Shown here: positions 1 through 64,000 of the stretch, piece by piece | How the letters are laid out: every line of letters begins with the position of its first letter | Position numbering within the stretch: position 1 is the first letter of the stretch | DNA from: a phage | Sequence record: PZ452611.1 | Direction: 5' to 3' (one strand) | DNA length: 64,000 bases | Made by a program: the position numbers and the translations under genes | Notes under the pieces: model-generated | What the model saw: the letters and a program-made list of their open reading frames with translations, nothing else | Database searches by the model: none | Told to the model about the DNA's origin: nothing

Positions 1-25
1 CCTTTCGCTCCGGTAGGTTTGCAAT

Positions 26-649
26 ATGGCAAAAGTAGAATCCACGCATTGTAAGAGGTGCATCAAGTGCGGGGAGGTGAAAGACCTCTCCGAGTTCTAC
101 AAACACCAAAAGATGTCTGACGGTCATCTTAATAAGTGCAAAGAGTGTTGCAAGAAGGCCAGTAGGGAGGCTGACCAATTTTCCTACGACTCTTCAGAAA
201 AAGGTGTAATACGCGTGCTGTACAAGGCTCAAAAGTGCAACAGCAAGCAAAGAGGTCACCCGCCTCCGACTTACACCAAAAAAGAGTTTAAGGAGTGGCT
301 ATACCTAAACGGTTACAAAGAGTTGTATGATCAATGGGTAGCCAGCGGATACGACAAAAGGAAAAAGCCTTCTTGTGATAGGATAGATGATTTCAAAGGG
401 TACTCTTTTGATAATATCCGTTTAACTACCTGGGGAGAAAATAAAGACAAGCAGACGGAGGATATTCTGTTGCATAGAAGCACCAGCGGTAGACGGTGTA
501 AAAATGTAAGGAGACTGGACATGAATGGCAACGTTCTTAAAGAATGGGTATCCCACAATTCTTGTAGAAGAGAAACCGGAATATGTGTTGATTACTACAT
601 TCATGAAAAAATTCCAGCTCCCGATGGATACCTCTATGAATACTTTTAG
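26..649 (+). CDS. Cys-rich zinc-ribbon protein, possibly homing-endonuclease-like
   Basis: 207 aa ORF; N-terminal CxxC...CxxC cluster (CKRCIKCG...CKECCKK); weak RBS. Confidence 0.35.
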
Positions 650-711
650 CACCTAACTGACATAGCCCTGCCCGAAAGGGTGGGGCATTTTTGTATAAGG
701 AGATCTGAAAA

Positions 712-1128
712 ATGACATTAGAAGATATCATTGTTAAACCTGAGAACTATGACCAATACAACCTGTCAACTCAATCTGTAGACCTCGGATGCGCCACAGT
801 CAGTGCATGGCTGGTTAACGGAAAAGAGCTTGACGAGTGCCTGGAAGCACACATGTCGGTGAATAAATTTCTTGATGAAAATACCCACTGGCTAGAGGGT
901 GCAGGAGTATATGCTTCATGGTTGGAGAGTATGGGATTCGACTACCAATCTGAAGAGGGGTGGTGGAGCTATTTAGCTATCTGCCCAGAGACGCTGCAAT
1001 GCTTCATGAAATATTCTGAAGATTTGGAGTACCGGGCGGTGGTTGATAGTGCCATTGCCCGTTATAGCCGTAAACCTTTTTCCCACGACATTAAAACTGT
1101 GGAAGAGTTTGTTGAAGTTTTCTGTTGA
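712..1128 (+). CDS. hypothetical protein
   Basis: 138 aa ORF preceded by AAGGAGA RBS. Confidence 0.5.
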   Translation: MTLEDIIVKPENYDQYNLSTQSVDLGCATVSAWLVNGKELDECLEAHMSVNKFLDENTHWLEGAGVYASWLESMGFDYQSEEGWWSYLAICPETLQCFMKYSEDLEYRAVVDSAIARYSRKPFSHDIKTVEEFVEVFC

Positions 1129-1224
1129 CACAGGTTGAAAGGTGTGCAATTATAACTTCATAGAACGGGAGGACGTGATGAACGAAGAAAACTGGGATGT
1201 ATAACTAACAGGAGGCCACTGCCC

Positions 1225-1422
1225 ATGATTTATCGAATCCGTGTAAGAGAAGATGCACCAGGCTGTTACTTTGACTGGCGTGGGTGGTGGTTTCTCCACC
1301 CGATGGATGGACTCACAGATAGAATGCTGGATGCTGCCCTTTATACAGATACCGACATAGAATATAATCTCTATCTGAAGGACGGTATAGATAACGGTCT
1401 ATTTGAAGCAATTCCTGTGTAA
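1225..1422 (+). CDS. hypothetical protein
   Basis: 65 aa ORF preceded by AGGAGG RBS. Confidence 0.4.
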   Translation: MIYRIRVREDAPGCYFDWRGWWFLHPMDGLTDRMLDAALYTDTDIEYNLYLKDGIDNGLFEAIPV

Positions 1423-1490
1423 GAGACTGTGATAGCCATGTTTTATGATCTTCCTGTAGCACCACCACCTGTTGAACCTGGAGAACTAAG

Positions 1491-1916
1491 ATGATCTATG
1501 AAATTCCAAAACTGATTCGCGACGATGCCCAAAACGCCCACACCTTTATCATGGGCAAGCGCATGGATATTATTTGTCATAAAGATTTCTGGGAAAGTAG
1601 TTACTTCACAGAGTATTTTGGTAAACTGGACAATGGTCTGCTGATCCAGTTCTACACCGACGAGGAAAACAATATCTGCTGGGAGTTCGAAACTGAAGAT
1701 ATCCATAAACTTCTCACCTTCCTCGGTATTAAGGTTGAGGCCAAGTTTGAAGAAGGTGAGTGCGACGATTGTGGATTCTACGAGGTAACAGATTTCTATC
1801 TTCCGAGTGGTGAGAACCTTTACTATGAAAGCCACTTCGGTAACTCCAATATGCCACAGTGCTGGACTGAGTTTTTTGAAATTGCGGAAGAGGAGCTGGC
1901 ATACCGTGATTATTGA
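1491..1916 (+). CDS. hypothetical protein
   Basis: 141 aa ORF, GGAGA RBS. Confidence 0.5.
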   Translation: MIYEIPKLIRDDAQNAHTFIMGKRMDIICHKDFWESSYFTEYFGKLDNGLLIQFYTDEENNICWEFETEDIHKLLTFLGIKVEAKFEEGECDDCGFYEVTDFYLPSGENLYYESHFGNSNMPQCWTEFFEIAEEELAYRDY

Positions 1917-2364
1917 TACTGTAGAGGGAGATCTAATCTCTCTTTTCAAGAAAGGGTCGGGCCACATGATCCACGGTTGTAACTGCTTTCACACAATGGG
2001 TGCAGGCATAGCGAAAGATATTGCCCGTGAGTTCCCTCAAGCACTGGCAGCCGACAAAGAGACTGCCTATGGTAATCTGGACAAGCTGGGTATGTTTTCT
2101 TGTTGGGAGCATTTTGCCAAGAACAGGGTCGTATATGGAATCAACCTGTATACCCAGTTCTACCCAGGGCCCAATGCTGAATACTTCTCAATAATGAAAG
2201 GTTTTGAGCGAGTCAACGAGGTATTCAAAGGTGTGTCATTGCCGTTCTACATTCCTAAAATTGGATGCGGTATTGGCGGTCTAAAGTGGGAACATGTAGA
2301 AGATGTAATTAATCTTGCAACCACAGATATTGATGTGGTTGTAGTAGAGTACAAAAAGTGTTGA
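1906..2364 (+). CDS. macro-domain-like protein (ADP-ribose binding/processing), putative
   Basis: GDLISLF...IHGCNCFHTMGAGIAKDI resembles macro-domain N-terminal Gly-rich motif; start uncertain (GTG 1906 or ATG 1966), track ORF begins 1807. Confidence 0.45.
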   Translation: MIIDTVEGDLISLFKKGSGHMIHGCNCFHTMGAGIAKDIAREFPQALAADKETAYGNLDKLGMFSCWEHFAKNRVVYGINLYTQFYPGPNAEYFSIMKGFERVNEVFKGVSLPFYIPKIGCGIGGLKWEHVEDVINLATTDIDVVVVEYKKC

Positions 2365-2794
2365 CGACCATCTTCTGAGGTGATATAGTTTCCACAACAA
2401 CTAAGAGAGGAGAGCACTGTGGAGACTAAAATCTTAATTCTTGCTGTGGTAGATACAACCGAAGGAGCTATATTCGAATCTGCAGGAGGGTATTTCTACC
2501 TACCCTACGGAAAAAGAACTGCCGAACCGGGTAAAGATTCAATCATCAAAGTGTTCCCGTGTGCTTTCTGGCTGGAGATTCTGGCATGAAAACCTGCATG
2601 TGTGTGTCCACGCAATCGGATAATCAAGGGCTGTTTGAAGAATATCCAGTAATAGATGGGCCTAGCATATCCTTGTGCGACTTCCTGACTGGGACACGTG
2701 GTGGCTGTACAAAAGTGATGAATATTCAGGCTATTACTTTGCAAAAACATTTACCGGAGAGTTGGTATTTGTTCTGGAGGACTGAGGAGGGCTT

Positions 2795-2989
2795 ATGAGA
2801 AACAAGAAAGAACTTTACTCTGGCGAGTGGATCAACGATCAACAGATTGGAGAGGTAACCTGCTTCCGATGTTTTACCAGGTACAATATTAAAACTGCAC
2901 CAAAAAGTGTTCCAAAGACTGATGGTTATTACATAAAAGAACCTTATTGCCCAAAATGTAAATGCCGATTATATTGGAGTAACCTGTAA
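2795..2989 (+). CDS. small Cys-rich protein (zinc ribbon)
   Basis: 64 aa, CxxC...CxxC, GAGGAGG RBS. Confidence 0.4.
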   Translation: MRNKKELYSGEWINDQQIGEVTCFRCFTRYNIKTAPKSVPKTDGYYIKEPYCPKCKCRLYWSNL

Positions 2990-3251
2990 AAGATTGACAT
3001 CTGAAAACTGCAGTGTATAATATATGCATAAACTAACAGAGAGTGATGTATTATGGTAATTTTTAACCGGGATGGTATCATAGTTAGACAGCACCCGTTC
3101 CTTGAATACTATCAAATTGAGCAATGGTGCTACGGGGATTGCAGTCACTCCTATGGGCAAAGTTGGGGATATCGTACAGTTTTTGAATCCACAGACCTTG
3201 ACAAAGTAAGACAGAAAGTTTTAGAACTTATTAACAACAAGTGAGTATGAT

Positions 3252-3584
3252 ATGGTAACATTAGAAAGACGTAAAGCTATCGCCGCCACACTGGCAGACA
3301 TCTTTTGGGAGTGCAATTTAAAAGATACTAGATATTGTGGCGCATCTGTAGATGCATTGTTCCCACGGCCCACTATTGTTGCAATGGGGAACCTGTTAAA
3401 CGTAGTGTATGGAGCGTGGGACAAAGAAGGTGGATTTTATATCTGGCAACCTGACTACGGGACCTGGAAAGAGGTAAGGGGTGCGGATGACTTTGGGCCT
3501 GCAGTTGCTAAGATGGATGGCTGGGAAATCTATGTTGGAAACGACATGAAGCTGAAGGGCGAGATTGTTTACTGGTTACCTTAA
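3252..3584 (+). CDS. hypothetical protein
   Basis: 110 aa ORF in + early block. Confidence 0.4.
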   Translation: MVTLERRKAIAATLADIFWECNLKDTRYCGASVDALFPRPTIVAMGNLLNVVYGAWDKEGGFYIWQPDYGTWKEVRGADDFGPAVAKMDGWEIYVGNDMKLKGEIVYWLP

Positions 3585-3604
3585 GAAAGTGCAGGAGATA
3601 AAGT

Positions 3605-3850
3605 ATGAACAAAGGGTGGACATTTGTAGACGGCGTTAAAAACATGCCTCTAGGAAAGTATATTGTAGCCATGGCTGATGAGGATGGCAATGTAGATTTC
3701 GGAGCTTGCGAGGTTGTTCTTGCAGGATCTGGTAACTATGTGAGTAAAACCGGGATAATTAACGGTCAGTTCTACTTTGATCACAACCCTGTTGTAGCGT
3801 ATATGGCTATGCCAGAGTTTAAGTTCCCAAAGGAGGATGCAGATGTTTAA
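3605..3850 (+). CDS. hypothetical protein
   Basis: 81 aa ORF, AGGAGA RBS. Confidence 0.45.
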   Translation: MNKGWTFVDGVKNMPLGKYIVAMADEDGNVDFGACEVVLAGSGNYVSKTGIINGQFYFDHNPVVAYMAMPEFKFPKEDADV

Positions 3851-4040
3851 GCTTAAATCTGCATGGAACATCGCTGTGGGTGATGAGATCCGTATCCCCG
3901 GTGGGAAGACCATTATGAAGATATCTCGTATTGAGTACGAAGGTGACCGTGTATTCCACATCTTCGCAGAAGATGGTCGAGAAATTTATATACAGGCAGG
4001 TTCTCACATTTATATCCGTAAGAAAGGGGACGACAAATGA
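3837..4040 (+). CDS. hypothetical protein
   Basis: 67 aa ORF, AGGAGG RBS, 14 nt overlap with upstream gene. Confidence 0.45.
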   Translation: MQMFKLKSAWNIAVGDEIRIPGGKTIMKISRIEYEGDRVFHIFAEDGREIYIQAGSHIYIRKKGDDK

Positions 4041-4366
4041 CAGAGATCATCATTTCAACTGCAGGGTATGTGTTCCTGACAATCATTGCACTGACTATTT
4101 TGGTGACAGTGTATGGGTTTGTTATCCTTCCTATCCTTGAGACATTTAGTTTGTGTCGGTGTTGGAGAAAAGCTTACGGTCCACAACCATGGAAGGACTG
4201 GCCCCACCTAGTGCGCTTAGCGTTCTCTTATGCTTACGATCACTCCAGCAGTGCATGCATAACCGGATACCACGCCCACAACTGGAGCTGGGAAGGGTTG
4301 AGGAAATGGAATGTTACAAAGACCATACCTCTGCGCATGTACAAACCTAAAAACAAAGACAGCTGA
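4037..4366 (+). CDS. hypothetical membrane protein
   Basis: 109 aa, hydrophobic N-terminus, ATGA overlap with upstream stop. Confidence 0.4.
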   Translation: MTEIIISTAGYVFLTIIALTILVTVYGFVILPILETFSLCRCWRKAYGPQPWKDWPHLVRLAFSYAYDHSSSACITGYHAHNWSWEGLRKWNVTKTIPLRMYKPKNKDS

Positions 4367-4384
4367 TACTTGAAAATTCCTGGC

Positions 4385-4960
4385 ATATCAAGTATAAGGG
4401 GGATTTCTAAAATGGATTTCCTCCTTTTGATATTTCACCGGGCTGGATATTTTAAAATTCTTAGAAAATCAGAAAATGGATCGAAAACTAAAATGGATTT
4501 TTTCAGCACAGGCGCGGAAAATTGTGCCAATCTATCTAGCCGTTTGCACCATATTCGAGATCACCGTTCCAGATTTCCCACACATACACACCTCTCCACC
4601 ATACCTTTCTCCACTCACTCTTAGTGATTTATGACGGAAAACCCATCGCTATCAGTGAGTTGCGGTACAATTTTTCCAGTACTCGATCTACTTTTCATCT
4701 CATGGCTTGGATTTTCTGAAAATTTTTCTCGATAAATTTCTCAGTACTCGATCTGTTTTTCGTTTTCTGAATCGGATTTTCTGGAAATCGTTCCGGAGCT
4801 CGACCTGAAATTTTTGGGGACGAAATCGATTTTTCGTTTTCAGAAATGGATTTTTAAAATTTCTATATGGGAATATTTTATGGGATACTGTTTTATAGGA
4901 AATTGTTACGGAGGGTAATTAGCATGCTAACTAAATTTATGAAATGCGAAAAGTTCTCAT
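4385..4960. repeat. ORF-poor repeat region (AAAATGGATTT x4, GGATTTTCTGRAAAT x2, TACTCGATCT x2)
   Basis: short direct repeats read directly in sequence; no convincing RBS-led ORF. Confidence 0.6.
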
Positions 4961-4974
4961 TTAGAATTTTGAAT

Positions 4975-5190
4975 GATAATCATTCTCGTTTGCAGAATAA
5001 CGGGCACCCCCGGTGATTGTCTCCCGGCCCCTACTGCCCCGGCTTGTTATTATAGTAACACACAGGACAAAGAAAGCAAGAAGTTTTTGCATAAATTTTT
5101 AGACGATAATGATAATCGTTCTCATTTTATGCAGCGCCCATCCCCGGTGGTTGTCTCCCCCGTCACCGGTGCCTGCCGTCCTTTCGATAG
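4975..5190. repeat. two ~55 bp direct repeats (GATAATC..TTGCAG..CACCCCCGGTGATTGTCTCCC)
   Basis: copy at 4975-5030 and 5108-5165; related inverted copy at 13801-13850. Confidence 0.55.
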
Positions 5191-5381
5191 GTATATTGTG
5201 CCACCTGGCGGGGCCGCTGTCAACACTTTTCAAAAAATTTTTCTAACCTGATGCGCTAACCGCTGCAACCTGGCGGGGCCAGCCTGGCAGGACCTAACTG
5301 ACCAGGTAGGAGAGAATGAAGGCTTATAATCTGGTGGGCCTGTGCTATAGGATAGGTAACAATTGAAGAGGAGGTACAAAA

Positions 5382-5564
5382 ATGAAAGGTAATATGATCC
5401 CCCTGGAAAATGTAGCGATTAATGACGCTGAGGCTATCGCCCTGGTTGAAAAGGCTATGGCGGGAGCGTTGGAACATAAAGAAGAGTACGAAAAATGGTG
5501 GTTAACCTGGCGGGGGCGGCGGCTGGAGAATTCTGCCCAAAAAATAATTTTAACTAATGGTTGA
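5382..5564 (+). CDS. hypothetical protein
   Basis: 60 aa, GAGGAGG RBS. Confidence 0.5.
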   Translation: MKGNMIPLENVAINDAEAIALVEKAMAGALEHKEEYEKWWLTWRGRRLENSAQKIILTNG

Positions 5565-5643
5565 CAGCTCGGACAGTTCTTGTTATTCTTATCCTCGCAA
5601 GGTGAACAACACCACACTAATTAACAGAGAGGATAAAAAAATC

Positions 5644-5841
5644 ATGAACGCCTACGGAATCAAAGTACGTCGCAGCACTCGCCAGGTGGTCACCGATCAA
5701 ATGGTTTGCCAGGTGGACGTAACCATCAACAACGGGCAAGGCCTTTATAAATTTCGTCGCGGTCATAGCTATACCCTGCAACAGCTTAATCGTTGCGCCC
5801 TGACAAAAGGTCAGATCAACCACTGGTTTAATAAAAAATAA
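5644..5841 (+). CDS. hypothetical protein
   Basis: 65 aa from internal ATG with GAGAGGA RBS (track ORF starts 5557). Confidence 0.5.
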   Translation: MNAYGIKVRRSTRQVVTDQMVCQVDVTINNGQGLYKFRRGHSYTLQQLNRCALTKGQINHWFNKK

Positions 5842-5844
5842 GTA

Positions 5845-5873
5845 TTGACATATAGTCCGACACCAAATACACT
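5845..5873 (+). promoter_or_regulatory. sigma70-like promoter TTGACA-N17-TACACT
   Basis: consensus -35 and near-consensus -10 upstream of gene 5906. Confidence 0.5.
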
Positions 5874-5905
5874 AAAAGCACAAAAGACACTAAGAGGATA
5901 AAATC

Positions 5906-6304
5906 ATGAAAACCACTACCTTTAATTTTGATAATGCAGACTTTTCTTTTTCTGATGTCAAGAACTGCCGCCGTGATCGTGGATTTTACAAGGCTTATAA
6001 TCTGGTGGGCCTGGACGATGACAATAATTTGCACGAAGTAGCTGAGATCCGGTATTATGCCGCCGCCAGTGGGAACACTTACTACTGCGTTTTTTGGATA
6101 CACGACAACAAGAACAATAAGTACGGCTATACTGGCGGCAAGGCAAGCGGTCACGGTTATGATAAAGCTAACGCAGCACTTGAGAGCGCATTAAATGCCA
6201 TGGGGATCACTGCCGACGGCTGGATCTACGAAGAAGAGTTTTTGTCGGCACTTGCTGACCACCTAGGCTATAAAAAGCACATTGTAACATGCGCCCACGA
6301 ATAA
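5906..6304 (+). CDS. hypothetical protein
   Basis: 132 aa, AAGAGGA RBS. Confidence 0.55.
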   Translation: MKTTTFNFDNADFSFSDVKNCRRDRGFYKAYNLVGLDDDNNLHEVAEIRYYAAASGNTYYCVFWIHDNKNNKYGYTGGKASGHGYDKANAALESALNAMGITADGWIYEEEFLSALADHLGYKKHIVTCAHE

Positions 6305-6310
6305 AAATCA

Positions 6311-6338
6311 TTGACACGCTGCAAAATTTAAGTAAACT
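6311..6338 (+). promoter_or_regulatory. sigma70-like promoter TTGACA-N16-TAAACT
   Basis: followed by 5'UTR hairpin GGCGGGAAtgttTTCCCGCC (6349-6367) and RBS. Confidence 0.5.
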
Positions 6339-6386
6339 AGACACAAAAGGCGGGAATGTTTCCCGCCAGCACAAAGGAAAAAGATC

Positions 6387-6791
6387 ATGAATAAGAACGT
6401 ACGCCGCATCATGAACGAGTTGGCAAACGATGAAAAAATTATTGACATGCATTTGATCAACATTTGCCGCCGTTGTGTAACATATAACAACCGCGCCGCA
6501 AAAGCGCGTGAGATGAACGCAAAAGGCACCTTAAAGCCATTCCAGGTGGTGGTAAAGGCCATTAAAGATGTAACTAATACGGCAAACCAGGTACAGGGGA
6601 ACACCAACGAGAGTACCAATATTGATCCGGCTTACATCATGAAACGGATCCGGACCTGCAAGAACAAAGAGCAAGTGTATAATGTCATAGACTGGTTGGA
6701 TTCTATGGGCGATGTGGTTTACAATAGGTTTTCTGCAGCTATCGAGATCCAGCTTGACAGGTTGGACGGTAAAGTACTAAAAACTTACTAA
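6387..6791 (+). CDS. hypothetical protein
   Basis: 134 aa, RBS AAAGGAAAAAG. Confidence 0.55.
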   Translation: MNKNVRRIMNELANDEKIIDMHLINICRRCVTYNNRAAKAREMNAKGTLKPFQVVVKAIKDVTNTANQVQGNTNESTNIDPAYIMKRIRTCKNKEQVYNVIDWLDSMGDVVYNRFSAAIEIQLDRLDGKVLKTY

Positions 6792-6793
6792 GT

Positions 6794-6838
6794 TTATTTT
6801 TAGATGGCCTTGACTCCAGGGCCATCGATAAAGTAAAC
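6794..6838. promoter_or_regulatory. conserved palindromic cassette TTTTTAGATGGCCTTGACT-CAGGGCCATC-ATAAAGTAAAC (copy 1)
   Basis: near-identical 45 bp element also at 7424-7470 and 11166-11210; inverted repeat GATGGCC/GGCCATC flanks TTGACT. Confidence 0.6.
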
Positions 6839-6871
6839 TAATCCCAGTTAAGCGAAAAAGGAGGCTTGAAG

Positions 6872-6991
6872 ATGAGCACTACACGCCAACACACAAAGGT
6901 AACGATTATCGTTTGCATCATTGGTTACATCCTGGCGCAAATGTTGATGGGTAGCGCCAATGATTTCGCAAAATTTTTCTTAGACTTTTAA
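6872..6991 (+). CDS. small hydrophobic peptide (39 aa)
   Basis: AAAGGAGG RBS then ATG; single predicted TM; below track length cutoff. Confidence 0.4.
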   Translation: MSTTRQHTKVTIIVCIIGYILAQMLMGSANDFAKFFLDF

Positions 6992-7071
6992 TTGACAAGC
7001 TAACTTAAATCAGTATAATACTAAGCACATAAACGGGAAAACTTCCCAGAACACCAAAAGGAGAAAACATT

Positions 7072-7422
7072 ATGAATACTTCCATCACTATGACCGCCGA
7101 AGAAAAAGCCCTGCAGATCGCCGCTCTGAAAAAACAGATTGCAGAACTTGAAGACAAGATCGACAATTTTGAAATCGACGAAGACAAATACGACGATAAA
7201 TATGATGAATGGTTGGACGAGATCTACGGCGAAATTATGATCGGAAACATTTCTTTTCTTCCGTCGCGTATCCTCAAGGAGCTAGATCCTATCGCTTACC
7301 GCTGCGGATTTAGCGACTACATCGACAGCCTGGATATTGAGGACGATGAAGAATACCAGGAATTACAGACAGAGCTTGAAGAAGTGAAAGAAGAGCTTGC
7401 AGAACTGGAAGAAAACGAGTAA
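7072..7422 (+). CDS. acidic coiled-coil protein
   Basis: 116 aa, AAAGGAGAAAACATTATG. Confidence 0.55.
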   Translation: MNTSITMTAEEKALQIAALKKQIAELEDKIDNFEIDEDKYDDKYDEWLDEIYGEIMIGNISFLPSRILKELDPIAYRCGFSDYIDSLDIEDDEEYQELQTELEEVKEELAELEENE

Positions 7423-7423
7423 A

Positions 7424-7470
7424 TTTATTTTTAGATGGCCTTGACTTCAGGGCCATCAATAAAGTAAACT
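7424..7470. promoter_or_regulatory. conserved palindromic cassette (copy 2)
   Basis: same 45 bp element as 6794-6838. Confidence 0.6.
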
Positions 7471-7511
7471 TTAGACTGTTAACACTTAACCAATACAGAG
7501 GAGTTAAAACC

Positions 7512-7757
7512 ATGGCCGCACTAATTACCAAATATTATGCCCCTACCAACACCAAAAGCGCCCGTATCATGGTAAAAGGCTTCGGACGTAAAAAGGTGTA
7601 CACCTGGGATTATTCCCTAGACATGGAAGACAACTACACCAACGCGATGACAGATTTTATTAATGAGCTGAACACGCGGATCTTGACAAATTATAAAATT
7701 ACCGATATTGCCTATATAGGGGAAGGCGGGATCTGTTTTGTCGGTATCGTCAAATAA
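7512..7757 (+). CDS. hypothetical protein
   Basis: 81 aa, GAGGAG RBS. Confidence 0.5.
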   Translation: MAALITKYYAPTNTKSARIMVKGFGRKKVYTWDYSLDMEDNYTNAMTDFINELNTRILTNYKITDIAYIGEGGICFVGIVK

Positions 7758-7833
7758 ACTGTTTTTTCGGTGGTCCTGGTAGCAGGGCCATCTATAAAGA
7801 TAGTTTATCAGCACAATGAAAGGAGAAAGTAAC

Positions 7834-8187
7834 ATGATCAGCGGGGCAAGTTTTATTATTGGCGCTATTGCTACGGCTTTAATTGTAAACAAGATCCAAT
7901 CCAAAAACGAAAAAGAGAGCAACGCGCTTACAGAATACCCATTTTGGGTATTCAACGACAATGAAGACTACATTATCAAGTACAAGGATGAGAAAGGGGA
8001 CCAGGTAACACCGAGACCGATCCCAGCTTACAAGATGCAAGAAACATTATACCGCTTAAAGGCTGGCGGCGCAAAAATCGTAGACTTTTGGGGATATGAT
8101 TGCAAGGATCAGGAGACTATAAAACGTCGTATCCGGGCGATTCAGGCAAATATTGAGATCAGTAAAGGGGGCGTTTATGAAAATTAA
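7834..8187 (+). CDS. hypothetical protein with N-terminal TM
   Basis: start moved to ATG 7834 after AAAGGAGAAAG RBS (track 7816). Confidence 0.5.
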   Translation: MISGASFIIGAIATALIVNKIQSKNEKESNALTEYPFWVFNDNEDYIIKYKDEKGDQVTPRPIPAYKMQETLYRLKAGGAKIVDFWGYDCKDQETIKRRIRAIQANIEISKGGVYEN

Positions 8188-8374
8188 TTTCGAAAAAATT
8201 GTAAAGCGCCCCCACGATTCCGAAGAGCTGCCGGAACGCCGCCAGCGTAACAATAAACTGAATAAACCGAAAAGGTTCGGGAAGATCTGGAGAAATCACT
8301 ATGATCGCAAATTACCGGGCCTGCTTTTGGAACGTGAACGACAGGCGGAACGATACCGCCACAAAGACAAATAG
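8177..8374 (+). CDS. small basic protein
   Basis: Arg/Lys-rich 65 aa; internal ATG after AAAGGGGG. Confidence 0.4.
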   Translation: MKINFEKIVKRPHDSEELPERRQRNNKLNKPKRFGKIWRNHYDRKLPGLLLERERQAERYRHKDK

Positions 8375-8382
8375 CAACCAAC

Positions 8383-8410
8383 GCCCCGCCATTGTGCGGG
8401 GCTTTTTATT
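8383..8410 (+). terminator. rho-independent terminator
   Basis: GCCCCGCC-attgt-GCGGGGC followed by TTTTT. Confidence 0.7.
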
Positions 8411-8555
8411 TCTATCCCGCCGATAGCGCCCCTGGTTGGCCCTACAAGCGCCATAAAGGCCCCTACCTATGCAATCCCCTTTCTTAACCTGAAAACAGCG
8501 TCTAGGGCCGTTTTATGGCGTTAAAAATATTATTGACAGTAATTCTATTTAAAGC

Positions 8556-8584
8556 TTGACACCTTGGGATAGTCCGGATATACT
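8556..8584 (+). promoter_or_regulatory. sigma70-like promoter TTGACA-N17-TATACT
   Basis: second TTGACA at 8533; upstream of gene 8620. Confidence 0.5.
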
Positions 8585-8619
8585 AACCACATCAAAGCAA
8601 GAAGGAAGGAGTAAACGCC

Positions 8620-8880
8620 ATGCGTAAATTAAAAAATTTTGATAAAGTAGATGTTGTCCTGAATAATTTTTACTACTGCAATAATAAAGCCGTTTGGTGG
8701 CGTGATAGTTCCACCGATAAAGTTAAAGCGCGCTTTCTCCAAGGGCACTGGCAAGGCCGCCCAGTGATTAAAATCTCGGGGCAATTGGTAGCGTTTAAAA
8801 ATTGCCGCCGTGTTGATGACGTTGAAGAGATTCTAAACATTTTACGCCACAATAATTTAAAAAATAGTGTTGACAAGTAA
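8620..8880 (+). CDS. hypothetical protein
   Basis: 86 aa, GGAAGGAG RBS. Confidence 0.5.
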   Translation: MRKLKNFDKVDVVLNNFYYCNNKAVWWRDSSTDKVKARFLQGHWQGRPVIKISGQLVAFKNCRRVDDVEEILNILRHNNLKNSVDK

Positions 8881-8897
8881 GTCTCAATAAGTATACT
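8870..8897 (+). promoter_or_regulatory. sigma70-like promoter TTGACA-N16-TATACT
   Basis: followed by hairpin GGCGGGAAaacTTCCCGCC (8908-8926). Confidence 0.5.
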
Positions 8898-8954
8898 TAA
8901 ACACACAGGCGGGAAAACTTCCCGCCACTAACAAAGAAAATAGGAGAAAATATC

Positions 8955-9578
8955 ATGACCACCGTTAACATTACCACAGGTTACAATTTAGCTTTCGACG
9001 TGCTGACCGACGAACAAAAAGAAAAAGCCGTTGAAATGGTCCGAGAAAGAGAAGAACACAGCGGGGATAACTTTTTTGCAGAAAGTGTAATTGAAGACTA
9101 TAAAGAATATGTCTTTCCAGAGTATGGCCTTGAAGATACCAAGGTACATTGGTCCGGCTTTTGGTGCCAGGGTGACGGCGCGTCAATCAGTGCGGAAAAC
9201 GTGGATTTAGAAAAATTCTTGCGTAAAGTAAAGGCCCTGACCAAGTTCCGATCAATTCGTCACTTGTTCGGCACAATGCACGATGGCGAGCTATCCGCAA
9301 GTGTTGAGCGTGATCCATATAGCCGCTATAGTCACGAAAACACTGTAAGCGGGTACATCGATACTACATGGCTAGACCTGACCGCCAAACAAGAAAATAA
9401 AGTGGAAGATCTGGAAGAGCTGATCACCGAGACGGTACGGGAGCTATCCCGCAAGGTTTACGTAGACCTGGAGGAGGCCTATCTAGAACAGTTCACTACC
9501 GAAAACCTGATCGGCCTTATTGAGGCCAATGATTGGCGGTTTGATGTGGATGAATATGGAGAGATGAGTTTTTCATAA
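8955..9578 (+). CDS. hypothetical protein
   Basis: 207 aa, TAGGAGAAAATATCATG. Confidence 0.6.
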   Translation: MTTVNITTGYNLAFDVLTDEQKEKAVEMVREREEHSGDNFFAESVIEDYKEYVFPEYGLEDTKVHWSGFWCQGDGASISAENVDLEKFLRKVKALTKFRSIRHLFGTMHDGELSASVERDPYSRYSHENTVSGYIDTTWLDLTAKQENKVEDLEELITETVRELSRKVYVDLEEAYLEQFTTENLIGLIEANDWRFDVDEYGEMSFS

Positions 9579-9667
9579 ATAAAGTGTTGCAATAATCTAA
9601 AAACCTGCTATATTAAAACTCAAGGGGCAAGACGTTTGCCCCCACACAAAACAAAGAGGAAAACATC

Positions 9668-10048
9668 ATGAAAAACACTACCAAAGCTATTTACACCGTT
9701 ATGTTTAACCTGGTTACCTTTCGCGAGGATATGAAAGATCTTCCGCGTGAAACAGTGTGCGACCATATCGAAAACTATCGCAAACTAATCAAAGAGTTGC
9801 CTTTAAAACGTGATCAGTATGCGGCTAACGCCATGCTTAATGCCATGATCAAAAAGATGATCCAGTGTGATTTAATTCTAGCCTATGATTATGCGGGTGG
9901 TCGTTTTGCAGTATACAATCAGCCCGTGCCCGGTATGGGCACCATCGAAGAATTGCACGCGCTCAATCTAAAACAAGATGTGTGGGATAGTATGCCCCGC
10001 GTGGTGGTGTGGGCAGAAAGCGGGAAGATTTACGGCGATAGTTTTTAA
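9668..10048 (+). CDS. hypothetical protein
   Basis: 126 aa, AAAGAGGAAAACATCATG. Confidence 0.55.
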   Translation: MKNTTKAIYTVMFNLVTFREDMKDLPRETVCDHIENYRKLIKELPLKRDQYAANAMLNAMIKKMIQCDLILAYDYAGGRFAVYNQPVPGMGTIEELHALNLKQDVWDSMPRVVVWAESGKIYGDSF

Positions 10049-10112
10049 TCAGGTAACAGGCGGCATATTTGCCGCCTTATTGTTAAACAAAACTGCAAAA
10101 GAGGTACATAGA

Positions 10113-10484
10113 ATGGAATTTATTATTTTGGCTGTATTGGTTGCCTTGTTTAACGCCTGGATCGCTGGCAAGATGGGCAGATCCGCCTTTTTATGGTTTA
10201 TTATATCTATTTTCCTGGGGGTGGTTGCAACTATTGTATTGGTTATCCTTGCAATTGTTGACAAGGGGAATAATAGAAAGGGTAAAGTATTTTCAGACCT
10301 GTACGACGCTCAAACGTTTGTCAACGCCTATTATAGTGATCTTCCAGTCTCCCTACGCTGCAGCTTGGCACAACAGGTTTTTGATGAGGCTAAAACCAGA
10401 GATCAAGCCCATGAGATATGTTTAACTGAGGCGGATCGCCTATTTGAGAGGAATAGAAAATATGTGGGCCAACCGTTTAAATAA
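10113..10484 (+). CDS. membrane protein (2 TM)
   Basis: internal ATG with AAAAGAGG RBS; two hydrophobic helices. Confidence 0.5.
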   Translation: MEFIILAVLVALFNAWIAGKMGRSAFLWFIISIFLGVVATIVLVILAIVDKGNNRKGKVFSDLYDAQTFVNAYYSDLPVSLRCSLAQQVFDEAKTRDQAHEICLTEADRLFERNRKYVGQPFK

Positions 10485-10707
10485 TGCCACGTTAATTAAT
10501 CCCTTTAGTGAAGATTTGAAGCCAGCCGCCTGGCGTGACGGATTCAATAACGAACGCTTTATTTTCAGGCCTGATCTTGAGGAATTTTATAACAATGGAT
10601 CGAACAACAGCGGAGATAATTTTTCTTGTGGTGTGTGTCGTGATAGGACTCCTGGGGGCCATTGTAGATCGCGTCACTACTACCAGAAGGAAAGGGGGAG
10701 ACGATGA
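10444..10707 (+). CDS. hypothetical protein
   Basis: ORF ending in ATGA overlap with next small gene; true start possibly ATG 10462. Confidence 0.3.
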   Translation: MRGIENMWANRLNNATLINPFSEDLKPAAWRDGFNNERFIFRPDLEEFYNNGSNNSGDNFSCGVCRDRTPGGHCRSRHYYQKERGRR

Positions 10708-10823
10708 CAACCAAGGATAAGCCATGCACCGATAAGGTGCGCCGCGTTATGGTATGGCTTGAGATTATCGCCCTTGAAATATTGCTAGGCGTAGGGATGT
10801 ACTTTATCGCTGTAAGTAACTAA
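10704..10823 (+). CDS. small membrane peptide (39 aa)
   Basis: AAAGGGGGAG RBS; hydrophobic core; followed by terminator. Confidence 0.4.
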   Translation: MTTKDKPCTDKVRRVMVWLEIIALEILLGVGMYFIAVSN

Positions 10824-10827
10824 GAAC

Positions 10828-10856
10828 GGCCCCCGATCATGGGGGCCTATCTTTTA
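10828..10856 (+). terminator. rho-independent terminator
   Basis: GGCCCCC-gatcat-GGGGGCC followed by T-rich run. Confidence 0.65.
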
Positions 10857-10963
10857 AAAAAAAATTTTCTTCCGGGGTGTTGCAATCCGGTCCGGAATGT
10901 GGATAATAACAATCAACGGGGAGCTAATCCCCACCACCACAAAAACCAGAAAGGAGAAACAAA

Positions 10964-11164
10964 ATGAGCAACAATATCCGCGTTATTAACTTCAAAAAAG
11001 AAGAAAAAATTGCCGTGCTGATTGACGGTCAAGAAATCTTCAAGGGCGACTATGAAGATCATCAAACGGCGATTAGTATCACTCGCGTGATTGGTTACCA
11101 TAATTTCTACCCCCAAGGCGCTGAGGCAGCAGTTAAACGAATCAAAGAGATTGTAGGCCTGTAA
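10964..11164 (+). CDS. hypothetical protein
   Basis: 66 aa, AAAGGAGAAACAAAATG. Confidence 0.5.
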   Translation: MSNNIRVINFKKEEKIAVLIDGQEIFKGDYEDHQTAISITRVIGYHNFYPQGAEAAVKRIKEIVGL

Positions 11165-11165
11165 A

Positions 11166-11210
11166 ATTTATTTTTAGATGGCCTTGACTTCAGGGCCATC
11201 AATAAAGTAA
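11166..11210. promoter_or_regulatory. conserved palindromic cassette (copy 3)
   Basis: same 45 bp element as 6794-6838. Confidence 0.6.
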
Positions 11211-11255
11211 ATTTAAACCCTGTTAAAATAATCAGTGCAAAAAGGAGTAATGATC

Positions 11256-11555
11256 ATGTTTATACCCGCCAATAATCTTTATTTCTTTGATGGTCAGATC
11301 GTAGACGGTGTGGAAGTGGAGATCACTGGGTGCCCTGGTGGTCAGGCTATGACTTTTCGGAATAATGCCTTTGATGATTCTCGTATCGTTATGAGAATGG
11401 AAGTTACAAAGCTGGACGACAAGAAAACGCTCATTGACTATTCCGTGAAAGATCATCCAGACTACCACATGATCTATGGTGATTTGTGTATTGTTGACCG
11501 TGACAAGGTGGGCGGCATTGTGATCGCTATTGTGAACGATGTTTTCTCTGAATAA
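11256..11555 (+). CDS. hypothetical protein
   Basis: AAAAGGAG RBS then ATG 11256 (track 11235). Confidence 0.5.
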   Translation: MFIPANNLYFFDGQIVDGVEVEITGCPGGQAMTFRNNAFDDSRIVMRMEVTKLDDKKTLIDYSVKDHPDYHMIYGDLCIVDRDKVGGIVIAIVNDVFSE

Positions 11556-11779
11556 TTCCGGCAAATGATGCAAAATAAGGCCCCTAGCAGGGCCTGCAGC
11601 GATATAATCACATAAAGGCTATGCGGTTGCATGGCCTTTATTATTTTAGCGTTACAGCGTCCCCAAGGCGCTTAAAAAATTTTTAAAGAAGTACTTGCAT
11701 CAAGTCCTACAATATGGATAATAGGACGTGTCAGGGGGGCGGCCCCCAATCATTAACCGGATAGATAGGAGTTAAAATC

Positions 11780-12064
11780 ATGGCTATTGTCACCGTTGGC
11801 GATGTAGTGGAAATGGAAGCAAAATACTTAAAAGCGGGTATGCATATCCTACGGAATGATCAAGAATTGTTATTAACGATGGTAGACTATAATCCCGGCC
11901 AGGATTATCCAAGCATCGACATACTTTTTGAGTATGTTGATGAAGAATTGAAAGAGGATGAGGCTTATCAGGGTGAATTCTGCAATTTCTTTTGCCCTGA
12001 TGAGGTTGTAAAAGTTATCTATCAACCTGGCGTACCTTTCCCGCTGCACGCTATCAATAAATAA
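11780..12064 (+). CDS. hypothetical protein
   Basis: 94 aa, TAGGAG RBS. Confidence 0.5.
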   Translation: MAIVTVGDVVEMEAKYLKAGMHILRNDQELLLTMVDYNPGQDYPSIDILFEYVDEELKEDEAYQGEFCNFFCPDEVVKVIYQPGVPFPLHAINK

Positions 12065-12118
12065 ACCTGGCGGGGCCGAAAAGGCCCCAATTATGAAAAT
12101 AAAGAGAGGTAAATCATC

Positions 12119-12352
12119 ATGATGGAACAAATTAAACGCGCTGAGGCTATTAATGGCAATGTGATCTATTTTGTCAGCAAAAACGAAAAAGGCGTACCAT
12201 ATGCGGCGGTAATAGTACAACCTGACGGCGATTATTGGTTTACTGTATACGGATCTTATTCTTTCGGGCGTCCGGTTCATGATAGAATTTTGAAAGTAGC
12301 GAATCCGACCGGGAAAAATATCACAGCAGAAAAATTTTTTGAAAATAGTTGA
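12119..12352 (+). CDS. hypothetical protein
   Basis: 77 aa, AAAGAGAGG RBS. Confidence 0.5.
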   Translation: MMEQIKRAEAINGNVIYFVSKNEKGVPYAAVIVQPDGDYWFTVYGSYSFGRPVHDRILKVANPTGKNITAEKFFENS

Positions 12353-12428
12353 CATGACCATATAAGACTGTAATATATAAATCAAAGGGGGGCAACAAGC
12401 CCCACCAACCACAAAGAGGATAAAAATC

Positions 12429-12608
12429 ATGGCTATTATTGCAAAGACTGAGATCGTAGGCTTAGATTCTATTCTCCTCGCATATGAGGAAGCTATAGAA
12501 ATGTATGTGGTTTCCTATGGTGAATATATCCGTGAATATAAATCTATTGATCTGGCTTTTGAATGTTATATTCGCCAGGTTAATAAAGCGTACGATGATT
12601 ATCGTTAA
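12429..12608 (+). CDS. hypothetical small protein (59 aa)
   Basis: AAAGAGGATAAAAATCATG; below track cutoff. Confidence 0.4.
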   Translation: MAIIAKTEIVGLDSILLAYEEAIEMYVVSYGEYIREYKSIDLAFECYIRQVNKAYDDYR

Positions 12609-12698
12609 AATAGCTTGACAACAAACAACCATCTAACAAAGCATAATACATAAGGCGGTGGAATGGTCCGCCACCTGGAACAAGAAGAGGAAAACAAG

Positions 12699-12803
12699 AT
12701 GAAACAGAAATTAATTGATGCGGTGATCCTGGTTATTGCCCTGGGTATTGGCCTGATTGCAACCATGTCTAATATGATCTTGTCTTCCAACGGTATCGGG
12801 TGA
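12699..12803 (+). CDS. small membrane peptide (34 aa)
   Basis: AAGAAGAGGAAAACAAGATG; hydrophobic. Confidence 0.35.
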   Translation: MKQKLIDAVILVIALGIGLIATMSNMILSSNGIG

Positions 12804-12812
12804 GGTTGGCAA

Positions 12813-13028
12813 ATGATCACTAACAAAACAGGCAAAACAGAATTTTTACGCAACTTACAGATCGGCAAGCCTGAGATCTGGTATTGCACTAAAACACCAC
12901 GTGACGAAATGAAAGACTTCACCGCCACGCTGCAACGGGTAAAGATATCCATCACGCAGAAAAAGGCCTTATTAGTGGTGGAAGGTGAGATCCCCCAAAC
13001 CGTTGTTATAGTTGAGCGTACAGCATAG
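12813..13028 (+). CDS. hypothetical protein
   Basis: 71 aa ORF. Confidence 0.4.
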   Translation: MITNKTGKTEFLRNLQIGKPEIWYCTKTPRDEMKDFTATLQRVKISITQKKALLVVEGEIPQTVVIVERTA

Positions 13029-13119
13029 TTTAATTTATACCGATACCCGAAAATTAACCAACAAAGCATAAACAGGCGGTTACCGCCGCCTTAAACGTAG
13101 CAGAAAGAGGATAGACACA

Positions 13120-13404
13120 ATGAAAAAGATGATCGCAGTGGTTGCCCTGGTTGTTGGACTTAATGCGCCTGTAATGGCTAAAGAGCTGGCAAAAGAGGTT
13201 AATCTAACGGATATTCATGCCGTCAATCAAATCGGGGTTACTTATCGCTTATGCCTTGCCGCTAAAACTTTTAATGACGGTACAACAGAGTACTACGGAT
13301 TCGAGGGTATCCGGTGCGGTGAGCTTGCTCGCGACCTTAAGGAAGATTCAGACCTGGAGGATCTGCCCATAACCGTGAACGGGAAAACTTACGTGAACCG
13401 TTAA
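13120..13404 (+). CDS. secreted protein (signal peptide)
   Basis: MKKMIAVVALVVGLNAPVMA signal-like N-terminus; AAAGAGGA RBS. Confidence 0.5.
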   Translation: MKKMIAVVALVVGLNAPVMAKELAKEVNLTDIHAVNQIGVTYRLCLAAKTFNDGTTEYYGFEGIRCGELARDLKEDSDLEDLPITVNGKTYVNR

Positions 13405-13406
13405 CC

Positions 13407-13541
13407 ATGAAAAAGATAATCATCACCTTGGGGATTGTGGTGGCAATATTGGCGCTCTTCCCCCTTATGGTTAGGTATGTGCTGATCAGTGTTATTCTAG
13501 TGGTCAGCGATCTGGTGTTATATATTAACTCATTGTTTTAG
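13407..13541 (+). CDS. small membrane peptide (44 aa)
   Basis: hydrophobic ORF directly after previous stop. Confidence 0.35.
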   Translation: MKKIIITLGIVVAILALFPLMVRYVLISVILVVSDLVLYINSLF

Positions 13542-13549
13542 GTGCGATA

Positions 13550-13741
13550 ATGACCACTGATGAAGCTGTAAAAGTGTTGGCGGTATTGAGATATCATAAT
13601 CAAACAAAGGTTATAAACGATCCTGATTATGTTGACTCAAAGCGTGAAGATGAGACATTGACCGCAATATGGATTATTCAAGAATTGCTAAAGCGCATGA
13701 CAGAGAAAAACCGACCGGACTACATAGGCGAAAAAATATAA
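13550..13741 (+). CDS. hypothetical protein
   Basis: 63 aa ORF. Confidence 0.45.
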   Translation: MTTDEAVKVLAVLRYHNQTKVINDPDYVDSKREDETLTAIWIIQELLKRMTEKNRPDYIGEKI

Positions 13742-13756
13742 TATTTATAAACTACA

Positions 13757-13787
13757 AAACAGGGCTTGCAATGGTCCTGTTTTTTGT
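13757..13787 (+). terminator. putative rho-independent terminator
   Basis: ACAGG-loop-CCTGT followed by TTTTTT. Confidence 0.45.
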
Positions 13788-13800
13788 TATACTTATTCCA

Positions 13801-13850
13801 CGGCAGGCACCTGGCGACGGGGGGAGACAATCACCGGGGGGTGCCTGTCA
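13801..13850. repeat. inverted copy of GGAGACAATCACCGGGGG element, internally palindromic
   Basis: reverse complement of the 4995-5022 / 5143-5190 motif. Confidence 0.55.
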
Positions 13851-13953
13851 TATAAGAACTATAAAAACCGTTGACATCTGCCAGGGGGTGGGGTAACATT
13901 TATCTTGAAGGGGCAAAAGTGCCCACACAACAACCAGAAGAGAGGAAAACATT

Positions 13954-14226
13954 ATGTCAAGCTGGATTAATCAAGAAGTCGAATCACGTTTTAATGCTAT
14001 TTGGGATCTCATCGAAAAAGAGGACGGAACATCAAGCCCTTACCTCAATAATCTTGAATTCCATTTTGTGGAAGCGATGAACGCAGAACATGATCACGAA
14101 GGTGGTGCGGACGAGTTCGCTAAAAGGTATGGCTTCAACAATGCCAACGAAATGATCGAGGCGGTTGTACTCCAGGCTGAGGAAGATTATCAATTAAAAA
14201 CGCTTGAATTCTGCCGCCGCAAGTAA
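13954..14226 (+). CDS. hypothetical protein
   Basis: 90 aa, AGAGAGGAAAACATTATG. Confidence 0.5.
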   Translation: MSSWINQEVESRFNAIWDLIEKEDGTSSPYLNNLEFHFVEAMNAEHDHEGGADEFAKRYGFNNANEMIEAVVLQAEEDYQLKTLEFCRRK

Positions 14227-14286
14227 TAAGATAATGACACGGGCCAAAAGGCCCACTAATCAGAACCACACAAAGAGAGAAAGAAA

Positions 14287-14505
14287 ATGACAACCCGTAA
14301 AATTAAAGTTGTTTGCATTGAATCTACTGGGGGCGCTTTTGTAGTTGGTCAGGAATATAATGCGGTTTTAATGGGTACGGATTGGAAGGTTAAAGGCCTT
14401 AATGGTTACGAGTACGGCACTACTTGCGGCTTGCGTGGTCGAATCGGATACGTGAGTTTAGACAATAAAGAAAAATTTGTTTTCGACACCCTTGTGAGTA
14501 AATAG
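14287..14505 (+). CDS. hypothetical protein
   Basis: 72 aa, AAAGAGAGAAAG RBS. Confidence 0.5.
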   Translation: MTTRKIKVVCIESTGGAFVVGQEYNAVLMGTDWKVKGLNGYEYGTTCGLRGRIGYVSLDNKEKFVFDTLVSK

Positions 14506-14582
14506 CATGAATTGCTAAAGACTGATCTGCGAACTGCTGTATTATCAACTAATCAAAACGAACCACATAAAGAGGAAACATC

Positions 14583-14846
14583 ATGAAACGTCTGGATCAG
14601 CTTAAATTAGTTCAGTACATGGCCTACAGAATTCTTGAAGTCCAAAAAGGTAGCAAAAAAGAGGTTTGCGAGAAAGCTTATAAGATCTTTACCCGCAAAA
14701 AAGATGACTGGATGCTACGCCAGACCAAAAAGGCTGACATCTTGGGGTACCTGGAAGAAGAGATCCGACTTGAAGAGCAAGAAGAGATCCGCCGCAGTGA
14801 GGCAGATTATCAGGCAGCTTGGGAAAACTGGATGAGTAACAAATAA
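14583..14846 (+). CDS. hypothetical protein
   Basis: 87 aa, AAAGAGGAAACATCATG. Confidence 0.5.
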   Translation: MKRLDQLKLVQYMAYRILEVQKGSKKEVCEKAYKIFTRKKDDWMLRQTKKADILGYLEEEIRLEEQEEIRRSEADYQAAWENWMSNK

Positions 14847-14992
14847 TACAACAAGTTGCACGATCAGGGGGGCAATAAAGCCCCTTGATCACATAAAAAT
14901 TATGCTATCCTTGGTTGACAAGGATCGGCAGTTTTGCTATATTCTTTTTTGAAGGGAAGTTGTAAGAAAATTAACTAAGAGGTAAAAACACC

Positions 14993-15412
14993 ATGAACAT
15001 TAAATCTAATAATCCGGCATATAGCTTTGATAACGCTTTTTGTCACGGTCCGGCGGCGAAAGGATTCGAAATCGATGGTAAACTAATTATTGTCAATGTT
15101 GACGGGGAAGAGGTTGCAGTATATCCGGTGGCAGACGTTAAAAGCCGTTTGCAATGCCGCATGGATGTTACCGCCTACCAGCTTGATCCGGTCCGCATAG
15201 TTGCCCTGGTCCTGGAGGAAGAGATCAAAGCCATGCATCATAGCAATAAGTTTATCGGTGACGCGCAAGATAATATGAAGGTATGCCGCTATAAAGTTAA
15301 TGAAGTGCTTAAAGAATACGGCTTCAAAGATCTGATGATCAAGCGTGATGAAAAATTCCGTTATCGTAACGACCTGGCAAATCGAATCTATGAAATATAC
15401 GAATCATTATAA
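14993..15412 (+). CDS. hypothetical protein
   Basis: 139 aa, TAAGAGG RBS; last gene of + early block. Confidence 0.55.
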   Translation: MNIKSNNPAYSFDNAFCHGPAAKGFEIDGKLIIVNVDGEEVAVYPVADVKSRLQCRMDVTAYQLDPVRIVALVLEEEIKAMHHSNKFIGDAQDNMKVCRYKVNEVLKEYGFKDLMIKRDEKFRYRNDLANRIYEIYESL

Positions 15413-15429
15413 TTTCTTAACTAAACTAT

Positions 15430-15459
15430 CAGGGGCTTTAAAAGGCCCCTTTCTTTTGT
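15430..15459 (+). terminator. rho-independent terminator
   Basis: AGGGGC-ttttaaaa-GGCCCCT followed by TTCTTTTG. Confidence 0.7.
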
Positions 15460-16059
15460 CTGTATTTCTCCTACCACAAACGGCCCAGCCTGGCAAGTGG
15501 AATAATTGACTAGCCAGCAATTACCAACACTGTACAAATATACATATAAAATAACTATTGCATAATCTTTCATCTTGTGGTAGCAGGGCCATTTTTACAC
15601 GTTTTCCTTCCAAAATTGCACGTAATGCAGCTATTGCATAAAATTTAACCTGATGCACATCTTCAATAGCTTGTCAACAACTAAAAATCTTTATAAGTCA
15701 TACACTTACATAACCACAAAAGCGTGTTCTACGTGAAAAATCGAGTATAACTATAGCCGCCAGATCTCAGAATTTACGTACGCTCACCATTCTATAGTCT
15801 GCTAAGTATTTATTCCAACCATAGAATAACAGAATAGTCAATACCTGCATAAAATAATTATTCGTGTAAACTGCATAACATAAATCAGCCGGGGTGTCAA
15901 CATTTTTCGTAAACGGCTCGAAATTATCACTGTGAGCTATCATAAACAGAGAAATCTTTAGTCGTCTAATGTTTACTGTACGTTACTATACTAACTGGAA
16001 TCATTAGATGACTAATAAAAAGATAAGAAATCATTAACAATGCAATTGTTTTATTCATA

Positions 16060-16395
16060 ACAATAAGGCAACTATGCAAACGAATGGCATGGCGCGACGG
16101 AGTCGCGACATAATATAAAAGCAGTAACCATCACCCCCGTGATAGTTTGTCTGCAAACTATTAATCAGATCATAGTTGCCTTGTATTTAGTTAATCATGA
16201 CATAAACTCAGGCATAGCCTTCGTCTCGAGGATGTTAACAAGCAAGGCAACTATAGATCTTCTAATAGTTGCCCTGCTTTTATATTATGTCATAGAAACA
16301 CCCGAAGGGGTGACCAAAGGTCACCTGGCATAGCCAGTGAAATATTGTAAACAAGTTAATTATTATCATGCAAACGAATGGCATGGCTTATCATC
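16060..16395. repeat. repeat cluster: TGCAAACGAATGGCATGGC x2 and GGCAACTAT/ATAGTTGCC x4 in alternating orientation
   Basis: read directly; no coding support. Confidence 0.55.
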
Positions 16396-16560
16396 TCTGT
16401 GTAAATAGTTTGTTTGTAAACAGTTTATACGTGAACAGTTAGCTGTGTAAACTATCAGGCATGTAAGCTATTGAGCATGTAAACAGTAAAGGTCGTGAAC
16501 AGTAAGCGAGCGAATAGTAATGGCGTGAACAATGACAGCGTAAACAGTCAGGCATGTCAA
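16395..16560. repeat. iteron-like array, about 9 copies of GTRAAYAGT at 12-17 bp spacing
   Basis: GTAAATAGT, GTAAACAGT, GTGAACAGT, GTAAACTAT, GTAAACAGT, GTGAACAGT, GCGAATAGT, GTGAACAAT, GTAAACAGT. Confidence 0.6.
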
Positions 16561-18016
16561 TTATGTTCAGTGTGTCACCATTATGTCATATTGTGTCAGA
16601 CAAGTTTTTCTCCTCTTTGTCAAGTGCTGCATGAAAAATTTACAATCTGGTATGGTAGCATTTTTGCGGCCCTGTTTACATTCAGTACTGTATGTATAAG
16701 CCTTGTTGTGTGGGCGCTTAGACGTCTAGACGGTTGGAAGTCTGCAGGTCAATATCTAATCTATTGGTTGCTAACTATATCCCACACAAATAGTAAGAAA
16801 TGCAATTGTTATATGCGTAAACTGTAACTCATGTTATCAATCCCTGTATGGATCGCCAGTGGTGCGCATAATAGGTATTATGTTAAATTGCCAGTAATGA
16901 TAACTATTCTCACAGTGATAGGTATTCTCATTCAACCCCACAAGATAGGTTGCAAATGTTGTGCCACTGTGTGAACGGCCTCGCCTATTAATTTGCCTCA
17001 CTGCCTCGATATTTGAGAATTATTATAAGAATGAGAAGTATTCCCATTTCGTCCGCCTGGCAGCACTCCTGTAGGTCAGGTCAAAATCGGGAGAGAACTG
17101 GACCTGTTCAGATATTTCTGGCTGGCTCTTCAGGTCTGTGTGGGAAAAGCCGACCCCTCCGGCGGCGGGGAGGGGGTCAATTAAAAAATTTACGGGGCAT
17201 ATGAAGCGCTCTTCAGGTAAGGCATGTATTATGGGATGAAACCCTCTTCAGGAAATGATATTTGTGGGTGTGATATTTGCTGGAAAGCTAGATATGACTG
17301 GACTCCTGGCGGGGCAGGGGTAGTACAGACAGGGGAAATATGGGGGATGTAGTTGGGTAAATTGATCAGGCAGGTAGAGTATGGAATATGTTACGAGTAT
17401 GTTAAATATGGAGGGTGAATATCTGCAGGATTTGTGTGTAAAATCAAAGACTTAAGTGGTGTTGTGGTATTTTCTATAAATAATTCAAGTTTAATAGGTG
17501 ATATTTGTCCCTATCCACTTTGTGTGGTAAACAGATTCAGATGAGATTGGTTTACGAGTGTATACATAATATACAAATTAAAGATACAAGAAACCCCCCT
17601 CCCCCTTCGGCTACCATTCACCTTTTCCTCTGACTGGTACTTAAACACTTATTCAGACTCTTCAGGTTATCACCCATATATCATATGGCAGTGACTGGTG
17701 TCCTCCGGCCCCTCTTTCGTCACCCGTCCGCTTCGCCATGCTAATGCCATAGCCAATGGTTCGGTTGTTCACCCTGTTCACTCAGGTGTATCTCCATACC
17801 CCTTCAAACCGAAGAGAACAGAAAACCCGAATTACTCGGTAAAAGAAAAGAGAAGAACTTAATTTTATCAGGATAAGCAAGAATGTCAAGGCATGACTGC
17901 TCACTAAACAAGCAAACAGTCATGTGTGGGAGGTAAGTGATTGTGGTGGTAGGAAATTTAGTTGAAAGATGTGTTATAGGTGCTCCCAGCACTTTAGCCG
18001 GGTAGCTAATTGTGTG

Positions 18017-18298
18017 TCAGTCCAGCGGTTCATCCTCTACTTCACTGAAATCAATGTTCATGGTCTCTTCCCAACCATCGATCTCAGCACAAGAGTGAAG
18101 TTCTTTAGGGTTTACTCCCAAAGCCTCAGCAACAGAGTCTATATTTAACACCTCTGGCAGGTATGATTCATCGAATTCAAGGTAAATCAGGCCACGAGTG
18201 TTGTCAGCCCCACCAAATATTTCTATCTTCATGAAATCTCCTCTGGAAATGAGAGTGTGAACAGGGTTTATACGTTCCAATGCACTGGAATTATGCAC
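18017..18298 (-). CDS. acidic hypothetical protein
   Basis: 93 aa; first ORF of minus-strand block. Confidence 0.45.
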   Translation of the reverse strand: MHNSSALERINPVHTLISRGDFMKIEIFGGADNTRGLIYLEFDESYLPEVLNIDSVAEALGVNPKELHSCAEIDGWEETMNIDFSEVEDEPLD

Positions 18299-18352
18299 GT
18301 TTGCCTCTTCAGGCCATGCTTTAGCATGAGGAACCTGTGTGGGCTCGGTGCT

Positions 18353-18658
18353 TCATAGTCTACCACCCCTGAACTCTTCGTGCTCAGGCATAATAGAGAA
18401 CCAGATATCTACGATGTCCTCCCACGTCAGGTCATCAGCCTCAGGATCTATCTGGAGCGAAGATGGAGAATCTTCAGAATCGAAGTTTTCCTCTTTCGCT
18501 GGCTCAGCCAAGGGACATATAGTCACTCCTTTGGATGTCTCTTCAGATGCATGTGTGTTTATCATGTTCCACCCGTGAGTATTCCTGCAACAGCTGCTAT
18601 GGACGTAATGATCATCAGGATCACCACCAAAACTTCGGACAATGTTTTCATTGTGCAC
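18353..18658 (-). CDS. acidic hypothetical protein
   Basis: 101 aa ORF. Confidence 0.45.
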   Translation of the reverse strand: MHNENIVRSFGGDPDDHYVHSSCCRNTHGWNMINTHASEETSKGVTICPLAEPAKEENFDSEDSPSSLQIDPEADDLTWEDIVDIWFSIMPEHEEFRGGRL

Positions 18659-18925
18659 TCCATATTCTCTAGACTATGTGTTGATACTATCACTGGAGCG
18701 GTAATGTGTCAACAGAAACGCCGCGAGGGTTTGGTTAAAATCCGAGCGTATGGTGATTTGGGTCAAAACGGACGTGCGTTCTCGCTACGCTCGAAAGAGA
18801 GATTTGTTTGTAGACCGTCCTTAAACGCTCTGTAACGAGATTATCTGTCCAAGGTATGCAATCGTGCACCAGATAAAGAAAAGGACGCCACAGAGCGTCC
18901 TAGGTGTCTTAAATTTGATATTTTG

Positions 18926-19237
18926 CTATACCCATGAGGGTTTATCAAGGTTGGAGTAGCTGAAAGGTGTCAAAAGGTGATTGTCAAAATCTCTCAAACT
19001 ATCCAGATCTTTTTCCTCGTCCTGGCACCATCTGTGCCTACATTTATTGTTGTAGTGCATAGAATGCATAGCGTTCTGCAACTTAACAGGTACAAGTGAT
19101 TCAGGAGTAGATAGTATTGTTGGGTATGCCAGAACCACCTCAAACAGTGGAAACACATCGAAACTAAAGTCTACCTCTGCAGAGGTTGATGGCATATAGG
19201 AGTATTTAGCCGCCTTTGTAGACATAATCCACCTCAC
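18926..19237 (-). CDS. hypothetical protein
   Basis: 103 aa, 4 nt overlap with upstream gene. Confidence 0.45.
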   Translation of the reverse strand: MRWIMSTKAAKYSYMPSTSAEVDFSFDVFPLFEVVLAYPTILSTPESLVPVKLQNAMHSMHYNNKCRHRWCQDEEKDLDSLRDFDNHLLTPFSYSNLDKPSWV

Positions 19238-19566
19238 ACAGGTTTGATAATACCTTTACCGAATAACTCTTCGTATCTAATCCTATCCGGATCCCACTCC
19301 TGGATAATTTCGAAGACAATATCCAACCCTGGGATGATCACTTCTCCAGTGTCAAGCTTAGCAAGAACAAAACCGGAAGGTTGAATGGTTTCCCAGTTAC
19401 GGCGATCAGAGTAGAGTACTTCGAAAATATCACCAACCTCAACCCGTTTCTGTTGCTCAAGATGCTCCAGGTTCTCTTTCATGCGGATGCAGCGGATTTT
19501 TCGTGCAGGCCATAGACCGCCTGCATCACGTTCATTTAGCTCTTTTACAGTAATCGGTATACCCAT
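19234..19566 (-). CDS. hypothetical protein
   Basis: 110 aa ORF. Confidence 0.5.
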   Translation of the reverse strand: MGIPITVKELNERDAGGLWPARKIRCIRMKENLEHLEQQKRVEVGDIFEVLYSDRRNWETIQPSGFVLAKLDTGEVIIPGLDIVFEIIQEWDPDRIRYEELFGKGIIKPV

Positions 19567-19621
19567 CCCAAATCTCCTTCATAGATAGTAAAAAGAGGGG
19601 CCCAAGCCCCCCTCTTTGTCA

Positions 19622-19927
19622 TTATTCTACAGAGCGTTTGAACAGAATGTCTGCCTCGGACATGTGCTCAACCTCTTCTTCGATTTTAGCTCGACGTTTT
19701 TCAGCCTCATAGCGAATATCGAACTCAGTAGCCACCAGAGATTTGATGAATTTAGGAGAATACAGATGATCCTGCTTCTCAACGAGAATGATATCCTTAA
19801 TGGCATCTTTCAGATCTTTAATCTGAAGTTGGAGTTCCACCAGTTCTTCGATTGTTTTGCGAAGGCGATCACGCTCTGCAGTGTCAGAAGGAAGAGAGGT
19901 GAACAGTTCAACTTTAGATTTAGCCAT
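19622..19927 (-). CDS. coiled-coil hypothetical protein
   Basis: 101 aa; preferred over antisense + ORF 19616-19954 because the flanking ORF block is on the minus strand. Confidence 0.45.
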   Translation of the reverse strand: MAKSKVELFTSLPSDTAERDRLRKTIEELVELQLQIKDLKDAIKDIILVEKQDHLYSPKFIKSLVATEFDIRYEAEKRRAKIEEEVEHMSEADILFKRSVE

Positions 19928-19955
19928 AGTAAGAGTCTCCTTATGTTGTTTTAAA

Positions 19956-20273
19956 TTAACGTTCTACAAAAATACCGTTCAGTTCAATAACCAGGAATTT
20001 CTGGTCTTCACTATCGTCTCGTGCCAGCACCTCACAGACGTATCGGTCATCTCCATCATCATCGCAGTCAAATACAAGACTGAGAACTTTATCATGATAA
20101 ACCTTCGCCACTACCGCCTCGTAAGTATTGCCGATTGTGAATCCAAGATAATCTCCAATGCATTTGACAACAACATGATCGCCAGCATTCAAGTCAATCT
20201 TCGTCATTACTGCGCTCCTTGGGTAATAATATTGTATGTAAAACTTTAACCAGAGATGTGAATAACGCCCCAA
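19956..20273 (-). CDS. hypothetical protein
   Basis: ORF; real start probably internal Met (MTKIDLN). Confidence 0.45.
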   Translation of the reverse strand: MGRYSHLWLKFYIQYYYPRSAVMTKIDLNAGDHVVVKCIGDYLGFTIGNTYEAVVAKVYHDKVLSLVFDCDDDGDDRYVCEVLARDDSEDQKFLVIELNGIFVER

Positions 20274-20362
20274 AACACACCGATAGCGCTAAAACAGACA
20301 AGGCCATCATTAAAGCTTCAGTAAAATCAGTCACTCCTCACCTCTTGTTAGTCACTATACTG

Positions 20363-20626
20363 TCATTTATCCTTGCCGTCAAGAACTTTTTTAAATCTTT
20401 CAGGGATATCGCCTGTTCTTAGATAGCTCATGACCTCACAAGGTTCCCACTTGAATTTCTTACAAAGCAGGGCGGCTGAGATTGTTTCATTGCGAAAAGA
20501 AAGGATATTAATATCCCATTCTGAGAACCCCAACTTCCGAAGGGTAGCTACAGAAATCCTCACCGCAACCCAGCAGCAAAAACATGCAACAAACGCCACT
20601 GCTATAACCCACATCAGGATGTTCAT
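20363..20626 (-). CDS. membrane protein
   Basis: 87 aa, N-terminal TM helix. Confidence 0.45.
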   Translation of the reverse strand: MNILMWVIAVAFVACFCCWVAVRISVATLRKLGFSEWDINILSFRNETISAALLCKKFKWEPCEVMSYLRTGDIPERFKKVLDGKDK

Positions 20627-20715
20627 ATAAGCACCTTACTGAAATACAAGACACAGTGTTAAGGTTACTGACCAGCAAATAATTAATAGTGCCGTTGCAA
20701 CCTTGGCAAGATTTA

Positions 20716-21003
20716 TCATAGTGCCTCTAAGATTTCATATCCTTCTGGTCGGAATACAAGCCACTCCGTGGCTCCGTTTGGTCGATACGCTTTATACAGA
20801 ACAACCTGATCTCGGCACATGCACATGGCTACATAGTTTTCATCCACACCTGCAGCCTGCATTGCATCTTCTTCTCCGGCAACTGCTTTGCTTACAACTT
20901 CCTTGGTAGGCAGGTGTGCGATCAGCTCGTCACCATCATTAATTCCAAAATGGCGGAGTTCTCCATTGGTATCTTTAATCTTAATCTTAACCAGATCTTT
21001 CAT
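20716..21003 (-). CDS. small acidic protein, paralog family B
   Basis: 95 aa; MK-I/V-K-I N-terminus shared with neighbours. Confidence 0.5.
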   Translation of the reverse strand: MKDLVKIKIKDTNGELRHFGINDGDELIAHLPTKEVVSKAVAGEEDAMQAAGVDENYVAMCMCRDQVVLYKAYRPNGATEWLVFRPEGYEILEAL

Positions 21004-21332
21004 TAGTCTTCCTCCAGGTTCAAAGGCCCTAAGATTTCATATGCCAGATTAGAAGTTACCAGAGGGTCTTCTGCATCTTTAGTATTATACCACCCGTGGA
21101 TAACTAGAGCTCCACCACGCTGCATGTCAAACTGGAACTGTTTTGCCATGTACTCATCAATCTCTAGGATTTCCATGAGGTATTTAATGTTTGGAAGATA
21201 CGCAGTCACTACAGTTCCTTCCACCAATCCTTCAGGCCAACCCACGTCCGGATGACAATCTGGAACTAGAGTGGTCAGCTTAATGGTGTACGCTTTTTCT
21301 GCACGAGCCTTCAGTAACGGGTCAATCTTCAT
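21003..21332 (-). CDS. hypothetical protein
   Basis: 109 aa; start abuts upstream stop. Confidence 0.5.
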   Translation of the reverse strand: MKIDPLLKARAEKAYTIKLTTLVPDCHPDVGWPEGLVEGTVVTAYLPNIKYLMEILEIDEYMAKQFQFDMQRGGALVIHGWYNTKDAEDPLVTSNLAYEILGPLNLEED

Positions 21333-21682
21333 TATTCGTCCTCCTCTTCGGTGCCTGCTTCCAGTAATAAGTTAAGAATATCTTCTGCACAAGGCTCATA
21401 GAACTCTTGACCTTCATTATCGATGATTTTGTAGTCATCCCCGCGAATAATCAGAGGATCACTCTCAAAATTATCGAGACCTTTAACAACGACAACACGA
21501 TCGATTGCCATCATTGTAAGAACTTTATCGACATCTTCCTCTGCTACACCATACTGCAGTAGAATGTCTTTGGTAGGAGGAACAGCATCTACCACAACAC
21601 CGTTACCAAAACCTTCCGGCAAGTTAGCTAAAATATCTTCCGGAACCACACTAACATCAAAACCAGTAATTTCTACTTTCAT
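21332..21682 (-). CDS. small acidic protein, paralog family B
   Basis: MKVEITG N-terminus, acidic C-terminus. Confidence 0.5.
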   Translation of the reverse strand: MKVEITGFDVSVVPEDILANLPEGFGNGVVVDAVPPTKDILLQYGVAEEDVDKVLTMMAIDRVVVVKGLDNFESDPLIIRGDDYKIIDNEGQEFYEPCAEDILNLLLEAGTEEEDE

Positions 21683-21943
21683 TTACAGCACCTCTTCGTC
21701 AACTACTTCATAAAAATGGCCTGGGATTGCAATAGCGTTCTCACCTTCACCTACAAACACAGTTCCGTCAAGAATCAACATCATAAGAATTTCTGGAATA
21801 TCCTCTTCCGGAACGTTGCCAAAACCTTTAATCAGTGTGTAGGTTGGAAGATTTACCTCTAAGATGTCACCATCTTTAGAGCGGAAATCAACACCATCCT
21901 GAATCTCTGCCATTTCAAGGTTTTTCAGTTTAATCTTCATCAA
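21683..21943 (-). CDS. small acidic protein, paralog family B
   Basis: MMKIKLK..., ends YEVVDEEVL. Confidence 0.5.
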   Translation of the reverse strand: MMKIKLKNLEMAEIQDGVDFRSKDGDILEVNLPTYTLIKGFGNVPEEDIPEILMMLILDGTVFVGEGENAIAIPGHFYEVVDEEVL

Positions 21944-22019
21944 TCAGTCTCCCGTCTTGTTAAGATGAAGGTATTATTTCACACAGGGTTGGTGTTGTCA
22001 ACACCTGTGTGCAAGAAAA

Positions 22020-22415
22020 TTACTGAAACAGTGCAGATAAATTACCTTCTGGTGGGAACTTATCTGCCAAAAACGGTGTTAGCACAGTAGCCTTCTGAAG
22101 ATCTGGGGTCCACTCGTTGTTCAGAACATCCCAGTAGTACGCAATGTTGCTGTGTGGGTGCCGCATTACGAACTTTTTCCCTTCGTAGTCATCTGAAACC
22201 TCTACAGAAGAAATAACAACAGAATCTTCAAGGGTTTCTTCATAGAAAGATCCGCCTTCAAATTTCCAACGAGATGCAAGAGCCCCTGCCTTGAACGCTG
22301 CAGATAACGGACTGTCGGCAAGAACATACATTTCTTGCACTCTGTCGCTGCGATCTTTGCTTCTTACGTTGTACACAGTATCTGAGCTATACTCAACACG
22401 GTATAGGCTTACCAT
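22020..22415 (-). CDS. hypothetical protein, paralog family C
   Basis: HPHSNIAYYWDVLNNEWTP matches HPDSRVKHYWNSRTKTWTP in ORF 24222-24620. Confidence 0.55.
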   Translation of the reverse strand: MVSLYRVEYSSDTVYNVRSKDRSDRVQEMYVLADSPLSAAFKAGALASRWKFEGGSFYEETLEDSVVISSVEVSDDYEGKKFVMRHPHSNIAYYWDVLNNEWTPDLQKATVLTPFLADKFPPEGNLSALFQ

Positions 22416-22774
22416 TACCGCACCTCCTCAATAACTTCCACATCTGAACCCACCACAAATGCAAAAGGACAGGTTTCATGAAAGACATCCGGATCGCCGC
22501 CAAGCTTGCTAACAATTTCTCCACCACTAATAAACACAAGCTCACCGATATTCATCAGATTGCTGAAATAGTATCCATAATGATTAAAGAATGCAGCAGG
22601 GTCAGGTAGACTAGTAGCCTCAAGTTCTACATCGGTTGAGATTACTTTCTTATCATAACCTCTCGCCTTCTGAGATGCAAGATCTGCAGAATCTTCAGGC
22701 GACCGGAGATGCACAGGAATTGTTTCACCAATAAAGCGTACTTTCATATTATCACCCAACAACCATAGCTTCAA
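22415..22774 (-). CDS. hypothetical protein, paralog family A-like
   Basis: 119 aa; MKVRFIG internal motif; acidic C-terminus VEVIEEV. Confidence 0.5.
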   Translation of the reverse strand: MKLWLLGDNMKVRFIGETIPVHLRSPEDSADLASQKARGYDKKVISTDVELEATSLPDPAAFFNHYGYYFSNLMNIGELVFISGGEIVSKLGGDPDVFHETCPFAFVVGSDVEVIEEVR

Positions 22775-23015
22775 AAGGGGTCATGAACGAATAAACGGCA
22801 TCATCATCTGCTTCAGGGAATGCTCCCAAAGACTTCATGTCCGAGCCCTTGACAAATACAAGGTTTTGATCAAAAGCTTCTTGGGGGTCAATCCGATACA
22901 TATTTCGTAGAATATCACCTACCTCTTCATCAAGAGGTGAGTATGCTGTGCACGTTTTTCCGATCAAGCTTTGAGAATCAGGGTATCCACCTGAAGTTTT
23001 AAAATAAACAATCAT
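22752..23015 (-). CDS. small protein, paralog family A
   Basis: GYPDSQSLIGKT...VFVKGSDMKSLGA resembles ORF 28532-28765. Confidence 0.5.
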   Translation of the reverse strand: MIVYFKTSGGYPDSQSLIGKTCTAYSPLDEEVGDILRNMYRIDPQEAFDQNLVFVKGSDMKSLGAFPEADDDAVYSFMTPFEAMVVG

Positions 23016-23106
23016 ATAGTATCACCTCTGGTAAGAGATTGGGATTCCTTTCCCACAAATAATTACAAATCTTCCTTATCGAGGAAGTATGCTAATCCAA
23101 GCAGGA

Positions 23107-23376
23107 TTATTCCTCTACAATCTCATACACATCAGGAGTTACAATCAACTCTTCTCCGTTACCCGGTGCAACAAACACCACCAAACCTTCAGGTGTGTGC
23201 TTTTTAGCCATCTCGATAACATCTTCGCGCAGAGCTGGCTCCATCAGATCAAAACCTTCACCCAGGGCATCACGAACCACCTTCATATAGTCCACTGGTT
23301 GTGCTTCAACAATCATGCCTTCAACCAGTCCACAGTTTTTGTCTGCCAGCTCAGTTTTGAATAATTTAATTTTCAT
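23107..23376 (-). CDS. small acidic protein, paralog family B
   Basis: MKIKLFK..., ends YEIVEE. Confidence 0.5.
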   Translation of the reverse strand: MKIKLFKTELADKNCGLVEGMIVEAQPVDYMKVVRDALGEGFDLMEPALREDVIEMAKKHTPEGLVVFVAPGNGEELIVTPDVYEIVEE

Positions 23377-23513
23377 TTAGAGGTCTCCTCAATTATTTGA
23401 TATTAATAGCCGTAACCTAACACATTAACTACAATTGCGATTGCAAACATAATTTCAAAGCATGCAATCTCTACATTTGGGACTAATTTCTTAATCACAC
23501 CCATTGTAGCACC

Positions 23514-23831
23514 TCATTCTCCAAAGTCAATCTTTACTTTGCCTTTCCCCTTACCTTTCTTTCCACCACATTTAGCCAGCTGACGTGCTGCAACATCTAC
23601 CATACGGTCAGTTGCCTCGTAAGCATCACTGCCTTTAGCTTTGGCAATAACTTCTTTTCCAGAATTGTCAAAAATGAACGCCATAACTTCCTGGTGATCA
23701 TTTTCAACTTTTACACTCACACGTGCATAGTTGGCAGAGGGGTGCAAACGCTCCAGCTTAGACATTTTGTGGGAAATGAAAGACACCATACCTTCAGTGA
23801 TTTCTACGTTGCCAGTGATTTCAATTTGCAT
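23514..23831 (-). CDS. hpf: ribosome hibernation promoting factor / RaiA-like protein
   Basis: MQIEITGNVEITEG...KLERL...VSVKVEN...AKAKGSDAYEATDRMVDVAARQL aligns by eye with E. coli HPF recalled from memory (MQLNITGNNVEITEA...ARQL); Lys/Gly-rich tail. Confidence 0.7.
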   Translation of the reverse strand: MQIEITGNVEITEGMVSFISHKMSKLERLHPSANYARVSVKVENDHQEVMAFIFDNSGKEVIAKAKGSDAYEATDRMVDVAARQLAKCGGKKGKGKGKVKIDFGE

Positions 23832-23913
23832 AACGTGTTCCTTTTAAAGAAGAGGGAACCAAACCCTCTTTGAAAACAATGATACTAAATCTGAAGCGTT
23901 GTGTCAACAGTTT

Positions 23914-24204
23914 TTACAGCTTGTTGTCGATAGTTTTTAAAATATCTACAGCAAGATCTGCCATTTTTCGAACATACTCTGCAAACTCAACAGGATCCTT
24001 GATCAAAGAATTCACAGGGTCGTACCCTAGAGCGTTCAAAATGGCTGCAGCATCTACAACCTTCTCATCATTTGCGAAGATCTCTCCGTCAAACTTGTAG
24101 GTCCATTTTGAGTCAACCTTAGCAGAGCAGGGTTTGTCCATGCTTGTTACACCATCGTCTTTAAACTCTCCTGCGTTATCAATATTCAGAACTAAATCCA
24201 TCAT
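23914..24204 (-). CDS. hypothetical protein
   Basis: 96 aa ORF. Confidence 0.45.
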   Translation of the reverse strand: MMDLVLNIDNAGEFKDDGVTSMDKPCSAKVDSKWTYKFDGEIFANDEKVVDAAAILNALGYDPVNSLIKDPVEFAEYVRKMADLAVDILKTIDNKL

Positions 24205-24221
24205 AGTGGTACCTCACTGTT

Positions 24222-24620
24222 TCAGTTTAGCTTTTCTTCAACAACCCCATAGCTTGGGACAGAATCAAGAGCTTTCTGGTTTAAAAGTGGTGTAGCAGAA
24301 TCTGCAAACGGTGTCCAAGTTTTTGTTCTGGAATTCCAGTAATGCTTCACTCTGGAATCTGGATGCACTATAACAAAAACTTTTTCACTTGTCAACACAT
24401 TAATTTCTTCTACACCCTTGCTGATAATTTCTCCGTCATAGCCCCCAGTCTGGTATCCTTCGTACCAGGTTCTTGCATAGGCATAGCCAGCCTGCCAGCA
24501 TGCAGCCTCCTCCGAGGTGGAGATTACGTAGAAGTCCTTCTCAAATTCCGGAATACGCCCTTGCTTTACGCTCCAAGCTCCGCGAATTTTCATTGTAACT
24601 TTGAACAGTTTATTTTTCAC
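24222..24620 (-). CDS. hypothetical protein, paralog family C
   Basis: paralog of 22020-22415. Confidence 0.55.
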   Translation of the reverse strand: MKNKLFKVTMKIRGAWSVKQGRIPEFEKDFYVISTSEEAACWQAGYAYARTWYEGYQTGGYDGEIISKGVEEINVLTSEKVFVIVHPDSRVKHYWNSRTKTWTPFADSATPLLNQKALDSVPSYGVVEEKLN

Positions 24621-24632
24621 AACGGTTACCCA

Positions 24633-24887
24633 TCACAGCTCTGCAATATCTGCATCTGACCCTACCCCAAAGGCATAATAGGACTCTTCCCCGAAATAAT
24701 ATTCAGGTGCACCAGCGGTGATCAGGTCTGATCCTAAGATAAACACCACGTTGTGGCCTACATAACTGTGATGTTGCCGCACAGGATCATCCCACGGCAA
24801 CCCTTCAAAGTATACCGCAGGAACGACCTTTCCCTTCAGGAAGGATTGTCCCAAGTAGACGTTAGAATCAAGAATTTTAACCTTCAT
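24633..24887 (-). CDS. small protein, paralog family A
   Basis: MKVKILDSNVYLGQ...GKVV...GSDLITAGAP. Confidence 0.55.
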   Translation of the reverse strand: MKVKILDSNVYLGQSFLKGKVVPAVYFEGLPWDDPVRQHHSYVGHNVVFILGSDLITAGAPEYYFGEESYYAFGVGSDADIAEL

Positions 24888-25104
24888 GATCGTCCTCCAC
24901 TACCTCTACATCCTCGCCTAGGGCAAAGTTGTAGGTCCACTGACTGTCAAAGCAGTCCTGAGGTGCACCAGCGGCAATAAGATCTGCTCCTTTTATTTTT
25001 AAAAGGTCAGGGTAATCTTCGTTAGGGACAGCAGTAAACACTTTTCCTACTAAAGGCTCCTGACCAATATAGAAGCTTGAATCTAAAACTTTAACTTTCA
25101 TCAA
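24877..25104 (-). CDS. small protein, paralog family A
   Basis: MMKVKVLDSSFYIGQ...GKVF...GADLIAAGAP. Confidence 0.55.
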   Translation of the reverse strand: MMKVKVLDSSFYIGQEPLVGKVFTAVPNEDYPDLLKIKGADLIAAGAPQDCFDSQWTYNFALGEDVEVVEDDHEG

Positions 25105-25388
25105 CGGTCTCCATCAGGTGGTTGTGGGACGTAAACACTGTTACGAATATCGTCCGCAGTATAGTAATAAGTGTCTCCAACCCTATCTCTGGCTGCAATG
25201 TACTCTGCTATGCCAATAAGTGCCATTGATTTGGTGGCGTATCTTCCCAACTCGTTAGCTCCCCAGTAGAATTTAGACCAATAGGGAATAAGACCGAACA
25301 AATATACCTTTTGACGAACTTCCCAGTAAGTGCCTTTCCCGACAAGTTTAAACTCGACTTCACCACTGTTAATCTTTTTCATTATCAA
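25101..25388 (-). CDS. hypothetical protein
   Basis: 95 aa, 4 nt overlaps both sides. Confidence 0.45.
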   Translation of the reverse strand: MIMKKINSGEVEFKLVGKGTYWEVRQKVYLFGLIPYWSKFYWGANELGRYATKSMALIGIAEYIAARDRVGDTYYYTADDIRNSVYVPQPPDGDR

Positions 25389-25681
25389 TCTCCCTCCACC
25401 GTGGTCGGATTGTCAGTAAGAAATTGAGCATTAGCTGGAGGCACACCTGACATTTTCCACACAACCATAAGTTTGTAACCAGGCACTCTATTAAGTGCAG
25501 ATCGAGTAGAGTTTGTGCACGTATATTTTCGCTTTCCAAACCCGTTCTCAAGCATGATCCAGTATCCCGTGTCTTTATCACCTGGAATTGGTAATCCCTC
25601 ATCGTCCACCCATTGAATGGACCATGGCACGATGGCTACAGCTTTATATTTAAACTTTTTAAACCACTCAAAAAGTTTCAT
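25385..25681 (-). CDS. hypothetical protein
   Basis: 98 aa; chosen over overlapping 25369-25602 frame. Confidence 0.45.
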   Translation of the reverse strand: MKLFEWFKKFKYKAVAIVPWSIQWVDDEGLPIPGDKDTGYWIMLENGFGKRKYTCTNSTRSALNRVPGYKLMVVWKMSGVPPANAQFLTDNPTTVEGD

Positions 25682-25776
25682 AATTCAGCCTCGCATAGAC
25701 ATAATCACTATAAACAGGCAAACAATGAATCCGAATGCCACGCCACCCATAAACGTTAATATTGATGCAATCATAG

Positions 25777-25962
25777 TCAATCAGCCTCGCTTGGCAACTC
25801 TTCCACCTTAACATGCCGAAAAGTGTTACCGTAATGGTTGATCCATGACATCAGCTCACTTTCTTGCTCTTCCTCTGGGATGAACTCTCGAATACTGACA
25901 AGTTTTAAGAAAACCCAATCACAATCTGCACCCATTCTACCAGACAGACAATAGTGCTTCAT
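25777..25962 (-). CDS. hypothetical protein
   Basis: 61 aa ORF. Confidence 0.35.
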   Translation of the reverse strand: MKHYCLSGRMGADCDWVFLKLVSIREFIPEEEQESELMSWINHYGNTFRHVKVEELPSEAD

Positions 25963-25981
25963 AAAAACCCTCCATCCTGGT

Positions 25982-26182
25982 TTAGAATACTGCCTCTTTT
26001 AATGATCCAAGGAGCAGCAGGTGTGAAATCTGATCCACATCCATGGTAGATTCAATCTCCTCTTTTTTGAAAGGTTCTCGGCAAAACAGTACTACATTTG
26101 GGTTTTCGCTACGCACTATATAATACAGATCGTTCAAATCATTCTCATAGTAGGTATTAAATTTAAGAATTTTGTCACTCAT
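25982..26182 (-). CDS. hypothetical protein
   Basis: 66 aa ORF. Confidence 0.35.
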   Translation of the reverse strand: MSDKILKFNTYYENDLNDLYYIVRSENPNVVLFCREPFKKEEIESTMDVDQISHLLLLGSLKEAVF

Positions 26183-26466
26183 TTTCTAATCCTCTTCTTA
26201 GATTTTTGTGCAGAAACGCTTTCTGCAATACGAGACAGGCGTTCTTCTGAAGCTTTACCTACCCCAGGTTTCTTGAGCGGGTTATCTTTATGACCGCAAT
26301 CCAATTGGATGCTAGATACCTCCCCAACCTTGTAAGTCAATTCTAACAAAAGGTTGTCGTCCTTGTCAAATGTTTTTACGATAAATTTTTTATCGTCCTC
26401 CTGAACTTCATACCTAGTACCTGCAGTATACAGCATGGTGCCATCAGTGTAGGATATCCAAATCAT
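26179..26466 (-). CDS. hypothetical protein
   Basis: 95 aa, coupled. Confidence 0.45.
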   Translation of the reverse strand: MIWISYTDGTMLYTAGTRYEVQEDDKKFIVKTFDKDDNLLLELTYKVGEVSSIQLDCGHKDNPLKKPGVGKASEERLSRIAESVSAQKSKKRIRK

Positions 26467-26810
26467 TGCACCTCCTTCTGCTGCAACAGCATTAACTCTT
26501 TGTTGGAAATCTTTACTGCTGTCTTTATTGTTCCATCTTCACGGAACCACGACCAGAATTCTACAGTGTCACCACTATCAAGCAAGGCATGACCATGGTA
26601 AAAATCCTTGTCCTTAGACAGTTTCTCATCTATATCTGCATCGACACATTCGTGATCCATAGCATTTTGCCTGAATGCATCGGTTATGCCAATGCATGCC
26701 TTGCTCTCAAGACTGGTATATCCGATATCTTTTAATTCAGTTTCCCAAGTCCAGTATCCTACAAAAGCCACAACAGCTACCCACATTAATATCGATTTAA
26801 TCTTTGACAT
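26463..26810 (-). CDS. secreted or membrane-anchored protein
   Basis: N-terminal hydrophobic segment MSKIKSILMWVAVVAFVGYW. Confidence 0.45.
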   Translation of the reverse strand: MSKIKSILMWVAVVAFVGYWTWETELKDIGYTSLESKACIGITDAFRQNAMDHECVDADIDEKLSKDKDFYHGHALLDSGDTVEFWSWFREDGTIKTAVKISNKELMLLQQKEVQ

Positions 26811-26870
26811 TCTCTCTACCTCTTTCTTAATTTGTTTAATTATGGCACATCCTTTGTGCCTTGTTGCACA

Positions 26871-27332
26871 CTACTTAAACAACAGTTCAAAATAGTGCAA
26901 AATTAACAGAAGTTGAATTACGCCTAGCACAACAGCAAGTATGTTAATCTTAGAATCAAAAAACTTCTTAACTTTTACCCTAAAAGGTTCCTTAATGTCC
27001 TTTACGATCCTATCTATAGATGACCTCATATCCCTGATTACCATCCTGAACATTAAAGACGGATGATCCCTCTCTGTAACGGAATCGAAAACATACTCTC
27101 TTTGATCACAAGGGCCGCCAGCTCTGCGTATTAACCTCTCCACAGAGACCTCGTACGACACACCTGTAACGTAATCATCTATGACAAGGAGTGACGGGTC
27201 TTTATCGTCCAAGGGTATCAAAGTTATCTTTCCAGATTTTGTTAAAATTTCTCCTTTTTCAAGTAAGGTGTACCAATGCTCTCTGCCAAGACTGTTGAGG
27301 CACGTTTTTACATATTTAACAAACATCGTCAC
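26871..27332 (-). CDS. hypothetical protein with C-terminal TM
   Basis: 153 aa; C-terminal LAVVLGVIQLLLILHYF. Confidence 0.45.
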   Translation of the reverse strand: MTMFVKYVKTCLNSLGREHWYTLLEKGEILTKSGKITLIPLDDKDPSLLVIDDYVTGVSYEVSVERLIRRAGGPCDQREYVFDSVTERDHPSLMFRMVIRDMRSSIDRIVKDIKEPFRVKVKKFFDSKINILAVVLGVIQLLLILHYFELLFK

Positions 27333-27532
27333 CCCTCATCGCACGTCTGATATAACCACTCTATAAAATCTTGATACCATTCGCCCTCTGAGCGCTCCGT
27401 AGGCCAATAATCTTCACCCTCTCGTGCATTAAAATCTGAGTATTCAACTTTCCACTCCTTTACCAGCTCGTGGAGAAGGTTTTCAGCCTGCTCTAAAGAT
27501 TTATTTTTTGCCATTGCTGTCTCCTTTTTCAA
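27329..27532 (-). CDS. hypothetical protein
   Basis: 67 aa ORF. Confidence 0.4.
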   Translation of the reverse strand: MKKETAMAKNKSLEQAENLLHELVKEWKVEYSDFNAREGEDYWPTERSEGEWYQDFIEWLYQTCDEG

Positions 27533-27733
27533 GATAGTTATACATCAGAACTGCACCACCTAAGATGGCTACCAGTAACAATACCCCAGATAGCATCTCA
27601 ATAAACATGGCTTGAAACACTGGAAGGTCTCCCTAAATTAACGCACCATTTTAAATACATGCTCTTTTCCCATAAAGGTGCCTGGCTAAGATCTGCGTAG
27701 AACGCAATCTCTTTAAGAACAGTATAAACAGTT

Positions 27734-27970
27734 TTAGGTGCGGTCTCCATCCCTACTCTCCTTTTTCTCCTTACGGATATTCTTGTAGTAATCAACTAGG
27801 CACATTATTACAATGAAGATAACAATAGGCCAAAAAGGTGCAGCAGTGATGATGGTGATAAAATCATCAAACTTCACCTTTCGTCTAGCTACGATGCATA
27901 CACCTGTCAAGAATACCGCTGTTATAACGGCTATTACCAGGTAACCTATTAGCACAGCATTTATACTCAT
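27734..27970 (-). CDS. small membrane protein (2 TM)
   Basis: two hydrophobic helices, basic C-terminus; holin-like topology, weak support. Confidence 0.45.
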   Translation of the reverse strand: MSINAVLIGYLVIAVITAVFLTGVCIVARRKVKFDDFITIITAAPFWPIVIFIVIMCLVDYYKNIRKEKKESRDGDRT

Positions 27971-28001
27971 TAGTCCTCCCTTTTGTAGGTTAAATTATAT
28001 A

Positions 28002-28535
28002 CTACAGATGGTTGCTTATGGTGTCAAGAAAATTATCTCGTTCTTTCTCGGAGTTTTCACAGGTGTAGCTGAAAAACATATCTAGAATAACCTTATTGAT
28101 ATATTCCAGCTCCTCTGTGTTCAGGTACTTAGCAGGATCTACAATGACATCCCAAATATCATACAGACCACACTCATGATATCCATAACGCCACTCAATT
28201 GTCAAGCTGAGCGGCAAATCTTTACCGTCACAAACAACCTTCCATCTACATATGTTGGTATCTGGGCGTATCTGTGCACGGTATACCTGTACAAAATCCA
28301 ATTTGAATTTGAGGTATTCGTCATGCAATTTAAGCACAAAGCTCTCGATTTGTGGAGACACTTTTGCAGCAAACTGTGCGTATTTGTATTTGCACTGGAT
28401 GATCTTTCTGCGTTTTGCAGTTAAATTTTTTGCCGCCAGTTGTTCTTCAGTGTATCTCCACCTACGATCAACAAACGCAACAGGGTCTTTGTCCCCATAG
28501 AGGTCTTCCCAGTTAATCAGAAGCATACCTGTCAC
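28002..28535 (-). CDS. hypothetical protein
   Basis: 177 aa ORF. Confidence 0.5.
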   Translation of the reverse strand: MTGMLLINWEDLYGDKDPVAFVDRRWRYTEEQLAAKNLTAKRRKIIQCKYKYAQFAAKVSPQIESFVLKLHDEYLKFKLDFVQVYRAQIRPDTNICRWKVVCDGKDLPLSLTIEWRYGYHECGLYDIWDVIVDPAKYLNTEELEYINKVILDMFFSYTCENSEKERDNFLDTISNHL

Positions 28536-28765
28536 TCCTCCACAACTTCAAGGCCTTTGCCGCCTCGTTCTGGTAGATTACTTAAAGACAGGTAATACGT
28601 ATAGTCAGGAGAGATCCTGCCAGACTCTGCACCTGCAGCTAATAAATCTTTTCCCTTAACCATGACAACATTATCGTTTGCAGATAACCGTTTTGCTTCC
28701 ACAATTTTACCAATGCAGTCAACCAAGGAAGGGTATCCTAAATCTGTAAGAAATTTAACTTTCAT
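28532..28765 (-). CDS. small protein, paralog family A
   Basis: MKVKFLTDLGYPSL...GKIV...GKDLLAAGA. Confidence 0.55.
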   Translation of the reverse strand: MKVKFLTDLGYPSLVDCIGKIVEAKRLSANDNVVMVKGKDLLAAGAESGRISPDYTYYLSLSNLPERGGKGLEVVEE

Positions 28766-28804
28766 GCTACCTCCTACTTCTACCGTCCCTGGTAAGATAA
28801 ATTA

Positions 28805-29203
28805 TTACTGAACAGAGCGCGGAGCTGGGAAGGATAACTCTTCTAAAGAGAAGATTTCATTTCCCACAATCCATGTTGCCGGATCATCTGGGTTGACTGG
28901 ATAGATAATCATCACCTCGTCCGTGTTACATACCCGCTTTTTACCTGTGAGGTTATCAGCAACCCGCATGCGCGGTTCTTCAGAAATACACAGGTAGCCT
29001 CCTCGGCCCACTGTTCCTTCCACAGGATCCTGCCCTTTGATTACAATGATTATCTTCTCCCCTGTGGCGATATTGCCTTGCACACTAACAGTTTGACCAA
29101 CTTTAGATGTGCCGAACTTGGTGGTTTCAAACATTAAATCTCGAATTACTGTTGCATAGTCTCCAGACACTTTCTTACCTTCTTTAGTGATCTCAATCTT
29201 CAT
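28805..29203 (-). CDS. hypothetical protein, family B-like N-terminus
   Basis: 132 aa, MKIEITK. Confidence 0.5.
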   Translation of the reverse strand: MKIEITKEGKKVSGDYATVIRDLMFETTKFGTSKVGQTVSVQGNIATGEKIIIVIKGQDPVEGTVGRGGYLCISEEPRMRVADNLTGKKRVCNTDEVMIIYPVNPDDPATWIVGNEIFSLEELSFPAPRSVQ

Positions 29204-29472
29204 ACACTGGGCTCCTTAAATGAATCTATGTAATCAATTAAATCCCAAGCATCCCTATGACCTGTCAGAGGGTATACTTCTCCAAGAGGGATCATAGCAA
29301 TAAGTCTATCAAAAACCCAATCTGGACGCAACATTTTATGGTGATACTCCCACTCACCTTCTACAGACTTTTTCTGAGTGATCAGGATCTCTGTGTAGTG
29401 TTTCGCCTGTCTTGAGTAGATTGAGAATGACTTGTACATAAATGACCCCCTCTTGTTGAAAACAAAATACAC
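29200..29472 (-). CDS. hypothetical protein
   Basis: 90 aa ORF. Confidence 0.45.
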   Translation of the reverse strand: MYFVFNKRGSFMYKSFSIYSRQAKHYTEILITQKKSVEGEWEYHHKMLRPDWVFDRLIAMIPLGEVYPLTGHRDAWDLIDYIDSFKEPSV

Positions 29473-29474
29473 TA

Positions 29475-29789
29475 CTACCAGGTCACTGTCAAGTAGGCAA
29501 CTGTGTTATTTTTCTCCGGAGAGATGCCAACAACATCCACCTGCAGACCTCCTGCCCTCAAATCCCCAACAATGTGCGGGAAGTAATCTGAGAGATGCGA
29601 GGGTAGATTTATCGAAAATCCGCATCCCAGAAAGCCTGCTAACGCTTTATTTTGTATCTCCCCTACAATCGCATCATAAATGGAGTTAAGCTCGTCAGGG
29701 AGCGTTACAGGACGTTTTAGCGCTAACTGGTGTAATTTGTCCTTAGCACTCATTTTCATTTCAGGTCTACCTCTGGTGGTGCCAACCAC
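29475..29789 (-). CDS. hypothetical protein
   Basis: 104 aa ORF. Confidence 0.45.
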   Translation of the reverse strand: MVGTTRGRPEMKMSAKDKLHQLALKRPVTLPDELNSIYDAIVGEIQNKALAGFLGCGFSINLPSHLSDYFPHIVGDLRAGGLQVDVVGISPEKNNTVAYLTVTW

Positions 29790-30289
29790 ATAAATGGCGG
29801 CAAGCCTAAACGGTTTTTCTTATCCCACACAAAATATGCATATGCTTGCCCGTCAGTTCTGCCATTTGATTGAAATGACGGACGCTTAGATATTGTGATC
29901 ACAGTGGTAGGTGCATTATCAAGCCACCATTCAAATCTGGCTTTGCTTTCCAGAAAATTAAGACGTAAAAGCATAATAACTACGTCAGCATCTTTCAACG
30001 CCTTGTCTACAAACTCACGAGCCAAGCTGTATGGTGGGTTGGTGATAATACAGTCAACATGGTTGTATTCTGTATTCAGATAGTCAACACCTTCTTGGAT
30101 TTCTCCCCATGCAGATCCTAACGGCATACGGGAGTAGAACACACCTGAGGCACTATTCCTGCAAGGCTCTAAGTAGGTCCAGTCTTCTGGGAACGGAATA
30201 AGGTCATACAGCCCTTCTGCACACCACTCCGGTGTCACATACTCATCGTAGGCGTTACGTTGTTCATCAGGTTTTCTAGCACAAGTCAT
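29756..30289 (-). CDS. DNA methyltransferase (N6-adenine/N4-cytosine class, small phage Dam-like)
   Basis: CIITNPPYS catalytic motif IV. Confidence 0.6.
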   Translation of the reverse strand: MTCARKPDEQRNAYDEYVTPEWCAEGLYDLIPFPEDWTYLEPCRNSASGVFYSRMPLGSAWGEIQEGVDYLNTEYNHVDCIITNPPYSLAREFVDKALKDADVVIMLLRLNFLESKARFEWWLDNAPTTVITISKRPSFQSNGRTDGQAYAYFVWDKKNRLGLPPFMWLAPPEVDLK

Positions 30290-30306
30290 GCAAATCTCCA
30301 GATCAT

Positions 30307-30328
30307 AAAAGCCCTCCGAAGAGGGCTT
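30307..30328 (-). terminator. hairpin terminator or attenuator between ClpP-like gene and methyltransferase gene
   Basis: AAAGCCCTC-cgaa-GAGGGCTTT. Confidence 0.5.
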
Positions 30329-30340
30329 TAGAATTAATGT

Positions 30341-31390
30341 TTAAACTTCTTCGACAATTCCTGCACCCAGGATTTTTTCATTGAGCTCTTTTGCTGTTTT
30401 AATAATATTATCTACCAGACGCTTGCGAGTCTTATCTTTCACCTTAACCTCTTCACCGCCGTTCAGAGTAGTCTTCAATTGAGACAGAATATCCTGAAGT
30501 TCAACGACAGAGAATCTCTGCAGATCTTCTGAAGTAATCTCACCCAGGGCAATTCGGACGGTCTCGCCACTTTCCATCTGCAGATTCAGGAACACAGTGT
30601 GAACATCACCTTTCGAACCACCCGCTTTTGCAGATTCAACAGCATGAACTAACTCATCTAAAGATGTGCACTGGTGAATCTCCGGAAGACCTGCTTCACC
30701 TAACACGCCTTCTTCATCACCTTTTGCCAGAAGCTTTTTCGGTTTTTGTCCGTTCTGGATGCGTTGTATGTTGCCTTCATCCAGAATAATAGCTCCAGTG
30801 CGTGCTGCCAGCTCTTCTCCGTCCAACCACACTTCGCCACCAGCTGTGATGGATGCGATCTCATCTTCTGTCAGCACCCCACCGTAGTATTTTTCGATTA
30901 AGCGTTCGAAACGTTTTTTCCAGTAGCTGACCTGAGTATTCATGTTCACACCGTTACCATAAGTGCCACCTTGGTAGTAGTGGAACATAAACTCTGTGTC
31001 CGGAGCCACAGTGCGTTCTTTGCAACCCAGCCATAAGATTGTTCCCGCAGAGCAGCACATCCCTTCAGCATGTGCAACAACGCTTGCCTGAGACTCGCGG
31101 AATGCCTGCAGATAAGCCATTGCAATGTGCACGCAACCCCCAGGACTATTGATGATCACCCGAATGCTTTCTTCCGGCTGAGCCATACGGATCGTCTGCA
31201 GACGAGACATATGATCTTGTAAGTCTTCCAAATCGTCGATATAAAGAACGTGGTCAACAACTGGTGTTGGGTAGCTGTATGTTTCCATAATACCACCCGG
31301 CATACCGAACATTTTATTACTCATAGGTTCGAAACCGTTCTGTTTTTCTTTCATGCCGTGTACCATGGTGCTACGAGGTGTTAAATTCAT
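30341..31390 (-). CDS. ClpP-family serine peptidase (S14) with long C-terminal extension
   Basis: IINSPGG motif and ClpP-like core in N-terminal half; 349 aa. Confidence 0.6.
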   Translation of the reverse strand: MNLTPRSTMVHGMKEKQNGFEPMSNKMFGMPGGIMETYSYPTPVVDHVLYIDDLEDLQDHMSRLQTIRMAQPEESIRVIINSPGGCVHIAMAYLQAFRESQASVVAHAEGMCCSAGTILWLGCKERTVAPDTEFMFHYYQGGTYGNGVNMNTQVSYWKKRFERLIEKYYGGVLTEDEIASITAGGEVWLDGEELAARTGAIILDEGNIQRIQNGQKPKKLLAKGDEEGVLGEAGLPEIHQCTSLDELVHAVESAKAGGSKGDVHTVFLNLQMESGETVRIALGEITSEDLQRFSVVELQDILSQLKTTLNGGEEVKVKDKTRKRLVDNIIKTAKELNEKILGAGIVEEV

Positions 31391-31450
31391 GAGAAATCCT
31401 TAATATTGGAAGTTGAAAGCTATTTATTTAAACCTGATTCACATTTACCT

Positions 31451-31762
31451 TTATTTAGCAATCACTATAGAGTACTTACGATTGTCAGAAGCATCGCAGC
31501 TCAATGATTGCCAGTCTACCACATACCACGTATCATTGTCAACAATCACTTTATCGCCTGTTCTGTAGCAGGTGCTGCTTTCAATAATCCGAGACTCGAT
31601 AAAGAATCTGTGTCGGCGCTCACGTAGCAACGCTAAGTTGATTATATTGCCACCACTGTCCTTGATCCATACATTCTTGGATCCTTTATATGCCAGAATT
31701 GTCTCGCCGTTATAGACAAACAGGCAGTATATTTTATTTAGTTTCTCTTGTATTGTGGCCAT
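31451..31762 (-). CDS. hypothetical protein
   Basis: 103 aa ORF. Confidence 0.45.
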   Translation of the reverse strand: MATIQEKLNKIYCLFVYNGETILAYKGSKNVWIKDSGGNIINLALLRERRHRFFIESRIIESSTCYRTGDKVIVDNDTWYVVDWQSLSCDASDNRKYSIVIAK

Positions 31763-31865
31763 ACTATCTCCTTCTCCTTGTCTTGTCCGATAATAATATC
31801 TAAAGCTTACCTGTTTGTCAACAACTGTTTTAGATATTTAAGGGTGGAATAACCACCCTTCTGTA

Positions 31866-32654
31866 TTACTCGGAAACAGGGGTCCAAATATGATTTGCAC
31901 GATCCTCTATAAGATTGAGAGCAATCTGACGACCCAACCCGGAACGAACGACATCGTCTGGACTATCAAAGCTGATCATTCCAACCTCGGGATCTGGATG
32001 ACGAGTAAAGAAATCCGTCACCCATGCAAGGCCAGATTTACCAGGGATGTCACGTTGACTATTATCGCCCATAATTACAAGGGTGGCCTGATCAGAGATC
32101 CTTGTAATAATTGACAACATTTCTTCAGGGTTAGTTTGCTGTGCCTCGTCAATCAGGACAAAGCATCGCTCATCGAAACTACGACCACGAATGCTTTCAA
32201 CTTCACAAATCTCGATACGGCTGTTCTGACCATCTCCCAGCATTGCGGCAAAAGCACCTTTGCCAACACGACGACAAATAGTGTCCATCATGCTTCGAAG
32301 ATAGGGCCACAGTTTTTGCATTGCATTCCCTGGTTTAAATCCTGAAGTCTTTCCTGTCTGAACGTAAGGACGTGCAACAATGATCTTATCAATCTCGTTC
32401 TTACGCAGAAGATCACCTGCATATGCAGATGCCATGAATGTCTTACCGGATCCAAACACACCGTTTACAATAATAATCTTACGTGACCCTAGATAATCAA
32501 GATACTTTTGCTGCTTCTTATTCATTGGTCGGAGAGCTGGAGCAGTGTGCTCTCTTTCGTCAGCAAATTTCTCAGCAGCCTTACGCAGGCGATCAGATTT
32601 GCGAGCCTCTCTAGCTTCATCACGCATGCGTTTTGTTTCTTTAGCTCGACCCAT
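31866..32654 (-). CDS. phoH: PhoH-like ATPase
   Basis: Walker A GVFGSGKT, LIDEAQ motif, overall PhoH architecture. Confidence 0.8.
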   Translation of the reverse strand: MGRAKETKRMRDEAREARKSDRLRKAAEKFADEREHTAPALRPMNKKQQKYLDYLGSRKIIIVNGVFGSGKTFMASAYAGDLLRKNEIDKIIVARPYVQTGKTSGFKPGNAMQKLWPYLRSMMDTICRRVGKGAFAAMLGDGQNSRIEICEVESIRGRSFDERCFVLIDEAQQTNPEEMLSIITRISDQATLVIMGDNSQRDIPGKSGLAWVTDFFTRHPDPEVGMISFDSPDDVVRSGLGRQIALNLIEDRANHIWTPVSE

Positions 32655-32692
32655 GTTGGGACTCCTTTCAGATTGAGATGTGCCAAGTACTT

Positions 32693-33043
32693 TTACTGCA
32701 ACAGTTTTTCAATAGCCGCTTCCATGCTGCTTGCAACAGCCTGAACTCGGATATTCATCTCTTCTTGGTGGATCAGCTCCTTAAGCTCTTTAACGGTAAA
32801 TTCTTTAGAGAAACCTTCCACCATGATCTTGTGCAAGGCTTCTTGCGTGTCCACTTGCAAGAACTTTTCCAGTTTGTTGGCAGAGGCTTCTAAATCAGCC
32901 CGAATACGAGGGTCATCTGTGCGATTCAGCATTAGACGTAAGCCATCAAGATTAGTAGAAATAGCATCTGCATGTTGAGTAACTAACCGTGGCAAAATGA
33001 GATCTACAAACTTATTAGCCAAATCGATACGTTCTTGTGTCAC
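32693..33043 (-). CDS. hypothetical protein
   Basis: 116 aa, GTG start. Confidence 0.45.
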   Translation of the reverse strand: MTQERIDLANKFVDLILPRLVTQHADAISTNLDGLRLMLNRTDDPRIRADLEASANKLEKFLQVDTQEALHKIMVEGFSKEFTVKELKELIHQEEMNIRVQAVASSMEAAIEKLLQ

Positions 33044-33153
33044 TGTTGCACCCCCTCTTCATCCTCATGATATTTCTTTTCACGCTTGTGTTTTTTCTTA
33101 AGCTCAAGCGCAATCTCTTTTTTGTACGCCTTCTTCAAGGCTTTTTTAGCCAT
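33040..33153 (-). CDS. small Lys-rich basic protein (37 aa)
   Basis: GGAGGTG RBS; stop overlaps downstream start; below track cutoff. Confidence 0.35.
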   Translation of the reverse strand: MAKKALKKAYKKEIALELKKKHKREKKYHEDEEGVQQ

Positions 33154-33215
33154 TTGGCACCTCCTCTGCTTTCATTACGACAATTATAACCAACTTAACA
33201 AAGCTTTGTCAACGA

Positions 33216-33689
33216 TTAGTCAACCTGAACCCAACCACCTGCTACCTTTTTAAACATTCTTTGGTTATCACTGCCTCTAAAGGGTTTTTTGGTGGGGTTA
33301 TCTTTTTCGTACTTACCATCCATAATGTAATCAACACTATCTTTAATGTGATCAGGGACTTCTTCAAACAAATACCCTGTGTACACCCAGATAGTTTTTG
33401 TGTTGCCGAAGCGTTCACGGATAGCACAAATGATTGAATACATACCATCAATATTGTAAGGCGCTAAAGGCTCGCCACCGCATAATGTAACGCCGGTAAT
33501 ATGGTTTGGTTCTATAGAGCTAAGTATGCTCTCAATTGTGTCATTTGTTAACGGTTCCCCTTTAGCTGGGGACCAAACACTTTTGTTTTGGCAACCTACG
33601 CAGTGATGTGGACAACCAGAACAGAACACTGTTGTCCTAATACCTGGGCCGTCAACCATGCTACACTCTATAATATTAACAACATTCAT
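33216..33689 (-). CDS. nrdG: anaerobic ribonucleotide reductase activating protein (radical SAM)
   Basis: CPHHCVGC radical-SAM cysteine motif; adjacent to nrdD. Confidence 0.85.
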   Translation of the reverse strand: MNVVNIIECSMVDGPGIRTTVFCSGCPHHCVGCQNKSVWSPAKGEPLTNDTIESILSSIEPNHITGVTLCGGEPLAPYNIDGMYSIICAIRERFGNTKTIWVYTGYLFEEVPDHIKDSVDYIMDGKYEKDNPTKKPFRGSDNQRMFKKVAGGWVQVD

Positions 33690-33922
33690 TCCTTGCCCTC
33701 TTTGAGGTAGGGATATTCAGGCCCACAATAATCTCTATCTAAGAAAACAGCTTCTTCCCCTCTGGAATCAGTAGATTTATAATACCCATCACCCTGGTAA
33801 CTAACGAACCAGTAGCACCCATCATCGCTTTCTACTGTTGTGGCTCTGTCCGAATGAAAGATAATTTCGTAATCCTTACCGAATGTAAACCATCTGTTAG
33901 CTTTTACACAGACACCTATCAT
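33686..33922 (-). CDS. hypothetical protein
   Basis: 78 aa, coupled to nrdG. Confidence 0.45.
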   Translation of the reverse strand: MIGVCVKANRWFTFGKDYEIIFHSDRATTVESDDGCYWFVSYQGDGYYKSTDSRGEEAVFLDRDYCGPEYPYLKEGKE

Positions 33923-34073
33923 AAGGAACCTCTCTTCTGTGGTGTGCTTCTATTCAAGATAAGCTTATAAAAGTCCATTTGATGAAGCCGTATAACTTTT
34001 TATACTTACGCTTCAATGCTAACAATTTTATCTTGATTTTCTTGATAGATTTCCGCATTTCGACCCCTTATGC

Positions 34074-34190
34074 TTATAAGTACTCCGCGTCGCATTCAGG
34101 ACAATGCCAAATAAAATCGTCCAGTGCCTTGCACCAACGAAGATTGCAACGACAACCACACTTGCAAATTTTATAAATACCTTTAGACAT
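34074..34190 (-). CDS. small Cys-rich zinc-ribbon peptide (38 aa)
   Basis: AGGAGG RBS; CKCGCRC...HCPEC. Confidence 0.35.
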   Translation of the reverse strand: MSKGIYKICKCGCRCNLRWCKALDDFIWHCPECDAEYL

Positions 34191-34251
34191 ACTGTACCTC
34201 CTAGTTCACTGTGCCAACAATATGCCACATCCTTGTGGCTTTTGTCAAGTA

Positions 34252-36375
34252 TCAGCAACCACAACTTCCGTAGTGCTTAACCCGTTCTATAACTTCCGCT
34301 TGCTTACCTTTATTGTAAGGACGGGAGTTAGGACTGGAAAGGTATCCAGACACACGTCGAATTACGCTGATCGTTCCCTCTTCATGGTTTCCACACTCTG
34401 GACATACAAAGCCTTTAGCTGTTGCACTGAACTCACCAGAGAAACCACACTTGAGACATTTATCCACAGGCTGGTTGATACCAAAATACATAATGTGTTT
34501 ATATCCGAAATCAACAAGAGCTTCCAAAGCATCTAAGTTGTTTTTCAGATTTGGTGTCTCTACGTATCCGATGTTGCCACCAGAAGAGATCATAGCAAAA
34601 CCTTCCTCATACTCCCACTTATCAAAAGGAGAGCTATTGATCCATACTGGCTGATGGAAACTGTTGGTGAGATATTCATGCTCGTGCTTCAACACTTCAG
34701 GATATTCACGATCCAGACAGGTTGCAGCTTTATAGCATAGACTCTCAGAAGGGGTGCCGTACAAGCTAAACGCTAGTCTACTTTCCTTCTTGTATCGCTC
34801 ACAAGCATCTCTCATGTGCTGAAGTATTCCAAGAGCTAAAGCCTTGTCACCCTCCCTGCCCAAAATCTGACAGGTTTCATACACACCAATATACCCAATA
34901 CTGATGGAAGCGTACCCGTCATAGAAGAGTTTATCAATACTCTCTTCAGGATCCAGGCGAGCAAGAGCGCCTTCACACCACATGATAGGGTTCTGCCCTG
35001 CCTTTGTTCCTTTTAGACGGTTAACCCTTACAAGGTGAGCTTCATACGCCAAATCCAGATACTCGTCAAGAACTGCAAAGAAATCAACACCTTCCGTTTT
35101 AGCTTTTGCCGCAATCATTGGCAGGTTAAGGCTAACAACGCCTAAGTTAAATCTGCCAAGGTATTTCTCCTCGCCTGTTTCCAAGTCATTGTATTTGCTA
35201 AGAAAACTCCGGCAACCCATGCTCGTTACTTTACCATCTGTCGAGCCTGTCACTTTACGATTTAGTGGAACAGAAACAAAGTCAGGATAAATCCGCTCTG
35301 CAGAGCATTCCAGAGCTAATCGTTTCAAATCATAGTTAGGATCTCCAGGGTTCATGTTGACACCCTCTTCTAGGAAGAACAGCACTTTAGGGAACACAGG
35401 TGTGATACGTTCTTCACCAAGACCCATTTTGTGGACTTTCAAGTAGTTTTTGGTAATCATTCTACCAAAGACCGAGGTATCCAGTCCTAAACTTAATGTT
35501 ATGAATGGAGTTTGCCCGTTGACAGAAGTTAACGTATTGATTTGATAGAGCAAAGTCTGCATGCTGTCAAATACGTCTTTATCTGTCATTTGCATTGCAA
35601 CAGTCTCAGCATCTGGCAACCAATGTTCCTGGCAAAATTTAAGGTTCTTCTCATAGGTCGCTTCAGCATACTGTGCCAGATAATGATCAATATGGCTCAT
35701 AGTCTGACCCCCATATTGAGCACTAGCTACTGCACTAGAGATTTGGCTAAGGATTGTTGTTGCAACCCCTATTGACTTAGGCTTACTGACATGGGCGTTA
35801 CCAATGTTGAATCCGTTTTCCAACATATCTGGATAATTTACCAAACAACAGTTTGTTAACGGACTGATCAAGTAGTCAAGATCATGCACATGGATGAAGC
35901 CTCTATTGTGCTCTTCTGAGACACGGTCTGGCAGGATCTGTGTTGATGCAAGGTGTTTGCTAAGGATGCCTGCAAGCAGGTCACGATGAGTGTGTACATG
36001 ATTGGTAGGCTTATTTGCGTTTTCTTTTGTAAATTCATCACAAGTGCGATCCAAGAAGCCACTAATATCTGCAAGCAGTTTTCCACCTGCCTCTCTGTTA
36101 TTATCTCTTGTCTGCCTATACTGGATGTATTCTCTGGCTGCACATTTTAAACCCATATCCATAAGAGCGTCTTCAACAAGGATATGGATATTTTTTACAG
36201 AGATCGTGCACTGGTCGGTTGGTAGATTGTTAGCAACAACTTCATTAACCGCGCAGGCGATCCGGTAAGCTTCTTCTTCAGTATGTCCAGACTCAAGTAA
36301 GGCGGACTCTGCCGCCTTGATCACCTTAATTCCGTTATAGAACTCTTCTCTACCGTCCCGTTTTACAACTTTCAC
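34252..36375 (-). CDS. nrdD: anaerobic ribonucleoside-triphosphate reductase (class III)
   Basis: 707 aa; C-terminal glycyl-radical motif RVSGYL and Cys cluster. Confidence 0.9.
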   Translation of the reverse strand: MKVVKRDGREEFYNGIKVIKAAESALLESGHTEEEAYRIACAVNEVVANNLPTDQCTISVKNIHILVEDALMDMGLKCAAREYIQYRQTRDNNREAGGKLLADISGFLDRTCDEFTKENANKPTNHVHTHRDLLAGILSKHLASTQILPDRVSEEHNRGFIHVHDLDYLISPLTNCCLVNYPDMLENGFNIGNAHVSKPKSIGVATTILSQISSAVASAQYGGQTMSHIDHYLAQYAEATYEKNLKFCQEHWLPDAETVAMQMTDKDVFDSMQTLLYQINTLTSVNGQTPFITLSLGLDTSVFGRMITKNYLKVHKMGLGEERITPVFPKVLFFLEEGVNMNPGDPNYDLKRLALECSAERIYPDFVSVPLNRKVTGSTDGKVTSMGCRSFLSKYNDLETGEEKYLGRFNLGVVSLNLPMIAAKAKTEGVDFFAVLDEYLDLAYEAHLVRVNRLKGTKAGQNPIMWCEGALARLDPEESIDKLFYDGYASISIGYIGVYETCQILGREGDKALALGILQHMRDACERYKKESRLAFSLYGTPSESLCYKAATCLDREYPEVLKHEHEYLTNSFHQPVWINSSPFDKWEYEEGFAMISSGGNIGYVETPNLKNNLDALEALVDFGYKHIMYFGINQPVDKCLKCGFSGEFSATAKGFVCPECGNHEEGTISVIRRVSGYLSSPNSRPYNKGKQAEVIERVKHYGSCGC

Positions 36376-36650
36376 TTTTTCTCTCCAAAACCATTTTTAA
36401 CAAAAGAGATGAAATCGTCGGCACCGCCTATATGGACACTTTCAAGATTGCTTTCTAAGAAGATCTGCGGCAACGTTCTGGGTACGATTGGACTGCACTT
36501 CTCAATAAGCTCTTCTTTTGTGTAACCCTCGCCAAGTGTCTTATATACAAAAGGCAGACCTTTACTGACTGCAAATTCTTTTGCTCTTACACAATGTGGG
36601 CAGTTATCTTTACCGTAAATAATAAAGAAAAAAGATTTTTCACAGCTCAT
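36372..36650 (-). CDS. glutaredoxin-like protein
   Basis: CPHC active site, 92 aa, between nrdB and nrdD. Confidence 0.7.
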   Translation of the reverse strand: MSCEKSFFFIIYGKDNCPHCVRAKEFAVSKGLPFVYKTLGEGYTKEELIEKCSPIVPRTLPQIFLESNLESVHIGGADDFISFVKNGFGEKK

Positions 36651-36653
36651 GTA

Positions 36654-37742
36654 TTAAAACTCCCAAATTTCTTCTTCAGCGTCGTTAACAGTTGTGTTGA
36701 CGCGGTAGTCAGTGTTCGACATTTCTTGGTTCGCCGTCTGTTGCAATGAAGGTTTCATCCACACCTGCATAAACGGTAGAGGGTCCTTTGTTGGCGGCAC
36801 AAAGTCTTTGTCGATGCCATAGTAATCATAAATTGGTGAGCAGTTATAGTCAACCCATTCTTTAAGCAACGGTGAGTTAAGACCTATAATCGCTCTTCCC
36901 TCGCTGAAAATATAGTCACTCCAACCGTACTCTTTGGTTCGTACTTCATCAAGAATCTCTTTTAACTCCCCTTTTATCTCAAGGAAGCTTTTCTCCCATG
37001 CCGGATCATTAAGCAGGATATCAATGATGGCAAAATCACCTTTCGAGTGTAGCATTTCGTCAAGCATGATTTTTTGAACAAGCTGCGCCACCTGAACAAA
37101 AATACCCTGTTCAGCTACTGCGAAAGTGCATGCAAAACTTGCAATAAACTCAATACTTTCCAGGGCTAAAAGTGCAAAAAGCGCTCTAAGAATGCATTTC
37201 CGCACAATATCTTCTTTAACACTAGAAGGATCCAGTCGGTATTTTGCACCAATAACCTCAAGCTCTTGCATGTATTTGACAATAACGCCAGATCTGCTCA
37301 GAACGTTTTGGTTTTCCTGAATCTCTTCTATAATCTCACGGGCATTGGGGAGGCATTGTCTAACAATCTCTGAGTAAGTTAGTGCGTGAAGAACTTCAAT
37401 CTCTGACTGTTTCATCAATAGAGTGAAAAGCTCACTATTAGTGATGAATGGTGAAAAGAGGCAGATGATCGATCTTGCCGCAACGCTATCAGCCTCCCAT
37501 TGCCACATCAAGGTCTGCACCATCACATCATAAGTTGACTTGGAGCATGTTACAAAATCTGAAATAGATTGCGACAAATCAACTTCATCCTCTGCCCAGT
37601 CTTGTTCTTTTTGTTTTTTGTATAGTTCAAACAGTTGTGGATATTTTTTGTTGATAGAGTCGTACATACCCATTTGCTGTCCTAGAAACAGCGGATAGTC
37701 ACCAGTTTTATGAGCGGTGTTCTCAGCATTAAATACAGCCAT
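36654..37742 (-). CDS. nrdB: ribonucleotide reductase class Ia small subunit
   Basis: 362 aa ferritin-like protein immediately downstream of nrdA. Confidence 0.8.
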   Translation of the reverse strand: MAVFNAENTAHKTGDYPLFLGQQMGMYDSINKKYPQLFELYKKQKEQDWAEDEVDLSQSISDFVTCSKSTYDVMVQTLMWQWEADSVAARSIICLFSPFITNSELFTLLMKQSEIEVLHALTYSEIVRQCLPNAREIIEEIQENQNVLSRSGVIVKYMQELEVIGAKYRLDPSSVKEDIVRKCILRALFALLALESIEFIASFACTFAVAEQGIFVQVAQLVQKIMLDEMLHSKGDFAIIDILLNDPAWEKSFLEIKGELKEILDEVRTKEYGWSDYIFSEGRAIIGLNSPLLKEWVDYNCSPIYDYYGIDKDFVPPTKDPLPFMQVWMKPSLQQTANQEMSNTDYRVNTTVNDAEEEIWEF

Positions 37743-37781
37743 TATTCTAACCTCTAAAATGGGGCCGAAGCCCCTTTAAAA

Positions 37782-40097
37782 TTATAGTGCACAACTTTCG
37801 CAATACGGATCTTCAACTGAACTATCTGCAATCAAAGGATAGTTCTTTCTGGTTTCATCTTCAGCCTGCTTCTTGGCATGAAGTTCCTCTGCCAAGGAGT
37901 CACCAGCACCAACCCTGGAGTTTAAATAATACCATGTCTTCATCCCGAATTTAGTGGCACGGATAAGGTACCCTAGCTGCTCCTTCATTGAAATTTTACC
38001 ATCTTTCAACTTGGTGTAGTCTATGTATAAATCCGCGCTGATTGCCTGACCTGTGAATTTTTGAATCACAGCATACATATCGATCATGTCGTTAGTATCA
38101 ACGTCCCAAGCCGAGGTGTAATACTCTTTCAACTCATCATAGTCAGGAACGATAAACAGCACCTGCCCTTGTGGCGATTTTTTAAAGATAATGTGCTCAC
38201 GGACAGGATAAACCCCATTAGTGGTGTTTGTTGCCAGCGAAGAGCTTTCATTAGGCATATATGCTTCAAGAACGCTATTACGTAGCCCACCATTTTCAAT
38301 GATTTCTTTACGTAACCCTTCCCAATCCTGTTTAAGAGAAGGATCTTTCACCACGCTATCGACCTCTTTGTTATAGGTGTCGATTGGTAACCAACCTTCT
38401 GGATATTTTGTTTTATGCATCCACTCGCAGACACCACGCTCTTTTGCCAACCGTAAACTTGCCTTATGCAAGCTGTAGCTGTGAAGTTCTGCAAGATCGT
38501 GAACAAGCTGTTTACTTTCAGGAGATCCGTAAGTAACCTTGTGGCTGGCAATAAAATGTGCAACATTGGTAAGGCCAACTCCGATGGATCTGCGTTTTTT
38601 AACAGTGCTCTCCATATTTTCATACGGATATGTCATGATTTCCATAACATTGTCAATCATAAGCACCGTGTAATATGCAACATCCTCATACTCCTCTGGG
38701 GTAACCCTTCCAGCTACAAGTGATGACAGGAAGCACAATGCAACTTCGCCATCATCAACATCGTGCTTGAAGATATTACGCATATCTGAATAGCCTTTTG
38801 TCGGGAGGGCTATTTCTGCACACAGGTTACTTGAATAGATCACATCTTTAAAAGGTGTATGTCTATTCATCTCGTCTGTCCAGTATACGAACAGCCTTCC
38901 AACCTCAATACGCTGCGTGAGCAGTTCAACAGCAAGATCTCTAGCTCGGATCCATGTTTTAGGAATACTGTCATCTTTAGCGATACGATCAACCTCTGCA
39001 TCAAACTCCTCCATAGACATGGTGAAGATACCTTCATGCAGTTGAGGCGCGTGCTTATAAGAAACAAGCATCCAATCTAAATTCTTAGCCACACGGTTGA
39101 TAAACGACCTATTAATACCTATAGAGTAGTCCATGGTGTTGATTCTTTTTGAAGCAACAGTCATAGGGTTTCTCAAACGGATTAGCTCATCAATCTGCGG
39201 GTCTAGTGCAAGGAATGATACTGTTGCAGAACCGCCACGTGATTGTTGTCTGTTCTCCTTAACCCCAGCATCAATACCTCGATAATATGGAATCTTACCC
39301 ATGTGTTTAATAGTGTTACCACGAACACCATCGCCTGCAGATCTTGATGATAAATAGTAGCCGATACCTGCTTGGTTAACCGTCATTGTGTACGCAACTT
39401 CACGTGCCACACCAATAGATTTTGCTGTATCATCAGCTTTTATTACACAACAAGATGCATACCCTGTCTTACCTGTGCGCAGCCCGTTTAAGTACGGTGT
39501 CGGGGCATTGATCTTTAAGTCGGACAGATAAGTGTATAATTTTACAACATCGTTGATACGACGTTCTTTCGGCATATTCTTCATGACAGCCATTGCTATC
39601 CCCATAAACATCATCTGGGGAGATTCAAACAAGGTGTCTTTAAGAGTATCCTTGATCCCGTATTTGTCGCGAAACTGTTTAAGGACTGCATAGCCATAAC
39701 CGAGATCTTTACTGTGGTCAATAACAGCGTCTAAAGTGTTTAGCTCGGTAAAGCTATAGCCCATATCCTCCCAATACCCTTTCTCAACCATGGTATTGTA
39801 AAATGATGGTAAGGAAGGGATCTTTGTAAACCCTCCAAAAGCCTCTTTATAAATCTGACCAATAAGAACACGACCAGCCATACGGGAATGTTCTTCGTCT
39901 TTACGGCTAACACAGGAGTCTATGATAGCTTGGTTAACTTCTTTGGTTGTACATCCATCATACAGTCGTTTGTATGCATCCAGTGCAATATGTGACCAAT
40001 TGCCGTTACCGTCGTCACCGAAAATAGCTGCCTTATTTAAACGTTCTGGATCGAATGCCACTTCACATCCGTTGCTTTTAATTACCTTGGTGATCAA
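37782..40097 (-). CDS. nrdA: ribonucleotide reductase class Ia large subunit
   Basis: 771 aa; N-terminal ATP-cone, NLCAEIALPT active site, C-terminal CESC. Confidence 0.9.
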   Translation of the reverse strand: MITKVIKSNGCEVAFDPERLNKAAIFGDDGNGNWSHIALDAYKRLYDGCTTKEVNQAIIDSCVSRKDEEHSRMAGRVLIGQIYKEAFGGFTKIPSLPSFYNTMVEKGYWEDMGYSFTELNTLDAVIDHSKDLGYGYAVLKQFRDKYGIKDTLKDTLFESPQMMFMGIAMAVMKNMPKERRINDVVKLYTYLSDLKINAPTPYLNGLRTGKTGYASCCVIKADDTAKSIGVAREVAYTMTVNQAGIGYYLSSRSAGDGVRGNTIKHMGKIPYYRGIDAGVKENRQQSRGGSATVSFLALDPQIDELIRLRNPMTVASKRINTMDYSIGINRSFINRVAKNLDWMLVSYKHAPQLHEGIFTMSMEEFDAEVDRIAKDDSIPKTWIRARDLAVELLTQRIEVGRLFVYWTDEMNRHTPFKDVIYSSNLCAEIALPTKGYSDMRNIFKHDVDDGEVALCFLSSLVAGRVTPEEYEDVAYYTVLMIDNVMEIMTYPYENMESTVKKRRSIGVGLTNVAHFIASHKVTYGSPESKQLVHDLAELHSYSLHKASLRLAKERGVCEWMHKTKYPEGWLPIDTYNKEVDSVVKDPSLKQDWEGLRKEIIENGGLRNSVLEAYMPNESSSLATNTTNGVYPVREHIIFKKSPQGQVLFIVPDYDELKEYYTSAWDVDTNDMIDMYAVIQKFTGQAISADLYIDYTKLKDGKISMKEQLGYLIRATKFGMKTWYYLNSRVGAGDSLAEELHAKKQAEDETRKNYPLIADSSVEDPYCESCAL

Positions 40098-40345
40098 TTT
40101 GCTTCCTCCACTTCATTAACGTATTTATCAAGGCAGGTATCAGTATCTTGCTGGATAAAGGTATCCTCTTCTACAGAGATATTTATAATTTTACCTGTAT
40201 ACTCGTCATAATAAACATCATCATACATTTTAATATCGTTTGTCAGGCCGTTGAACCAAAGCCAGCCAACATATTCTGCCCGACTTGCAAAACCAAGATC
40301 CTTCCACTTGGAGTTATGACTCATCTTCACCACCTTAGCTTTCAA
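40094..40345 (-). CDS. hypothetical protein
   Basis: 83 aa, coupled to nrdA. Confidence 0.45.
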   Translation of the reverse strand: MKAKVVKMSHNSKWKDLGFASRAEYVGWLWFNGLTNDIKMYDDVYYDEYTGKIINISVEEDTFIQQDTDTCLDKYVNEVEEAN

Positions 40346-40835
40346 TACCGAATAATTTTTCTAGGCGATGCAGATCTTCAAAATTGAAAGGTTCATCAAC
40401 AATATGAATATCTTCAGCCTTTTCAGATTGTTTTGTATATTTTCTTACATTAACACGATCCTCTACAGGGATATCATACGGAAGATCTTGAACAAGCATT
40501 GCCTCACCAGGTGCTTTATCTACATCTAAAATATCTACACCGTTATACATTTGTGGGTATCTAAAGTCTGCACGCATGACACCAGCAAATACATCTGCCT
40601 TTCGATAATGGGTTGGCTTATTTTTGCATCTAACGTTTTTTCCACGAAGAACATCAATATTTTTTAAATCAAACCCTACGGCGAAGAGTGCAGCTCGGAG
40701 ACCGTTTCGTGTGCGAACGTTAAACCCAGGTACGGTAGCTAGGAAATCTAAAGTAACTGAAATAAATGTCTTTTTAGGAATCATAACATTACTCATATCT
40801 GTCTCCATTTCTGGCTCACCAACAAAGTGAGCCAT
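40335..40835 (-). CDS. hypothetical protein
   Basis: 166 aa; no motif recognised. Confidence 0.45.
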   Translation of the reverse strand: MAHFVGEPEMETDMSNVMIPKKTFISVTLDFLATVPGFNVRTRNGLRAALFAVGFDLKNIDVLRGKNVRCKNKPTHYRKADVFAGVMRADFRYPQMYNGVDILDVDKAPGEAMLVQDLPYDIPVEDRVNVRKYTKQSEKAEDIHIVDEPFNFEDLHRLEKLFGIES

Positions 40836-40894
40836 TATTATAGATTATCTGATACTATTAGTCAACACAAAAGTTACCTATCGCTGTGATAGGA

Positions 40895-41878
40895 TTAACC
40901 TTTCACGAAGTGGTTATTAAGCAGTTGTCTGTGCTGAACCCACCCACAAAAGTTGGCAGACCAGAATTTACCATCACGGTCTTGATGGGTTACACCTTCC
41001 TGCCAAGTACTAATGTCTTGTGTGATTTCACATGAAGACAGGTAGTAGTTTAAACGTTCCATTGCGTTATCGTGATCCATAGGTGTTGCCTGGTGTTCGT
41101 AAGGGCTTGCATGAATACGATCCCCACCAATCAATTTTTTAGCCACACTGTCTGCCTTTTCAAACGTACTGTCAATATTTCGATAAGATACTTGTGCACA
41201 GCAACTAGCACTAATAGACAGAGCTTCTTTAGTATCAAGAATGCAGAGCTTTCCTTCTGTGTCACGTACAGCGTAGTTAAACTCTCCGTCCAAATAAACG
41301 TGCTCTACATATGGAGTGTGCCATTGACCTGGTTTAAGGATTTCAGGAGTGCTATTCACAAGAGCTTCCCACATACAATTAGCCAACATCTGAATCGTAG
41401 GATCCGCATCGTGCCAGCAACGGAGATGGAAAAAATTATTCCACTCTGTGCTTGTTACAACTGTTTTCATGCGTTGGAACGGCTCTACTAAGCGGTTACA
41501 TACTTGTTTATGGTAACCAGCAAGGGCGAACTTCTCTGCATGCCAAGCGGCGTTTTTTGCAGCTTCTTTCCAAAACTCTTCAGGGGTTAGCTCCATGTCA
41601 GTGTACTCTACACGGATCTTTTGATCGTGTTCCCCACCATCTTCCATCCCTTGCTTATTTACACCGAAGCGAACTGGCATTGCCGGATTCTCCACAATCT
41701 GCTGCAGCATCTTGCCGACAGGCACTGCACGGGAAGACATGGCGTTTCGGCTGAATACTCGATGCGTCATAAGCTCTGAGTGAATAATTCGAGGATACTC
41801 TAGCTCAAAAGTGGTGATGCGCTTACCTTTCTCGGAAATGCTGTCAGCAATGATCTTTGCAGTGCACAGTTTTAGCAT
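40895..41878 (-). CDS. ThyX-like flavin-dependent thymidylate synthase, putative
   Basis: HRVFSRNAMSSR resembles ThyX RHR-x7-S motif; nucleotide-metabolism context; 327 aa is longer than typical ThyX. Confidence 0.4.
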   Translation of the reverse strand: MLKLCTAKIIADSISEKGKRITTFELEYPRIIHSELMTHRVFSRNAMSSRAVPVGKMLQQIVENPAMPVRFGVNKQGMEDGGEHDQKIRVEYTDMELTPEEFWKEAAKNAAWHAEKFALAGYHKQVCNRLVEPFQRMKTVVTSTEWNNFFHLRCWHDADPTIQMLANCMWEALVNSTPEILKPGQWHTPYVEHVYLDGEFNYAVRDTEGKLCILDTKEALSISASCCAQVSYRNIDSTFEKADSVAKKLIGGDRIHASPYEHQATPMDHDNAMERLNYYLSSCEITQDISTWQEGVTHQDRDGKFWSANFCGWVQHRQLLNNHFVKG

Positions 41879-42078
41879 TATTTAGCTCTCCTTGTTTTAA
41901 TTTTGGAAATTTCGTCTGGGTTTATATTGGCCTTAAATGCAAGGTATCTGTTAAACATATCAGAGCACATGTCTTGGGTGATCCTGGAGGCATACACTAG
42001 CTTACCCCCCAGATCATATACCTCCAGCCAGTCACCGTATCTGACTACAGGATCTCCACCTTTAGAACATCTGCCCAT
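41878..42078 (-). CDS. hypothetical protein
   Basis: 66 aa ORF. Confidence 0.4.
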   Translation of the reverse strand: MGRCSKGGDPVVRYGDWLEVYDLGGKLVYASRITQDMCSDMFNRYLAFKANINPDEISKIKTRRAK

Positions 42079-42079
42079 T

Positions 42080-42673
42080 TCAAATACCTTCTAAAAACTT
42101 TCCTATTTTATACCAACTATTAGCGGTATAGTCAACACTGACCTTTAACTCCTCGAATTGCTCATAAGGCGTATCTTTTAGGATTTTAATAACTTCAGGT
42201 CGTGAAGCGAATTGGTTAAGGTATTCATGCCTGTCGTCAATTATAACATCTACAGCCACATTTCCTTTGAAATGTGTGGCGTAGAAGCCGTGACCCTGGG
42301 TGTGATCGTCCAGATCCATAAAATCACTGGTCCAACGCTTTAAGAACCTTGATTTAGATGCAAGGTGACCTTTCTTGCATACCGAGATAAATGCAAGCTT
42401 GTGACCACGAGCCACCAAATCTTTCATAACCTCAATAGCCCCCTCTTCAGGCTTAAGAAAGTCGTAGAGGAATGGGTCACTCCAGAAATCAAAAGGCCCT
42501 ATGATGTTTTCTTTGGGGCGATCAGGCCAATACTTTGGCAGATCGTAATACATCAGCCCATTAGAAGGTTTAACGACTGTCTTACTGGCTGGACCATACA
42601 AACGCTCCAACCACTCCCACCATGCTGTTCCTGAATCTACCAGTGTCAAATCTACATCAATTCCGATTAACAT
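42080..42673 (-). CDS. HAD-family phosphatase, putative 5'-deoxyribonucleotidase
   Basis: N-terminal GIDVDLTL (DxDxT) HAD motif. Confidence 0.5.
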   Translation of the reverse strand: MLIGIDVDLTLVDSGTAWWEWLERLYGPASKTVVKPSNGLMYYDLPKYWPDRPKENIIGPFDFWSDPFLYDFLKPEEGAIEVMKDLVARGHKLAFISVCKKGHLASKSRFLKRWTSDFMDLDDHTQGHGFYATHFKGNVAVDVIIDDRHEYLNQFASRPEVIKILKDTPYEQFEELKVSVDYTANSWYKIGKFLEGI

Positions 42674-43284
42674 TCTTCTTGGGCCTCTTTAGCATCAATA
42701 TACTTGCACACAATCTCCGATGCACATTCCCAAGGTGCACCTTCAGGATTTACAACATCGAACTCAATCCCTTTTATTCCGTTCTTTTCCAGACTTAGAT
42801 AGGTTCTGGAATCATTTCCCCAGTCATATCCGACACGGTGAATACGGAACAACAACAGATCTCCACCTGTGCTGTATGCGTACTCACTAAGGCATGCCAG
42901 CTCCTCTTTGAATCCACCATCGGAGTAAACAACAACCCCTTTACCTTTAGGGAAATCTTTCTTCAAGGATGTGACTGCGGCCTTACCGAAAGCATCTTCA
43001 CCAAAGATAGGTTTAATCAGATTTTCACTACAATGGATCATCCATTCTCGCGGAGAAACATGCTTGCCGTCTATCATTAAGAAAGGGCAAGGCTCTTCTT
43101 TGTAGTGGCGGTCATAAAGTGCATTCCAGAGTTGAGGAGTTACACCAGCTGCCTTAATTGCCACGCTGAAGAGCATCTCCTTAACCTCACGGTGGTGTGA
43201 GTTAGGAATAGCTTCCAACAAGAGATCTGCAATGTGATCCTTACCACTGCTGGGTGGGGCGTTAAGAACAATAATATCCATCAA
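42667..43284 (-). CDS. deoxynucleoside monophosphate kinase-like P-loop protein
   Basis: P-loop NAPPSSGKD; resembles T4 gp1 N-terminus. Confidence 0.55.
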   Translation of the reverse strand: MMDIIVLNAPPSSGKDHIADLLLEAIPNSHHREVKEMLFSVAIKAAGVTPQLWNALYDRHYKEEPCPFLMIDGKHVSPREWMIHCSENLIKPIFGEDAFGKAAVTSLKKDFPKGKGVVVYSDGGFKEELACLSEYAYSTGGDLLLFRIHRVGYDWGNDSRTYLSLEKNGIKGIEFDVVNPEGAPWECASEIVCKYIDAKEAQEEC

Positions 43285-43484
43285 AAACCTCCGTGGTATT
43301 CTTCAACTGCATCAATAATACTTTTACACTTATCTACCAGCTCGTTAGCCACTACAGCATCGTCTTCCCAAACAGCTTCCTCAATCTGATCAAGCAATGA
43401 TCGCATCTTGCCCATCATTTCTGGGATAAAGTTTTCTGAAAAGCTGTCTGGAATTGTTAACTTTAGTGTCATTGCGGTCTCCAA
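43281..43484 (-). CDS. hypothetical protein
   Basis: 67 aa ORF. Confidence 0.4.
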   Translation of the reverse strand: METAMTLKLTIPDSFSENFIPEMMGKMRSLLDQIEEAVWEDDAVVANELVDKCKSIIDAVEEYHGGF

Positions 43485-43499
43485 CCATACTATGCGTTA

Positions 43500-43958
43500 T
43501 TAGAAGTTTGTTTTTACACGTCCCTTTTCATCGACCTCGTTATTAGCTAAAAGCGTTACAAAGTCTGTGAAACGGACATGAAGAACTCTTTTCTTATCAA
43601 GGTATCCTAAAGCCACCCCTGAGAAATTTAGCATCAAAGGGGCTAAAGAAGCTCTGGCACTGAAATGCTGTTGTTCTACCCTTCCAACACCCTTAGTGTA
43701 GGATGGGTTAAGATTGTAAGTTCTGAATCCTAGTTTTGTTGGAGCTTTAGAATTAAAAACAACTTTATAGCGTTTCTTACTCAACTTATGCTCCAGGATA
43801 AGCATTCCCTTATCACCCTTGATAAGTTGAAAATCTGTAAAGTGCTCTTTTAAGACGAAAGGTAGTGCCAGCCCCATCGCCTGCCCCCTTTGTACCGCTG
43901 TCTCACCAAAAGCTTTTGCATCAGTAAGTTCTTTGGTCAAGTCTATGCTTTTGATCAT
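43500..43958 (-). CDS. hypothetical protein
   Basis: 152 aa ORF. Confidence 0.45.
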   Translation of the reverse strand: MIKSIDLTKELTDAKAFGETAVQRGQAMGLALPFVLKEHFTDFQLIKGDKGMLILEHKLSKKRYKVVFNSKAPTKLGFRTYNLNPSYTKGVGRVEQQHFSARASLAPLMLNFSGVALGYLDKKRVLHVRFTDFVTLLANNEVDEKGRVKTNF

Positions 43959-44769
43959 ACCTAGTCTCCAAAATGTATTGTAGTTCTTTCTTACCTATAC
44001 TCTTCATTCCGGCAGTCTTACCTGCTTCTTCTTGAAAAGAAGAATAGCATTCAGCAAACACTCTGTCAACACCGTCAACTAAAGATTTTATGAAATATGT
44101 TGATTCTTCAGATTTTGGGTCATCATCCCCCAATACTTTTCCAGCATTATACCCAACACGTCTTACACAGAAGTCGTAGTCATCTGGTGTGCTAAAAGAA
44201 AATAACTTATTCTCTCCAATCTTTACAGGATCCCTATTGCACTCCTTTTTCTCCCAAATTTGGAAAACACATGGCACGTCATAAGGTTTGCCATTAAGTA
44301 AAAACGAGTTCTTAGGGCACCTTTCGCTGTAGACAAGGTGCATCGACATGTCCAATTTGTTTGCAAAAAATATTTTTTCAAATGTCCTCGGCAAGATGAA
44401 GGCTATGGCCCCTCCAAGCTCTAGCAATGATGCACAATGGTTGAAGAATTTGCAAGCTAAAGATGAATTCTTGCCAAATGGTGGGTTACCTATGAAGACA
44501 TCTGCCTTGGGGTGCACCTCCAAGAAGTTTGCCTGAATGCACGGTGTTGGCCCTTCAAATTCAGGATCTGGTACTAAATCGTACGACAGTATCTCTGAAA
44601 ATAGTTTTGAAAAAGAACCCCTTCCAGCAGAGGGCTCAACGTATGCACAATTCCCATACTTATCTTTTACTTTACCAACAAGATATTCTGCATACTCAGG
44701 GTTTGTGTAATATTTGTCGTTGGACTCTTTCTTGCTCAAAGTGCCTCCAAAAGGAAAAGGGAGGCGCAA
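43921..44769 (-). CDS. DNA N6-adenine methyltransferase
   Basis: motif I VEPSAGRGSF and motif IV GNPPFG. Confidence 0.7.
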   Translation of the reverse strand: MRLPFPFGGTLSKKESNDKYYTNPEYAEYLVGKVKDKYGNCAYVEPSAGRGSFSKLFSEILSYDLVPDPEFEGPTPCIQANFLEVHPKADVFIGNPPFGKNSSLACKFFNHCASLLELGGAIAFILPRTFEKIFFANKLDMSMHLVYSERCPKNSFLLNGKPYDVPCVFQIWEKKECNRDPVKIGENKLFSFSTPDDYDFCVRRVGYNAGKVLGDDDPKSEESTYFIKSLVDGVDRVFAECYSSFQEEAGKTAGMKSIGKKELQYILETRYDQKHRLDQRTY

Positions 44770-44784
44770 GCCTCCCCATAATTG

Positions 44785-45774
44785 TTAGATTATCTGAATC
44801 AGGGTGTTTTTCATTTCTTCTCTGGTACGGATGTTGTTACGGTCACGAACAACAGATCCACAACCTTCGCAGCGGTATGTTTTAAATGCACTCAGCTGAG
44901 TATATGCCAAAGCTTCTTCCTCGTGAAGGTGTTCTCCACCACAGCGTGGGCAACGAACCTTTGGCTCCTCGTCCTGGTAGTACAATGACATGTTTGGGTG
45001 CTGCTTAGCAAACGGGCGAGCCAGCAAATACAGTCCTTCCAGAGACAGGATATCACCAACATTATACTCCCGCATCTGTTTAAATGCCTCAAGATCGCCA
45101 TGGACACACTTGATCCACATTTCAAATGTGTGGTCAATCAGTTTCTGCCGGGCTAGTTGGAAGTATTTGCATGCATACTCCAAAGTGTTTGCATTCAAAC
45201 GAAATGCCTTCTTGATCATTTTAAGGGTGTCAACCTCTTTGTAGGGGCTTGTTGGAGGCAACCCGTGAAATGCAAATCGTTGGTTGGCCCACCCGCAGTC
45301 AAAACCTGAATTGTGGGCTACTGCGACATCGCATTTATCCAGATAATACCACAAATCCTGAATCAATTCGAGATCATTGTGAATATCCTCATCCCACATT
45401 TTGTAATCGGGAAGAGCGCAGTCAACCACACTAGGGCTGTCTAACCACTTACCTGCGAAAGTTAGCATATAAGGCATAACTTCAATACCACAGGTTTGAA
45501 TGTTGGTCTTATAGTGCCCAAAGAACCAGCCGTTTGTTGGGGATGTCTCTGTATCATACACCCAAACTTTAGCGCCTTTGTGCTCTTCAAGGAAGCGCTC
45601 CGTTGCTTCTCCTACAATCTCTGACATATTCTCTTGTGCACGTTTAAGCTGTAGTCGGATCCAACTCTCACGTGACTCACGGCCTAAAAATTCACGAGCG
45701 ATTTGTCTATTAGTGTATCCTTGTTGCTTTAGTGTTAAAATTTGCTCAAGAGTTAACTTTGTCATCATCGTCAA
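44785..45774 (-). CDS. DEDD-type 3'-5' exonuclease with C-terminal zinc finger
   Basis: VWVYDTETSP (Exo I), AVAHNSGFD (Exo II), CPRCGG...CEGCG. Confidence 0.6.
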   Translation of the reverse strand: MTMMTKLTLEQILTLKQQGYTNRQIAREFLGRESRESWIRLQLKRAQENMSEIVGEATERFLEEHKGAKVWVYDTETSPTNGWFFGHYKTNIQTCGIEVMPYMLTFAGKWLDSPSVVDCALPDYKMWDEDIHNDLELIQDLWYYLDKCDVAVAHNSGFDCGWANQRFAFHGLPPTSPYKEVDTLKMIKKAFRLNANTLEYACKYFQLARQKLIDHTFEMWIKCVHGDLEAFKQMREYNVGDILSLEGLYLLARPFAKQHPNMSLYYQDEEPKVRCPRCGGEHLHEEEALAYTQLSAFKTYRCEGCGSVVRDRNNIRTREEMKNTLIQII

Positions 45775-45780
45775 GATTCC

Positions 45781-46002
45781 TTAGTAAAACTGAAGAATGT
45801 CTTTTAAAGCGAAGTCACGATATTCGCCCTTGTCTACATCGAAGGCATGCATCAACCACTGCTCTTCTTTATGATATTCTGTAGAGCCAAACCATAAATT
45901 AGGCTCAGTAACGCAGCGATCTGCAACAACACCTTTCCAGTTACGGTATTTCATCCTGATCAGAACTGAATCGCAAGGATTGAATACCTTTTTCATCCCC
46001 AT
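45781..46002 (-). CDS. hypothetical protein
   Basis: 73 aa ORF. Confidence 0.35.
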   Translation of the reverse strand: MGMKKVFNPCDSVLIRMKYRNWKGVVADRCVTEPNLWFGSTEYHKEEQWLMHAFDVDKGEYRDFALKDILQFY

Positions 46003-46546
46003 AGAAATCTCTCTCCTCAGTTTTCTTTATAAACTCCTGCATGTAGAACTCAATAGCCTCATGCTTGGTGCACTCTGGATTAATGACAAGATTGAGATCT
46101 GATTCTGCTCGTGCAATGATCGTAGCTTTAGAGCATCTCCTCAAGAACTTTGTCATATCATCTCTGTAGTTTTTGTGGAGCGGGAAGTCGCTGTAGTCTT
46201 TCTCCAGATAGTCAGCCATCCGGCGCAACGCCTCTGATAAACTGCAATCTGTATACTCGTTACAGTATTTCATCCAGTATTTAAGCACATACCCCTCAAA
46301 GGTATTAGTGCACTGAGACAAAACACCCCTGCAACGACCAGTCAGATGATCATGATCTAGACAAGGCTTACGAAGTGGCTCGCACAAGATAGGATCAAGA
46401 CCATCCTGCTCCTCTGACAATTCTTTTCGAAAGTTGGCTATGTCTTTAGAATCTTTTAGCCACCCGTTATGAACGGGTGCTTTGACAGCTTTCTTTCTTA
46501 TTTTACGCTTTGCGATAATCCCTCCAGATGCGCCCTGCCTATCCAA
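45941..46546 (-). CDS. endonuclease VII-like Holliday junction resolvase
   Basis: CLDHDHLTGRCRGVLSQCTN matches T4 gp49 zinc/HNH-like motif. Confidence 0.65.
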   Translation of the reverse strand: MDRQGASGGIIAKRKIRKKAVKAPVHNGWLKDSKDIANFRKELSEEQDGLDPILCEPLRKPCLDHDHLTGRCRGVLSQCTNTFEGYVLKYWMKYCNEYTDCSLSEALRRMADYLEKDYSDFPLHKNYRDDMTKFLRRCSKATIIARAESDLNLVINPECTKHEAIEFYMQEFIKKTEERDFYGDEKGIQSLRFSSDQDEIP

Positions 46547-47127
46547 TAAGCATCTGCAAGATCGGCCTTACCTTGTACCAAATTGATCCCATCTAGGAAC
46601 CCAGGTTCAGATACTTCACAGGCCTTAACCATCAACTTTTTATCCATCGTAACAGGTTTCTTCACAGTATGCTCTTTACCTGTCTTTTTGTCAAGCTTTT
46701 TCTTCTCCTCGAAAGCAAGTTCCTCAGGAAGATGACTACGAGCAAACTTTTTGGCAGTTGTTGGTGTCACTGTGTGGACCTTAAATAGGCCGTCATTTTC
46801 ACAATCAGCTAAAGCATCCCAAAGCATAACTTCAAGACCGTAAAACAATCCAGCCAGTTCACGTGTGGCATCCCCGCGTGATCCAAAGGAAAGCCCTTCC
46901 ATAACTACGGTGTCAACGCCGTGCGTGTGGATATAATATCTGACCTGTTTGCAGATCCAGTCAATACGCTCAGCAGCTGTTGCAAAAGAAACCGTCCCTG
47001 GTTTCTTCTCTTTTGCAGATGAGCTTTGAGTTCGTAACACAACCTTATGAACAGGCTTTCCATCGTCCCATACAACGCAAGCTGTGTGTGTCAACGACTG
47101 GTCTATGGATAATAGACGCTCTCTCAT
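46498..47127 (-). CDS. RuvC-like Holliday junction resolvase
   Basis: LSIDQSLTHTACVVW, VVMEGLSF, DLADAYWIGRAH resemble RuvC catalytic motifs. Confidence 0.6.
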   Translation of the reverse strand: MRERLLSIDQSLTHTACVVWDDGKPVHKVVLRTQSSSAKEKKPGTVSFATAAERIDWICKQVRYYIHTHGVDTVVMEGLSFGSRGDATRELAGLFYGLEVMLWDALADCENDGLFKVHTVTPTTAKKFARSHLPEELAFEEKKKLDKKTGKEHTVKKPVTMDKKLMVKACEVSEPGFLDGINLVQGKADLADAYWIGRAHLEGLSQSVK

Positions 47128-47456
47128 ACTTCCTCATCCTCCTCTCCTTCATCAGGAGCATAAGCCTTATCTTTGAACAAGACGAGAGAGCAAAGCTTAA
47201 CATCTGTTTCCACACTGGTGAACATGCATAACCGCTCGCCCTCAATCAGTTCACAATCCTCTTTTAAAACAGCAGACCATACACGGTCATCTGCGTAATC
47301 ATCCGTGTACAGGATGTATGAAATGGTGTCATCTTCATACAACCGCCACATACCTGTGGCAACAACGAATGTATTTTTTGTTTTAAGTGTCCCTGTTGTA
47401 TGATCATCCTCAAAAACAGCTTCCATAATTGCGTTATCTACAGCATTTTTAGTCAT
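47124..47456 (-). CDS. hypothetical protein
   Basis: 110 aa, acidic C-terminus. Confidence 0.45.
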   Translation of the reverse strand: MTKNAVDNAIMEAVFEDDHTTGTLKTKNTFVVATGMWRLYEDDTISYILYTDDYADDRVWSAVLKEDCELIEGERLCMFTSVETDVKLCSLVLFKDKAYAPDEGEEDEEV

Positions 47457-48595
47457 CAGATTGCTCCAACATTTCTAAGAACGTTAACAAGTTTTGTCTG
47501 GTCATTAAATGTCCGCTTCATATACAAACAGTCAAAAATTATACTCATCCATTGACCTACGGAAATTCTACGATCAATACCATTGAAGTCAGTATACTTA
47601 ACAACACCTTTCGGGAACCACTTCTTGTACTGATCAATAATAGCCACCCACATCTCCTTTGGAGTGCTGCACTGAGACAGTAGGTAGAATGCTGAGGCAT
47701 CCCCAAACTTACCCTTACCGATAAGTCCTTGATACGGCTTGATGTTGTCAGCAGAGTCACCACACAGCATTTGGTATCCGAAGAACAGCATTCCGTAACC
47801 ACCAACCTCTCCATTAGGCTTCATGAAGATGTTACCCATACCGTTATCGATCAGCATAGGGGTTTCCCTTACAAAATCTCCCTTATCGTTTCGCATAGGA
47901 TCGAACACAAGCCCTGGTAGTGTTCTTTGGTCCTTATCAATAGAGATAATAAACTTGTTGAACTTACCTGTTTTTTGGTAGTGGTTCCAACCTTCAAATT
48001 GCTGGATAGCTAACCAGTCGTCAGCCTCGATACCGTTGATCACTTGAGCATTATACTGCTTTTGGAGATACTGTCTTGCATCTCCAAGCAGCAGTGGTCG
48101 AAGAGTATTGTTACGGTTGGCTTTATATCTTTCCGGCATTGGAAGATCTAGCCTGAAGTTACCTGTGCCTCCAAGTACCCCAACGCACCGATCTTCCGGA
48201 ATACCGAGATAATTAAGGACTGCATTAGCTTTACACTTAATTGTGTGCAAGCAGTTCTCTACAGGATCAGGGGTTTGGATATCCAAGACATCGAAATCCT
48301 CTCGTGTCCACGGAATAAACTCCTTGCCAGCCTTTTTACATGCAGCTTCACGGTTGGTATTCTCAGCTTTTAACCAACCACCAACGGTGTTCTTCTGCCG
48401 CCCCCAGAACTCTGTTCGTGTTTTAAACATCTTCTTACGTCCGGAGGCTTTGTGTGTTACCTCAATTGTCCTTTTTTCACAACTTGCTGCAGCTTGATAT
48501 GCAACCTGATCGAAGTCATAATAAACTATAGCGTCAGGTTCAAGAAGATCAGCCAGACAATCTATGGACTCAATAAGTGGATATTCTCTACTCAA
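47456..48595 (-). CDS. flap endonuclease / 5'-3' exonuclease (T5 D15 / RNase H family)
   Basis: INGIEADDWLAI and GDSADNIKPYQGLIGKGKF match FEN motifs; about 150 aa N-terminal extension. Confidence 0.65.
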   Translation of the reverse strand: MSREYPLIESIDCLADLLEPDAIVYYDFDQVAYQAAASCEKRTIEVTHKASGRKKMFKTRTEFWGRQKNTVGGWLKAENTNREAACKKAGKEFIPWTREDFDVLDIQTPDPVENCLHTIKCKANAVLNYLGIPEDRCVGVLGGTGNFRLDLPMPERYKANRNNTLRPLLLGDARQYLQKQYNAQVINGIEADDWLAIQQFEGWNHYQKTGKFNKFIISIDKDQRTLPGLVFDPMRNDKGDFVRETPMLIDNGMGNIFMKPNGEVGGYGMLFFGYQMLCGDSADNIKPYQGLIGKGKFGDASAFYLLSQCSTPKEMWVAIIDQYKKWFPKGVVKYTDFNGIDRRISVGQWMSIIFDCLYMKRTFNDQTKLVNVLRNVGAI

Positions 48596-48896
48596 AGACC
48601 CTCCTGTTAGTTATTCTGCAAGATGGTTGGATGCTGTAATGGAATGCATCATCACTTTCTGCAATAAGTGACTCAACATCCCAATACTTTTCAAAAAGGA
48701 ACGGATTAGAACCCCAGTGATGAGTTATTTTCATCAAGGAGTCTGGTATCAGATAACCAGAGATCTTAACTACATCGCCAGGTTGAATTGTGTTTTCATG
48801 AAGGTTGCTTGCCTTCTTCAGGATCATACCTTTATGATTCTCGTTTGCATACAACTGGACAATATCTTTATCTTCAACAATAAAAATTTTAAGCAT
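48588..48896 (-). CDS. hypothetical protein
   Basis: 102 aa ORF. Confidence 0.45.
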   Translation of the reverse strand: MLKIFIVEDKDIVQLYANENHKGMILKKASNLHENTIQPGDVVKISGYLIPDSLMKITHHWGSNPFLFEKYWDVESLIAESDDAFHYSIQPSCRITNRRVFE

Positions 48897-48955
48897 ATCT
48901 AGTTCTCCTGGTTTATAAATATCTGAACGATAATATCAGATTAATAACACTTTTG

Positions 48956-49249
48956 TCAAGACTTTTTAGTCTTTCTTGGAGAGCTTTTTGTTGATCTTTT
49001 CCTTTTGTGGTAGATTCCAAGTGCAGCGTTTTCTTGGGCGCACGTTTTAACAGTTCTCAGACAAGAACTTTCAGCTTTAGGCAGGTTTAACTCCCACCAA
49101 CCAAGCCAGTAAAGTTCTGATTCAGACAACTGCTCAGATTCAGCCTTCCGATACAAGGTTCGCATACCTCTGATGATATCGTCCAGAGGTGTATCGAATA
49201 CAAAAGCTGTCTTATCGAATTTCTCTTTTACAGGTCTCTTAGCCATCAA
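48956..49249 (-). CDS. hypothetical protein
   Basis: 97 aa, basic C-terminus. Confidence 0.4.
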   Translation of the reverse strand: MMAKRPVKEKFDKTAFVFDTPLDDIIRGMRTLYRKAESEQLSESELYWLGWWELNLPKAESSCLRTVKTCAQENAALGIYHKRKRSTKSSPRKTKKS

Positions 49250-49703
49250 GGTAACCCTCTATCCACGAAAAGTCAGTCTTCCATTCTGGAACTTTACTAA
49301 GCTCACGCCACTCTGCAAAGCAGTCTCGGTAATACGCCTCTGCCATACCTTTGGTGATCTTATTCACCTTAGCCAACTGATTAACTGCCTGAGCATACTT
49401 TCCACGGATATTTGCTAACCCAGGATGCACCGATGTGTGACAATCTGGGCACAACGCTATCAGTCCGACAAGCCGGATCACTCCCTCTTCGAAAGTGTAA
49501 AGTTCATGGCACTCCACTGGATGTTTGCTACCTTTACCGCCGCACACCTCACAAGTGTAGTTGGCTTCTCTATAGCACTTCTTACGGATCTTATCCCACT
49601 CACTCTTCTTCACAGCGTTTCGGAGGTTATTATACCAAGCTGTTTCTGGGATCAGTTGCACAATAAGCCTGCGTTCAGACTTCATTAAACGTCCGTCTTC
49701 CAC
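49239..49703 (-). CDS. HNH endonuclease-like protein
   Basis: CEVCGG...HPVECHE...CPDCHTSVH pattern. Confidence 0.45.
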   Translation of the reverse strand: MEDGRLMKSERRLIVQLIPETAWYNNLRNAVKKSEWDKIRKKCYREANYTCEVCGGKGSKHPVECHELYTFEEGVIRLVGLIALCPDCHTSVHPGLANIRGKYAQAVNQLAKVNKITKGMAEAYYRDCFAEWRELSKVPEWKTDFSWIEGYLDG

Positions 49704-49712
49704 GTATCCTCC

Positions 49713-49919
49713 TCATTCAAAGAAATGGGTGCGAGGGCAGGAACCTGCCTCACCTTGTTTCACAAGTTCGTAGAGCTCACCTTGGCTTGTCTCATAAAGG
49801 CAAATACGTTTACCATTGTCCCGATATACATCGACAAGATACGCTGTTTCACCTGCAAACACGACACCACAGGCCAGACATGCTGCCATGAACAAAATTG
49901 CCAACAGAAAATCTTTCAT
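49713..49919 (-). CDS. small lipoprotein
   Basis: signal peptide with lipobox AACLAC; downstream of endolysin. Confidence 0.45.
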   Translation of the reverse strand: MKDFLLAILFMAACLACGVVFAGETAYLVDVYRDNGKRICLYETSQGELYELVKQGEAGSCPRTHFFE

Positions 49920-49982
49920 GGTTAAACCCTCCTAAACATTTTATGAGGTAAAAATACCACGTCCGTGTGGTTATGTCAATGA

Positions 49983-50453
49983 TCAATCAAGGACAACACC
50001 GCCTGCCTTTTTAAACACCTCGATCAACTTCTCAATCTTCTGTTCATGCTGACCATATCCAGCACCAGGTAACGAAGCCCAGCGGGAACGGCATTTATGG
50101 ATAGCCTCGTGGATACGCCCTTCGTCAATGTCAGCGAGAGCCTTGCACTCACGGATCAGTTGCAACGCAATCTTGTCCTGACTGGCAGGGCCAAAATCTG
50201 GTAATCCTAACTGTTTCATATAGTGTTTAGCAAACTTCTCCAAAACCTGGTAACGCCCAGCAGCGGAGGAGGTAAGTTTAGCATTTAGCTTAACGTAAAC
50301 ACCGGGGTGCTTGCTGTAATCGCTGAACAGCTTGCCGCCGACTATGACATCGTACCCCCGATCCTTGGTAGGTTGTCTACCATTATCTGTGCCTTCCGAA
50401 TATGCGATCATATCCAAGAAAGCTTTTCGTTGAACATTTTTATCAAGTTTCAT
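49983..50453 (-). CDS. endolysin, lambda R-like lytic transglycosylase
   Basis: NVQRKAFLDMIAYSEGTDNGRQ...YDVIVGG...WASLPGAGYGQHE closely parallels lambda R as recalled. Confidence 0.85.
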   Translation of the reverse strand: MKLDKNVQRKAFLDMIAYSEGTDNGRQPTKDRGYDVIVGGKLFSDYSKHPGVYVKLNAKLTSSAAGRYQVLEKFAKHYMKQLGLPDFGPASQDKIALQLIRECKALADIDEGRIHEAIHKCRSRWASLPGAGYGQHEQKIEKLIEVFKKAGGVVLD

Positions 50454-50576
50454 TTTTCATACTCTCCAGTTTACTCATAACTAACCCGATCAACAACACT
50501 GCATAGTGTGGTTATGTAGGTGCCAATTGAAAACCATCATTCAATTGGTTACCGTTACCTACTAGACCTTCCTACA

Positions 50577-51842
50577 TTATTCCAGCACCTCCCAAGTTTC
50601 TGGATTAAGATTGCGGAATGCGATACCCACAGGGAATTGAGGCACACCGTCCACCGTACGCTGTTGGAATTTTATCGTGATAAATTTGCCAACATATGAG
50701 CAGCATTTTTCGTAGTTCCTTACGGCAAAAGTGCCTTTCATTTTGCATTTGCATTGTGTCCCATCTTTCTCTTCGCAGATAAGAACACCTTCCCCGTTTT
50801 TATCTTTTTCAACACCGATCACTTTTGCTTCAACATCGGTGAACAGTTTCCACTTGAGCAGATCAGTAGAGCGTTGACCGTATTCGTAGGTGCCACGGAA
50901 GTTACGAATAATAGATCCTTCATAACCTTCCTGCATGTACTGTCCGATGGAGTTGCGAACCTCTTCCTCGTTGTAGGAGATCTTGAAAGGAACACCCTCG
51001 ACGTTGGTGAGATGGTTAACTTCACAATAATCAATAACTTCCTGAAGATTTGTGGCCCGATCTTCCCAGCGATGGATGCAATCAGGAACATCGAACACCA
51101 TCAGTTTCAGGTCATAAGAGCAGTAACCTCCATACCGATCAGAATCACGGACAGGTTCTTCATAAACCGGATGATCAACCTTGTTGAAGTCTTTCCATGT
51201 CTCCTCTCCGGCCTTGATCGCTTTCTCACGGCGTTTTATGTCTGCCATGAAATCCTTATCAATTTCTTTCTCAATGTCTTCCAGACTACGCCATTTCTTA
51301 ACGAGGGAGGTTATTTTCTGCAACGGTAAACCGTGAATGTAGAACTCCCCATCAAATTCATCAAAGCCTGTTTCTTCATGCAGGTCTTGTAGCTCACGGA
51401 GGATGTTACCTTTCGGCTCATACACTTTGTTACCGCGAGAGATGAATTTAGGTACACCGTCTACGAATTTGACAAAGCAACGGTTCCCGTCAAGTTTGTG
51501 TTGCAGGTGGCATGGATACACAATAGCGTGTGGTTTTTTCGAAGCATCTTGCGCCAGCATAGGTGAAATGTCAATGGCCTCAAGGTCTTCGACATTTTCT
51601 TTGTAACCCAGCCGGACTTGCTTTTCCCATTTAGACTGCGCCTCTAAAACAGCTTGTTCTTCTGCTGTAGTTTCGTTGGATCGCCCGATGTTTTTGGCTT
51701 CACATTTTGTGGTTTTTGATTGTACAGCGCCACCAACCCTGCCGAACACAACAATAACCTCGTTGCCGCTTGTATCTACTTTCCACATCTGGATGGACCC
51801 GTCTTTATTGCGAGCATAAAGTGTTGTTTTGAATTGATGCAT
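50577..51842 (-). CDS. ATP-dependent DNA ligase
   Basis: KLDGNR motif I; C-terminal EGSIIRNF...GQRS and PQFPVGIAFR match virus-type ligases. Confidence 0.8.
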   Translation of the reverse strand: MHQFKTTLYARNKDGSIQMWKVDTSGNEVIVVFGRVGGAVQSKTTKCEAKNIGRSNETTAEEQAVLEAQSKWEKQVRLGYKENVEDLEAIDISPMLAQDASKKPHAIVYPCHLQHKLDGNRCFVKFVDGVPKFISRGNKVYEPKGNILRELQDLHEETGFDEFDGEFYIHGLPLQKITSLVKKWRSLEDIEKEIDKDFMADIKRREKAIKAGEETWKDFNKVDHPVYEEPVRDSDRYGGYCSYDLKLMVFDVPDCIHRWEDRATNLQEVIDYCEVNHLTNVEGVPFKISYNEEEVRNSIGQYMQEGYEGSIIRNFRGTYEYGQRSTDLLKWKLFTDVEAKVIGVEKDKNGEGVLICEEKDGTQCKCKMKGTFAVRNYEKCCSYVGKFITIKFQQRTVDGVPQFPVGIAFRNLNPETWEVLE

Positions 51843-52111
51843 TACTCTACCTCTTCCTTAAAAATTTTAAACATCTCTTCTTTACTCATTACCAACCAGT
51901 CACCCATAAAATCAACAAGCCAATCACCCTGGTACAAGACTAGGTTACCAAACGGCTCTACAAGCTCACACATACGACGAAGATCTCTGGTCCGAACAGG
52001 TGACGATGTAAACACACCTGTATCAATCCACCGTTGCAGATCAGATACTGATGAAGAGCTTCCGTCAAACTGGTGTGCTTCTACAGGTTTAGCAAGATTA
52101 AATAACGGCAT
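51842..52111 (-). CDS. hypothetical protein
   Basis: 89 aa, start abuts upstream stop. Confidence 0.45.
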   Translation of the reverse strand: MPLFNLAKPVEAHQFDGSSSSVSDLQRWIDTGVFTSSPVRTRDLRRMCELVEPFGNLVLYQGDWLVDFMGDWLVMSKEEMFKIFKEEVE

Positions 52112-52406
52112 TGCAGTCCTCCTTCTCTAATAGGTCTTTTATCGGGTAAACAAGCAGGTGTGGATCGTAATAATTTATAGTTTTATTCTGCCACACTATG
52201 AACTTAATTACAACTAAATTTACCACATCTTTATCTCCATGTAGTCCAACACACAGATTTGTCCATATTTTGTGGTTGAATACTTTGCTGTCGATGTAGA
52301 TCTTAGTGTCAAACTTATCCTCTATCCTACCTATAAGTTTAACCAATTCTTTCATCTGATCTCCAAACACAGCATCGTTTTCAAGATCTCTGGAGTGCTT
52401 GTACAT
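52098..52406 (-). CDS. hypothetical protein
   Basis: 102 aa ORF. Confidence 0.45.
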   Translation of the reverse strand: MYKHSRDLENDAVFGDQMKELVKLIGRIEDKFDTKIYIDSKVFNHKIWTNLCVGLHGDKDVVNLVVIKFIVWQNKTINYYDPHLLVYPIKDLLEKEDCNAVI

Positions 52407-52469
52407 AACTTTCTACCTCACTTGCATACTTTCCGAAACAAGTAAAGCCGGGTAATCCCGGCTATGTTG

Positions 52470-53183
52470 TTAAATATACTCTGTTACATCCTTGAAGCTC
52501 GAAGGCTTCATGATCTTACCTTTACTGTCAAGGAATATGATAACTTTATTACCGTTGTAGAATTCTTCCTTGGCAACAAAACCTTCATATCGACCATCAA
52601 AGCGTCGTTCAAGATCTTTAATCTCCAACTCGATTAGTTGTTCAGCAGGCATATCTGCACTGGCACCGTGTGAATACCGTAGATGGTTGACCCGTGCAAA
52701 CTTGCTGTCATTCGATTTGAGAACCTTACGCATCATCCCGCACACATCGCCGCGAAGCTGGAACAGCAAAGCTGTTGACAACTCTGCTAAGCGGTAAGCA
52801 GACGCTCTTTGCTTAGAGGTGTTTTTCGCAGCGATCAGTGTATCATAGAACTCGCCGATCTTGAACTTAAGACCTCGCGGATTATCAAACAGGTTTGACC
52901 ACTTTTCGTGATTATCATTAACAAGATAAGCGGCATAACTTGTGACAACGTGAAGATCGCAGGCCTCTTTTAGCAGGTGATCTCCACCATCACCTTTCTC
53001 CAGCTCTTCCAAAACCTCATTGAACTCTTCCTCAATGAAGCTAAGCTGTAATTCGAATGGTGTGTATGATTTTTTCACTTTAGCTGCCACACGGTTCCAG
53101 TTTTCCACCCAATTGGCAGACCAAAGGTAGTTTTCAGGCTGAGACAGTTTTTCCAGGTTGTCGATCAGTTTAGTATTCAGCAT
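52470..53183 (-). CDS. MazG-like nucleotide pyrophosphohydrolase, putative
   Basis: FIEEEFNEVLEELEKGD...LKEACDL resembles MazG EExxE/D box; weak. Confidence 0.35.
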   Translation of the reverse strand: MLNTKLIDNLEKLSQPENYLWSANWVENWNRVAAKVKKSYTPFELQLSFIEEEFNEVLEELEKGDGGDHLLKEACDLHVVTSYAAYLVNDNHEKWSNLFDNPRGLKFKIGEFYDTLIAAKNTSKQRASAYRLAELSTALLFQLRGDVCGMMRKVLKSNDSKFARVNHLRYSHGASADMPAEQLIELEIKDLERRFDGRYEGFVAKEEFYNGNKVIIFLDSKGKIMKPSSFKDVTEYI

Positions 53184-53196
53184 TAAAGGTCTCCTT

Positions 53197-53958
53197 TTAA
53201 AGTTCCATAAAGTTTTCTACAGTTTCAATAAATGCTTTATCAGAGAAAGCGTCAACAGCACCGTTAAACCATACAGGGATCCCGCGATCCTCATATTGAT
53301 AAAGGTCGCTACGTGAAATGCCACTTCCATCTGCACTCTGCGAATCATACTTGTTTACAATCAGCAGTTTTGTTCCTTTACAAGTAGCAGGAAACAATTC
53401 CCAGTTAAAATTAATAACTGTGTTAGAACAACCCACTAGGATCACCATATCATTGCTGGTGAGAGATGTCAACAGGTCATACATGTCTGTATACTTAGGA
53501 GCAACCTCGCCGAAGAACACTACATTGGGCTTAACCCAGGTATACTTGCCTGTATCTACCTCCGTGTATCCGATATTTTTAATTACATCATTACCTTCAG
53601 CATCTTCGTAGGTGATTTCAGGCAAATACCCGTGGACATGTAAAATATCTTCATGTTTTACACCAGCACGCTCCAGCAAATCATCTACATTGGTGGTAAG
53701 GTTGATCACACGACCAGACCAGCGGGAATACCACTCAGCGATCCGAAGATGTGCAAGGTTAGGATCAACACTGCCCAGAGCTACACGACGTGCATTGTAA
53801 AAGTCATGCACCTTATAGTAGTTCTTGGCAAAGGTGTGGATGTTGCACACCTCATCGATGCTGAAATTCTCCCACATTGCAGTGCTACCAGATCGGAAGG
53901 TGGGAATACCAGATTCTGCGCTCAAACCAGCACCAGAAATAACAATAAGTCGTCGCAT
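53197..53958 (-). CDS. Sir2-family NAD-dependent deacylase / ADP-ribosyltransferase
   Basis: ISGAGLSAESGIPTFR sirtuin signature, HG motif. Confidence 0.8.
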   Translation of the reverse strand: MRRLIVISGAGLSAESGIPTFRSGSTAMWENFSIDEVCNIHTFAKNYYKVHDFYNARRVALGSVDPNLAHLRIAEWYSRWSGRVINLTTNVDDLLERAGVKHEDILHVHGYLPEITYEDAEGNDVIKNIGYTEVDTGKYTWVKPNVVFFGEVAPKYTDMYDLLTSLTSNDMVILVGCSNTVINFNWELFPATCKGTKLLIVNKYDSQSADGSGISRSDLYQYEDRGIPVWFNGAVDAFSDKAFIETVENFMEL

Positions 53959-53966
53959 AAATGTCC

Positions 53967-54317
53967 TTAGTAGATGTTTTGTTTGATCTCTATTCCAAAC
54001 TTCTTGAATGAGTCAGCAGCAAGCATAAATTTACGAGCTGCCGATGGATTAGAAGTATGCACGAAAATAATCACGTTGTCAATAAGTGGTGGCTTTCCGA
54101 ATACAAGTTTCTCCTCTAGCGCAGAGAAGCAGTCGTACCCTTCAAGAACTTCACCTAGATCATTGTCAAAATACCATTCAGATACGCGTCTGTAGAGCTT
54201 TCTCTTATCATTAAGAAAATCCATAAATTCAGAAGAATTCTTTAGCCACAGAGCGTCTGGGAGTCCATAATCTGACGGATCTCTAAAATCATCAAGCCAC
54301 ACAATCCACTTCTTCAT
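53967..54317 (-). CDS. hypothetical protein
   Basis: start set to internal Met MKKWIVW overlapping RNA ligase stop (track 53967-54389). Confidence 0.4.
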   Translation of the reverse strand: MKKWIVWLDDFRDPSDYGLPDALWLKNSSEFMDFLNDKRKLYRRVSEWYFDNDLGEVLEGYDCFSALEEKLVFGKPPLIDNVIIFVHTSNPSAARKFMLAADSFKKFGIEIKQNIY

Positions 54318-55249
54318 TGCATATAGTCCTCGTTGTGGAAATAGCAGTCCAGTATCTCGCGACGCTCCTGCTCTAATAAGCAATTCCACACATCTTCTGT
54401 ATAGTTGCTACGAATAAATTTTACCATACCGTAAAACTCCTCGTCAACACGTTTAAAAATATCGTCATCCCAAATCTTCCATGCTTTACCTCTCATTACG
54501 GCCTTCCGTGCCAAATAGTATGGAGACTTGATCTTCAGCTGCAGGTCATAAGGGTAGTAAGGCTTACGGATCATATACCCTTCGCCCCTTGTTTCTGCAG
54601 CTAATTCTTTTGCATAGCTGAACGGGATTTCACGCACAGTGTGAGGACGTTTTGCACCAAGGTATTTGGCAATCCCATCTAAAGCTGCTTCTGGTAGCAT
54701 TATTCCAGAATCATTATATCTGCAACCTATCAAATATGCGCCATGGTCTTCTTGAACAATATGCGGATCTGAAGGGTGACAAATTTCAAACATGAATGTC
54801 ATGTTTTCATTGCCCATAACCTTCTTGATAAGATCTAAATCACCACATTGCTCTTGGATGGTTTCCTTTGCAAGGTTACAATATGGAGAATCAAGAGACC
54901 CGGTTGTTGAGAACAATAGGTCACCTTTATGAGATGATACCACACCAAGGAATCCGTTCTTTTTCTCTACCGCAGTAACAAGTTTACTGTCCGGTAGGTT
55001 GGTGGAGTTTTCTCCTAAGTTGAATACTTTTGTGAAAGGCCATGCCACAACATTCCCCTCATTGCCAACAACAATACCTCGGCACTCCAGTAAACGCGGA
55101 GACAAATGCCACAGATTGTTGTAGAATACTTTTCTGGCATATTTATAGATCTTTAATCCAAGATCTGGATAATACCGACTGGTTACAAGACCTTTGTCTA
55201 CTAGGTCATCTGCATTAAAATACTTCATCATACGTTCCTCATTTGTCAT
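54314..55249 (-). CDS. RNA ligase, T4 Rnl1-like
   Basis: LLECRGIVV and KVFNLGEN match T4 Rnl1 (LPDALECRGIMF, KFFNLNEN); nucleotidyltransferase KxNG motif EKKNG. Confidence 0.8.
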   Translation of the reverse strand: MTNEERMMKYFNADDLVDKGLVTSRYYPDLGLKIYKYARKVFYNNLWHLSPRLLECRGIVVGNEGNVVAWPFTKVFNLGENSTNLPDSKLVTAVEKKNGFLGVVSSHKGDLLFSTTGSLDSPYCNLAKETIQEQCGDLDLIKKVMGNENMTFMFEICHPSDPHIVQEDHGAYLIGCRYNDSGIMLPEAALDGIAKYLGAKRPHTVREIPFSYAKELAAETRGEGYMIRKPYYPYDLQLKIKSPYYLARKAVMRGKAWKIWDDDIFKRVDEEFYGMVKFIRSNYTEDVWNCLLEQERREILDCYFHNEDYMQ

Positions 55250-55293
55250 TTTGTCAGTCTATCCTGCCACACAAATAACCTAGTGTCAACACT

Positions 55294-55321
55294 TGAAATT
55301 AACAAAACAGTTAGGTATACT
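55294..55321 (+). promoter_or_regulatory. sigma70-like promoter TTGAAA-N16-TATACT in divergent intergenic region
   Basis: strand switch between Rnl1 (minus) and kinase (plus). Confidence 0.45.
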
Positions 55322-55349
55322 ATCATTAAAATTAAAACGGAGGATTGCT

Positions 55350-55760
55350 ATGTCTAAAATGCTATATATCGTGCGTGGTCTGCCAGGGTCTGGCAAATCA
55401 ACACTGGCAAATGCGCTATCTTTAGAAGGTCTGTATCCACATTTTGAGAACGACATGTTCTGGTATGACGATGACGGCAATTACAACTGGGATGCAAGTA
55501 AAGTAACACTCGCAGCAAAATGGTGCAAAGATAACGTAGAAGATATGATGCGTATGGGATACGACCGTATCGTGGTAAGTAATACGTTTACAAAAGAAAA
55601 ACATGTGCAGGAATATGTTGACATGGCAATCAGTCATGGGTATAGTTATACCGTGATCGTGGTTGAAAACCGCCACGGTAATAAAAGCATTCATGATGTT
55701 CCAGACAAGGTTGTGGATCGTATGGAACGCCAGCTTAAAAACTGCATTAAACTTAAATGA
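55350..55760 (+). CDS. P-loop polynucleotide kinase-like protein
   Basis: LYIVRGLPGSGKST Walker A as in T4 Pnkp kinase domain; start moved to Met after GGAGG (track 55293). Confidence 0.6.
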   Translation: MSKMLYIVRGLPGSGKSTLANALSLEGLYPHFENDMFWYDDDGNYNWDASKVTLAAKWCKDNVEDMMRMGYDRIVVSNTFTKEKHVQEYVDMAISHGYSYTVIVVENRHGNKSIHDVPDKVVDRMERQLKNCIKLK

Positions 55761-55767
55761 GGAATGT

Positions 55768-56322
55768 ATGAAATACTTTGTAACAAGCGACACACACTTT
55801 CTCCACCAGCGGGTCATGGAGTTTGATTCATGTCAAAAACACAGATCTCAGTATGATCACAATCTTGACAGTATGAATGCGGGAATCATCGCCGAGTGGA
55901 ACTCTGTTGTGTCACCTGCAGACACTGTGTTCCACTTGGGAGATATTGCGTGCACTAATGATAAGAATATCAACAAATTACTTCCAGATATTCTAAATAT
56001 GTTGAACGGACATATTATTCTTGTTCGTGGCAACCATGACACAAGGACGACTGTCAGAATTATGAAAGAGTTCTATCACGAGGTTGTAGATTATTACGAG
56101 CTTCGCCACAACAAGAATTTGATCTGTATGAGCCATTACCAATTTGCAAAGTGGAACAGAAAGCCTCACGGATCAGTCCAACTGTTCGGTCATGCTCACG
56201 GAACCACACAACAGTTGTTTGGCAGGCAGCTTGATGTCGGTTGGGATGTGTGGGGGAGACTCTTACCATTAGAAGAGGCATACCGTACTGCAATGAGTTT
56301 TGATATTGACAGCAGGGAGTAA
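55768..56322 (+). CDS. calcineurin-like metallophosphoesterase
   Basis: DTHF, GDIA, VRGNHD motifs; start moved to MKYFVTSD (track 55663). Confidence 0.7.
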   Translation: MKYFVTSDTHFLHQRVMEFDSCQKHRSQYDHNLDSMNAGIIAEWNSVVSPADTVFHLGDIACTNDKNINKLLPDILNMLNGHIILVRGNHDTRTTVRIMKEFYHEVVDYYELRHNKNLICMSHYQFAKWNRKPHGSVQLFGHAHGTTQQLFGRQLDVGWDVWGRLLPLEEAYRTAMSFDIDSRE

Positions 56323-56369
56323 TCCCTGCTATTTTAAAGAAAATTGCCACACAAGGAGAATCAGGAGAT

Positions 56370-56720
56370 ATGAAAGATGGGGATAAGCTGCTATATCTTA
56401 AAGTCCCCCTTGAAATACTATCTATGTCAAAAGTTTTGAATGACACAACTGGGGAGGTTGTTGTTCTTGACTTGTATGACAAGATCGTATACTGCTACCT
56501 GCACAACTGGTATAAGCTTGGAGGAAATTCACGCTTCACACCAAGCACAAGGAAAATTGCAGCAGATGTTGGGATAAAGAAAACAAAAGCAGCAGCGTGC
56601 GTTAAAACTTTAGAATGTGCAGGAGTGGTTGAAACATCCACACAAGGGAGAGGTAAAAGATGCACATTTTCCAAAGTTTTGCCACCAGAAAAAGTTATTC
56701 GAATGTCAACAACTGGTTAG
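56370..56720 (+). CDS. putative HTH DNA-binding protein
   Basis: helix-turn-helix-like STRKIAADVGIKKTKAAACVKTLECAGVV; directly upstream of 21-bp repeat array. Confidence 0.4.
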   Translation: MKDGDKLLYLKVPLEILSMSKVLNDTTGEVVVLDLYDKIVYCYLHNWYKLGGNSRFTPSTRKIAADVGIKKTKAAACVKTLECAGVVETSTQGRGKRCTFSKVLPPEKVIRMSTTG

Positions 56721-56794
56721 ACCAGTAAAAACTTAAATATCTGTACTATAAGGATTCGTATGTTTTATGTTCGCTCTGGAACAGAGGTTAGTAA

Positions 56795-56876
56795 CTGTCC
56801 GTGATACGGACACTACTGTCCGTCACGCGGACACATCTGCCCGTAATACGGACACTAACTGTCCGTGATACGGACA
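56795..56876. repeat. four tandem 21-bp repeats with palindromic core CTGTCCGTGATACGGACAC
   Basis: copies at 56795, 56816, 56837, 56858; GTCCGT/ACGGAC inverted repeat in each. Confidence 0.75.
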
Positions 56877-57363
56877 CATAAAGAATATAACTAAAATAAC
56901 TAAATAATAAAAAATAAAAGATCTAGTACTTATGGTACTAAAGTACATATACTTAACTTATGTAGAATATACTAGATCCTAAGTACCATGTTTTAAATTT
57001 ATTACTTACCATAGGTAGTGTCGGCCCTTCATTGGCACTCGCCTACGAGGGGCGAGATGCCGGGCCTCCGTAGTGCACACATGCAGGTCTGTTAACATGT
57101 GTGGGAGCGAAGCGATAGCGCAGGCCAAAGGCCGAGCACTAATGTGGACCACCGACGAAAGCTTGCCAGCGCCGTAAGGAGTCGGTTGAGAGCCTCCCGC
57201 GCGAGTTTGGATAAAGTTTATGTGTGGAAACGGACAATGAGGCCCCTAAATCGCTCCACAGCCATATAAACTATACCAAGTAAGGCAATCGCACCAGTTT
57301 GATAGAAAAGCTCGTTACAAAGCGATACAGTGAGTTTTTCTATAACTTGAAGAGGAGGCAGCT

Positions 57364-57942
57364 ATGAGTCCACGCAAAGATGACCGTGAAAAGATTGCAA
57401 AACGTTATCAGAATGAAGAACAGATGGAGAAAACTTTCAAGTGGAAGCCAGGTTTCCAGCGTAATCATTCTAACGCTCGTGATCGTAAGCATCCGGATAA
57501 GTGGTTAACACCGCCAAATGATGGCATGCAGGTTGGTGATGAGAAGGAGCTGTCACCTGGAAAAGATGGCAACTACATTCGCACTAAGGACGCTGGTCCA
57601 AAGGATGACAGCTATCTTGTAGATAAGGTTCTTGATGGTATCAATGTAGATGTTGACACTGCACGAAACCTTTTTCTTGGGTGGTATCGCACAGGTTTTT
57701 TCGACATCAAGGCTATTCGTCGTGTTTGTGATATTAAAAAGTCTGCATATGATGACGACTCGTTACATCGCACCCTGAGACAATATTCAGAAAGATATGG
57801 TCATCCGGTTATCACTCTTGACGATGTTAACGAAGTGATGTATCATGCAGAGGTTGTTGCAGGAAGATTTGGTGATGCATATCTTGATATCCTTTCTGCA
57901 AAGGATGAGGTAATGTTAAATAAGATTTACTATGAACGCTGA
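57364..57942 (+). CDS. hypothetical protein
   Basis: 192 aa, GAGGAGG RBS. Confidence 0.5.
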   Translation: MSPRKDDREKIAKRYQNEEQMEKTFKWKPGFQRNHSNARDRKHPDKWLTPPNDGMQVGDEKELSPGKDGNYIRTKDAGPKDDSYLVDKVLDGINVDVDTARNLFLGWYRTGFFDIKAIRRVCDIKKSAYDDDSLHRTLRQYSERYGHPVITLDDVNEVMYHAEVVAGRFGDAYLDILSAKDEVMLNKIYYER

Positions 57943-58141
57943 GGGGCGATTAATGAACAATCCGGTAGCAAAGAACTGTAATAAATTCAACAAGTCTGCT
58001 ATTCACACTGACAGGAAAAAGAGTTGGTTTCCTGACATTGACGAGGAGCTTGAGAGTTACTTTGAAGATTTAGTCACCAATGCGGATGAGGTTGCGATTA
58101 AAGAATACGCAGACAGGCGAGATAAGGCCGGAATCTGTTGA
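57932..58141 (+). CDS. hypothetical protein
   Basis: 69 aa ORF. Confidence 0.4.
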   Translation: MNAEGRLMNNPVAKNCNKFNKSAIHTDRKKSWFPDIDEELESYFEDLVTNADEVAIKEYADRRDKAGIC

Positions 58142-58217
58142 CAAAAATAATGTTACCTGATAAGATCTGCAATATGATGTGATACAATTTTAACTTACGA
58201 GGTCTACAGGTAATGCT

Positions 58218-58460
58218 ATGTTTAAGGTTAAGCTCGTTTTTCGTTCCATGAATGAGGATTATTTAGAAGATGAAGGTGAATTTCGTGCACTGGATGATGC
58301 AATAGATTTTGCCAACGACTTAGCTTGTATGAATACGGGTTATGGGCTATGCTGTTGGGATGGTGGTGTTCAGATCGGTGATAGCAAGATCTTCTACTTC
58401 TACCCTGAGCCTGATAACAAACAAATTAAGTATGTTTTATTTATTTGTGCTTTACAATGA
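58218..58460 (+). CDS. hypothetical protein
   Basis: 80 aa ORF. Confidence 0.4.
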   Translation: MFKVKLVFRSMNEDYLEDEGEFRALDDAIDFANDLACMNTGYGLCCWDGGVQIGDSKIFYFYPEPDNKQIKYVLFICALQ

Positions 58461-58747
58461 GGTTGTTTTCGTGTATCATGATGAATATCCAATTTAAAGA
58501 TGAATTTGATGGCTTTATCTCCGGATGCTTTGAAACAGGGTTCGGAGAAGGCTGAGTTCCCCTTAGAGGGCTTGATAGTGCACCACACTTAAAATGGTAG
58601 GGGCAGCCAGCACATGACGATGTGACCCCAGCCAACCTGTAATAAGGTCGAGCCAAAGTGCGGTAATGGGCTCTGGTAACCCACTTGTTGGGTCTTGCTG
58701 GTCCAGGACGCTGGACAAGTCGCAGGGAATACCACCCTGCGGCGAAC

Positions 58748-58776
58748 TTGACAATCAGTATTTGCTATGATAAAAT
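58748..58776 (+). promoter_or_regulatory. sigma70-like promoter TTGACA-N17-TAAAAT
   Basis: upstream of gene 58805 with RBS GGAGGAAAC. Confidence 0.5.
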
Positions 58777-58804
58777 CCACCTATCACGTGATAATGGAGG
58801 AAAC

Positions 58805-59143
58805 ATGGCGGATACAACTAAAAAGCGTCGCCGTAGAGGCAGACCTCTGAAAGAGGAGTCCAACGCCATTCAGCTAGAGAAGAACATCCTTGATATGAAG
58901 GAATCTTTTATAGCGATGGTTCCAGAAGCTCACAAAGTTTTAAGAGAGCTGATGTTGGACCCGAAAACCAAACAAAATATTCGTCAAAGCATTGCAGAGT
59001 ATGTTCTTGATAAGGCAGACCGAATGCAGGAAGAATATGATGAGATGTTTGGTGAAGAGGAAGAGGTGGTAGTGGAAGAGGCTGAAAAACCAGCACCTTT
59101 TATGCCATTTACTACAGAAATACAGCCTGTTAGCAATAGCTAA
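58805..59143 (+). CDS. hypothetical protein with Lys/Arg-rich N-terminus
   Basis: start at MADTTKKRRRRGRP (track 58685). Confidence 0.5.
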   Translation: MADTTKKRRRRGRPLKEESNAIQLEKNILDMKESFIAMVPEAHKVLRELMLDPKTKQNIRQSIAEYVLDKADRMQEEYDEMFGEEEEVVVEEAEKPAPFMPFTTEIQPVSNS

Positions 59144-59239
59144 AATATTTTCTTGACAAACTTTGCTTAACAGTGTAATATTGTAAACATGGTCTCCCAC
59201 CTTTTCTGGCGGCTAAGGTGTAAAAGAAAGCCACCCAGT

Positions 59240-59314
59240 GCCCTGTTAGCTTAGTGGATAAAGCAGCGGCCTTCTAAGCCGTTGACACTGGTTCGAGTCC
59301 AGTACGGGGTGCCA
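59240..59314 (+). tRNA. tRNA-Arg (anticodon TCT)
   Basis: hand-folded cloverleaf: 7 bp acceptor with two G-U pairs, anticodon loop CTTCTAA, T-loop TTCGAGT, CCA encoded. Confidence 0.75.
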
Positions 59315-59318
59315 AATT

Positions 59319-59405
59319 GGGGAGTTATCCCGTAGAGGTAGCGGTGTAGACTGTAAATCTATTGTCATTGCGACTCGGGTGGTTCGACTCCACCACTCCC
59401 CACCA
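59319..59405 (+). tRNA. tRNA-Tyr (anticodon GTA)
   Basis: perfect 7 bp acceptor GGGGAGT/ACTCCCC, loop CTGTAAA, long variable arm, T-loop TTCGACT, CCA. Confidence 0.8.
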
Positions 59406-59519
59406 AATTTATATTTTTAGATGCATAAATAATACAGATAATGGCATTGATATTTATCGTCGTTTATACTAGTCACTAACTGCTCGAAAATCAGTGTCAT
59501 TATCAGTATAATTTATAAA

Positions 59520-59610
59520 GGAGGGTAGGGAGCAATGGTGCTCAAGCGGTCTTGAAAACCGTCCCGTTGAGGATGACTCGATGATGGTTCGATTCCATTA
59601 CTCTCCGCCA
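59520..59610 (+). tRNA. tRNA-Ser (anticodon TGA)
   Basis: acceptor GGAGGGT/ACTCTCC, loop CTTGAAA, long variable arm, T-loop TTCGATT, CCA. Confidence 0.75.
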
Positions 59611-59708
59611 CATTGTTGACCTTGTAATTAAGCGAAAGCCGGAAGCAGAACCGGATTATCAAATGTTACAGTCGTCATCGCCGACTAGCAACATGGTCAA
59701 CATACTGA

Positions 59709-59805
59709 GCTAGGTAAGCCCTTTGGCAAGGGCGAGGATTTTTAATCCTGAAAATAGACGAGGTAGTCGTTGAATACATAGGTGGTTCGATTCCATCACC
59801 TAGCA
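59709..59805 (+). tRNA. aberrant tRNA-like element (possible tRNA-Lys TTT-like with about 30 nt extra arm)
   Basis: perfect acceptor GCTAGGT/ACCTAGC, canonical D-arm and T-arm (GGTGGTTCGATTCCATC), anticodon-like loop TTTTTAA, but 30 nt insertion between anticodon and T arms. Confidence 0.35.
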
Positions 59806-59812
59806 CCTTTTT

Positions 59813-59888
59813 GCTGATGTAGCACAATCGGTAGTGCAATTGATTTGTAATCAATAGGTTGTAGGTTCAAGTCCTGCCATCAGCACCA
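59813..59888 (+). tRNA. tRNA-Thr (anticodon TGT)
   Basis: acceptor GCTGATG/CATCAGC, loop TTTGTAA, T-loop TTCAAGT, CCA. Confidence 0.8.
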
Positions 59889-59889
59889 A

Positions 59890-59964
59890 GGCCCTGTAGC
59901 TGGAAGGTTCAAGCAAGCGACTCATAATCGCCAGACGGTGGTTCAATTCCACCCAGGGCCACCA
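59890..59964 (+). tRNA. tRNA-Met (anticodon CAT; Ile-lysidine type not excluded)
   Basis: acceptor GGCCCTG/CAGGGCC, loop CTCATAA, T-loop TTCAATT, CCA. Confidence 0.75.
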
Positions 59965-59975
59965 AATAGTAAATA

Positions 59976-60052
59976 CTCCGCGTAGCTCAGCTTGGTAGAG
60001 CGCCTGATTTGGGATCAGGAGGTCGAGTGTTCGAATCACTCCGTGGAGACCA
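59976..60052 (+). tRNA. tRNA-Pro (anticodon TGG)
   Basis: C1-G72 acceptor, D-arm GCTCAGCTTGGTAGAGC, loop TTTGGGA, T-loop TTCGAAT, CCA. Confidence 0.8.
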
Positions 60053-60098
60053 CTTTCAGTTATACTTTAAACATATATAAACAAAAGGAACCTTTAAA

Positions 60099-60368
60099 AT
60101 GTATACACTTAAAATTGTAGAGCGTGTAAATCCAACCCATACCGTAGATTTTCGTGACGATTTCAATCCTCTGGCTGTAAATCTTCGAGAGTCATATCAT
60201 GAACTCAGCTGCGATGCAGTGGTGGTCTTTTTTGAAGACAACTCTGAAGGGGCGGTAGCTTGTGTTGTTGATAGTGAGCAGAAGTTTTATATTTACAGAG
60301 ATGTAGATGCATACTTGATGAATGAAAACGCAGTTACTGTTAGAATCATCCACCGAGTGCCTCGATAA
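60099..60368 (+). CDS. hypothetical protein
   Basis: 89 aa, AAAAGGAAC RBS. Confidence 0.45.
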   Translation: MYTLKIVERVNPTHTVDFRDDFNPLAVNLRESYHELSCDAVVVFFEDNSEGAVACVVDSEQKFYIYRDVDAYLMNENAVTVRIIHRVPR

Positions 60369-60423
60369 GTATTAGTCTCCTTTTAGTTAGTTTCGATCTA
60401 TTTAGGTTACTCAATTTTAACCC

Positions 60424-60457
60424 GCCCCGTTAGCTGTATAGCTGCGGGGTTTTTTCG
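60424..60457 (+). terminator. rho-independent terminator
   Basis: CCCCG...CGGGG hairpin followed by TTTTTT. Confidence 0.7.
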
Positions 60458-60473
60458 TTTCTGGAGCCTTAAA

Positions 60474-60872
60474 ATGATTTCAGGTTTAACATGGCTGAGT
60501 AGGTATAGAGGGATCATAAAAGGTTTAGTTTTTGCAGCGGCTATAGGTACAGCTTATCTTGGGGCCGTGTATTGGTTTAACTCTAAGCTTAATGAAGCCT
60601 ACCAAGAAGGTGTGTTAGCAACAGAGTTGAAGTGGGAACGGATCCTTGATCAGCAACAAAAGCAGGCCGACAAAATTAAAATGGGCCACGCAGAGGAGGT
60701 TAAAAACCTTGAAAAATCCCTTTCTGATCTACAGGATAAATTAAATATAGCTGAGAGGGCAGGTAGAGAAAAGCAGATTATCTACCTCCAATCACCTGAA
60801 GGTAAGAAGTCAACACTTCCTGATCAGCTTATAGATATTTATAATGAGAGTATCAATCAGGAGGATCGATGA
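60474..60872 (+). CDS. i-spanin (Rz-like), putative
   Basis: N-terminal TM helix then coiled-coil domain; overlaps downstream lipoprotein gene. Confidence 0.55.
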   Translation: MISGLTWLSRYRGIIKGLVFAAAIGTAYLGAVYWFNSKLNEAYQEGVLATELKWERILDQQQKQADKIKMGHAEEVKNLEKSLSDLQDKLNIAERAGREKQIIYLQSPEGKKSTLPDQLIDIYNESINQEDR

Positions 60873-61156
60873 GAGTTGCCACACTGTTTATTGCGTGCTT
60901 GTTATTATGTGGGTGTGCAACCAGCGTTGAGAGAGAATACAAGATTGACCCTCCGGATGTAGGAAGGTTGATTGTTAAACCCCCAGAAGGTGCCATGAAA
61001 CCACCTGCTAAAGCTATGCCTTTGAAGAAAGGTGCGCCAGATGCAGTGAATTCTGGCATTATGAGGGATAATAATCTGTCTTGTAGCAATGATAGAGCTA
61101 AATTGATCATTTTGCAAGACTATATTAGAACACTGTTTCCAAAGGAGAGAGGTTAA
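60869..61156 (+). CDS. o-spanin (Rz1-like outer-membrane lipoprotein), putative
   Basis: lipobox LLLCGCA, Pro-rich periplasmic segment. Confidence 0.6.
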   Translation: MRVATLFIACLLLCGCATSVEREYKIDPPDVGRLIVKPPEGAMKPPAKAMPLKKGAPDAVNSGIMRDNNLSCSNDRAKLIILQDYIRTLFPKERG

Positions 61157-61584
61157 TGTCTAAGATTTACGGACCGTGTTCTGAAAAGCAGAAGATGATC
61201 CTCGAAAACGATGCAGATATCTTGGTAATCGGCGGTGCAGCAGGGTCTGGCAAGTCGTTCCTCTTGCAGTTGATGCCACTTAAAATTATTGATGACCCCC
61301 ACAGCTCTGTGGTTATGTTCCGAAGAACAACCCCACAGTTGGAAGGTGAGGGTGGGCTATGGCCTAAAGCAGTAGCTATTTATAGTGATCTGCCTGAAAA
61401 CATTAAGCCAAAGTTTAGAGAGAAGGATCATAAGTTCATTTTTCCACGGTTTGATCCGAACACTGGCAAGTGGGATAGAAGCAAAAAGGGAGCTGTTGTA
61501 AAATACTGCCACATGGAGTATGTACAAGATAAGCTTAACCATCAGGGGCTTGAGTACACCATGGTTTGCTTCGATGAGGGTTAA
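61156..61584 (+). CDS. terminase large subunit, exon 1 (ATPase N-terminus)
   Basis: Walker A GGAAGSGKS, Walker B-like CFDE; frame closes at TAA inside putative intron. Confidence 0.6.
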   Translation: MSKIYGPCSEKQKMILENDADILVIGGAAGSGKSFLLQLMPLKIIDDPHSSVVMFRRTTPQLEGEGGLWPKAVAIYSDLPENIKPKFREKDHKFIFPRFDPNTGKWDRSKKGAVVKYCHMEYVQDKLNHQGLEYTMVCFDEG

Positions 61585-61587
61585 TTT

Positions 61588-61920
61588 GTAGCTCTCGTAA
61601 AACCTCCCTAATTGCGGGGAAATCTTTATTATTGACACCACCAACCTGTTATGGTAACATAATAGAGGCTTCGAAGAGAGATCGAAGGTATGGTAACAGT
61701 GTGTTAATTTAGATAATCCGCAGCGAAGCATCCGAGAGGATGAACGTTCAACGACTAGTCGAAAGACGTAGAATCAAGCGATTCGAAACGGGAGGGTAAG
61801 CGATTGTTGTCGCTTATAAGATATAGTCTGGTCTGCATGGAGACATGCAGCTGCCTGAGAATGGCGGGGCAAGACTAGCGACCTTGCCTGAACATAAACG
61901 ACACAATTCGAATGGGAGCA
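61588..61920 (+). mobile_element. group-I-like intron 1 (no ORF), boundaries approximate
   Basis: ORF-free insert between terminase frames; shares AATTGCGGGGAAATC and ATAGTCTGGTCTGCATGGAGACATGCAGC blocks with second insert. Confidence 0.5.
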
Positions 61921-61933
61921 GATAGACTATCTG

Positions 61934-62221
61934 ATGTCTCGTCTGCGATCTCAGTCAAAGTATCCATCAAGAATGGTTATCAGCTGTAACCCTGATTCAG
62001 AACACATGCTTGCCAAACTGGTTAGATGGTGGTTGGATGATGAAGGGTATCCAGATCCGGAGAAATGCGGTAAGAAAAGATATTTTATCCGACGCGACGG
62101 TGAATTTATTTGGGGAGACTCTAAGGAAGAGTTGATAGAGAAATACACCACGGTTAACGGACTGGGTGTAGAGATCAAGCCAAGACCGTTGTCATTCTCG
62201 TTCATAGGCGCAACCATTAAA
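61934..62221 (+). CDS. terminase large subunit, exon 2 (approximate)
   Basis: short reading frame (open from about 61898) between the two inserts; assigned by position, no terminase motif recognised in this segment. Confidence 0.45.
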
Positions 62222-62224
62222 TGA

Positions 62225-63194
62225 TAGTGGCTTCGTGCAGAAATGCACGTCGAATAACTTCGTTAATTGCTGGGAAATCCGATTGCTAAACGGACAATCA
62301 GCAGCTATAATTACCCTTCCGAACCTGTAGTAGGGAGATGTTTGAAATGAAAAATTTAGGCTTTTTAGGCTACAATCATTATTGTGCTACATACGATGGC
62401 AGAATTTACAGTCTGTATTCTAATAAATTCCTCCATCCTAATGTGCAGAAAAAGACTGGCTATGCTATGGTAACTTTGTGCGAGGACGGTAAAAAGTTCC
62501 AAGTGCTCGTTCACAGAGTGATTGCTATGACTTTTGTTGATAATGACAATCCCAGCGTGAAAACTCAAGTAAACCACCTAGATGGTAATAAGTTGAATAA
62601 CGCCGCATGGAACCTTGAGTGGACAACGCCTGAGGAAAACACACATCACGCTCATGAAATGGGACTTAAAAAGGACTATGTCAATAAATACAGGTCCCTG
62701 GATGATGCCACCGCTCTTGAAATATGTAGGCTGTTAGAGCAAGGCGCAAGGGTAAAAGACATTTGTGAAATGTTTGGTGTCAATCAACCACTTGTAAGTG
62801 GTATAAAGAATGGCTCAGTATACCCAGATATTTCTAAAGAGTTTAACTTTAGAAAAGTGCCAACCTCTAATCGGATAAGTGAGCACAAGATAATAGGTAT
62901 CTGCGAGGATCTTAGTGATAAGGTCTTGTGTGTAAATAAAATAGCTAAGAAGTGGGGAGTAAGTTTTAGTGTTGTTAAAGGAATAAAAGACCGTAAGACT
63001 TACACCTATATTTCAAACAATTACGATTGGTAATGTAGTTCAACGACTATCCTGAGAGGGAGTAGGGCGCAAGCTTATGGCGCTCGAAAAGCGAAGCACC
63101 CTGAAATGGGTGGTGATATAGTCTACTCTGCATGGTAACATGCAGCAGCACGTAAAGGTGCGGAAGGTGGTGTTGCGACCACCTTTGAATATAA
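62225..63194 (+). mobile_element. group-I-like intron 2 carrying HNH homing endonuclease, boundaries approximate
   Basis: conserved blocks shared with intron 1 (TTAATTGCTGGGAAATCC; ATAGTCTACTCTGCATGGTAACATGCAGC at 63118-63146); internal free-standing ORF. Confidence 0.55.
62338..63033 (+). CDS. HNH homing endonuclease (HNH_3 with C-terminal NUMOD/HTH-like repeats)
   Basis: VHRVIAMTF...NHLDGNKLNNAAWNLEWTTPEEN HNH motif. Confidence 0.85.
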   Translation: MFEMKNLGFLGYNHYCATYDGRIYSLYSNKFLHPNVQKKTGYAMVTLCEDGKKFQVLVHRVIAMTFVDNDNPSVKTQVNHLDGNKLNNAAWNLEWTTPEENTHHAHEMGLKKDYVNKYRSLDDATALEICRLLEQGARVKDICEMFGVNQPLVSGIKNGSVYPDISKEFNFRKVPTSNRISEHKIIGICEDLSDKVLCVNKIAKKWGVSFSVVKGIKDRKTYTYISNNYDW

Positions 63195-64000
63195 GGATTC
63201 GATAATCCTGTCTGCTTAAGAGACAACCCAGAATACCTTGCTTTTCTTGAAGGTCTGCCCGAGCTTGAAAAAGCCCAGCTTCTTCATGGCAACTGGTTTG
63301 CAAAGCCTGAGGGTGCAAACTATTTTCAAAGATCTTTCCTTCGTGATGCCGATAGAGTACCCCTTGGATCAGTATCTTGCAGGGCATGGGATAAGGCAGG
63401 AACCGAGAGAACTTCCGGTAATAAATTTCCTGACTTTACCGCCAGTATTAAGGTAAGTAAAGATAGCGACGGCTTTTATTACCTGTCCGGTGATTATTGT
63501 CCTGAGAACGTGGATGACGGGAGGTATTCCACAGGTCTGGAAGGCAAGTTCTGTAAAAAGGCTGGTGAACGAGATGTGATCATCAGGAAACAGGCGCAGT
63601 TTGATGGTGATGATTGTATAATCGTATTCTCTGTGGACCCTGGTCAGGCAGGTAAGAGTGAGTTCTTAACCTCATCCAGATCCTTGCTCGCCGAAGGGTT
63701 CAGGGTTGAAGAAGACCCAATGCCTTCCAACAAATCTAAACTGACAAGGTTCTCACCTTTTGCCAATCTTGCACAACAAGGAATGGTGAGGATTGTAAAA
63801 TCCAGTTTCCATCCTGATACTCTGGAAGCATTTCTGACTGAACTTGAAAAATTCAACGGGGAAAGATCAACATTTAACAGAAAAGACGACTGGGCCGACT
63901 GTGTAGCTTCTGCGATTAATTTCCTGGAGAAAGAGGAGGTAGCACTTCCTTGTGTGATTCCATCAATCTCATCACCTTCTATGTTCAAGCGTTTTATCTA
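63195..64000 (+). CDS. terminase large subunit, exon 3 (nuclease domain), truncated at window end
   Basis: open frame without ATG: LLHGNWF..., VFSVDPGQAGK..., RKDDWADCVASAINF typical of terminase nuclease domain; not in ORF track because no start codon. Confidence 0.65.

Follow-up and report, generated by a model that had tools for sequence, protein, structure and literature searches.

A conserved folded element beside a putative replication origin of Escherichia phage rV5, shared with circular plasmids that are probably satellites of Vequintavirus

The G-site of R1/R100 and the complementary-strand origin of phage G4 are hairpin-rich folded single-strand signals that lie on one side of an initiator-dependent origin, at a distance of a few hundred bases, are independent of initiator specificity and are common to phage and plasmid-like replicons; the known signals of this type are single-stranded DNA and are read by the host DnaG. 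Transcripts that run through or next to an origin and prime or activate replication are a feature of ColE1 (RNA II), the T7 primary origin, T4 oriF/oriG (R-loops) and ori lambda (transcriptional activation). The folding of RNA II is conserved by covariation, and in lambda the initiator gene lies upstream of its own iterons. Copying the packaging site of a helper is a classic satellite strategy, as with P4 and the cos site of P2, and both P4 and the PICIs, which mimic pac or cos, have a short, helper-specific non-coding sequence as the main nucleotide similarity to the helper. The T4 gene 32 leader pseudoknot and comparable phage translational operators are pseudoknot-capable RNAs with invariant single-stranded residues upstream of an early gene of a lytic myovirus, and the phi29 pRNA is a phage-encoded structured RNA of 120-170 nt that forms part of a DNA-handling machine.

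An island of Escherichia phage rV5 shares each of these likenesses in part. Like the G-site and the G4 signal, it is hairpin-rich and lies beside a putative origin; unlike them, it has RNA-type loops and G.U-rich helices, bears, in a search of 50,697 phage records, no sequence relationship to known single-strand initiation signals, and would be served by a T7-type primase-helicase of the phage. ColE1 differs in having an antisense RNA I and neither initiator nor iterons, and the T7 and T4 origins differ in that they pair a promoter with an AT-rich region on its downstream side and contain no structured RNA that is conserved. The sites copied by P4 and the PICIs are double-stranded DNA for terminase, whereas the rV5 element behaves as a folded single strand beside iterons. 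Compared to the T4 gene 32 leader, the element is of far greater size, is separated from the start codon by a long distance and is also found where the downstream gene is absent; compared to phi29 pRNA, it has another architecture, belongs to another type of phage, matches no Rfam pRNA model and has no link to a portal.

Phages of the rV5 type are widely used in O157 typing and in therapy cocktails. The origin of rV5 was left undefined in the genome paper, in which skew gave no answer. Apart from that 2013 paper (PMC3606486), literature searches yielded no report that deals with the island, a Vequintavirus satellite or the origin of rV5.

Setting of the island in the rV5 genome

The DNA analysed (the window) is a 64-kb stretch of Escherichia phage rV5 (NC_011041, Vequintavirus) in reverse complement, and rV5 positions 65328-64628 correspond to window positions 56700-57400 at 100% identity. 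The island is located within the rightward transcription unit that comprises genes 27-81 of the rV5 genome paper (PMC3606486). It is preceded, in order, by an RNA ligase 1 gene on the opposite strand, a kinase-like ATPase gene, a phosphoesterase gene, gp075, a repeat array and an AT-rich stretch, and is followed by gp073 (Table 1); 3' of gp073 are three small genes, a second GC-rich island and seven tRNA genes (59240-60052, identified with ARAGORN). The second GC-rich island is itself conserved and bears a T-even-like 43-nt piece. A group I intron was located at 61572-61850 by Rfam covariance search, in a gene 4.3 kb downstream of the island; the genome paper, which includes proteomics, assigned the introns to the large terminase gene, and it also described a T7 gp4-like primase-helicase and a family-A polymerase in rV5 (PMC3606486).

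The placement given in an initial annotation, between a repeat array and a gene led by a ribosome-binding site (RBS), proved correct, as did the contrast in composition. GC content is 0.54-0.59 in the island (0.585 at 57000-57199 and 0.535 at 57100-57299) versus 0.34-0.41 in the AT-richer flanks, with values of 0.335-0.385 immediately 5' of the island and about 0.41-0.43 on its 3' side. The part that is both structured and conserved extends from approximately 57016 to approximately 57285, and a further conserved segment with a hairpin and an RBS reaches 57363.

Table 1. Features in and around the island (window coordinates)
Feature	Coordinates	Strand	Description
gp075	56370..56720	+	116-aa winged-helix protein; putative initiator or regulator that would bind the downstream repeats
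Iteron-like repeats	56792..56877		four 21-22-bp units, TAACTGTCCGTGATACGGACAC; putative lambda-type iterons or operators
AT-rich spacer	56878..57015		GC about 0.3; putative DNA-unwinding region
5' domain	57016..57141	+	stem P1 (57016-57026 with 57130-57141) enclosing hairpins A and B and small hairpins
Hairpin A	57034-57061	+	inside P1
Hairpin B	57076-57103	+	inside P1
ORF78/rv5_gp074	57099..57269	+	GenBank annotation, 56 codons, GTG start; judged spurious
Conserved core	57139..57206	+	65 nt; AAUGUGGACC, S1, 24-nt loop GAAAGCUUGCCAGCGCCG(U/G)AAGGA, then GAGAGYCUCCCGCGCG
Stem S1	57150-57156 with 57181-57188	+	covarying stem within the core
Possible pseudoknot	GGA 57178-80 with UCC 57195-97; GCG 57169-71 with CGC 57198-200	+	six pairs
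3' domain	57207..57285	+	fast-evolving; E1 (57216-57224 with 57263-57271) encloses GCCCCUAAAU (57242-57251) and a small variable hairpin
3' segment	57286..57363	+	12-bp A/U-rich hairpin (57303-57314 with 57331-57342), then the gp073 RBS AAGAGGAGG
gp073	57364..57942	+	192 aa, own RBS and ATG; directly 3' of the island

The product of gp075 matched PHROG 12838, 'replication initiation protein', at E = 1e-79, with weaker matches to other initiator families. The Pfam families HTH_36 and DUF6945 were just under threshold, and among PDB sequences winged-helix (wHTH) proteins matched, with RepA_N reached at E about 0.8 only. The protein consists of the DNA-binding domain only, and it also resembles the wHTH domains of repressors. 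A repeat search revealed that each rV5 repeat unit is an internal palindrome; the annotation of phage Alma lists the array as a tandem repeat of 21 bp, and phages V18 and typing phage 4 each carry one unit fewer. The AT-rich spacer contains a long inverted repeat with two GATC sites and is nearly invariant among Vequintavirus. A dyad-symmetric repeat array and an adjoining AT-rich region, as expected of a lambda-type origin, are both present in 56370-57015, and this arrangement suggests that gp075, as a putative initiator, the repeats and the AT-rich region may form an origin of that type. Alternatively, gp075 and the repeats may be a repressor and its operators; the likeness to initiators is weak outside the protein's own PHROG. 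A sigma-70-type promoter was predicted upstream of gp075, and no intrinsic terminator was predicted on the + strand between this promoter and gp073. Searches of PDB, Pfam and PHROG with gp073 were uninformative and revealed no domain recognisable as RNA-binding; the AF2 model of the protein is of low quality (pLDDT 52). Both gp075 and gp073 are confined to Vequintavirus within the phage collection.

A conserved, single-copy element that folds on the + strand

The statement in the initial annotation that the island has no plausible ORF needed correction in one respect, since the GTG-started ORF78 exists and is annotated in rV5 and a few other records; most Vequintavirus records call no gene there. 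No coding signature was detected in this ORF. In 19 distinct phage versions, the ORF78 frame showed 8 synonymous versus 30 non-synonymous distinct substitutions, distributed over the codon positions as 13:16:9 with the third position changing least, and neither alternative frame was better. ORF78 is open in 16 of the 19 sequences and broken in the other three: Alma carries a -1/+1 frameshift pair with internal stops, Ph206 a -1 shift, and the IMG/VR phage an in-frame stop. The GTG start lacks a Shine-Dalgarno sequence, the translation matches no Pfam or PHROG family, and the compensatory stem changes found in the plasmids described below would be amino-acid changes in this frame. Despite the open frame in most phages and the annotation in some, the reading that the island encodes the 56-aa gp074 or any other small protein is effectively excluded by these sequence comparisons, which indicate that the island is non-coding. 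Accordingly, gp074/ORF78 should be dropped as a protein-coding gene.

To place the island among known RNAs, the 4227 covariance models of Rfam 15 were searched at the gathering threshold and then at E<=10 over 56700-57500. No family matched the island at the gathering threshold, in agreement with the earlier failure to recognise one by eye, and at E<=10 the sole overlap was rli43, which scored 24 bits versus a gathering score of 100 and reached 44 nt into the 5' edge. A search of one whole plasmid (L017) at E<=1 returned only two chance matches, both outside the element, and ARAGORN found no tRNA or tmRNA in the island. The suggestion of a degenerate intron was discarded: no group I or group II model matched at E<=10 over 56700-57500, while the real group I intron in the window scored 84.9 bits, and no gene is interrupted, as gp075 stops at 56720 and gp073 begins with its own RBS and ATG at 57364. 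A resemblance to domain IV of the bacterial SRP (4.5S) RNA was also rejected. By eye, CCGGAAGGAGGCAGC in the core of the plasmids resembles the 4.5S sequence CCGGAAGGAAGCAGC; the GGCAGC part of it is one side of stem S1 and reads GUCGGU in the phages, and no SRP model matched.

The complementary segments quoted in the initial annotation are present and do pair. The 5' domain (126 nt) folds to -58.5 kcal/mol with its MFE structure equal to the centroid (z = -3.9), and none of 200 dinucleotide shuffles was as stable. The whole 374 nt reached a z of -2.1 only, the 3' segment -1.2, and the core alone is not thermodynamically unusual (z = +0.65). An 18-nt hairpin arm of the 5' domain is absent in rV5 and Pr121LW and present in 16 of the 17 other aligned relatives, with a divergent form in the IMG/VR phage. 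Between the phages and the plasmid L009, the stem of hairpin A differs at two positions only, and both differences are compensated (G-C to U-A twice). The terminal pair of P1 is U-A, U.G or C-G across the sequences.

Strong covariation was observed in stem S1 of the core. The pairing ACCGAC/GUCGGU of the phages is replaced by GCUGCC/GGCAGC in the plasmids, which amounts to three double substitutions; a fourth double change (C-G to U-A) is found in L123, a divergent phage contig, so that four of the seven pairs change on both sides, and G.U intermediates occur. Pairing in S1 is preserved in 97% of cells, compared to 32-60% for slid partners. Within the 24-nt loop, only the second base of the GNRA-like GUAA/GGAA, a loop of RNA type, varies. 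When searched with a covariance model of the core, the window and the genome of each relative gave a single match apiece, at 91-103 bits.

In the 3' domain, all changes in the inner part of E1 are from U-A to U.G or from G.U to G-C, on one strand; in phage Aya, five of its nine pairs are wobbles. E1 is not clearly conserved in L123 or in L016, the other divergent contig. Both L123 and the plasmids also have the motif CCYCUAAAU with a hairpin 3' of it. An outer extension of E1 (57209-57215 with 57272-57277) was dropped on account of A.C cells.

RNAalifold proposed an alternative main fold for the phage clade, in which AGCUUGC pairs with GCGAGUU in place of S1. This fold was rejected because the plasmids do not preserve this pairing but hold S1 through its three double changes. 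Part of it (GGA/UCC and GCG/CGC) has been retained as a possible pseudoknot. Changes in L016 and EI-SP-GF convert pairs of this pseudoknot to G.U, and L123 has a G.G at 57178/57197 that breaks one of the six pairs and is the sole breaking cell. The three GCG/CGC pairs do not vary; this invariance carries no weight either way, because the model of a protein-contacted handle presented below expects residues fixed by contact with the helper factor. The potential of the core to form a pseudoknot is, on these alignments, suggestive and not proven.

One-sided changes in P1, S1, S2 and inner E1 all give G.U on the + strand, and would give C.A mismatches on the other strand. The folded strand is therefore the + strand, which is the sense of the flanking genes. 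Minus-strand terminator-like matches in a plasmid were discounted because the G.U pattern fits the + strand only. Loops of the type c(UUCG)g and c(UACG)g on covarying stems in the plasmids favour RNA over DNA. Covariation within Vequintavirus alone was no better than in shuffle controls, and the strong covariation signal rests on very few independent events, namely the divergence between phages and plasmids, plus L123. Altogether, these sequence data show a conserved, single-copy element of ~270 nt that folds on the + strand and belongs to no known family. Support for the candidate structured RNA of the initial annotation thus comes from covariation, G.U changes confined to one strand, purifying selection (below) and the missing coding signal.

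Distribution among phages and satellite-like plasmids

The element was found in 119 of 119 Vequintavirus records at 90-100% identity, and also in a divergent 137-kb phage lineage represented by the IMG/VR contig L016 and the Logan contig L123, the most divergent element-bearing phages compared. Conservation in related phages, which the initial annotation had put forward as a check, was assessed in these two contigs against rV5. Third codon positions of gp073 are 68% identical and the core is 91% identical, and the stems covary between phages and plasmids as described above. The 5' domain is ~92% identical with the 18-nt indel excluded (recalculated) and 80-81% identical with the indel counted as gaps; the 3' segment is 90-100% identical, with 90-93% for the stretch directly before the gp073 start codon, and the 3' domain, at 71-73%, evolves at about the neutral rate. 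The core lies far above the third-codon identity of its neighbour, a comparison which indicates that the element is under purifying selection.

Pattern scans of IMG/VR, GTDB (one genome per species) and JGI/ENA metagenomes revealed no fourth clade: the matches were Vequintavirus, the L016/L123 lineage and the plasmids, and the rest were attributable to chance in genomes of high GC content. The element is absent from Seunavirus 4MG and a Klebsiella relative, where genes are densely packed in the corresponding interval. Outside Vequintavirus, a search of 50,697 phage records at E<=10 gave only trivial 25-32-nt matches to the island, and the island has no similarity to the E. coli chromosome.

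The core was detected, in one copy each and at 83-87% identity, in 13.2-13.7-kb circular E. coli 'plasmids' (NZ_CP020521.1, NZ_CP178698.1, NZ_CP035869.1 and CP148565.1), as well as in a 39.6-kb trimer (NZ_CP043822.1) and two metagenome contigs. Plasmids of this kind include unnamed4 of E. coli 190 and pE275a_13 of E275a. The plasmids encode a major capsid protein, a tape measure, a baseplate/tail-fibre-like protein, a neck protein, an O-like initiator and small HTH proteins; no polymerase, primase, portal or terminase gene was called, and several of their proteins match no family. The top matches of the tape measure in the 50,697 phage records are Vequintavirus tape measures, at 25-26% identity only, and the capsid protein has no Vequintavirus match. 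Because no polymerase, primase, portal or terminase gene was called, the plasmids are read as satellites, and judging from gene content and the shared core these ~13-kb replicons are probably satellites of the Vequintavirus group.

Within the 2.2-2.9-kb non-coding stretch of the satellites, only the 65-nt core matches phage DNA in the 50,697 records, and the records matched are all Vequintavirus except one unlisted Lactococcus record. Across the satellites examined, the core hardly varies and shows no difference from GUGGACC through CCCGCGC, and the iterons and hairpin modules differ. The additional hairpin modules vary in number, are joined by UGUGUGGG linkers, have c(UUCG)g and c(UACG)g loops, and their stems covary (UUAGCC/GGCUAA, UUAGCU/AGCUAA, UUAACU/AGUUAA). 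The 3' segment is absent from the satellites.

Since the core is the main DNA common to helper and satellite, a packaging site (pac) copied so that the helper terminase packages the satellites was considered. The want of a called terminase gene in the satellites is in keeping with this reading, as is the position of the intron-containing gene, a putative TerL, 4.3 kb downstream of the island. A double-stranded site, however, needs neither compensatory changes nor strand-specific tolerance of G.U, no recognisable small-terminase gene contains or adjoins the site, and an 86-aa HTH protein encoded by the satellites together with a partner could be a small terminase of their own. A role as pac is accordingly improbable.

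Each of the three clades has an iteron array 100-800 nt upstream of the element, which is in the same orientation throughout. The sequences of the iterons are unrelated between clades (TAACTGTCCGTGATACGGACAC in rV5, TCTGATACATATTTGCATCAGAT in L123, ACCTGTAAAATATTTTTAC and others in the satellites), and the distance from iterons to element varies, from ~140 nt in rV5 up to ~800 nt in L009. In L016 and L123, others have taken the place of the rV5 initiator gene and iterons, and the sequence is homologous to rV5 again from the 5' edge of the element onward. Proximity of element and iterons could also reflect the clustering of non-coding features in compact genomes.

Candidate roles of the element

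The initial annotation had offered, besides an intron and a candidate sRNA, a long structured leader of the gene at 57364. This is not the whole story. A simple leader is insufficient because in the satellites the core precedes unrelated genes, from which strong sigma-70-type promoters separate it, and because a gp073 homologue (50% identity) in the context of a 60-nt intergenic gap is without the element; the constant association with gp073 expected of a cis-regulatory leader or riboswitch was thus not found. The 3' segment (57286-57363) is probably a local control region for gp073.

A related proposal is that the core is an RNA operator through which a neighbouring phage RNA-binding protein, gp073 or another early protein, would autoregulate its translation, and that the satellites carry a mimic with which they would sense helper infection or titrate the helper protein. 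The linkage of element and gp073 persists in L016 and L123 despite the exchange of the initiator module and iterons upstream, and this fits an operator of gp073 equally well. The stretch before the gp073 start, 90-100% conserved with a hairpin beside the RBS, and the invariant loop on a covarying stem are likewise reminiscent of protein-binding operators. The core, however, lies ~160 nt upstream of the gp073 start with a near-neutral domain between, the homologue of gp073 does without the element, the promoters of the satellites part the core from the next gene, and gp073 has no recognisable RNA-binding domain, its model being unreliable. Given these findings, an operator is quite unlikely.

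A stable RNA that acts in trans and has no connection to the origin, such as a sponge, a decoy or an anti-defence RNA useful to phage and satellite alike, would suit the RNA-centred neighbourhood (RNA ligase 1, kinase-like ATPase, phosphoesterase, second GC-rich island, seven tRNAs) and the sponge-like layout of satellite hairpin modules with their UGUGUGGG linkers; in addition, TGTGTGGG occurs 13 times in the window versus 1.7 expected. The element is not bracketed by a promoter or terminator, though, and the core has no antisense target in the window beyond chance and no similarity to the E. coli chromosome. Such a role would also leave the constant position downstream of iterons unexplained, and we regard it as more unlikely still than an operator.

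The position beside iterons would be accounted for by an origin-linked role, and our tentative preference, at low confidence, is that the element may serve a Vequintavirus factor as an RNA handle linked to the origin, and that the satellites have copied this handle. The element would be made as RNA from the promoter upstream of gp075, in the sense orientation of the gp075-gp073 unit. The gp075 protein would bind the four palindromic iterons, and the adjoining AT-rich stretch would open. A factor encoded by Vequintavirus, most likely the T7-type primase-helicase/polymerase machinery of the phage (its primase-helicase is gp230), would then use the folded core as a handle for docking or priming. 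A handle that docks a Vequintavirus-encoded factor would therefore be independent of the initiator and iterons used, and the satellites, with an O-like initiator and iterons of their own, would need a copy of the core only to recruit this factor from the helper.

The same origin-linked role could be performed by the + strand as ssDNA, laid bare by unwinding of the AT-rich region, with the element as a single-strand initiation or primosome-type signal for the phage primase-helicase, after the example of the G-site downstream of oriR in R1 or the G4 complementary-strand origin. Iterons and an AT-rich stretch adjoin the single-copy element in all clades, and its covarying stems with invariant loops would serve such a signal as well. 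The + strand, on which the element folds, is also the one along which a T7 gp4-type helicase-primase, with its 5'-3' polarity, would run on leaving the AT-rich stretch, and rV5 has an enzyme of this type; moreover, GCGAAGC, a very stable DNA mini-hairpin, is present at 57106-57112. Several helices, however, lean on many G.U pairs, as in E1 of Aya, and G.T is weak in DNA. The c(UUCG)g and c(UACG)g loops of the satellites confer special stability in RNA and not in DNA, the orientation is always that of transcription, and no similarity was found to G4-type origins or, in the 50,697 phage records, outside Vequintavirus. An ssDNA signal is for these reasons unlikely.

Returning to the RNA handle, the complete proposal is that a previously undescribed structured RNA would be the handle with which virulent Vequintavirus phages start or organise replication, or another DNA transaction, at a lambda-type origin, and that previously undescribed ~13-kb satellites with their own capsid protein, tape measure and initiator would parasitise the phages by RNA mimicry of it; taken as a whole, this proposal is doubtful. 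If it is true, satellite and helper would interact through a folded RNA common to both, and not through a protein or a site on DNA. Should the element recruit helper machinery, it would give a first handle on where and how phages of the rV5 type start replication, and would add a conserved structured RNA family that is missing from Rfam. It would also reveal unrecognised plasmid-borne satellites of virulent coliphages with their own capsid and tape measure, and a search with the 65-nt core as a simple marker would identify phage and satellite partners alike.

A second GC-rich island near the tRNA cluster

A second GC-rich, ORF-free island lies 5' of the tRNA cluster, and it is kept in all Vequintavirus. 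A search of Rfam with this island returned no match. A 43-nt piece of it is matched at 90-95% identity by more than 800 T-even-type phages, in DNA that is unannotated. The T2 copy of this piece sits between ipIV and T2_126, the slot that holds the tRNA and stable-RNA genes in T4. The second island is probably another small stable RNA.

Coordinates of the features described in this part
Feature	Position	Details
Second island	window 58470-58800	440 nt 5' of tRNA cluster
43-nt piece of second island	window 58628-58670	
ORF-poor stretch	window 16100-18000	~1.9 kb
Double hairpin, rV5	window 16292-16342 and 18490-18547	
Double hairpin, satellites	L009 10886-10934; L017 8549-8597; L018 10647-10697	
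ORF74	window 58805-59143	112 aa; N-terminal start MADTTKKRRRRGRPLK; acidic tail
tRNA call	window 59709-59807	99 nt
Group I intron	window 61572-61850	Rfam 84.9 bits

Neighboring genes and database records

ARAGORN called a 'tRNA-???' with a four-base anticodon (atcc), which scored 35.5 bits as a tRNA in Rfam and is absent from the annotation of the rV5 record; this tRNA may be intron-containing or frameshift-suppressor-like. The large terminase gene of rV5 has been reported to contain introns (PMC3606486), and the group I intron detected here is probably one of these. By eye, the N-terminus of ORF74 is similar to small-terminase or AT-hook DNA-binding proteins; the protein received no family assignment, and its PHROG, 3330, is of unknown function.

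Eighteen MG0656xx records bear the name 'Campylobacter phage' and give C. jejuni as the host. In essence, their genomes are those of Vequintavirus, and around the GC-rich island 5' of gp073 they share 95-99% identity with rV5. These records probably carry wrong host labels or derive from contaminated preparations.

Motifs common to rV5 and satellite-like plasmids

The ORF-poor stretch, probably the 'non-coding' box of the rV5 genome paper (PMC3606486), contains about eight GT[GA]AACAGT repeats (16400-16560), five CTCTTCAGG motifs, and several copies of TGTGTGGG/CCCACACA. CCTCTTCAGGC is present in the satellites, too. The octamer TGTGTGGG occurs 13 times in the whole window versus 1.7 expected; part of these copies are CCCACACA a short way 5' of the RBS of a + strand gene, after a hairpin (e.g., 9641 and 13922), and the octamer also joins hairpin modules, both in the island 5' of gp073 and in the satellites. 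A double hairpin of ~50 nt (…GGTGACCAAAGGTCACCTGGCATAGCCAG…) is common to rV5 and the satellites at 84-90% identity, and its location varies from satellite to satellite.

The putative satellites are circular E. coli 'plasmids' of ~13 kb (L009, which is NZ_CP020521.1, L017, L018, L019, L090 and L097; L010 is a trimer). They carry a non-coding stretch of 2.2-2.9 kb and genes for a major capsid protein, a tape measure protein, baseplate-like and neck proteins and an O-like initiator; integrase, portal, terminase and polymerase genes were not called, and several proteins had no family match. The iterons differ from member to member, as do the sets of hairpin modules, which are connected by UGUGUGGG linkers. 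These elements seem to be plasmid-borne phage satellites of a family not described before.

Follow-up and report, generated by a model that had tools for sequence, protein, structure and literature searches.

A structured RNA upstream of the tRNA operon of phage rV5 belongs to an uncatalogued family shared with T4 and other phages

Does the GC-rich island that precedes the tRNA operon of Escherichia phage rV5 encode proteins, or does it specify an RNA, and what might such an RNA do? The window analysed here, a 64,000-nt stretch of sequence record PZ452611.1, comes from this phage, and the island (58470-58790) lies in it between gp071 (58218-58460) on the 5' side and ORF74 (58805-59143) on the 3' side. 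An earlier note, made from the letters of this DNA, had called the island ORF-free and proposed that it gives rise to a structured non-coding RNA.

Results

Coding potential of the rV5 island

The GC-rich part of the island (58540-58745) reaches 0.52-0.58 in 150-nt windows across 58525-58749, against about 0.33-0.44 in the flanks, and its ORFs are only 30-71 aa long, overlap one another and lie on both strands. This bears out the description of a GC-rich stretch with overlapping ORFs only, and the three strings quoted in the earlier note are all found where it placed them. An exception is the AT-rich 5' end, which overlaps a small + strand ORF (58445-58555; 36 aa from a TTG, or 25 aa from the ATG at 58478) that matches phrog_6828 with E = 3.5e-9. 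The coding status of this ORF is uncertain: it lies outside the GC-rich RNA core, is shortened to 8 codons (MKDEFDGF*) in a divergent clade of rV5-like phages, and its last codons show non-conservative G/V/D variation.

It is hardly credible that any of these short overlapping ORFs is a genuine gene, as annotated in several GenBank records. Many rV5-like records do list up to three hypothetical proteins under the island, and the 5' ORF has its phrog_6828 match; against this, no ORF of the GC-rich part matches a Pfam or PHROGs family, and the divergent clade retains none of the island ORFs. Relatives more than 97% identical to rV5 furthermore carry +1 and +3 nt indels at 58672-58676, so that a frameshift is expected in every ORF spanning that point. 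No conserved coding frame with homologues, the result that the earlier note had named as fatal to its proposal, thus emerged in the GC-rich part from Pfam, PHROGs or the indels. The stretch from about 58485 to 58745 is non-coding and specifies a structured + strand RNA.

The centre of the island belongs to a widespread phage RNA family

The central 78 nt (58600-58677) belong to a widespread family of phage RNAs that is absent from catalogues. Among 805 phage records that match the region, 119 are rV5-like and do so over its full length, while the rest match only 58628-58670. These 43 nt match at 90-97% identity, and for a 41-nt core (58631-58671) the same range applies to unannotated sequence of roughly 700 T4-like phages. 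The 31 bases at its centre recur almost unchanged in some thousand other phage genomes, T4 included. Carriers of the core comprise T4-like phages, Phapecoctavirus, Winklervirus, Karamvirus, Ivi, KpCHEMY26 and the Pseudomonas KIL phages, and it was further found at 37 loci in IMG/VR and about 26 in metagenomes. A pattern scan of bacterial genomes from 185,579 species returned two matches, one due to chance and one a weak partial match (23.5 bits) in a MAG, and a blastn search of 5,426 E. coli genomes returned no match to the element. A looser pattern scan, GGTCNAGCCNNAGNGCGGTAA, gained only KIL1 plus chance matches in coding DNA. A covariance model built on the core locates it at 58631-58671 with 67.9 bits (E = 1e-20), far above chance, and detects no other copy in the 64-kb window; genomes have a single copy or a tandem pair, and the element is not a dispersed repeat. 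Tandem copies occur in Karamvirus-like phages, where the second has a variant core. In T4-like phages the neighbouring Vs.8 proteins fall to 37-45% identity and the adjacent core stays essentially identical.

We scanned the window with the 4227 models of Rfam 15 at the gathering threshold, which returned tRNAs and a group I intron only. Permissive scans (E <= 10) of 56800-59250, 58480-58750, the T4 element and loci from four further lineages produced nothing at the element but a chance miRNA match (E = 9.5). ARAGORN placed seven tRNAs from 59240 onward and none at 58470-58790, where the Rfam tRNA model was likewise without a match. The Rfam search, which the earlier note had suggested as a check, therefore yields an uncatalogued family rather than a known one. 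None of the core strings was found in the literature (an unnamed listing among the 10,006 candidates of a phage RNA survey, PMC10690425, is possible), and publications on vs.8, T4 small RNAs, Vequintavirus transcriptomes and phage structured RNAs contained nothing relevant. The element is categorically new only in that it fits no catalogued RNA family.

Among known phage RNAs, the T4 species rnaC and rnaD (species 1 and 2) are similar in being small stable RNAs at the end of a tRNA operon, co-transcribed with tRNAs. They differ in being restricted to T4 relatives, whereas the new family occurs in at least seven phage lineages, and the T4 element lies about 6 kb from them, in the vs.8 leader. 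Homology to rnaC/rnaD was rejected: comparison of the sequences by eye revealed no resemblance in sequence or structure, and with the core model the tRNA region of T4 gave no match. GOLLD and ROOL are also phage-associated structured RNAs that often lie beside tRNA genes, but they are 5-8 times larger, belong to other host groups, and are present in Rfam, with no match to the element.

Architecture of the RNA

Members of the family share an architecture in which a variable stem-loop is followed by a three-way junction closed by helix P2, and the loop of the stem-loop pairs with the 3' tail to form a pseudoknot. In rV5, where all features lie on the + strand, the stem-loop SL1 (58600-58629) has an outer stem of GGGG (58600-58603) and CCCC (58626-58629), a 5' internal loop containing the pseudoknot strand GCCAG (58606-58610), and an inner hairpin of CACAU (58611-58615) and AUGUG (58620-58624). 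P2 (58630-58672) pairs AGCC (58630-58633) with GGCU (58669-58672), with an A.G and an A-U pair added beside the near-invariant 31-nt core (58636-58666) that it encloses. The pseudoknot is completed by the 3' strand CUGGU (58673-58677), which pairs with 58606-58610. Across the family, the core consists of 31 almost invariant bases in junction strands and loops, CCUGUAAUAAGGUCGAGCCnAAGyGCGGUAA. The family is a small three-way junction made of P2, P3 and a putative short P4. P3 is a hairpin (58635-58648; A-CCU / AGG-U) with the hexaloop GUAAUA (58639-58644), P4 (58652-58661) would be formed by G58652-C58661 and C58653-G58660 around the loop CAAAGU, and UCGA (58648-58651) and GGUAA (58662-58666) are the junction strands. 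The resulting nested double pseudoknot packs the junction against a helical stack.

Further structure surrounds this centre in rV5-like phages. A 5' module (CCCCUUAGAGGGCUUGAUAGUGCACC..., 58556-58604), not found outside these phages, contains hairpins at 58568-58581 and 58582-58585/58595-58598 and is enclosed by a helix (58556-58561/58600-58604) that competes with the outer stem of SL1. RNAalifold analysis of eight rV5-like sequences revealed that the pairs 58557-58603 and 58559-58602 differ between the two clades on one side or both. The competition with SL1 hints at switching in rV5-like phages. On the 3' side, three rV5-specific hairpins (58680-58741) follow: CCCA/UGGG (58680-58692), GUCCAG/CUGGAC (58701-58716) and CGCAGGG/CCCUGCG (58721-58741). 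The first is deleted in a close relative (locus L068), and those of the divergent clade differ from rV5's; this clade also has a second copy of the 5' module 3' of the core.

Covariation of the helices and the pseudoknot

SL1 has the same arrangement in every class despite 22 different outer-stem sequences; between rV5 and the divergent clade, GGGG/CCCC is replaced by GGAAC/GUUCC and CACAU/AUGUG by CUACG/CGUAG. The three innermost Watson-Crick pairs of P2 all change on both sides among 41 sequences. P3 is invariant in enterobacterial phages, with a compensatory CCA/UGG in Pseudomonas phage KIL1, and positions 3-5 of its loop vary around a constant G, U and last A. The bases of P4 are invariant in the canonical core; we infer P4 from the divergent second copies of Karamvirus-like phages, which have at this position the covarying hairpins GCC-CGC-GGC, GUC-CGC-GAC and GAC-CGC-GUC. 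In the model alignment, which comprises the 31-nt core and five flanking bases on each side, 23 of the 41 columns are invariant, and P2, SL1 and the pseudoknot covary.

For the pseudoknot, a position-restricted comparison across classes gave 25 distinct strand pairs, all complementary, and where the length of the linker 58672-58673 varies in close relatives (+1, +3 nt) the pairing is kept or extended. In a curated alignment (A1), whose helices 1 and 2 were fitted by the analyst, 98% of cells are paired, 16 of 22 pairs show both-side changes, no shuffle in 500 matches this, and G-U pairs are compatible with the + strand only. An unfitted MAFFT alignment of 16 T4-like sequences (A2) shows both-side changes in four of the five pseudoknot pairs, with a covariation score of 0.315 against 0.102 in shuffles (0/500 reach the score), and slid controls collapse. 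Pair 25-121 of the A2 pseudoknot occurs as CG in eight sequences, UA in four, AU in three and GC in one, and one base pair of the inner stem is lost on both sides together. When the 5' region and the 3' tail were searched for complementarity without positional constraint, own tails were not separated from foreign ones (12.3 versus 11.7), so the pseudoknot rests on the positional covariation in A2 and the position-restricted comparison.

Folding of single sequences was uninformative on either strand relative to shuffles (z = -1.2 for the + strand of rV5, +0.3 for T4). Since folding energy is not unusual, support for the RNA comes from the comparative data and not from GC content or from the ORF pattern on which the earlier note had drawn; its proposal itself is upheld by a conserved RNA across phage families, with covarying helices and a pseudoknot, at the centre of the island. 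We have very little doubt that this is a real RNA structure under selection.

Transcription and genomic context

A promoter-like site, TTTACA-N17-TATCAT (58451-58479, + strand; 10/12 consensus match), extends over the end of gp071 and the beginning of the small ORF, and from its position the rV5 RNA would start near 58485. At the equivalent place, immediately 5' of the element, the divergent clade has TTGACA-N17-TATACT, which is near-consensus and includes an extended -10. The 3' limit of the element in rV5 is marked, outside the RNA fold, by the promoter P74 (58748-58776, + strand) of ORF74 and the tRNA cluster; this TTGACA-N17-TAAAAT, already pointed out in the earlier note, matches consensus at 11/12 positions and is annotated as P74 in the rV5 GenBank record. 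No terminator-like site and no anti-terminator pair were found on the + strand of 57900-59300, and the last rV5 3' hairpin lacks a U-tract. In rV5, the divergent clade and Ivi, no more than about 15 nt separate the RNA end from the next -35 box, and in phiWec190 the next promoter lies about 270 nt downstream of the element; with a promoter between it and the next gene, the element lies outside that promoter's leader in all four. In KIL1, the 46-kb class and phiWec190 the element comes after tRNAs, and no promoter of its own was found.

The element lies on the same strand as, and inside or beside, tRNA clusters in five lineages, the setting seen outside T4-like phages, and its orientation is always that of the surrounding genes. 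tRNA genes flank it on both sides in Phapecoctavirus and the KIL phages, and at locus L075 it is directly 3' of a tRNA. In all classes of T4-like phages it occupies the space from the preceding stop codon to the first AUG of the vs.8 leader, with the 3' strand of the pseudoknot 3-20 nt before that AUG. The real Vs.8 start lies downstream of the element, and the N-terminal extension annotated in T4 for vs.8 over the element is without family support, which also speaks against a coding role. We noted that the position before a start codon in T4-like phages, together with the tandem copies, resembles a cis-acting riboswitch rather than a trans-acting RNA.

No neighbouring protein family shared across classes was found: Vs.8 is restricted to T4-like phages and homologues of ORF74 to Vequintavirinae. 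ORF74 (112 aa) has a basic, arginine-rich N terminus (MADTTKKRRRRGRP...) and an acidic C terminus, and its homologues sit inside the tRNA clusters of other Vequintavirinae. In the ORF74-bearing genera PVP-SE1, BIS47, CR3 and 4MG, the core is missing within 1.5 kb.

Discussion

The core is far better conserved than the proteins encoded beside it, no phage protein accompanies it across families, and bacterial genomes lack it; these observations together suggest a binding module for a shared factor. We therefore tentatively favour, at a probability of roughly 0.4, a binding module or decoy that acts in trans in rV5. The variable scaffold would present the invariant core to a target common to Enterobacteria and Pseudomonas, which might be a macromolecule of the host's tRNA or translation machinery, or a small molecule of nucleotide type. 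In rV5 the product would be a discrete or 3'-terminal RNA, encoded immediately 5' of the tRNA operon, and would function as RNA rather than switch the following gene. In T4-like phages, where 3-20 nt separate the module from the first start codon in the vs.8 leader, it may also gate translation.

It is possible, if somewhat doubtful, that the element instead acts in cis, either as a riboswitch-like aptamer that hides or exposes the start of the next ORF, or as a processing, stability or antitermination signal for a polycistronic tRNA or mRNA. The T4-like arrangement argues for this, in that the element fills the vs.8 leader gap, its pseudoknot closes just ahead of the AUG and the real Vs.8 start follows it; so do the tandem Karamvirus-like copies with a variant core, as in tandem riboswitches, and, in rV5-like phages, the covarying helix that competes with SL1. 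Invariant bases at a three-way junction are a typical aptamer trait, and small riboswitch aptamers (purine-type junctions, preQ1-II-type with an embedded hairpin) likewise combine a compact junction and invariant junction and loop bases with variable helices, occasional tandem copies and a pseudoknot that extends, here in T4-like phages, to the start region of the next ORF. A location inside tRNA operons would suit a processing signal. However, the downstream genes are unrelated across classes, a promoter separates element and next gene in rV5, the divergent clade, Ivi and phiWec190, tRNA genes surround or directly precede it in Phapecoctavirus, the KIL phages and L075, and neither a terminator nor an anti-terminator pair was found on the + strand of 57900-59300. 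Unlike known riboswitches, the element matches no riboswitch model, and it would be unusual for a riboswitch class to be limited to virulent phages and missing from 185,579 bacterial species. Nor does it form the constant leader of functionally related genes with an expression platform: it often lies outside leaders, and a leader position occurs in T4-like phages only.

HDV-like ribozymes fold as a nested double pseudoknot in which P3/L3 forms the active site, J4/2 supplies the catalytic C and P4 is dispensable, and some have been reported beside phage tRNA genes. The element has the same strand order and the same association with tRNA clusters, and might thus be a self-cleaving ribozyme that trims transcripts in tRNA clusters and leaders, yet we consider this decidedly unlikely. 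Its invariant bases fall in the domain equivalent to the dispensable P4, and a conserved L3/P1.1 or J4/2 cytosine is lacking; the hairpin equivalent to P3/L3 varies freely in sequence and length and is missing from Ivi, the linker equivalent to J4/2 is 0-3 nt long and variable in rV5-like phages, and no Rfam ribozyme model matches even at E <= 10. A nut/boxB-like site that recruits the arginine-rich N terminus of ORF74, as an antitermination factor for the tRNA operon of rV5-like phages, is very improbable. P3 (CCU-GUAAUA-AGG, or CCU-GUAAAA-AGG in other classes), with its stem and purine-rich loop, appears to resemble lambda boxB, GCCCUGAAAAAGGGC, and ORF74, with its basic N and acidic C termini and its homologues within other tRNA clusters, is encoded immediately downstream. 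But ORF74 is not co-distributed with the RNA, which occurs in at least six lineages other than Vequintavirinae and is missing within 1.5 kb in PVP-SE1, BIS47, CR3 and 4MG; moreover, the P3 loop has 6 nt and not 5, a boxA is not evident, and the RGRP motif of ORF74 could equally be a DNA-binding motif of AT-hook type. The chance is slight in the extreme that the element works as DNA (a hot spot for recombination or homing, or a binding site for a protein) or is recently exchanged DNA without an RNA function. Lateral transfer could yield 90-97% core identity between otherwise unrelated phages that share hosts, and the RNA end abuts a promoter -35 box in rV5, the divergent clade and Ivi; against this, the flanks have wholly diverged yet remain complementary at fixed positions, G-U pairs work on one strand only, the orientation to surrounding genes is constant, a Pseudomonas phage conserves the element with a compensatory change, and it occurs once or twice in tandem instead of as a dispersed repeat.

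A bolder reading is that the RNA serves as an anti-defence decoy, which either soaks up a nucleotide immune signal or mimics a tRNA or ribosomal surface and so diverts a host nuclease or sensor; we regard this as unlikely. The signals envisaged would be a cyclic di- or tri-nucleotide or an ADP-ribose-derived messenger. If true, it would explain the restriction to virulent phages, the invariance of the core across phages of Enterobacteria and Pseudomonas without a phage protein partner, the setting among tRNA genes and the second copies with an altered core. It would also explain why the T4 element heads a string of genes that contains vs.4, whose product is a protein sponge for cGAMP (PMC10097602).

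In roughly a thousand phage records of GenBank the element is unannotated or mis-annotated as small ORFs. T4 is among the most thoroughly mapped phage genomes, and there the element was hidden under the unsupported N-terminal extension of vs.8. A 31-base core that stays near-constant in at least seven unrelated lineages, beside proteins at 37% identity, implies a strong shared selective target, and finding that target would add a new class of phage non-coding RNA effector or a new class of aptamer. rV5-like and T4-like phages are common in phage cocktails, and the annotation of many therapeutic-phage genomes would be corrected. As the family is small (about 80-100 nt) and easily mutated in T4, its role is directly testable.

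Two minor observations concern short conserved strings. Parts of the core appear to resemble the 16S 530 loop (GCGGUAAU), a 23S GUAAUA loop, the SRP Alu UGUAAU, tmRNA, the GGUAA of RNase P and the cobalamin box; these resemblances span at most 8 nt, which is within chance for targets of rRNA size, and host mimicry on this basis was set aside. A conserved upstream ORF in the leaders of T4-like phages was rejected, as the nucleotides GCCAnGGAAnGGCCC are conserved and the reading frame is not; they are probably another hairpin and not a peptide.

The island in rV5

The region matches Escherichia phage rV5 (Vequintavirus) at 100% identity, and the interval under study (58470-58790, + strand) lies between gp071 (58218-58460) and ORF74 (58805-59143). 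An earlier note had described a GC-rich island carrying only overlapping short ORFs, and this is confirmed by the GC profile (0.52-0.58 across 58525-58749, ~0.40 in the surroundings) and by the ORF listing, which holds only mutually overlapping frames of 30-71 aa on both strands. The island precedes a tRNA cluster as that note had it, with seven genes starting at 59240, ~500 nt downstream, and the TTGACA-N17-TAAAAT promoter that it placed at 58748 is a consensus match at 58748-58776, labelled P74 in the rV5 record. A promoter-like TTTACA-N17-TATCAT at 58451-58479 also resembles the consensus, and a transcript could begin from it near 58485; no terminator-like site was found in a + strand search around the island.

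No conserved coding frame was found in the GC-rich part, whose ORFs gave zero matches to Pfam and PHROGs. Among relatives >97% identical, indels of +1 and +3 nt occur at 58672-58676 and one close relative lacks a whole hairpin, while none of the island's reading frames is retained in a second rV5-like group distant from rV5 in sequence (the divergent clade). The sole ORF with any support, 58445-58555 (phrog_6828, E=3.5e-9), sits beneath the AT-rich 5' end, and its divergent-clade version has only eight codons; that the island is a protein-coding gene is scarcely credible.

Distribution of the element

Using 58400-58850 as a blastn query, we matched 805 phage records, of which 119 were rV5-like with full-length matches; the others align at 58628-58670 only, at 90-97% identity. 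This shared part belongs to a conserved RNA unit (the element, 58600-58677 in rV5) with a near-invariant 31-nt core (58636-58666). In T4 and its relatives the element comes directly after the upstream gene, which is denV in T4, with vs.8 on its 3' side, and it is placed as in T4 in Serratia phage CBH8 and Enterobacter phage Entb_43; in the 45-kb phage Ivi it stands 3' of the lysis genes. Outside T4-like phages it is associated with same-strand tRNA genes: in Phapecoctavirus phiWec190 and Pseudomonas syringae phage KIL1 it sits within the tRNA cluster, flanked by tRNAs on both sides; at one further locus it directly follows a tRNA; it is 200-360 nt upstream of tRNAs in 46-kb contigs, 0.7-1.2 kb downstream of them in Klebsiella KpCHEMY26-like 70-kb phages, and separated from the cluster by one small gene in rV5-like phages.

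A degenerate core pattern found 37 IMG/VR loci and, in addition, ~26 genuine metagenome loci. Across 185,579 bacterial and archaeal species (one genome each) it gave two matches only, one by chance and one weak and partial in an Ectothiorhodospiraceae MAG, and 5,426 complete E. coli genomes held no match to the element. This near-absence marks the element as a feature of virulent phages and not of hosts or prophages.

The Rfam search that had been proposed returned no family of Rfam 15 for any class of the element, at gathering or permissive thresholds, so the element is uncatalogued; ARAGORN detected no tRNA there. Among the papers searched, none contained the core strings or dealt with a relevant topic, although an unnamed entry may exist in the tables of an extensive survey of candidate phage RNAs (PMC10690425). 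The rV5 element belongs to a phage RNA family that is large and uncatalogued. Neither of the two known T4 stable RNAs, rnaC and rnaD, is related to it, as judged from their sequences; the core model finds nothing in the T4 tRNA region.

Architecture and covariation

One common layout can be drawn for all versions of the element. From 5' to 3' it comprises the outer stem, free in sequence, of a variable stem-loop (SL1); a 3-8-nt strand in the 5' internal or hairpin loop of SL1; an optional inner hairpin; the SL1 closing strand; one strand of the closing helix P2; the core (consensus CCUGUAAnAAGGUCrAGCCnnAGyGCGGUAA); the other P2 strand; a 0-8-nt linker; and a strand complementary to the SL1 loop strand, forming a pseudoknot. 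In rV5 the SL1 outer stem is at 58600-58603/58626-58629, the pseudoknot at 58606-58610/58673-58677 and P2 at 58630-58633/58669-58672. Within the core, hairpin P3 (CCU/AGG, hexaloop GUAAUA) is supported by a compensatory CCA/UGG in KIL1, and the segment of the short P4 is a hairpin in Karamvirus-like second copies (GCC-CGC-GGC, GUC-CGC-GAC or GAC-CGC-GUC). Because of this compensatory change and the covarying P4, the core is predicted to be a small three-way junction, whose strands UCGA and GGUAA and loops show almost no variation.

Tandem copies occur in some T4-like genomes. The Karamvirus-like second copies (L030 9138-9176, L071 480-518, L024 5096-5134, and L029) have a divergent core, with the UCGA junction shortened and P4 a stable hairpin with a CGC loop. 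Two additions in rV5 fall outside the cross-family unit: a module on the 5' side (58556-58604) and, on the 3' side, three hairpins (58680-58741), one of them dispensable, being missing in a natural variant. The 5' module was not found outside rV5-like phages; the divergent clade has it too, with a second copy 3' of the core.

In a curated, N-padded alignment of 41 distinct sequences, where helices 1 and 2 were placed by us and pairing is partly by construction, 98% of cells are paired, 16 of 22 pairs are changed on both sides, and 0/500 shuffles match the observed values. For this reason we made a second alignment of 16 natural T4-like sequences with MAFFT alone. At its pseudoknot columns (23-27/119-123) four of five pairs are changed on both sides, one pair taking all four Watson-Crick types (CG 8, UA 4, AU 3, GC 1); covariation scores 0.315, compared with 0.102 in shuffles (0/500), and the signal is lost when the partners are shifted by 1-3 columns. 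Both members of an inner-stem pair are deleted together in three of these sequences. A free complementarity search of a 52-nt upstream window against the 16-nt tail gave no separation (own 12.3, foreign 11.7); with the search restricted to homologous positions, own tails scored 11.5 and foreign tails 4.7, with 9% of foreign tails equally good.

With a covariance model built on P2, P3 and the core, every lineage scores 55-68 bits, the Pseudomonas phage included, and the 64-kb window gives a single hit (58631-58671, E=1e-20). Vs.8 identity between T4-like genera falls to 37-45%, and the adjoining core is essentially unchanged. The element is a selected RNA fold, an invariant junction on a variable double-pseudoknot scaffold; this covarying, cross-family fold and the coding negatives support the non-coding RNA interpretation first offered for the island.

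The vs.8 leader in T4-like phages

The T4 reference record annotates vs.8 with a 5' end that runs over the element; the first 37 codons, which cover it, have no family support (64802-64912 in NC_000866; 2491-2601 in the T4-like locus L002). This extension is unsupported because the PHROG match to Vs.8 starts at residue 40 and other T4-like records use a downstream ATG, probably the true start. The element occupies the gap from the upstream stop codon to the first AUG of the vs.8 leader, and heads a gene string that includes vs.4, which sequesters cGAMP and counters CBASS (PMC10097602). Vs.8 itself has a Walker A motif, GGRQSGKS. Between element and vs.8 lies a second conserved segment, GYGCCAHGGAAYGGCCC (L002 2555-2600 and equivalents in T4-like loci), probably a hairpin and not a peptide, since the frame over its conserved nucleotides differs between genera.

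Possible functions

The divergent clade has a near-consensus promoter directly 5' of the element, and its RNA would be ~170 nt, up to the next promoter. In rV5, the divergent clade and Ivi the next -35 box is at most ~15 nt past the RNA end, and in phiWec190 the next promoter lies ~270 nt downstream, which places the element outside the leader transcribed from that promoter. The classes share no protein family beside the element. Because there is no co-occurring phage partner and hosts lack the element, we infer for the junction a binding partner present in both Enterobacteria and Pseudomonas. For rV5 we tentatively favour an RNA, discrete or 3'-terminal, that would function as such, either decoying a host factor from the tRNA/translation machinery or binding a small molecule of nucleotide type; we give this reading a probability of about 0.4.

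Its main rival, a cis-acting riboswitch or a processing, stability or antitermination signal, is somewhat less probable; it is best supported in T4-like phages, where the element extends to the first AUG of the leader, and draws on an alternative to SL1 in rV5 (58556-58561/58600-58604), a competing helix with covariation between the two rV5 clades. A self-cleaving ribozyme might be proposed by analogy, the strand order being identical to that of HDV-like ribozymes, but conservation lies in the wrong domain and the catalytic elements of such ribozymes are absent, making this improbable. Highly improbable is a boxB-like site for ORF74, which has an arginine-rich N terminus: the protein occurs in Vequintavirinae only, and the core is not nearby in four ORF74-bearing genera (PVP-SE1, BIS47, CR3, 4MG). 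G-U pairs at several positions are compatible with the + strand only, the element always follows the orientation of neighbouring genes, and we place very little weight on an element acting at the DNA level.

Other features of the window

ORF74 (58805-59143; homologues at L081-L084) carries an AT-hook-like, arginine-rich KKRRRRGRP at its N terminus and an acidic tail, and its homologues are retained within the tRNA clusters of PVP-SE1, CR3 and 4MG. At 59709-59807 ARAGORN predicts a tRNA-like gene of 99 nt whose anticodon has four bases (atcc; Rfam tRNA model, 35.5 bits), omitted from the rV5 record, which lists six tRNAs only. A first GC-rich island at 57000-57290 (GC up to 0.61), with ORF78 (57099-57269) annotated inside in rV5, gave no Rfam match; it is confined to Vequintavirus (119 records, 84-100% identity, an 18-nt indel) and may specify another RNA particular to this lineage. 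The inverted-repeat unit CTGTCCGTGATACGGACAC, in several copies followed by 120 nt at 24% GC, occupies 56780-57000 just 3' of gp075 (annotated replication initiation protein), and this looks like an iteron-type replication origin. A small protein at 57932-58141 matches DUF7230 (E=2e-8), and a group I intron (61572-61850; Rfam, 84.9 bits) lies within the large terminase gene, which the record gives as a three-part join.

Follow-up and report, generated by a model that had tools for sequence, protein, structure and literature searches.

The DNA analysed here is a stretch of 64,000 nucleotides (sequence record PZ452611.1; the whole stretch is called the window below) which represents Escherichia phage rV5 (Vequintavirus) and is 100% identical to NC_011041/DQ832317. 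Genes were called with ARAGORN, Rfam/Infernal and a custom covariance model. Positions 59240-60052 very probably constitute the tRNA operon of rV5, in which a putative promoter precedes seven tRNA-shaped genes and which would supply decoders for phage-favoured codons. All seven genes lie on the + strand, in the order Arg(UCU), Tyr(GUA), Ser(UGA), a non-canonical gene, Thr(UGU), Ile2(CAU) and Pro(UGG):

59153..59181, + strand: putative sigma-70-type promoter P(tRNA), with TTGACA, a 17-nt spacer and TAATAT (function presumed)
59240..59314, + strand: tRNA-Arg(UCU), G73-CCA encoded, reads AGA/AGG; ARAGORN, Rfam 67.8 bits, RefSeq trnR
59319..59405, + strand: tRNA-Tyr(GUA), class II with a long variable arm, A73-CCA encoded; ARAGORN, Rfam 29.9 bits, RefSeq trnY
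59520..59610, + strand: tRNA-Ser(UGA), class II, with G2-C71, A3-U70, G73-CCA and an A at position 8; ARAGORN, RefSeq trnS
59709..59807, + strand: seventh gene, a non-canonical tRNA-shaped RNA of 99 nt between Ser and Thr; ARAGORN tRNA-???(atcc), RF00005 35.5 bits
59813..59888, + strand: tRNA-Thr(UGU), A73-CCA encoded, reads ACA; ARAGORN, Rfam 76.8 bits, RefSeq trnT
59890..59964, + strand: tRNA-Ile2(CAU), predicted from its determinants; ARAGORN 'Met(cat)', Rfam 60.0 bits, RefSeq trnM (tRNA-Met)
59976..60052, + strand: tRNA-Pro(UGG), A73-CCA encoded; ARAGORN, Rfam 66.4 bits, RefSeq trnP

An earlier note on this DNA had described a cluster of six canonical tRNAs with encoded CCA. ARAGORN returned identical coordinates and anticodons for all six, so that the failure of automated predictors, or their assignment of other anticodons, for which the note had allowed, did not occur. 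Five of the genes also exceed the gathering score of RF00005 (tRNA), 29 bits, which tRNA-Tyr just clears. In all six, the DNA encodes a terminal N73-CCA and a 7-nt anticodon loop with U33 and a purine at position 37, as judged from the sequence and the Rfam alignments. The gene for tRNA-Ser is not reached by RF00005 and scores 41.5 bits with the tRNA-Sec model, under the cutoff of 47; the RefSeq note on trnS reads 'discovered using ARAGON', and the rV5 genome paper, too, detected this tRNA by ARAGORN only (PMC3606486). Chance does not account for the cluster, in which four genes within 813 nt have E-values between 1e-10 and 1e-17. The six-tRNA set is already known, as the RefSeq annotation of NC_011041 has six tRNAs plus P(tRNA) at this locus and the set was discussed in the 2013 rV5 genome paper. 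The count of six stands for the canonical tRNAs but is incomplete, since the seventh tRNA-shaped gene, detected by both ARAGORN and Rfam, had been overlooked.

The putative promoter matches the consensus at 10 of 12 positions and covers the same bases as 'P(tRNA)' in RefSeq NC_011041. By analogy with the established tRNA biology of E. coli and T4, the operon would be transcribed into one polycistronic precursor, from which the individual RNAs would be released by host RNase P and 3' exonucleases, and the six CCA-bearing tRNAs would be charged by host synthetases. The two long spacers, spacer 1 (59406-59519) and spacer 2 (59611-59708), have folding z-scores of -4.45 and -2.6, respectively, and were considered as conserved small RNAs. 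Despite these z-scores, this was rejected and both were excluded from the parts of the operon, because with 0.24-0.26 variable sites per base within the genus they are the least conserved stretches of the cluster. A tmRNA, with its tRNA-like domain and tag reading frame, was likewise rejected: ARAGORN reported none in the window, and the sole Rfam hit, tmRNA_permuted at 17 bits, is located elsewhere.

The gene with the CAT anticodon had been left as an elongator tRNA-Met, an initiator or an Ile-lysidine tRNA, and the evidence selects the last of these. In alignments to E. coli ileX, metT/metU and metZ, it has the pairs C4-G69 and C5-G68, which are positive determinants for TilS, whereas TmcA requires C27-G43 (PMC2500205), in place of which the phage tRNA has A27.C43. 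The elongator-Met features U4-A69 and A5-U68 are absent. The initiator features fail as well: G1-C72 is paired, instead of the C1xA72 mismatch, and the anticodon stem reads AGCGA/UCGCC compared to GGG/CCC in metZ. The core of this stem, GCGA/UCGC, is identical to that of ileX, the best E. coli BLAST matches are annotated as tRNA-Ile, and the 5' strand of the acceptor stem, GGCCCUG, is identical to that of T4 tRNA-Ile. In phage Gotham the same gene was independently annotated as tRNA-Ile2-CAT, and in the relative Av-05 the CAT tRNA equals ileX with one mismatch. The rV5 tRNA shares with ileX the CAU anticodon, the G1-G2-C3-C4-C5 start, C4-G69/C5-G68, the core of the anticodon stem together with the loop, and A73-CCA; it differs in the D arm and the T stem and at 27-43 (A.C in rV5, G.U in ileX), with an overall identity of about 80%.

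We regard it as very improbable that this gene is an elongator tRNA-Met giving extra AUG decoding. RefSeq names it trnM, ARAGORN calls it 'tRNA-Met' from the CAT anticodon alone, and the rV5 genome paper lists it as Met, albeit as 'seemingly unwarranted' (PMC3606486). Against these labels stand the determinants described above, the closeness to E. coli tRNA-Ile genes and codon usage: compared to E. coli, ATG is not enriched in the phage ORFs (0.84x), whereas ATA is enriched 4.5x. The gene is thus best read as a lysidine-type tRNA-Ile2, predicted to read AUA rather than AUG; host TilS would convert C34 of the CAU anticodon into lysidine, upon which the tRNA would accept isoleucine. This assignment removes the puzzle of the 'extra tRNA-Met' raised in the genome paper. 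In practice, two corrections follow for this locus: the supposed tRNA-Met is an AUA-decoding tRNA-Ile2 by prediction, and the cluster has seven genes, not six.

Codons were counted in roughly called ORFs, 64 with a length of 100 aa or more, and compared to a single 50-kb sample of E. coli as host reference. The GC content of the window is 42.5%, compared to 52% in the E. coli sample. AGG (7.2x) and AGA (6.9x) are the two most enriched codons of the phage ORFs, in agreement with the published usage of Arg codons, according to which AGA accounts for 26% in rV5 and 5.1% in the host (PMC3606486). These figures support the proposal that tRNA-Arg(TCT) supplements codon usage in a phage of lower GC than its host. 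ACA is enriched 3.3x, and the Tyr, Ser and Pro codons UAC, UCA and CCA show a modest enrichment of 1.4-1.8x. The comparison of the phage ORFs with the host that had been suggested for the whole set gave a corresponding result: the codons cognate to the six tRNAs take ranks 2, 3, 4, 14, 17 and 23 among 61 (Mann-Whitney p = 7e-4 with ATA as the codon of the CAU tRNA, but only p = 0.025 with ATG in its place). These results support the view that the operon provides decoders for phage-favoured codons, strongly for AGA/AGG, AUA and ACA and moderately for UCA, UAC and CCA.

The closest known system is the tRNA cluster of T4 (Arg, Ile, Thr, Ser, Pro, Gly, Leu and Gln plus rnaC and rnaD), which is likewise a compact polycistronic cluster of a virulent coliphage with a lower GC content than E. 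coli. The two clusters have five isoacceptor types in common, Arg, Ile(CAU), Thr, Ser and Pro, Thr adjoins Ile in both, and the best T4 match of each rV5 tRNA is the one of its own type, with identities of 64-82% (82% for tRNA-Pro). In contrast to T4, rV5 has a tRNA-Tyr, lacks Gly, Leu and Gln, and encodes the CCA in six genes. The six tRNAs add nothing new and behave as the textbook case of T4. Each cluster also contains extra RNA of the stable-RNA type, but the extra RNA of rV5 is tRNA-shaped and not homologous to rnaC and rnaD: homology to these T4 stable RNAs, species 1 and 2, was rejected since the covariance model R1, run with filters off over the T4 tRNA region, gave at most 7.6 bits there.

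The seventh gene has the core of a canonical tRNA, i.e. a 7-bp acceptor stem, a D arm, a T arm with a TPsiC-type loop and the D-loop/T-loop contact, but has neither an anticodon stem of 5 bp following N26 nor a variable region in the range of class I or II, and lacks U8/A14. The latter are replaced by A8/U14, which is invariant across the family of its homologues. The anticodon stem consists of four Watson-Crick pairs and a G.G mismatch, where the Rfam alignment needs a deletion, and the variable region of 30 nt (37-39 nt in other family members) contains a hairpin with conserved single-stranded flanks. The anticodon loop reads UUUUUAA and the discriminator is A73. CCA is not encoded (ACC is followed by UUUUU) and would need to be added by the host. 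The minimum free energy structure is the cloverleaf (z = -3.7), and R1 scores the gene at 100 bits, compared to at most 34 bits for ordinary tRNAs. According to the identity rules for Lys and Gly (PMC9976931), the complete E. coli Lys identity set (UUU + A73) is present in all five distinct Vequintavirus sequences of the gene, and positions 30-40 of the anticodon arm match host lysT at 10 of 11 bases.

Present tools and annotators handle this family inconsistently despite its well-supported structure. The gene is unannotated in the rV5 RefSeq record, and in relatives it is labelled tRNA-Lys-TTT, tRNA-OTHER, tRNA-Stop(tta) or 'hypothetical protein', or carries no label. The four-base anticodon 'atcc' of ARAGORN was rejected, as it needs the stem AUUUU/AAAAU, which is broken in Av-05; the stem AGGA/UCCU, on the other hand, covaries to AGGUC/GACCU and GGGC/GCCC in relatives. 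The label 'tRNA-Stop(tta)' in phage SophiaRose was rejected, too, since the covarying stem gives the loop UUUUUAA with UUU, not UUA, as the central triplet. Among the other Rfam families, only tRNA-Sec (RF01852) produced hits. The family resembles tRNA-Sec in its long extra arm, in a D arm that can form a stem of 6 bp capped by a loop of 4 nt, and in the UCA anticodon of some members; it differs in having a 7/5 instead of an 8/5 acceptor/T arrangement and U73 or A73 instead of G73, and the rV5 copy has UUU instead of UCA. A tRNA-Sec identity was rejected, as scores of 26-40 bits (best 39-40) stay below the cutoff of 47 and ordinary class II tRNAs, Ser and Tyr, score similarly.

Family members were found in five genera of Vequintavirinae, in one N4-like phage and in metagenomic contigs, and many phages of E. 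coli, Klebsiella, Salmonella, Cronobacter and Erwinia that are candidates for therapy carry them in their tRNA clusters. A scan of 185,579 bacterial and archaeal genomes returned no exact match to the signature AATACATAGGNGGTTNGANTCC, on which basis a bacterial origin of the family was rejected. Across 29 distinct homologues, 98.6% of the cells are paired and double changes occur at 13 of 22 pairs. The covariation score is 0.487, compared to 0.185 in shuffles (reached by 0 of 500) and at most 0.10 in slid controls; all four helices covary according to RNAalifold and pair counts, and the tertiary pair G19:C56 is changed to U19:A56 in 8 of the 29 sequences. Covariation strongly supports the cloverleaf predicted for the family. 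To judge from these comparisons, the RNA encoded by the seventh gene is tRNA-shaped, real and under selection.

Alternatively, the rV5 copy could be a decaying, functionless remnant whose apparent conservation reflects the young and similar genomes of Vequintavirus. Several observations are in line with decay: CCA is lost, the 3' tail drifts within the rV5/Av-05 clade (ACCU, ACAU, UACA, CACA), other genera have a longer extra arm, the Av-05 sister lineage carries U35A, which destroys Lys identity, together with U73 or C73, and in phage V18 most of the gene has been deleted with no obvious harm. Yet within the genus the density of variable sites is 0.061, four times below that of the adjacent spacers, all six variable sites keep the structure, and the changes between rV5 and Av-05 within acceptor stem and extra arm are compensatory. 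We therefore consider a remnant improbable.

The variation among lineages bears on what the RNA may do. The loops found are UUUUUAA, UUUAUAA and C/UAUCAAA as well as the 6-nt loops CAUCCA, CUUCCA, CCUCCA and CAGCCA, and loop and discriminator go together: A73 accompanies every UUU, and U73-CCA every NCC or UCA. Variation is nearly absent from the D loop, the T arm and two single-stranded blocks, GAAAAUA and (G/A)AAUACAUA, which stand around a variable hairpin, and the main clade has G1-C72, C2-G71 and U73-CCA without exception. In an alignment to phage tRNA-Gly, only this shared end (G1-C72, C2-G71, U73-CCA) stands out. We rank the readings of the seventh gene by likelihood as follows: first a tRNA-Lys(UUU) of aberrant structure that was recruited from a tRNA-shaped scaffold specific to phages, second a non-decoding tRNA mimic and last the decaying copy.

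The first of these, to which we give only just less than an even chance, agrees with the Lys identity set and with AAG being the fifth most enriched codon (2.7x). Decoding, however, would have to proceed with just four Watson-Crick pairs in the anticodon stem and with a variable region that exceeds that of any class II tRNA and has conserved, single-stranded flanks. The missing CCA and drifting 3' tail, the deletion in V18 and the fact that tRNA-Lys is not rare in E. coli also speak against it. Moreover, the loop of most relatives has 6 nt and sits on a stem of 5 bp, a combination that should not decode, and the structure is nevertheless under selection.

A mimic would be processed by the tRNA machinery and act via its conserved core and acceptor end, for instance by serving a tRNA-binding toxin or host protein as ligand or decoy, or by carrying an aminoacyl group for non-ribosomal use, with the anticodon loop irrelevant or weakly constrained. 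Such a role, which is possible but rather doubtful, would suit a loop that varies by lineage in sequence and length next to a nearly invariant core. Phages with NCC or UCA forms, furthermore, already carry a canonical tRNA-Gly(UCC) or tRNA-Lys(UUU), and a second tRNA-like gene with 6-8-nt loops adjoins the family member in Seunavirus and Mydovirus. The combination U73+G71 of the main clade has been reported in tRNA-Gly only and as what the TacT toxin recognises (PMC9976931). On the other side, anticodon and discriminator co-switch to sets that match synthetase identity (UUU+A73 for Lys, NCC+U73 for Gly), as would be expected only where charging, and probably also decoding, is of importance, and the anticodon arm of rV5 copies that of host tRNA-Lys.

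A further question is whether the operon mainly replaces host tRNAs (Lys, Thr, Tyr and others) destroyed by tRNA-cleaving defences, so that translation would continue, rather than balancing codon usage. The rV5 set includes known targets of such systems. The AriB nuclease of PARIS cleaves E. coli tRNA-Lys(UUU) and tRNA-Thr(UGU), and tRNA variants of T5 rescue the infection (PMC12409363); tRNA-Tyr is reported to be degraded by Retron-Eco7 (PMC12673091), and a bacterial Schlafen cuts tRNA-Lys(UUU), tRNA-Met(CAU) and tRNA-Ile(CAU) (PMC13056530). At the AriB site U36AAUC/A41, cut before A41, the seventh gene reads UAAUC/C, and A41C is one of the two substitutions that confer resistance in T5 (PMC12409363). 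Like the AriB-resistant variant of T5 tRNA-Lys(UUU), the seventh gene is phage-encoded, has a UUU anticodon and a stem unlike that of the host at the cleavage site, with C41 as in T5 'Mut2'. The T5 tRNA is a canonical class I tRNA that also has U39A, whereas the rV5 gene keeps U39 and has the 30-nt variable region and the stem of four Watson-Crick pairs. That the scaffold has spread horizontally to an N4-like phage points to a host-directed function in differing phage backgrounds. The rV5 tRNA-Thr, in contrast, keeps the UAAUCA site of the cleavable host tRNA, the anticodons closely fit the most phage-enriched codons, a fit that codon supply explains without a role in defence, and we found no defence assay of rV5 tRNAs in the literature. 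Replacement as the main role of the operon is thus unlikely, although codon supply and defence replacement are not mutually exclusive.

For the family as a whole, we tentatively propose, with somewhat less than even confidence, a so far undescribed phage-only RNA family with a common core, in which the anticodon loop was exchanged jointly with the discriminator on several occasions, serving either as a re-targetable scaffold or as a charged, non-decoding mimic or decoy. A search of the literature on Vequintavirinae tRNA-like RNAs, suppressor tRNAs, anticodon nucleases and non-canonical phage tRNAs returned no description of it. The predicted core would consist of A8/U14, the D arm foldable in the style of tRNA-Sec, the GAAAAUA and AAUACAUA blocks around the variable hairpin and a canonical elbow, and would be combined with Gly-like (NCC + U73, G71), UCA + U73 or Lys-like (UUU + A73) forms of loop and discriminator. 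Re-targeting would be of use, e.g., in replacing host tRNAs struck by defence nucleases, and a re-targetable tRNA scaffold or decoy, if true, would bear on how phages answer tRNA-cleaving immunity. A constant, long-armed, non-canonical body with varying anticodons is presumably also what makes allo-tRNAs comparable to this family.

Positions 59100-60100 of the window are 100% identical, in reverse orientation, to Escherichia phage rV5 (DQ832317 / NC_011041, Vequintavirus), where RefSeq lists a sigma-70 promoter 'P(tRNA)' and six tRNA genes, trnR, trnY, trnS, trnT, trnM and trnP, at the same positions. ARAGORN returned six tRNAs with exactly the coordinates and anticodons proposed in the earlier note, and N73-CCA is encoded in the DNA at the 3' end of all six, as also proposed there. 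Five of the six were above the gathering score of the Rfam tRNA model; tRNA-Ser was called by ARAGORN only, with a match to the tRNA-Sec model below threshold, and the rV5 authors saw the same behaviour (PMC3606486). The six-tRNA finding is correct and its interpretation sound, but the feature is already known, being annotated and contained in the 2013 rV5 genome paper (PMC3606486). As a complete list, the count of six did not hold: a seventh tRNA-shaped gene had been missed.

tRNA and tRNA-shaped genes of the operon (canonical tRNAs as called by ARAGORN)
59240-59314 (+): tRNA-Arg(tct)
59319-59405 (+): tRNA-Tyr(gta)
59520-59610 (+): tRNA-Ser(tga)
59709-59807 (+): seventh, non-canonical tRNA-shaped gene
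59813-59888 (+): tRNA-Thr(tgt)
59890-59964 (+): tRNA-Met(cat), reassigned here as predicted tRNA-Ile2
59976-60052 (+): tRNA-Pro(tgg)

The nearest analogue of this operon is the tRNA cluster of T4: five types of isoacceptor occur in both, Thr lies next to Ile in both, and each rV5 tRNA is closest to its T4 namesake. The seventh gene has no homology to rnaC or rnaD, the extra stable RNAs of T4. The RefSeq trnR feature (NC_011041 62714-62888, L001:3041-3215 in our rV5 locus) is 175 nt long, reaches across the promoter into the end of ORF 74, and looks like an annotation slip, the true tRNA-Arg being its final 75 nt.

Codons were counted in non-overlapping ORFs of at least 100 aa, with 64 ORFs (11,826 codons) from the window and 14,686 codons from 50 kb of E. 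coli K-12. As had been assumed, the GC content of the phage is lower than that of the host (42.5% in the window compared to 52% in the E. coli sample). The most phage-enriched codons were AGG (7.2x), AGA (6.9x), ATA (4.5x), ACA (3.3x) and AAG (2.7x), ratios that are approximate because ORF calling was crude and little host sequence was sampled, and that agree with the numbers of the rV5 paper (PMC3606486). Among 61 codons ranked by enrichment, the Watson-Crick cognates of the six tRNAs stood at 2, 3, 4, 14, 17 and 23 (Mann-Whitney p = 7e-4; p = 0.025 with ATG in place of ATA), and the comparison supports the reading of the cluster as a codon supplement. Usage of AGA, ACA, CCA and TAC was treated in the rV5 paper, where the Met tRNA was termed 'seemingly unwarranted' (PMC3606486).

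For this CAT tRNA, the earlier note had left elongator Met, initiator and Ile-lysidine open; sequence features and codon usage select the last, and the gene is predicted to encode a lysidine-type tRNA-Ile2, an assignment added by the present analysis. In the alignment, it agrees with E. coli ileX at G1-G2-C3-C4-C5 and, in the anticodon arm, over the stem core and loop GCGA-CUCAUAA-UCGC. The positive determinants of TilS are C4-G69 and C5-G68, the pairs of tRNA-Met being negative determinants, and TmcA, which acetylates tRNA-Met, requires C27-G43 (PMC2500205); the phage tRNA has A27.C43. Elongator tRNA-Met was rejected, as metT/metU have U4-A69, A5-U68 and another anticodon stem, and so was the initiator, as metZ has a C1xA72 mismatch and a GGG/CCC stem. 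In 5,413 E. coli genomes, the top matches carry the annotation tRNA-Ile, T4 tRNA-Ile has the identical acceptor 5' strand, an identical gene in phage Gotham is annotated tRNA-Ile2-CAT, and the CAT tRNA of the related phage Av-05 is ileX with one mismatch. ATA is 4.5-fold and ATG 0.84-fold as frequent in the phage ORFs as in the E. coli sample.

The seventh gene was called 'tRNA-???' by ARAGORN and scored 35.5 bits on the Rfam tRNA model. Its 5' part reads GCUAGGU-AA-GCCC-UUUGGCAA-GGGC-G-AGGA-UUUUUAA-UCCU-G, directly followed by AAAAUAG-[ACGA-GGUAG-UCGU]-UGAAUACAUA-GGUGG-UUCGAUU-CCAUC-ACCUAGC-A-CC, then UUUUU and tRNA-Thr. At minimum energy it folds into a cloverleaf that bears one additional hairpin (z = -3.7). 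Unlike a standard tRNA, it has an anticodon stem of four Watson-Crick pairs with a flanking G.G, a variable region of 30 nt, A8/U14 instead of U8/A14, and a D arm able to form 6 bp with a 4-nt loop; CCA is not encoded. We rejected tRNA-Sec, tmRNA and a fully canonical tRNA as identities for this gene. It is unannotated in the rV5 RefSeq record and labelled elsewhere as tRNA-Lys-TTT (Gotham, BASEL phages), tRNA-OTHER 'Asp|Gly' (Murica) or tRNA-Stop(tta) (SophiaRose). The gene was overlooked before, and it and its family are an addition of the present analysis.

BLAST and motif scans located homologues in tRNA clusters of Vequintavirus, Avunavirus, Seunavirus, Mydovirus and Henunavirus, of the N4-like Salmonella phage UTK0002 (Schitoviridae) and of contigs of ~137-152 kb from IMG/VR and metagenomes. 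No exact match to the signature motif occurred among 185,579 bacterial and archaeal genomes scanned. A covariance model built from 11 members gave 89-125 bits for the family and at most 34 bits for ordinary tRNAs. Across 29 distinct sequences, standard pairs occupy 98.6% of cells, both sides have changed at 13 of 22 pairs, and the covariation score is 0.487, compared to 0.185 for shuffles (0/500 as high) and at most 0.10 with partners slid. The elbow covaries as well, D-loop UUUGGCAA occurring with T-loop UUCGAUU and D-loop UUUGUCAA with UUAGAUU (G19:C56 in 21 sequences, U19:A56 in 8). Within Vequintavirus, the density of variable sites is 0.061 per base in the gene, compared to 0.24-0.26 in the flanking spacers and 0.011-0.12 in the six tRNAs, and each of the gene's six variable sites is either in a loop or a change of G.U to G-C or of U-A to U.G. 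This covariation, including the elbow, and this low, structure-preserving variability mark the seventh gene as a selected, L-shaped RNA and not a chance fold. We found no paper describing the family, and it is the only one of our results with real novelty potential. The member in the tRNA cluster of UTK0002 (L018:1503-1610; Salmonella phage vB_SenP_UTK0002, an N4-like podovirus) closely resembles the Erwinia Henunavirus form, which implies that the gene moved horizontally between unrelated phage families infecting Enterobacterales. A deletion in phage V18 (L011:951-1047) has removed tRNA-Tyr and tRNA-Ser and, by taking away its 5' half, has cut the seventh gene down to the 3' 47 nt; no tRNA-Pro is annotated in the V18 record. 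These genes are therefore dispensable in at least one Vequintavirus.

The anticodon arm and 3' end of the family vary jointly between lineages. In Mydovirus and Seunavirus, the stem is of 5 bp and carries a loop of 6 nt (CAUCCA, CUUCCA, CCUCCA or CAGCCA). A stem of 4 bp with the loop C/UAUCAAA (UCA, position 33 being A) is found in Henunavirus, in the N4-like phage and in several metagenomic lineages; Erwinia phage records label this form tRNA-sup(tca). All 22 distinct sequences of these two forms have C2-G71, U73 and an encoded CCA, and 21 have G1-C72. The bacterial Gly identity set is G1-C72, C2-G71, U73, C35 and C36, and the combination of U73 and G71 is reported solely in tRNA-Gly (PMC9976931). 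UUUUUAA with A73 occurs in 5/5 distinct Vequintavirus sequences; the Lys identity set of E. coli consists of anticodon UUU and A73 (PMC9976931). Over positions 30-40, the rV5 gene, GAUUUUUAAUC, and E. coli lysT, GACUUUUAAUC, agree in 10 of 11 bases. The Av-05 member has UUUAUAA and U73 or C73, without CCA; after position 72, bases of the rV5/Av-05 clade drift (ACCU, ACAU, UACA, CACA).

We give somewhat less than an even chance to the seventh gene being a structurally aberrant, functional tRNA-Lys(UUU), a reading favoured by its Lys identity set and host-like anticodon arm, by purifying selection within the genus, and by an rV5 cluster that holds no other Lys tRNA while AAG is the fifth most enriched codon. 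The loops of most family members should not decode, structural selection nonetheless persists, those phages carry canonical Gly or Lys tRNAs as well, and conservation is best in the core and the single-stranded blocks flanking the extra arm; from these features, a non-decoding tRNA mimic can be tentatively proposed. A decaying copy, which would account for the missing CCA, the drift of the tail and the deletion in V18, seems unlikely. PARIS AriB cleaves host tRNA-Lys and tRNA-Thr at U36AAUC|A41, and the substitution A41C protects T5 tRNA-Lys (PMC12409363). The rV5 seventh gene has UAAUC|C at this site, which is suggestive only of a possible anti-defence link, but rV5 tRNA-Thr retains the cleavable UAAUCA.

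Seunavirus and Mydovirus have a second odd tRNA-like gene between tRNA-Thr and the family member (L008:1419-1494, L016:924-1000, L021:911-985 and L023:911-985), with U1-A72, G73-CCA and anticodon loops of 6-8 nt, near-identical copies of which ARAGORN calls Ile(gat), ???(agat), ???(ga) or Ser(cga). From this second gene, non-decoding or re-targeted tRNA-like genes are suggested to be a wider trait of these clusters. Metagenomic relatives with the UCA loop also encode a CUA-anticodon tRNA (L040:7862-7934, L053:2791-2865), 'Pyl' according to ARAGORN, which would be amber-suppressor-like.

The Tyr-Ser spacer (59406-59519, +) forms a long imperfect hairpin (-26.2 kcal/mol, z = -4.45, 0/200 shuffles as stable), ranks within the genus with the most variable parts of the cluster (0.24 variable sites per base) and contains a promoter-like TCGAAA-17-TATAAT at 59484-59512, immediately 5' of tRNA-Ser. 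The spacer between tRNA-Ser and the seventh gene (59611-59708, +) adopts a multi-branch fold (z = -2.6) closed by a 9-bp stem, UUGUUGACC/GGUCAACAU; it shows little conservation (0.26 variable sites per base), had no match to Rfam or the tRNA model and may be a degraded tRNA or mere spacer. Downstream, 61572-61850 (+) is a full-length match to the group I catalytic intron (Rfam RF00028, 84.9 bits), which is known and annotated, since RefSeq joins the terminase large subunit CDS from three pieces at this site, with an HNH endonuclease ORF within.
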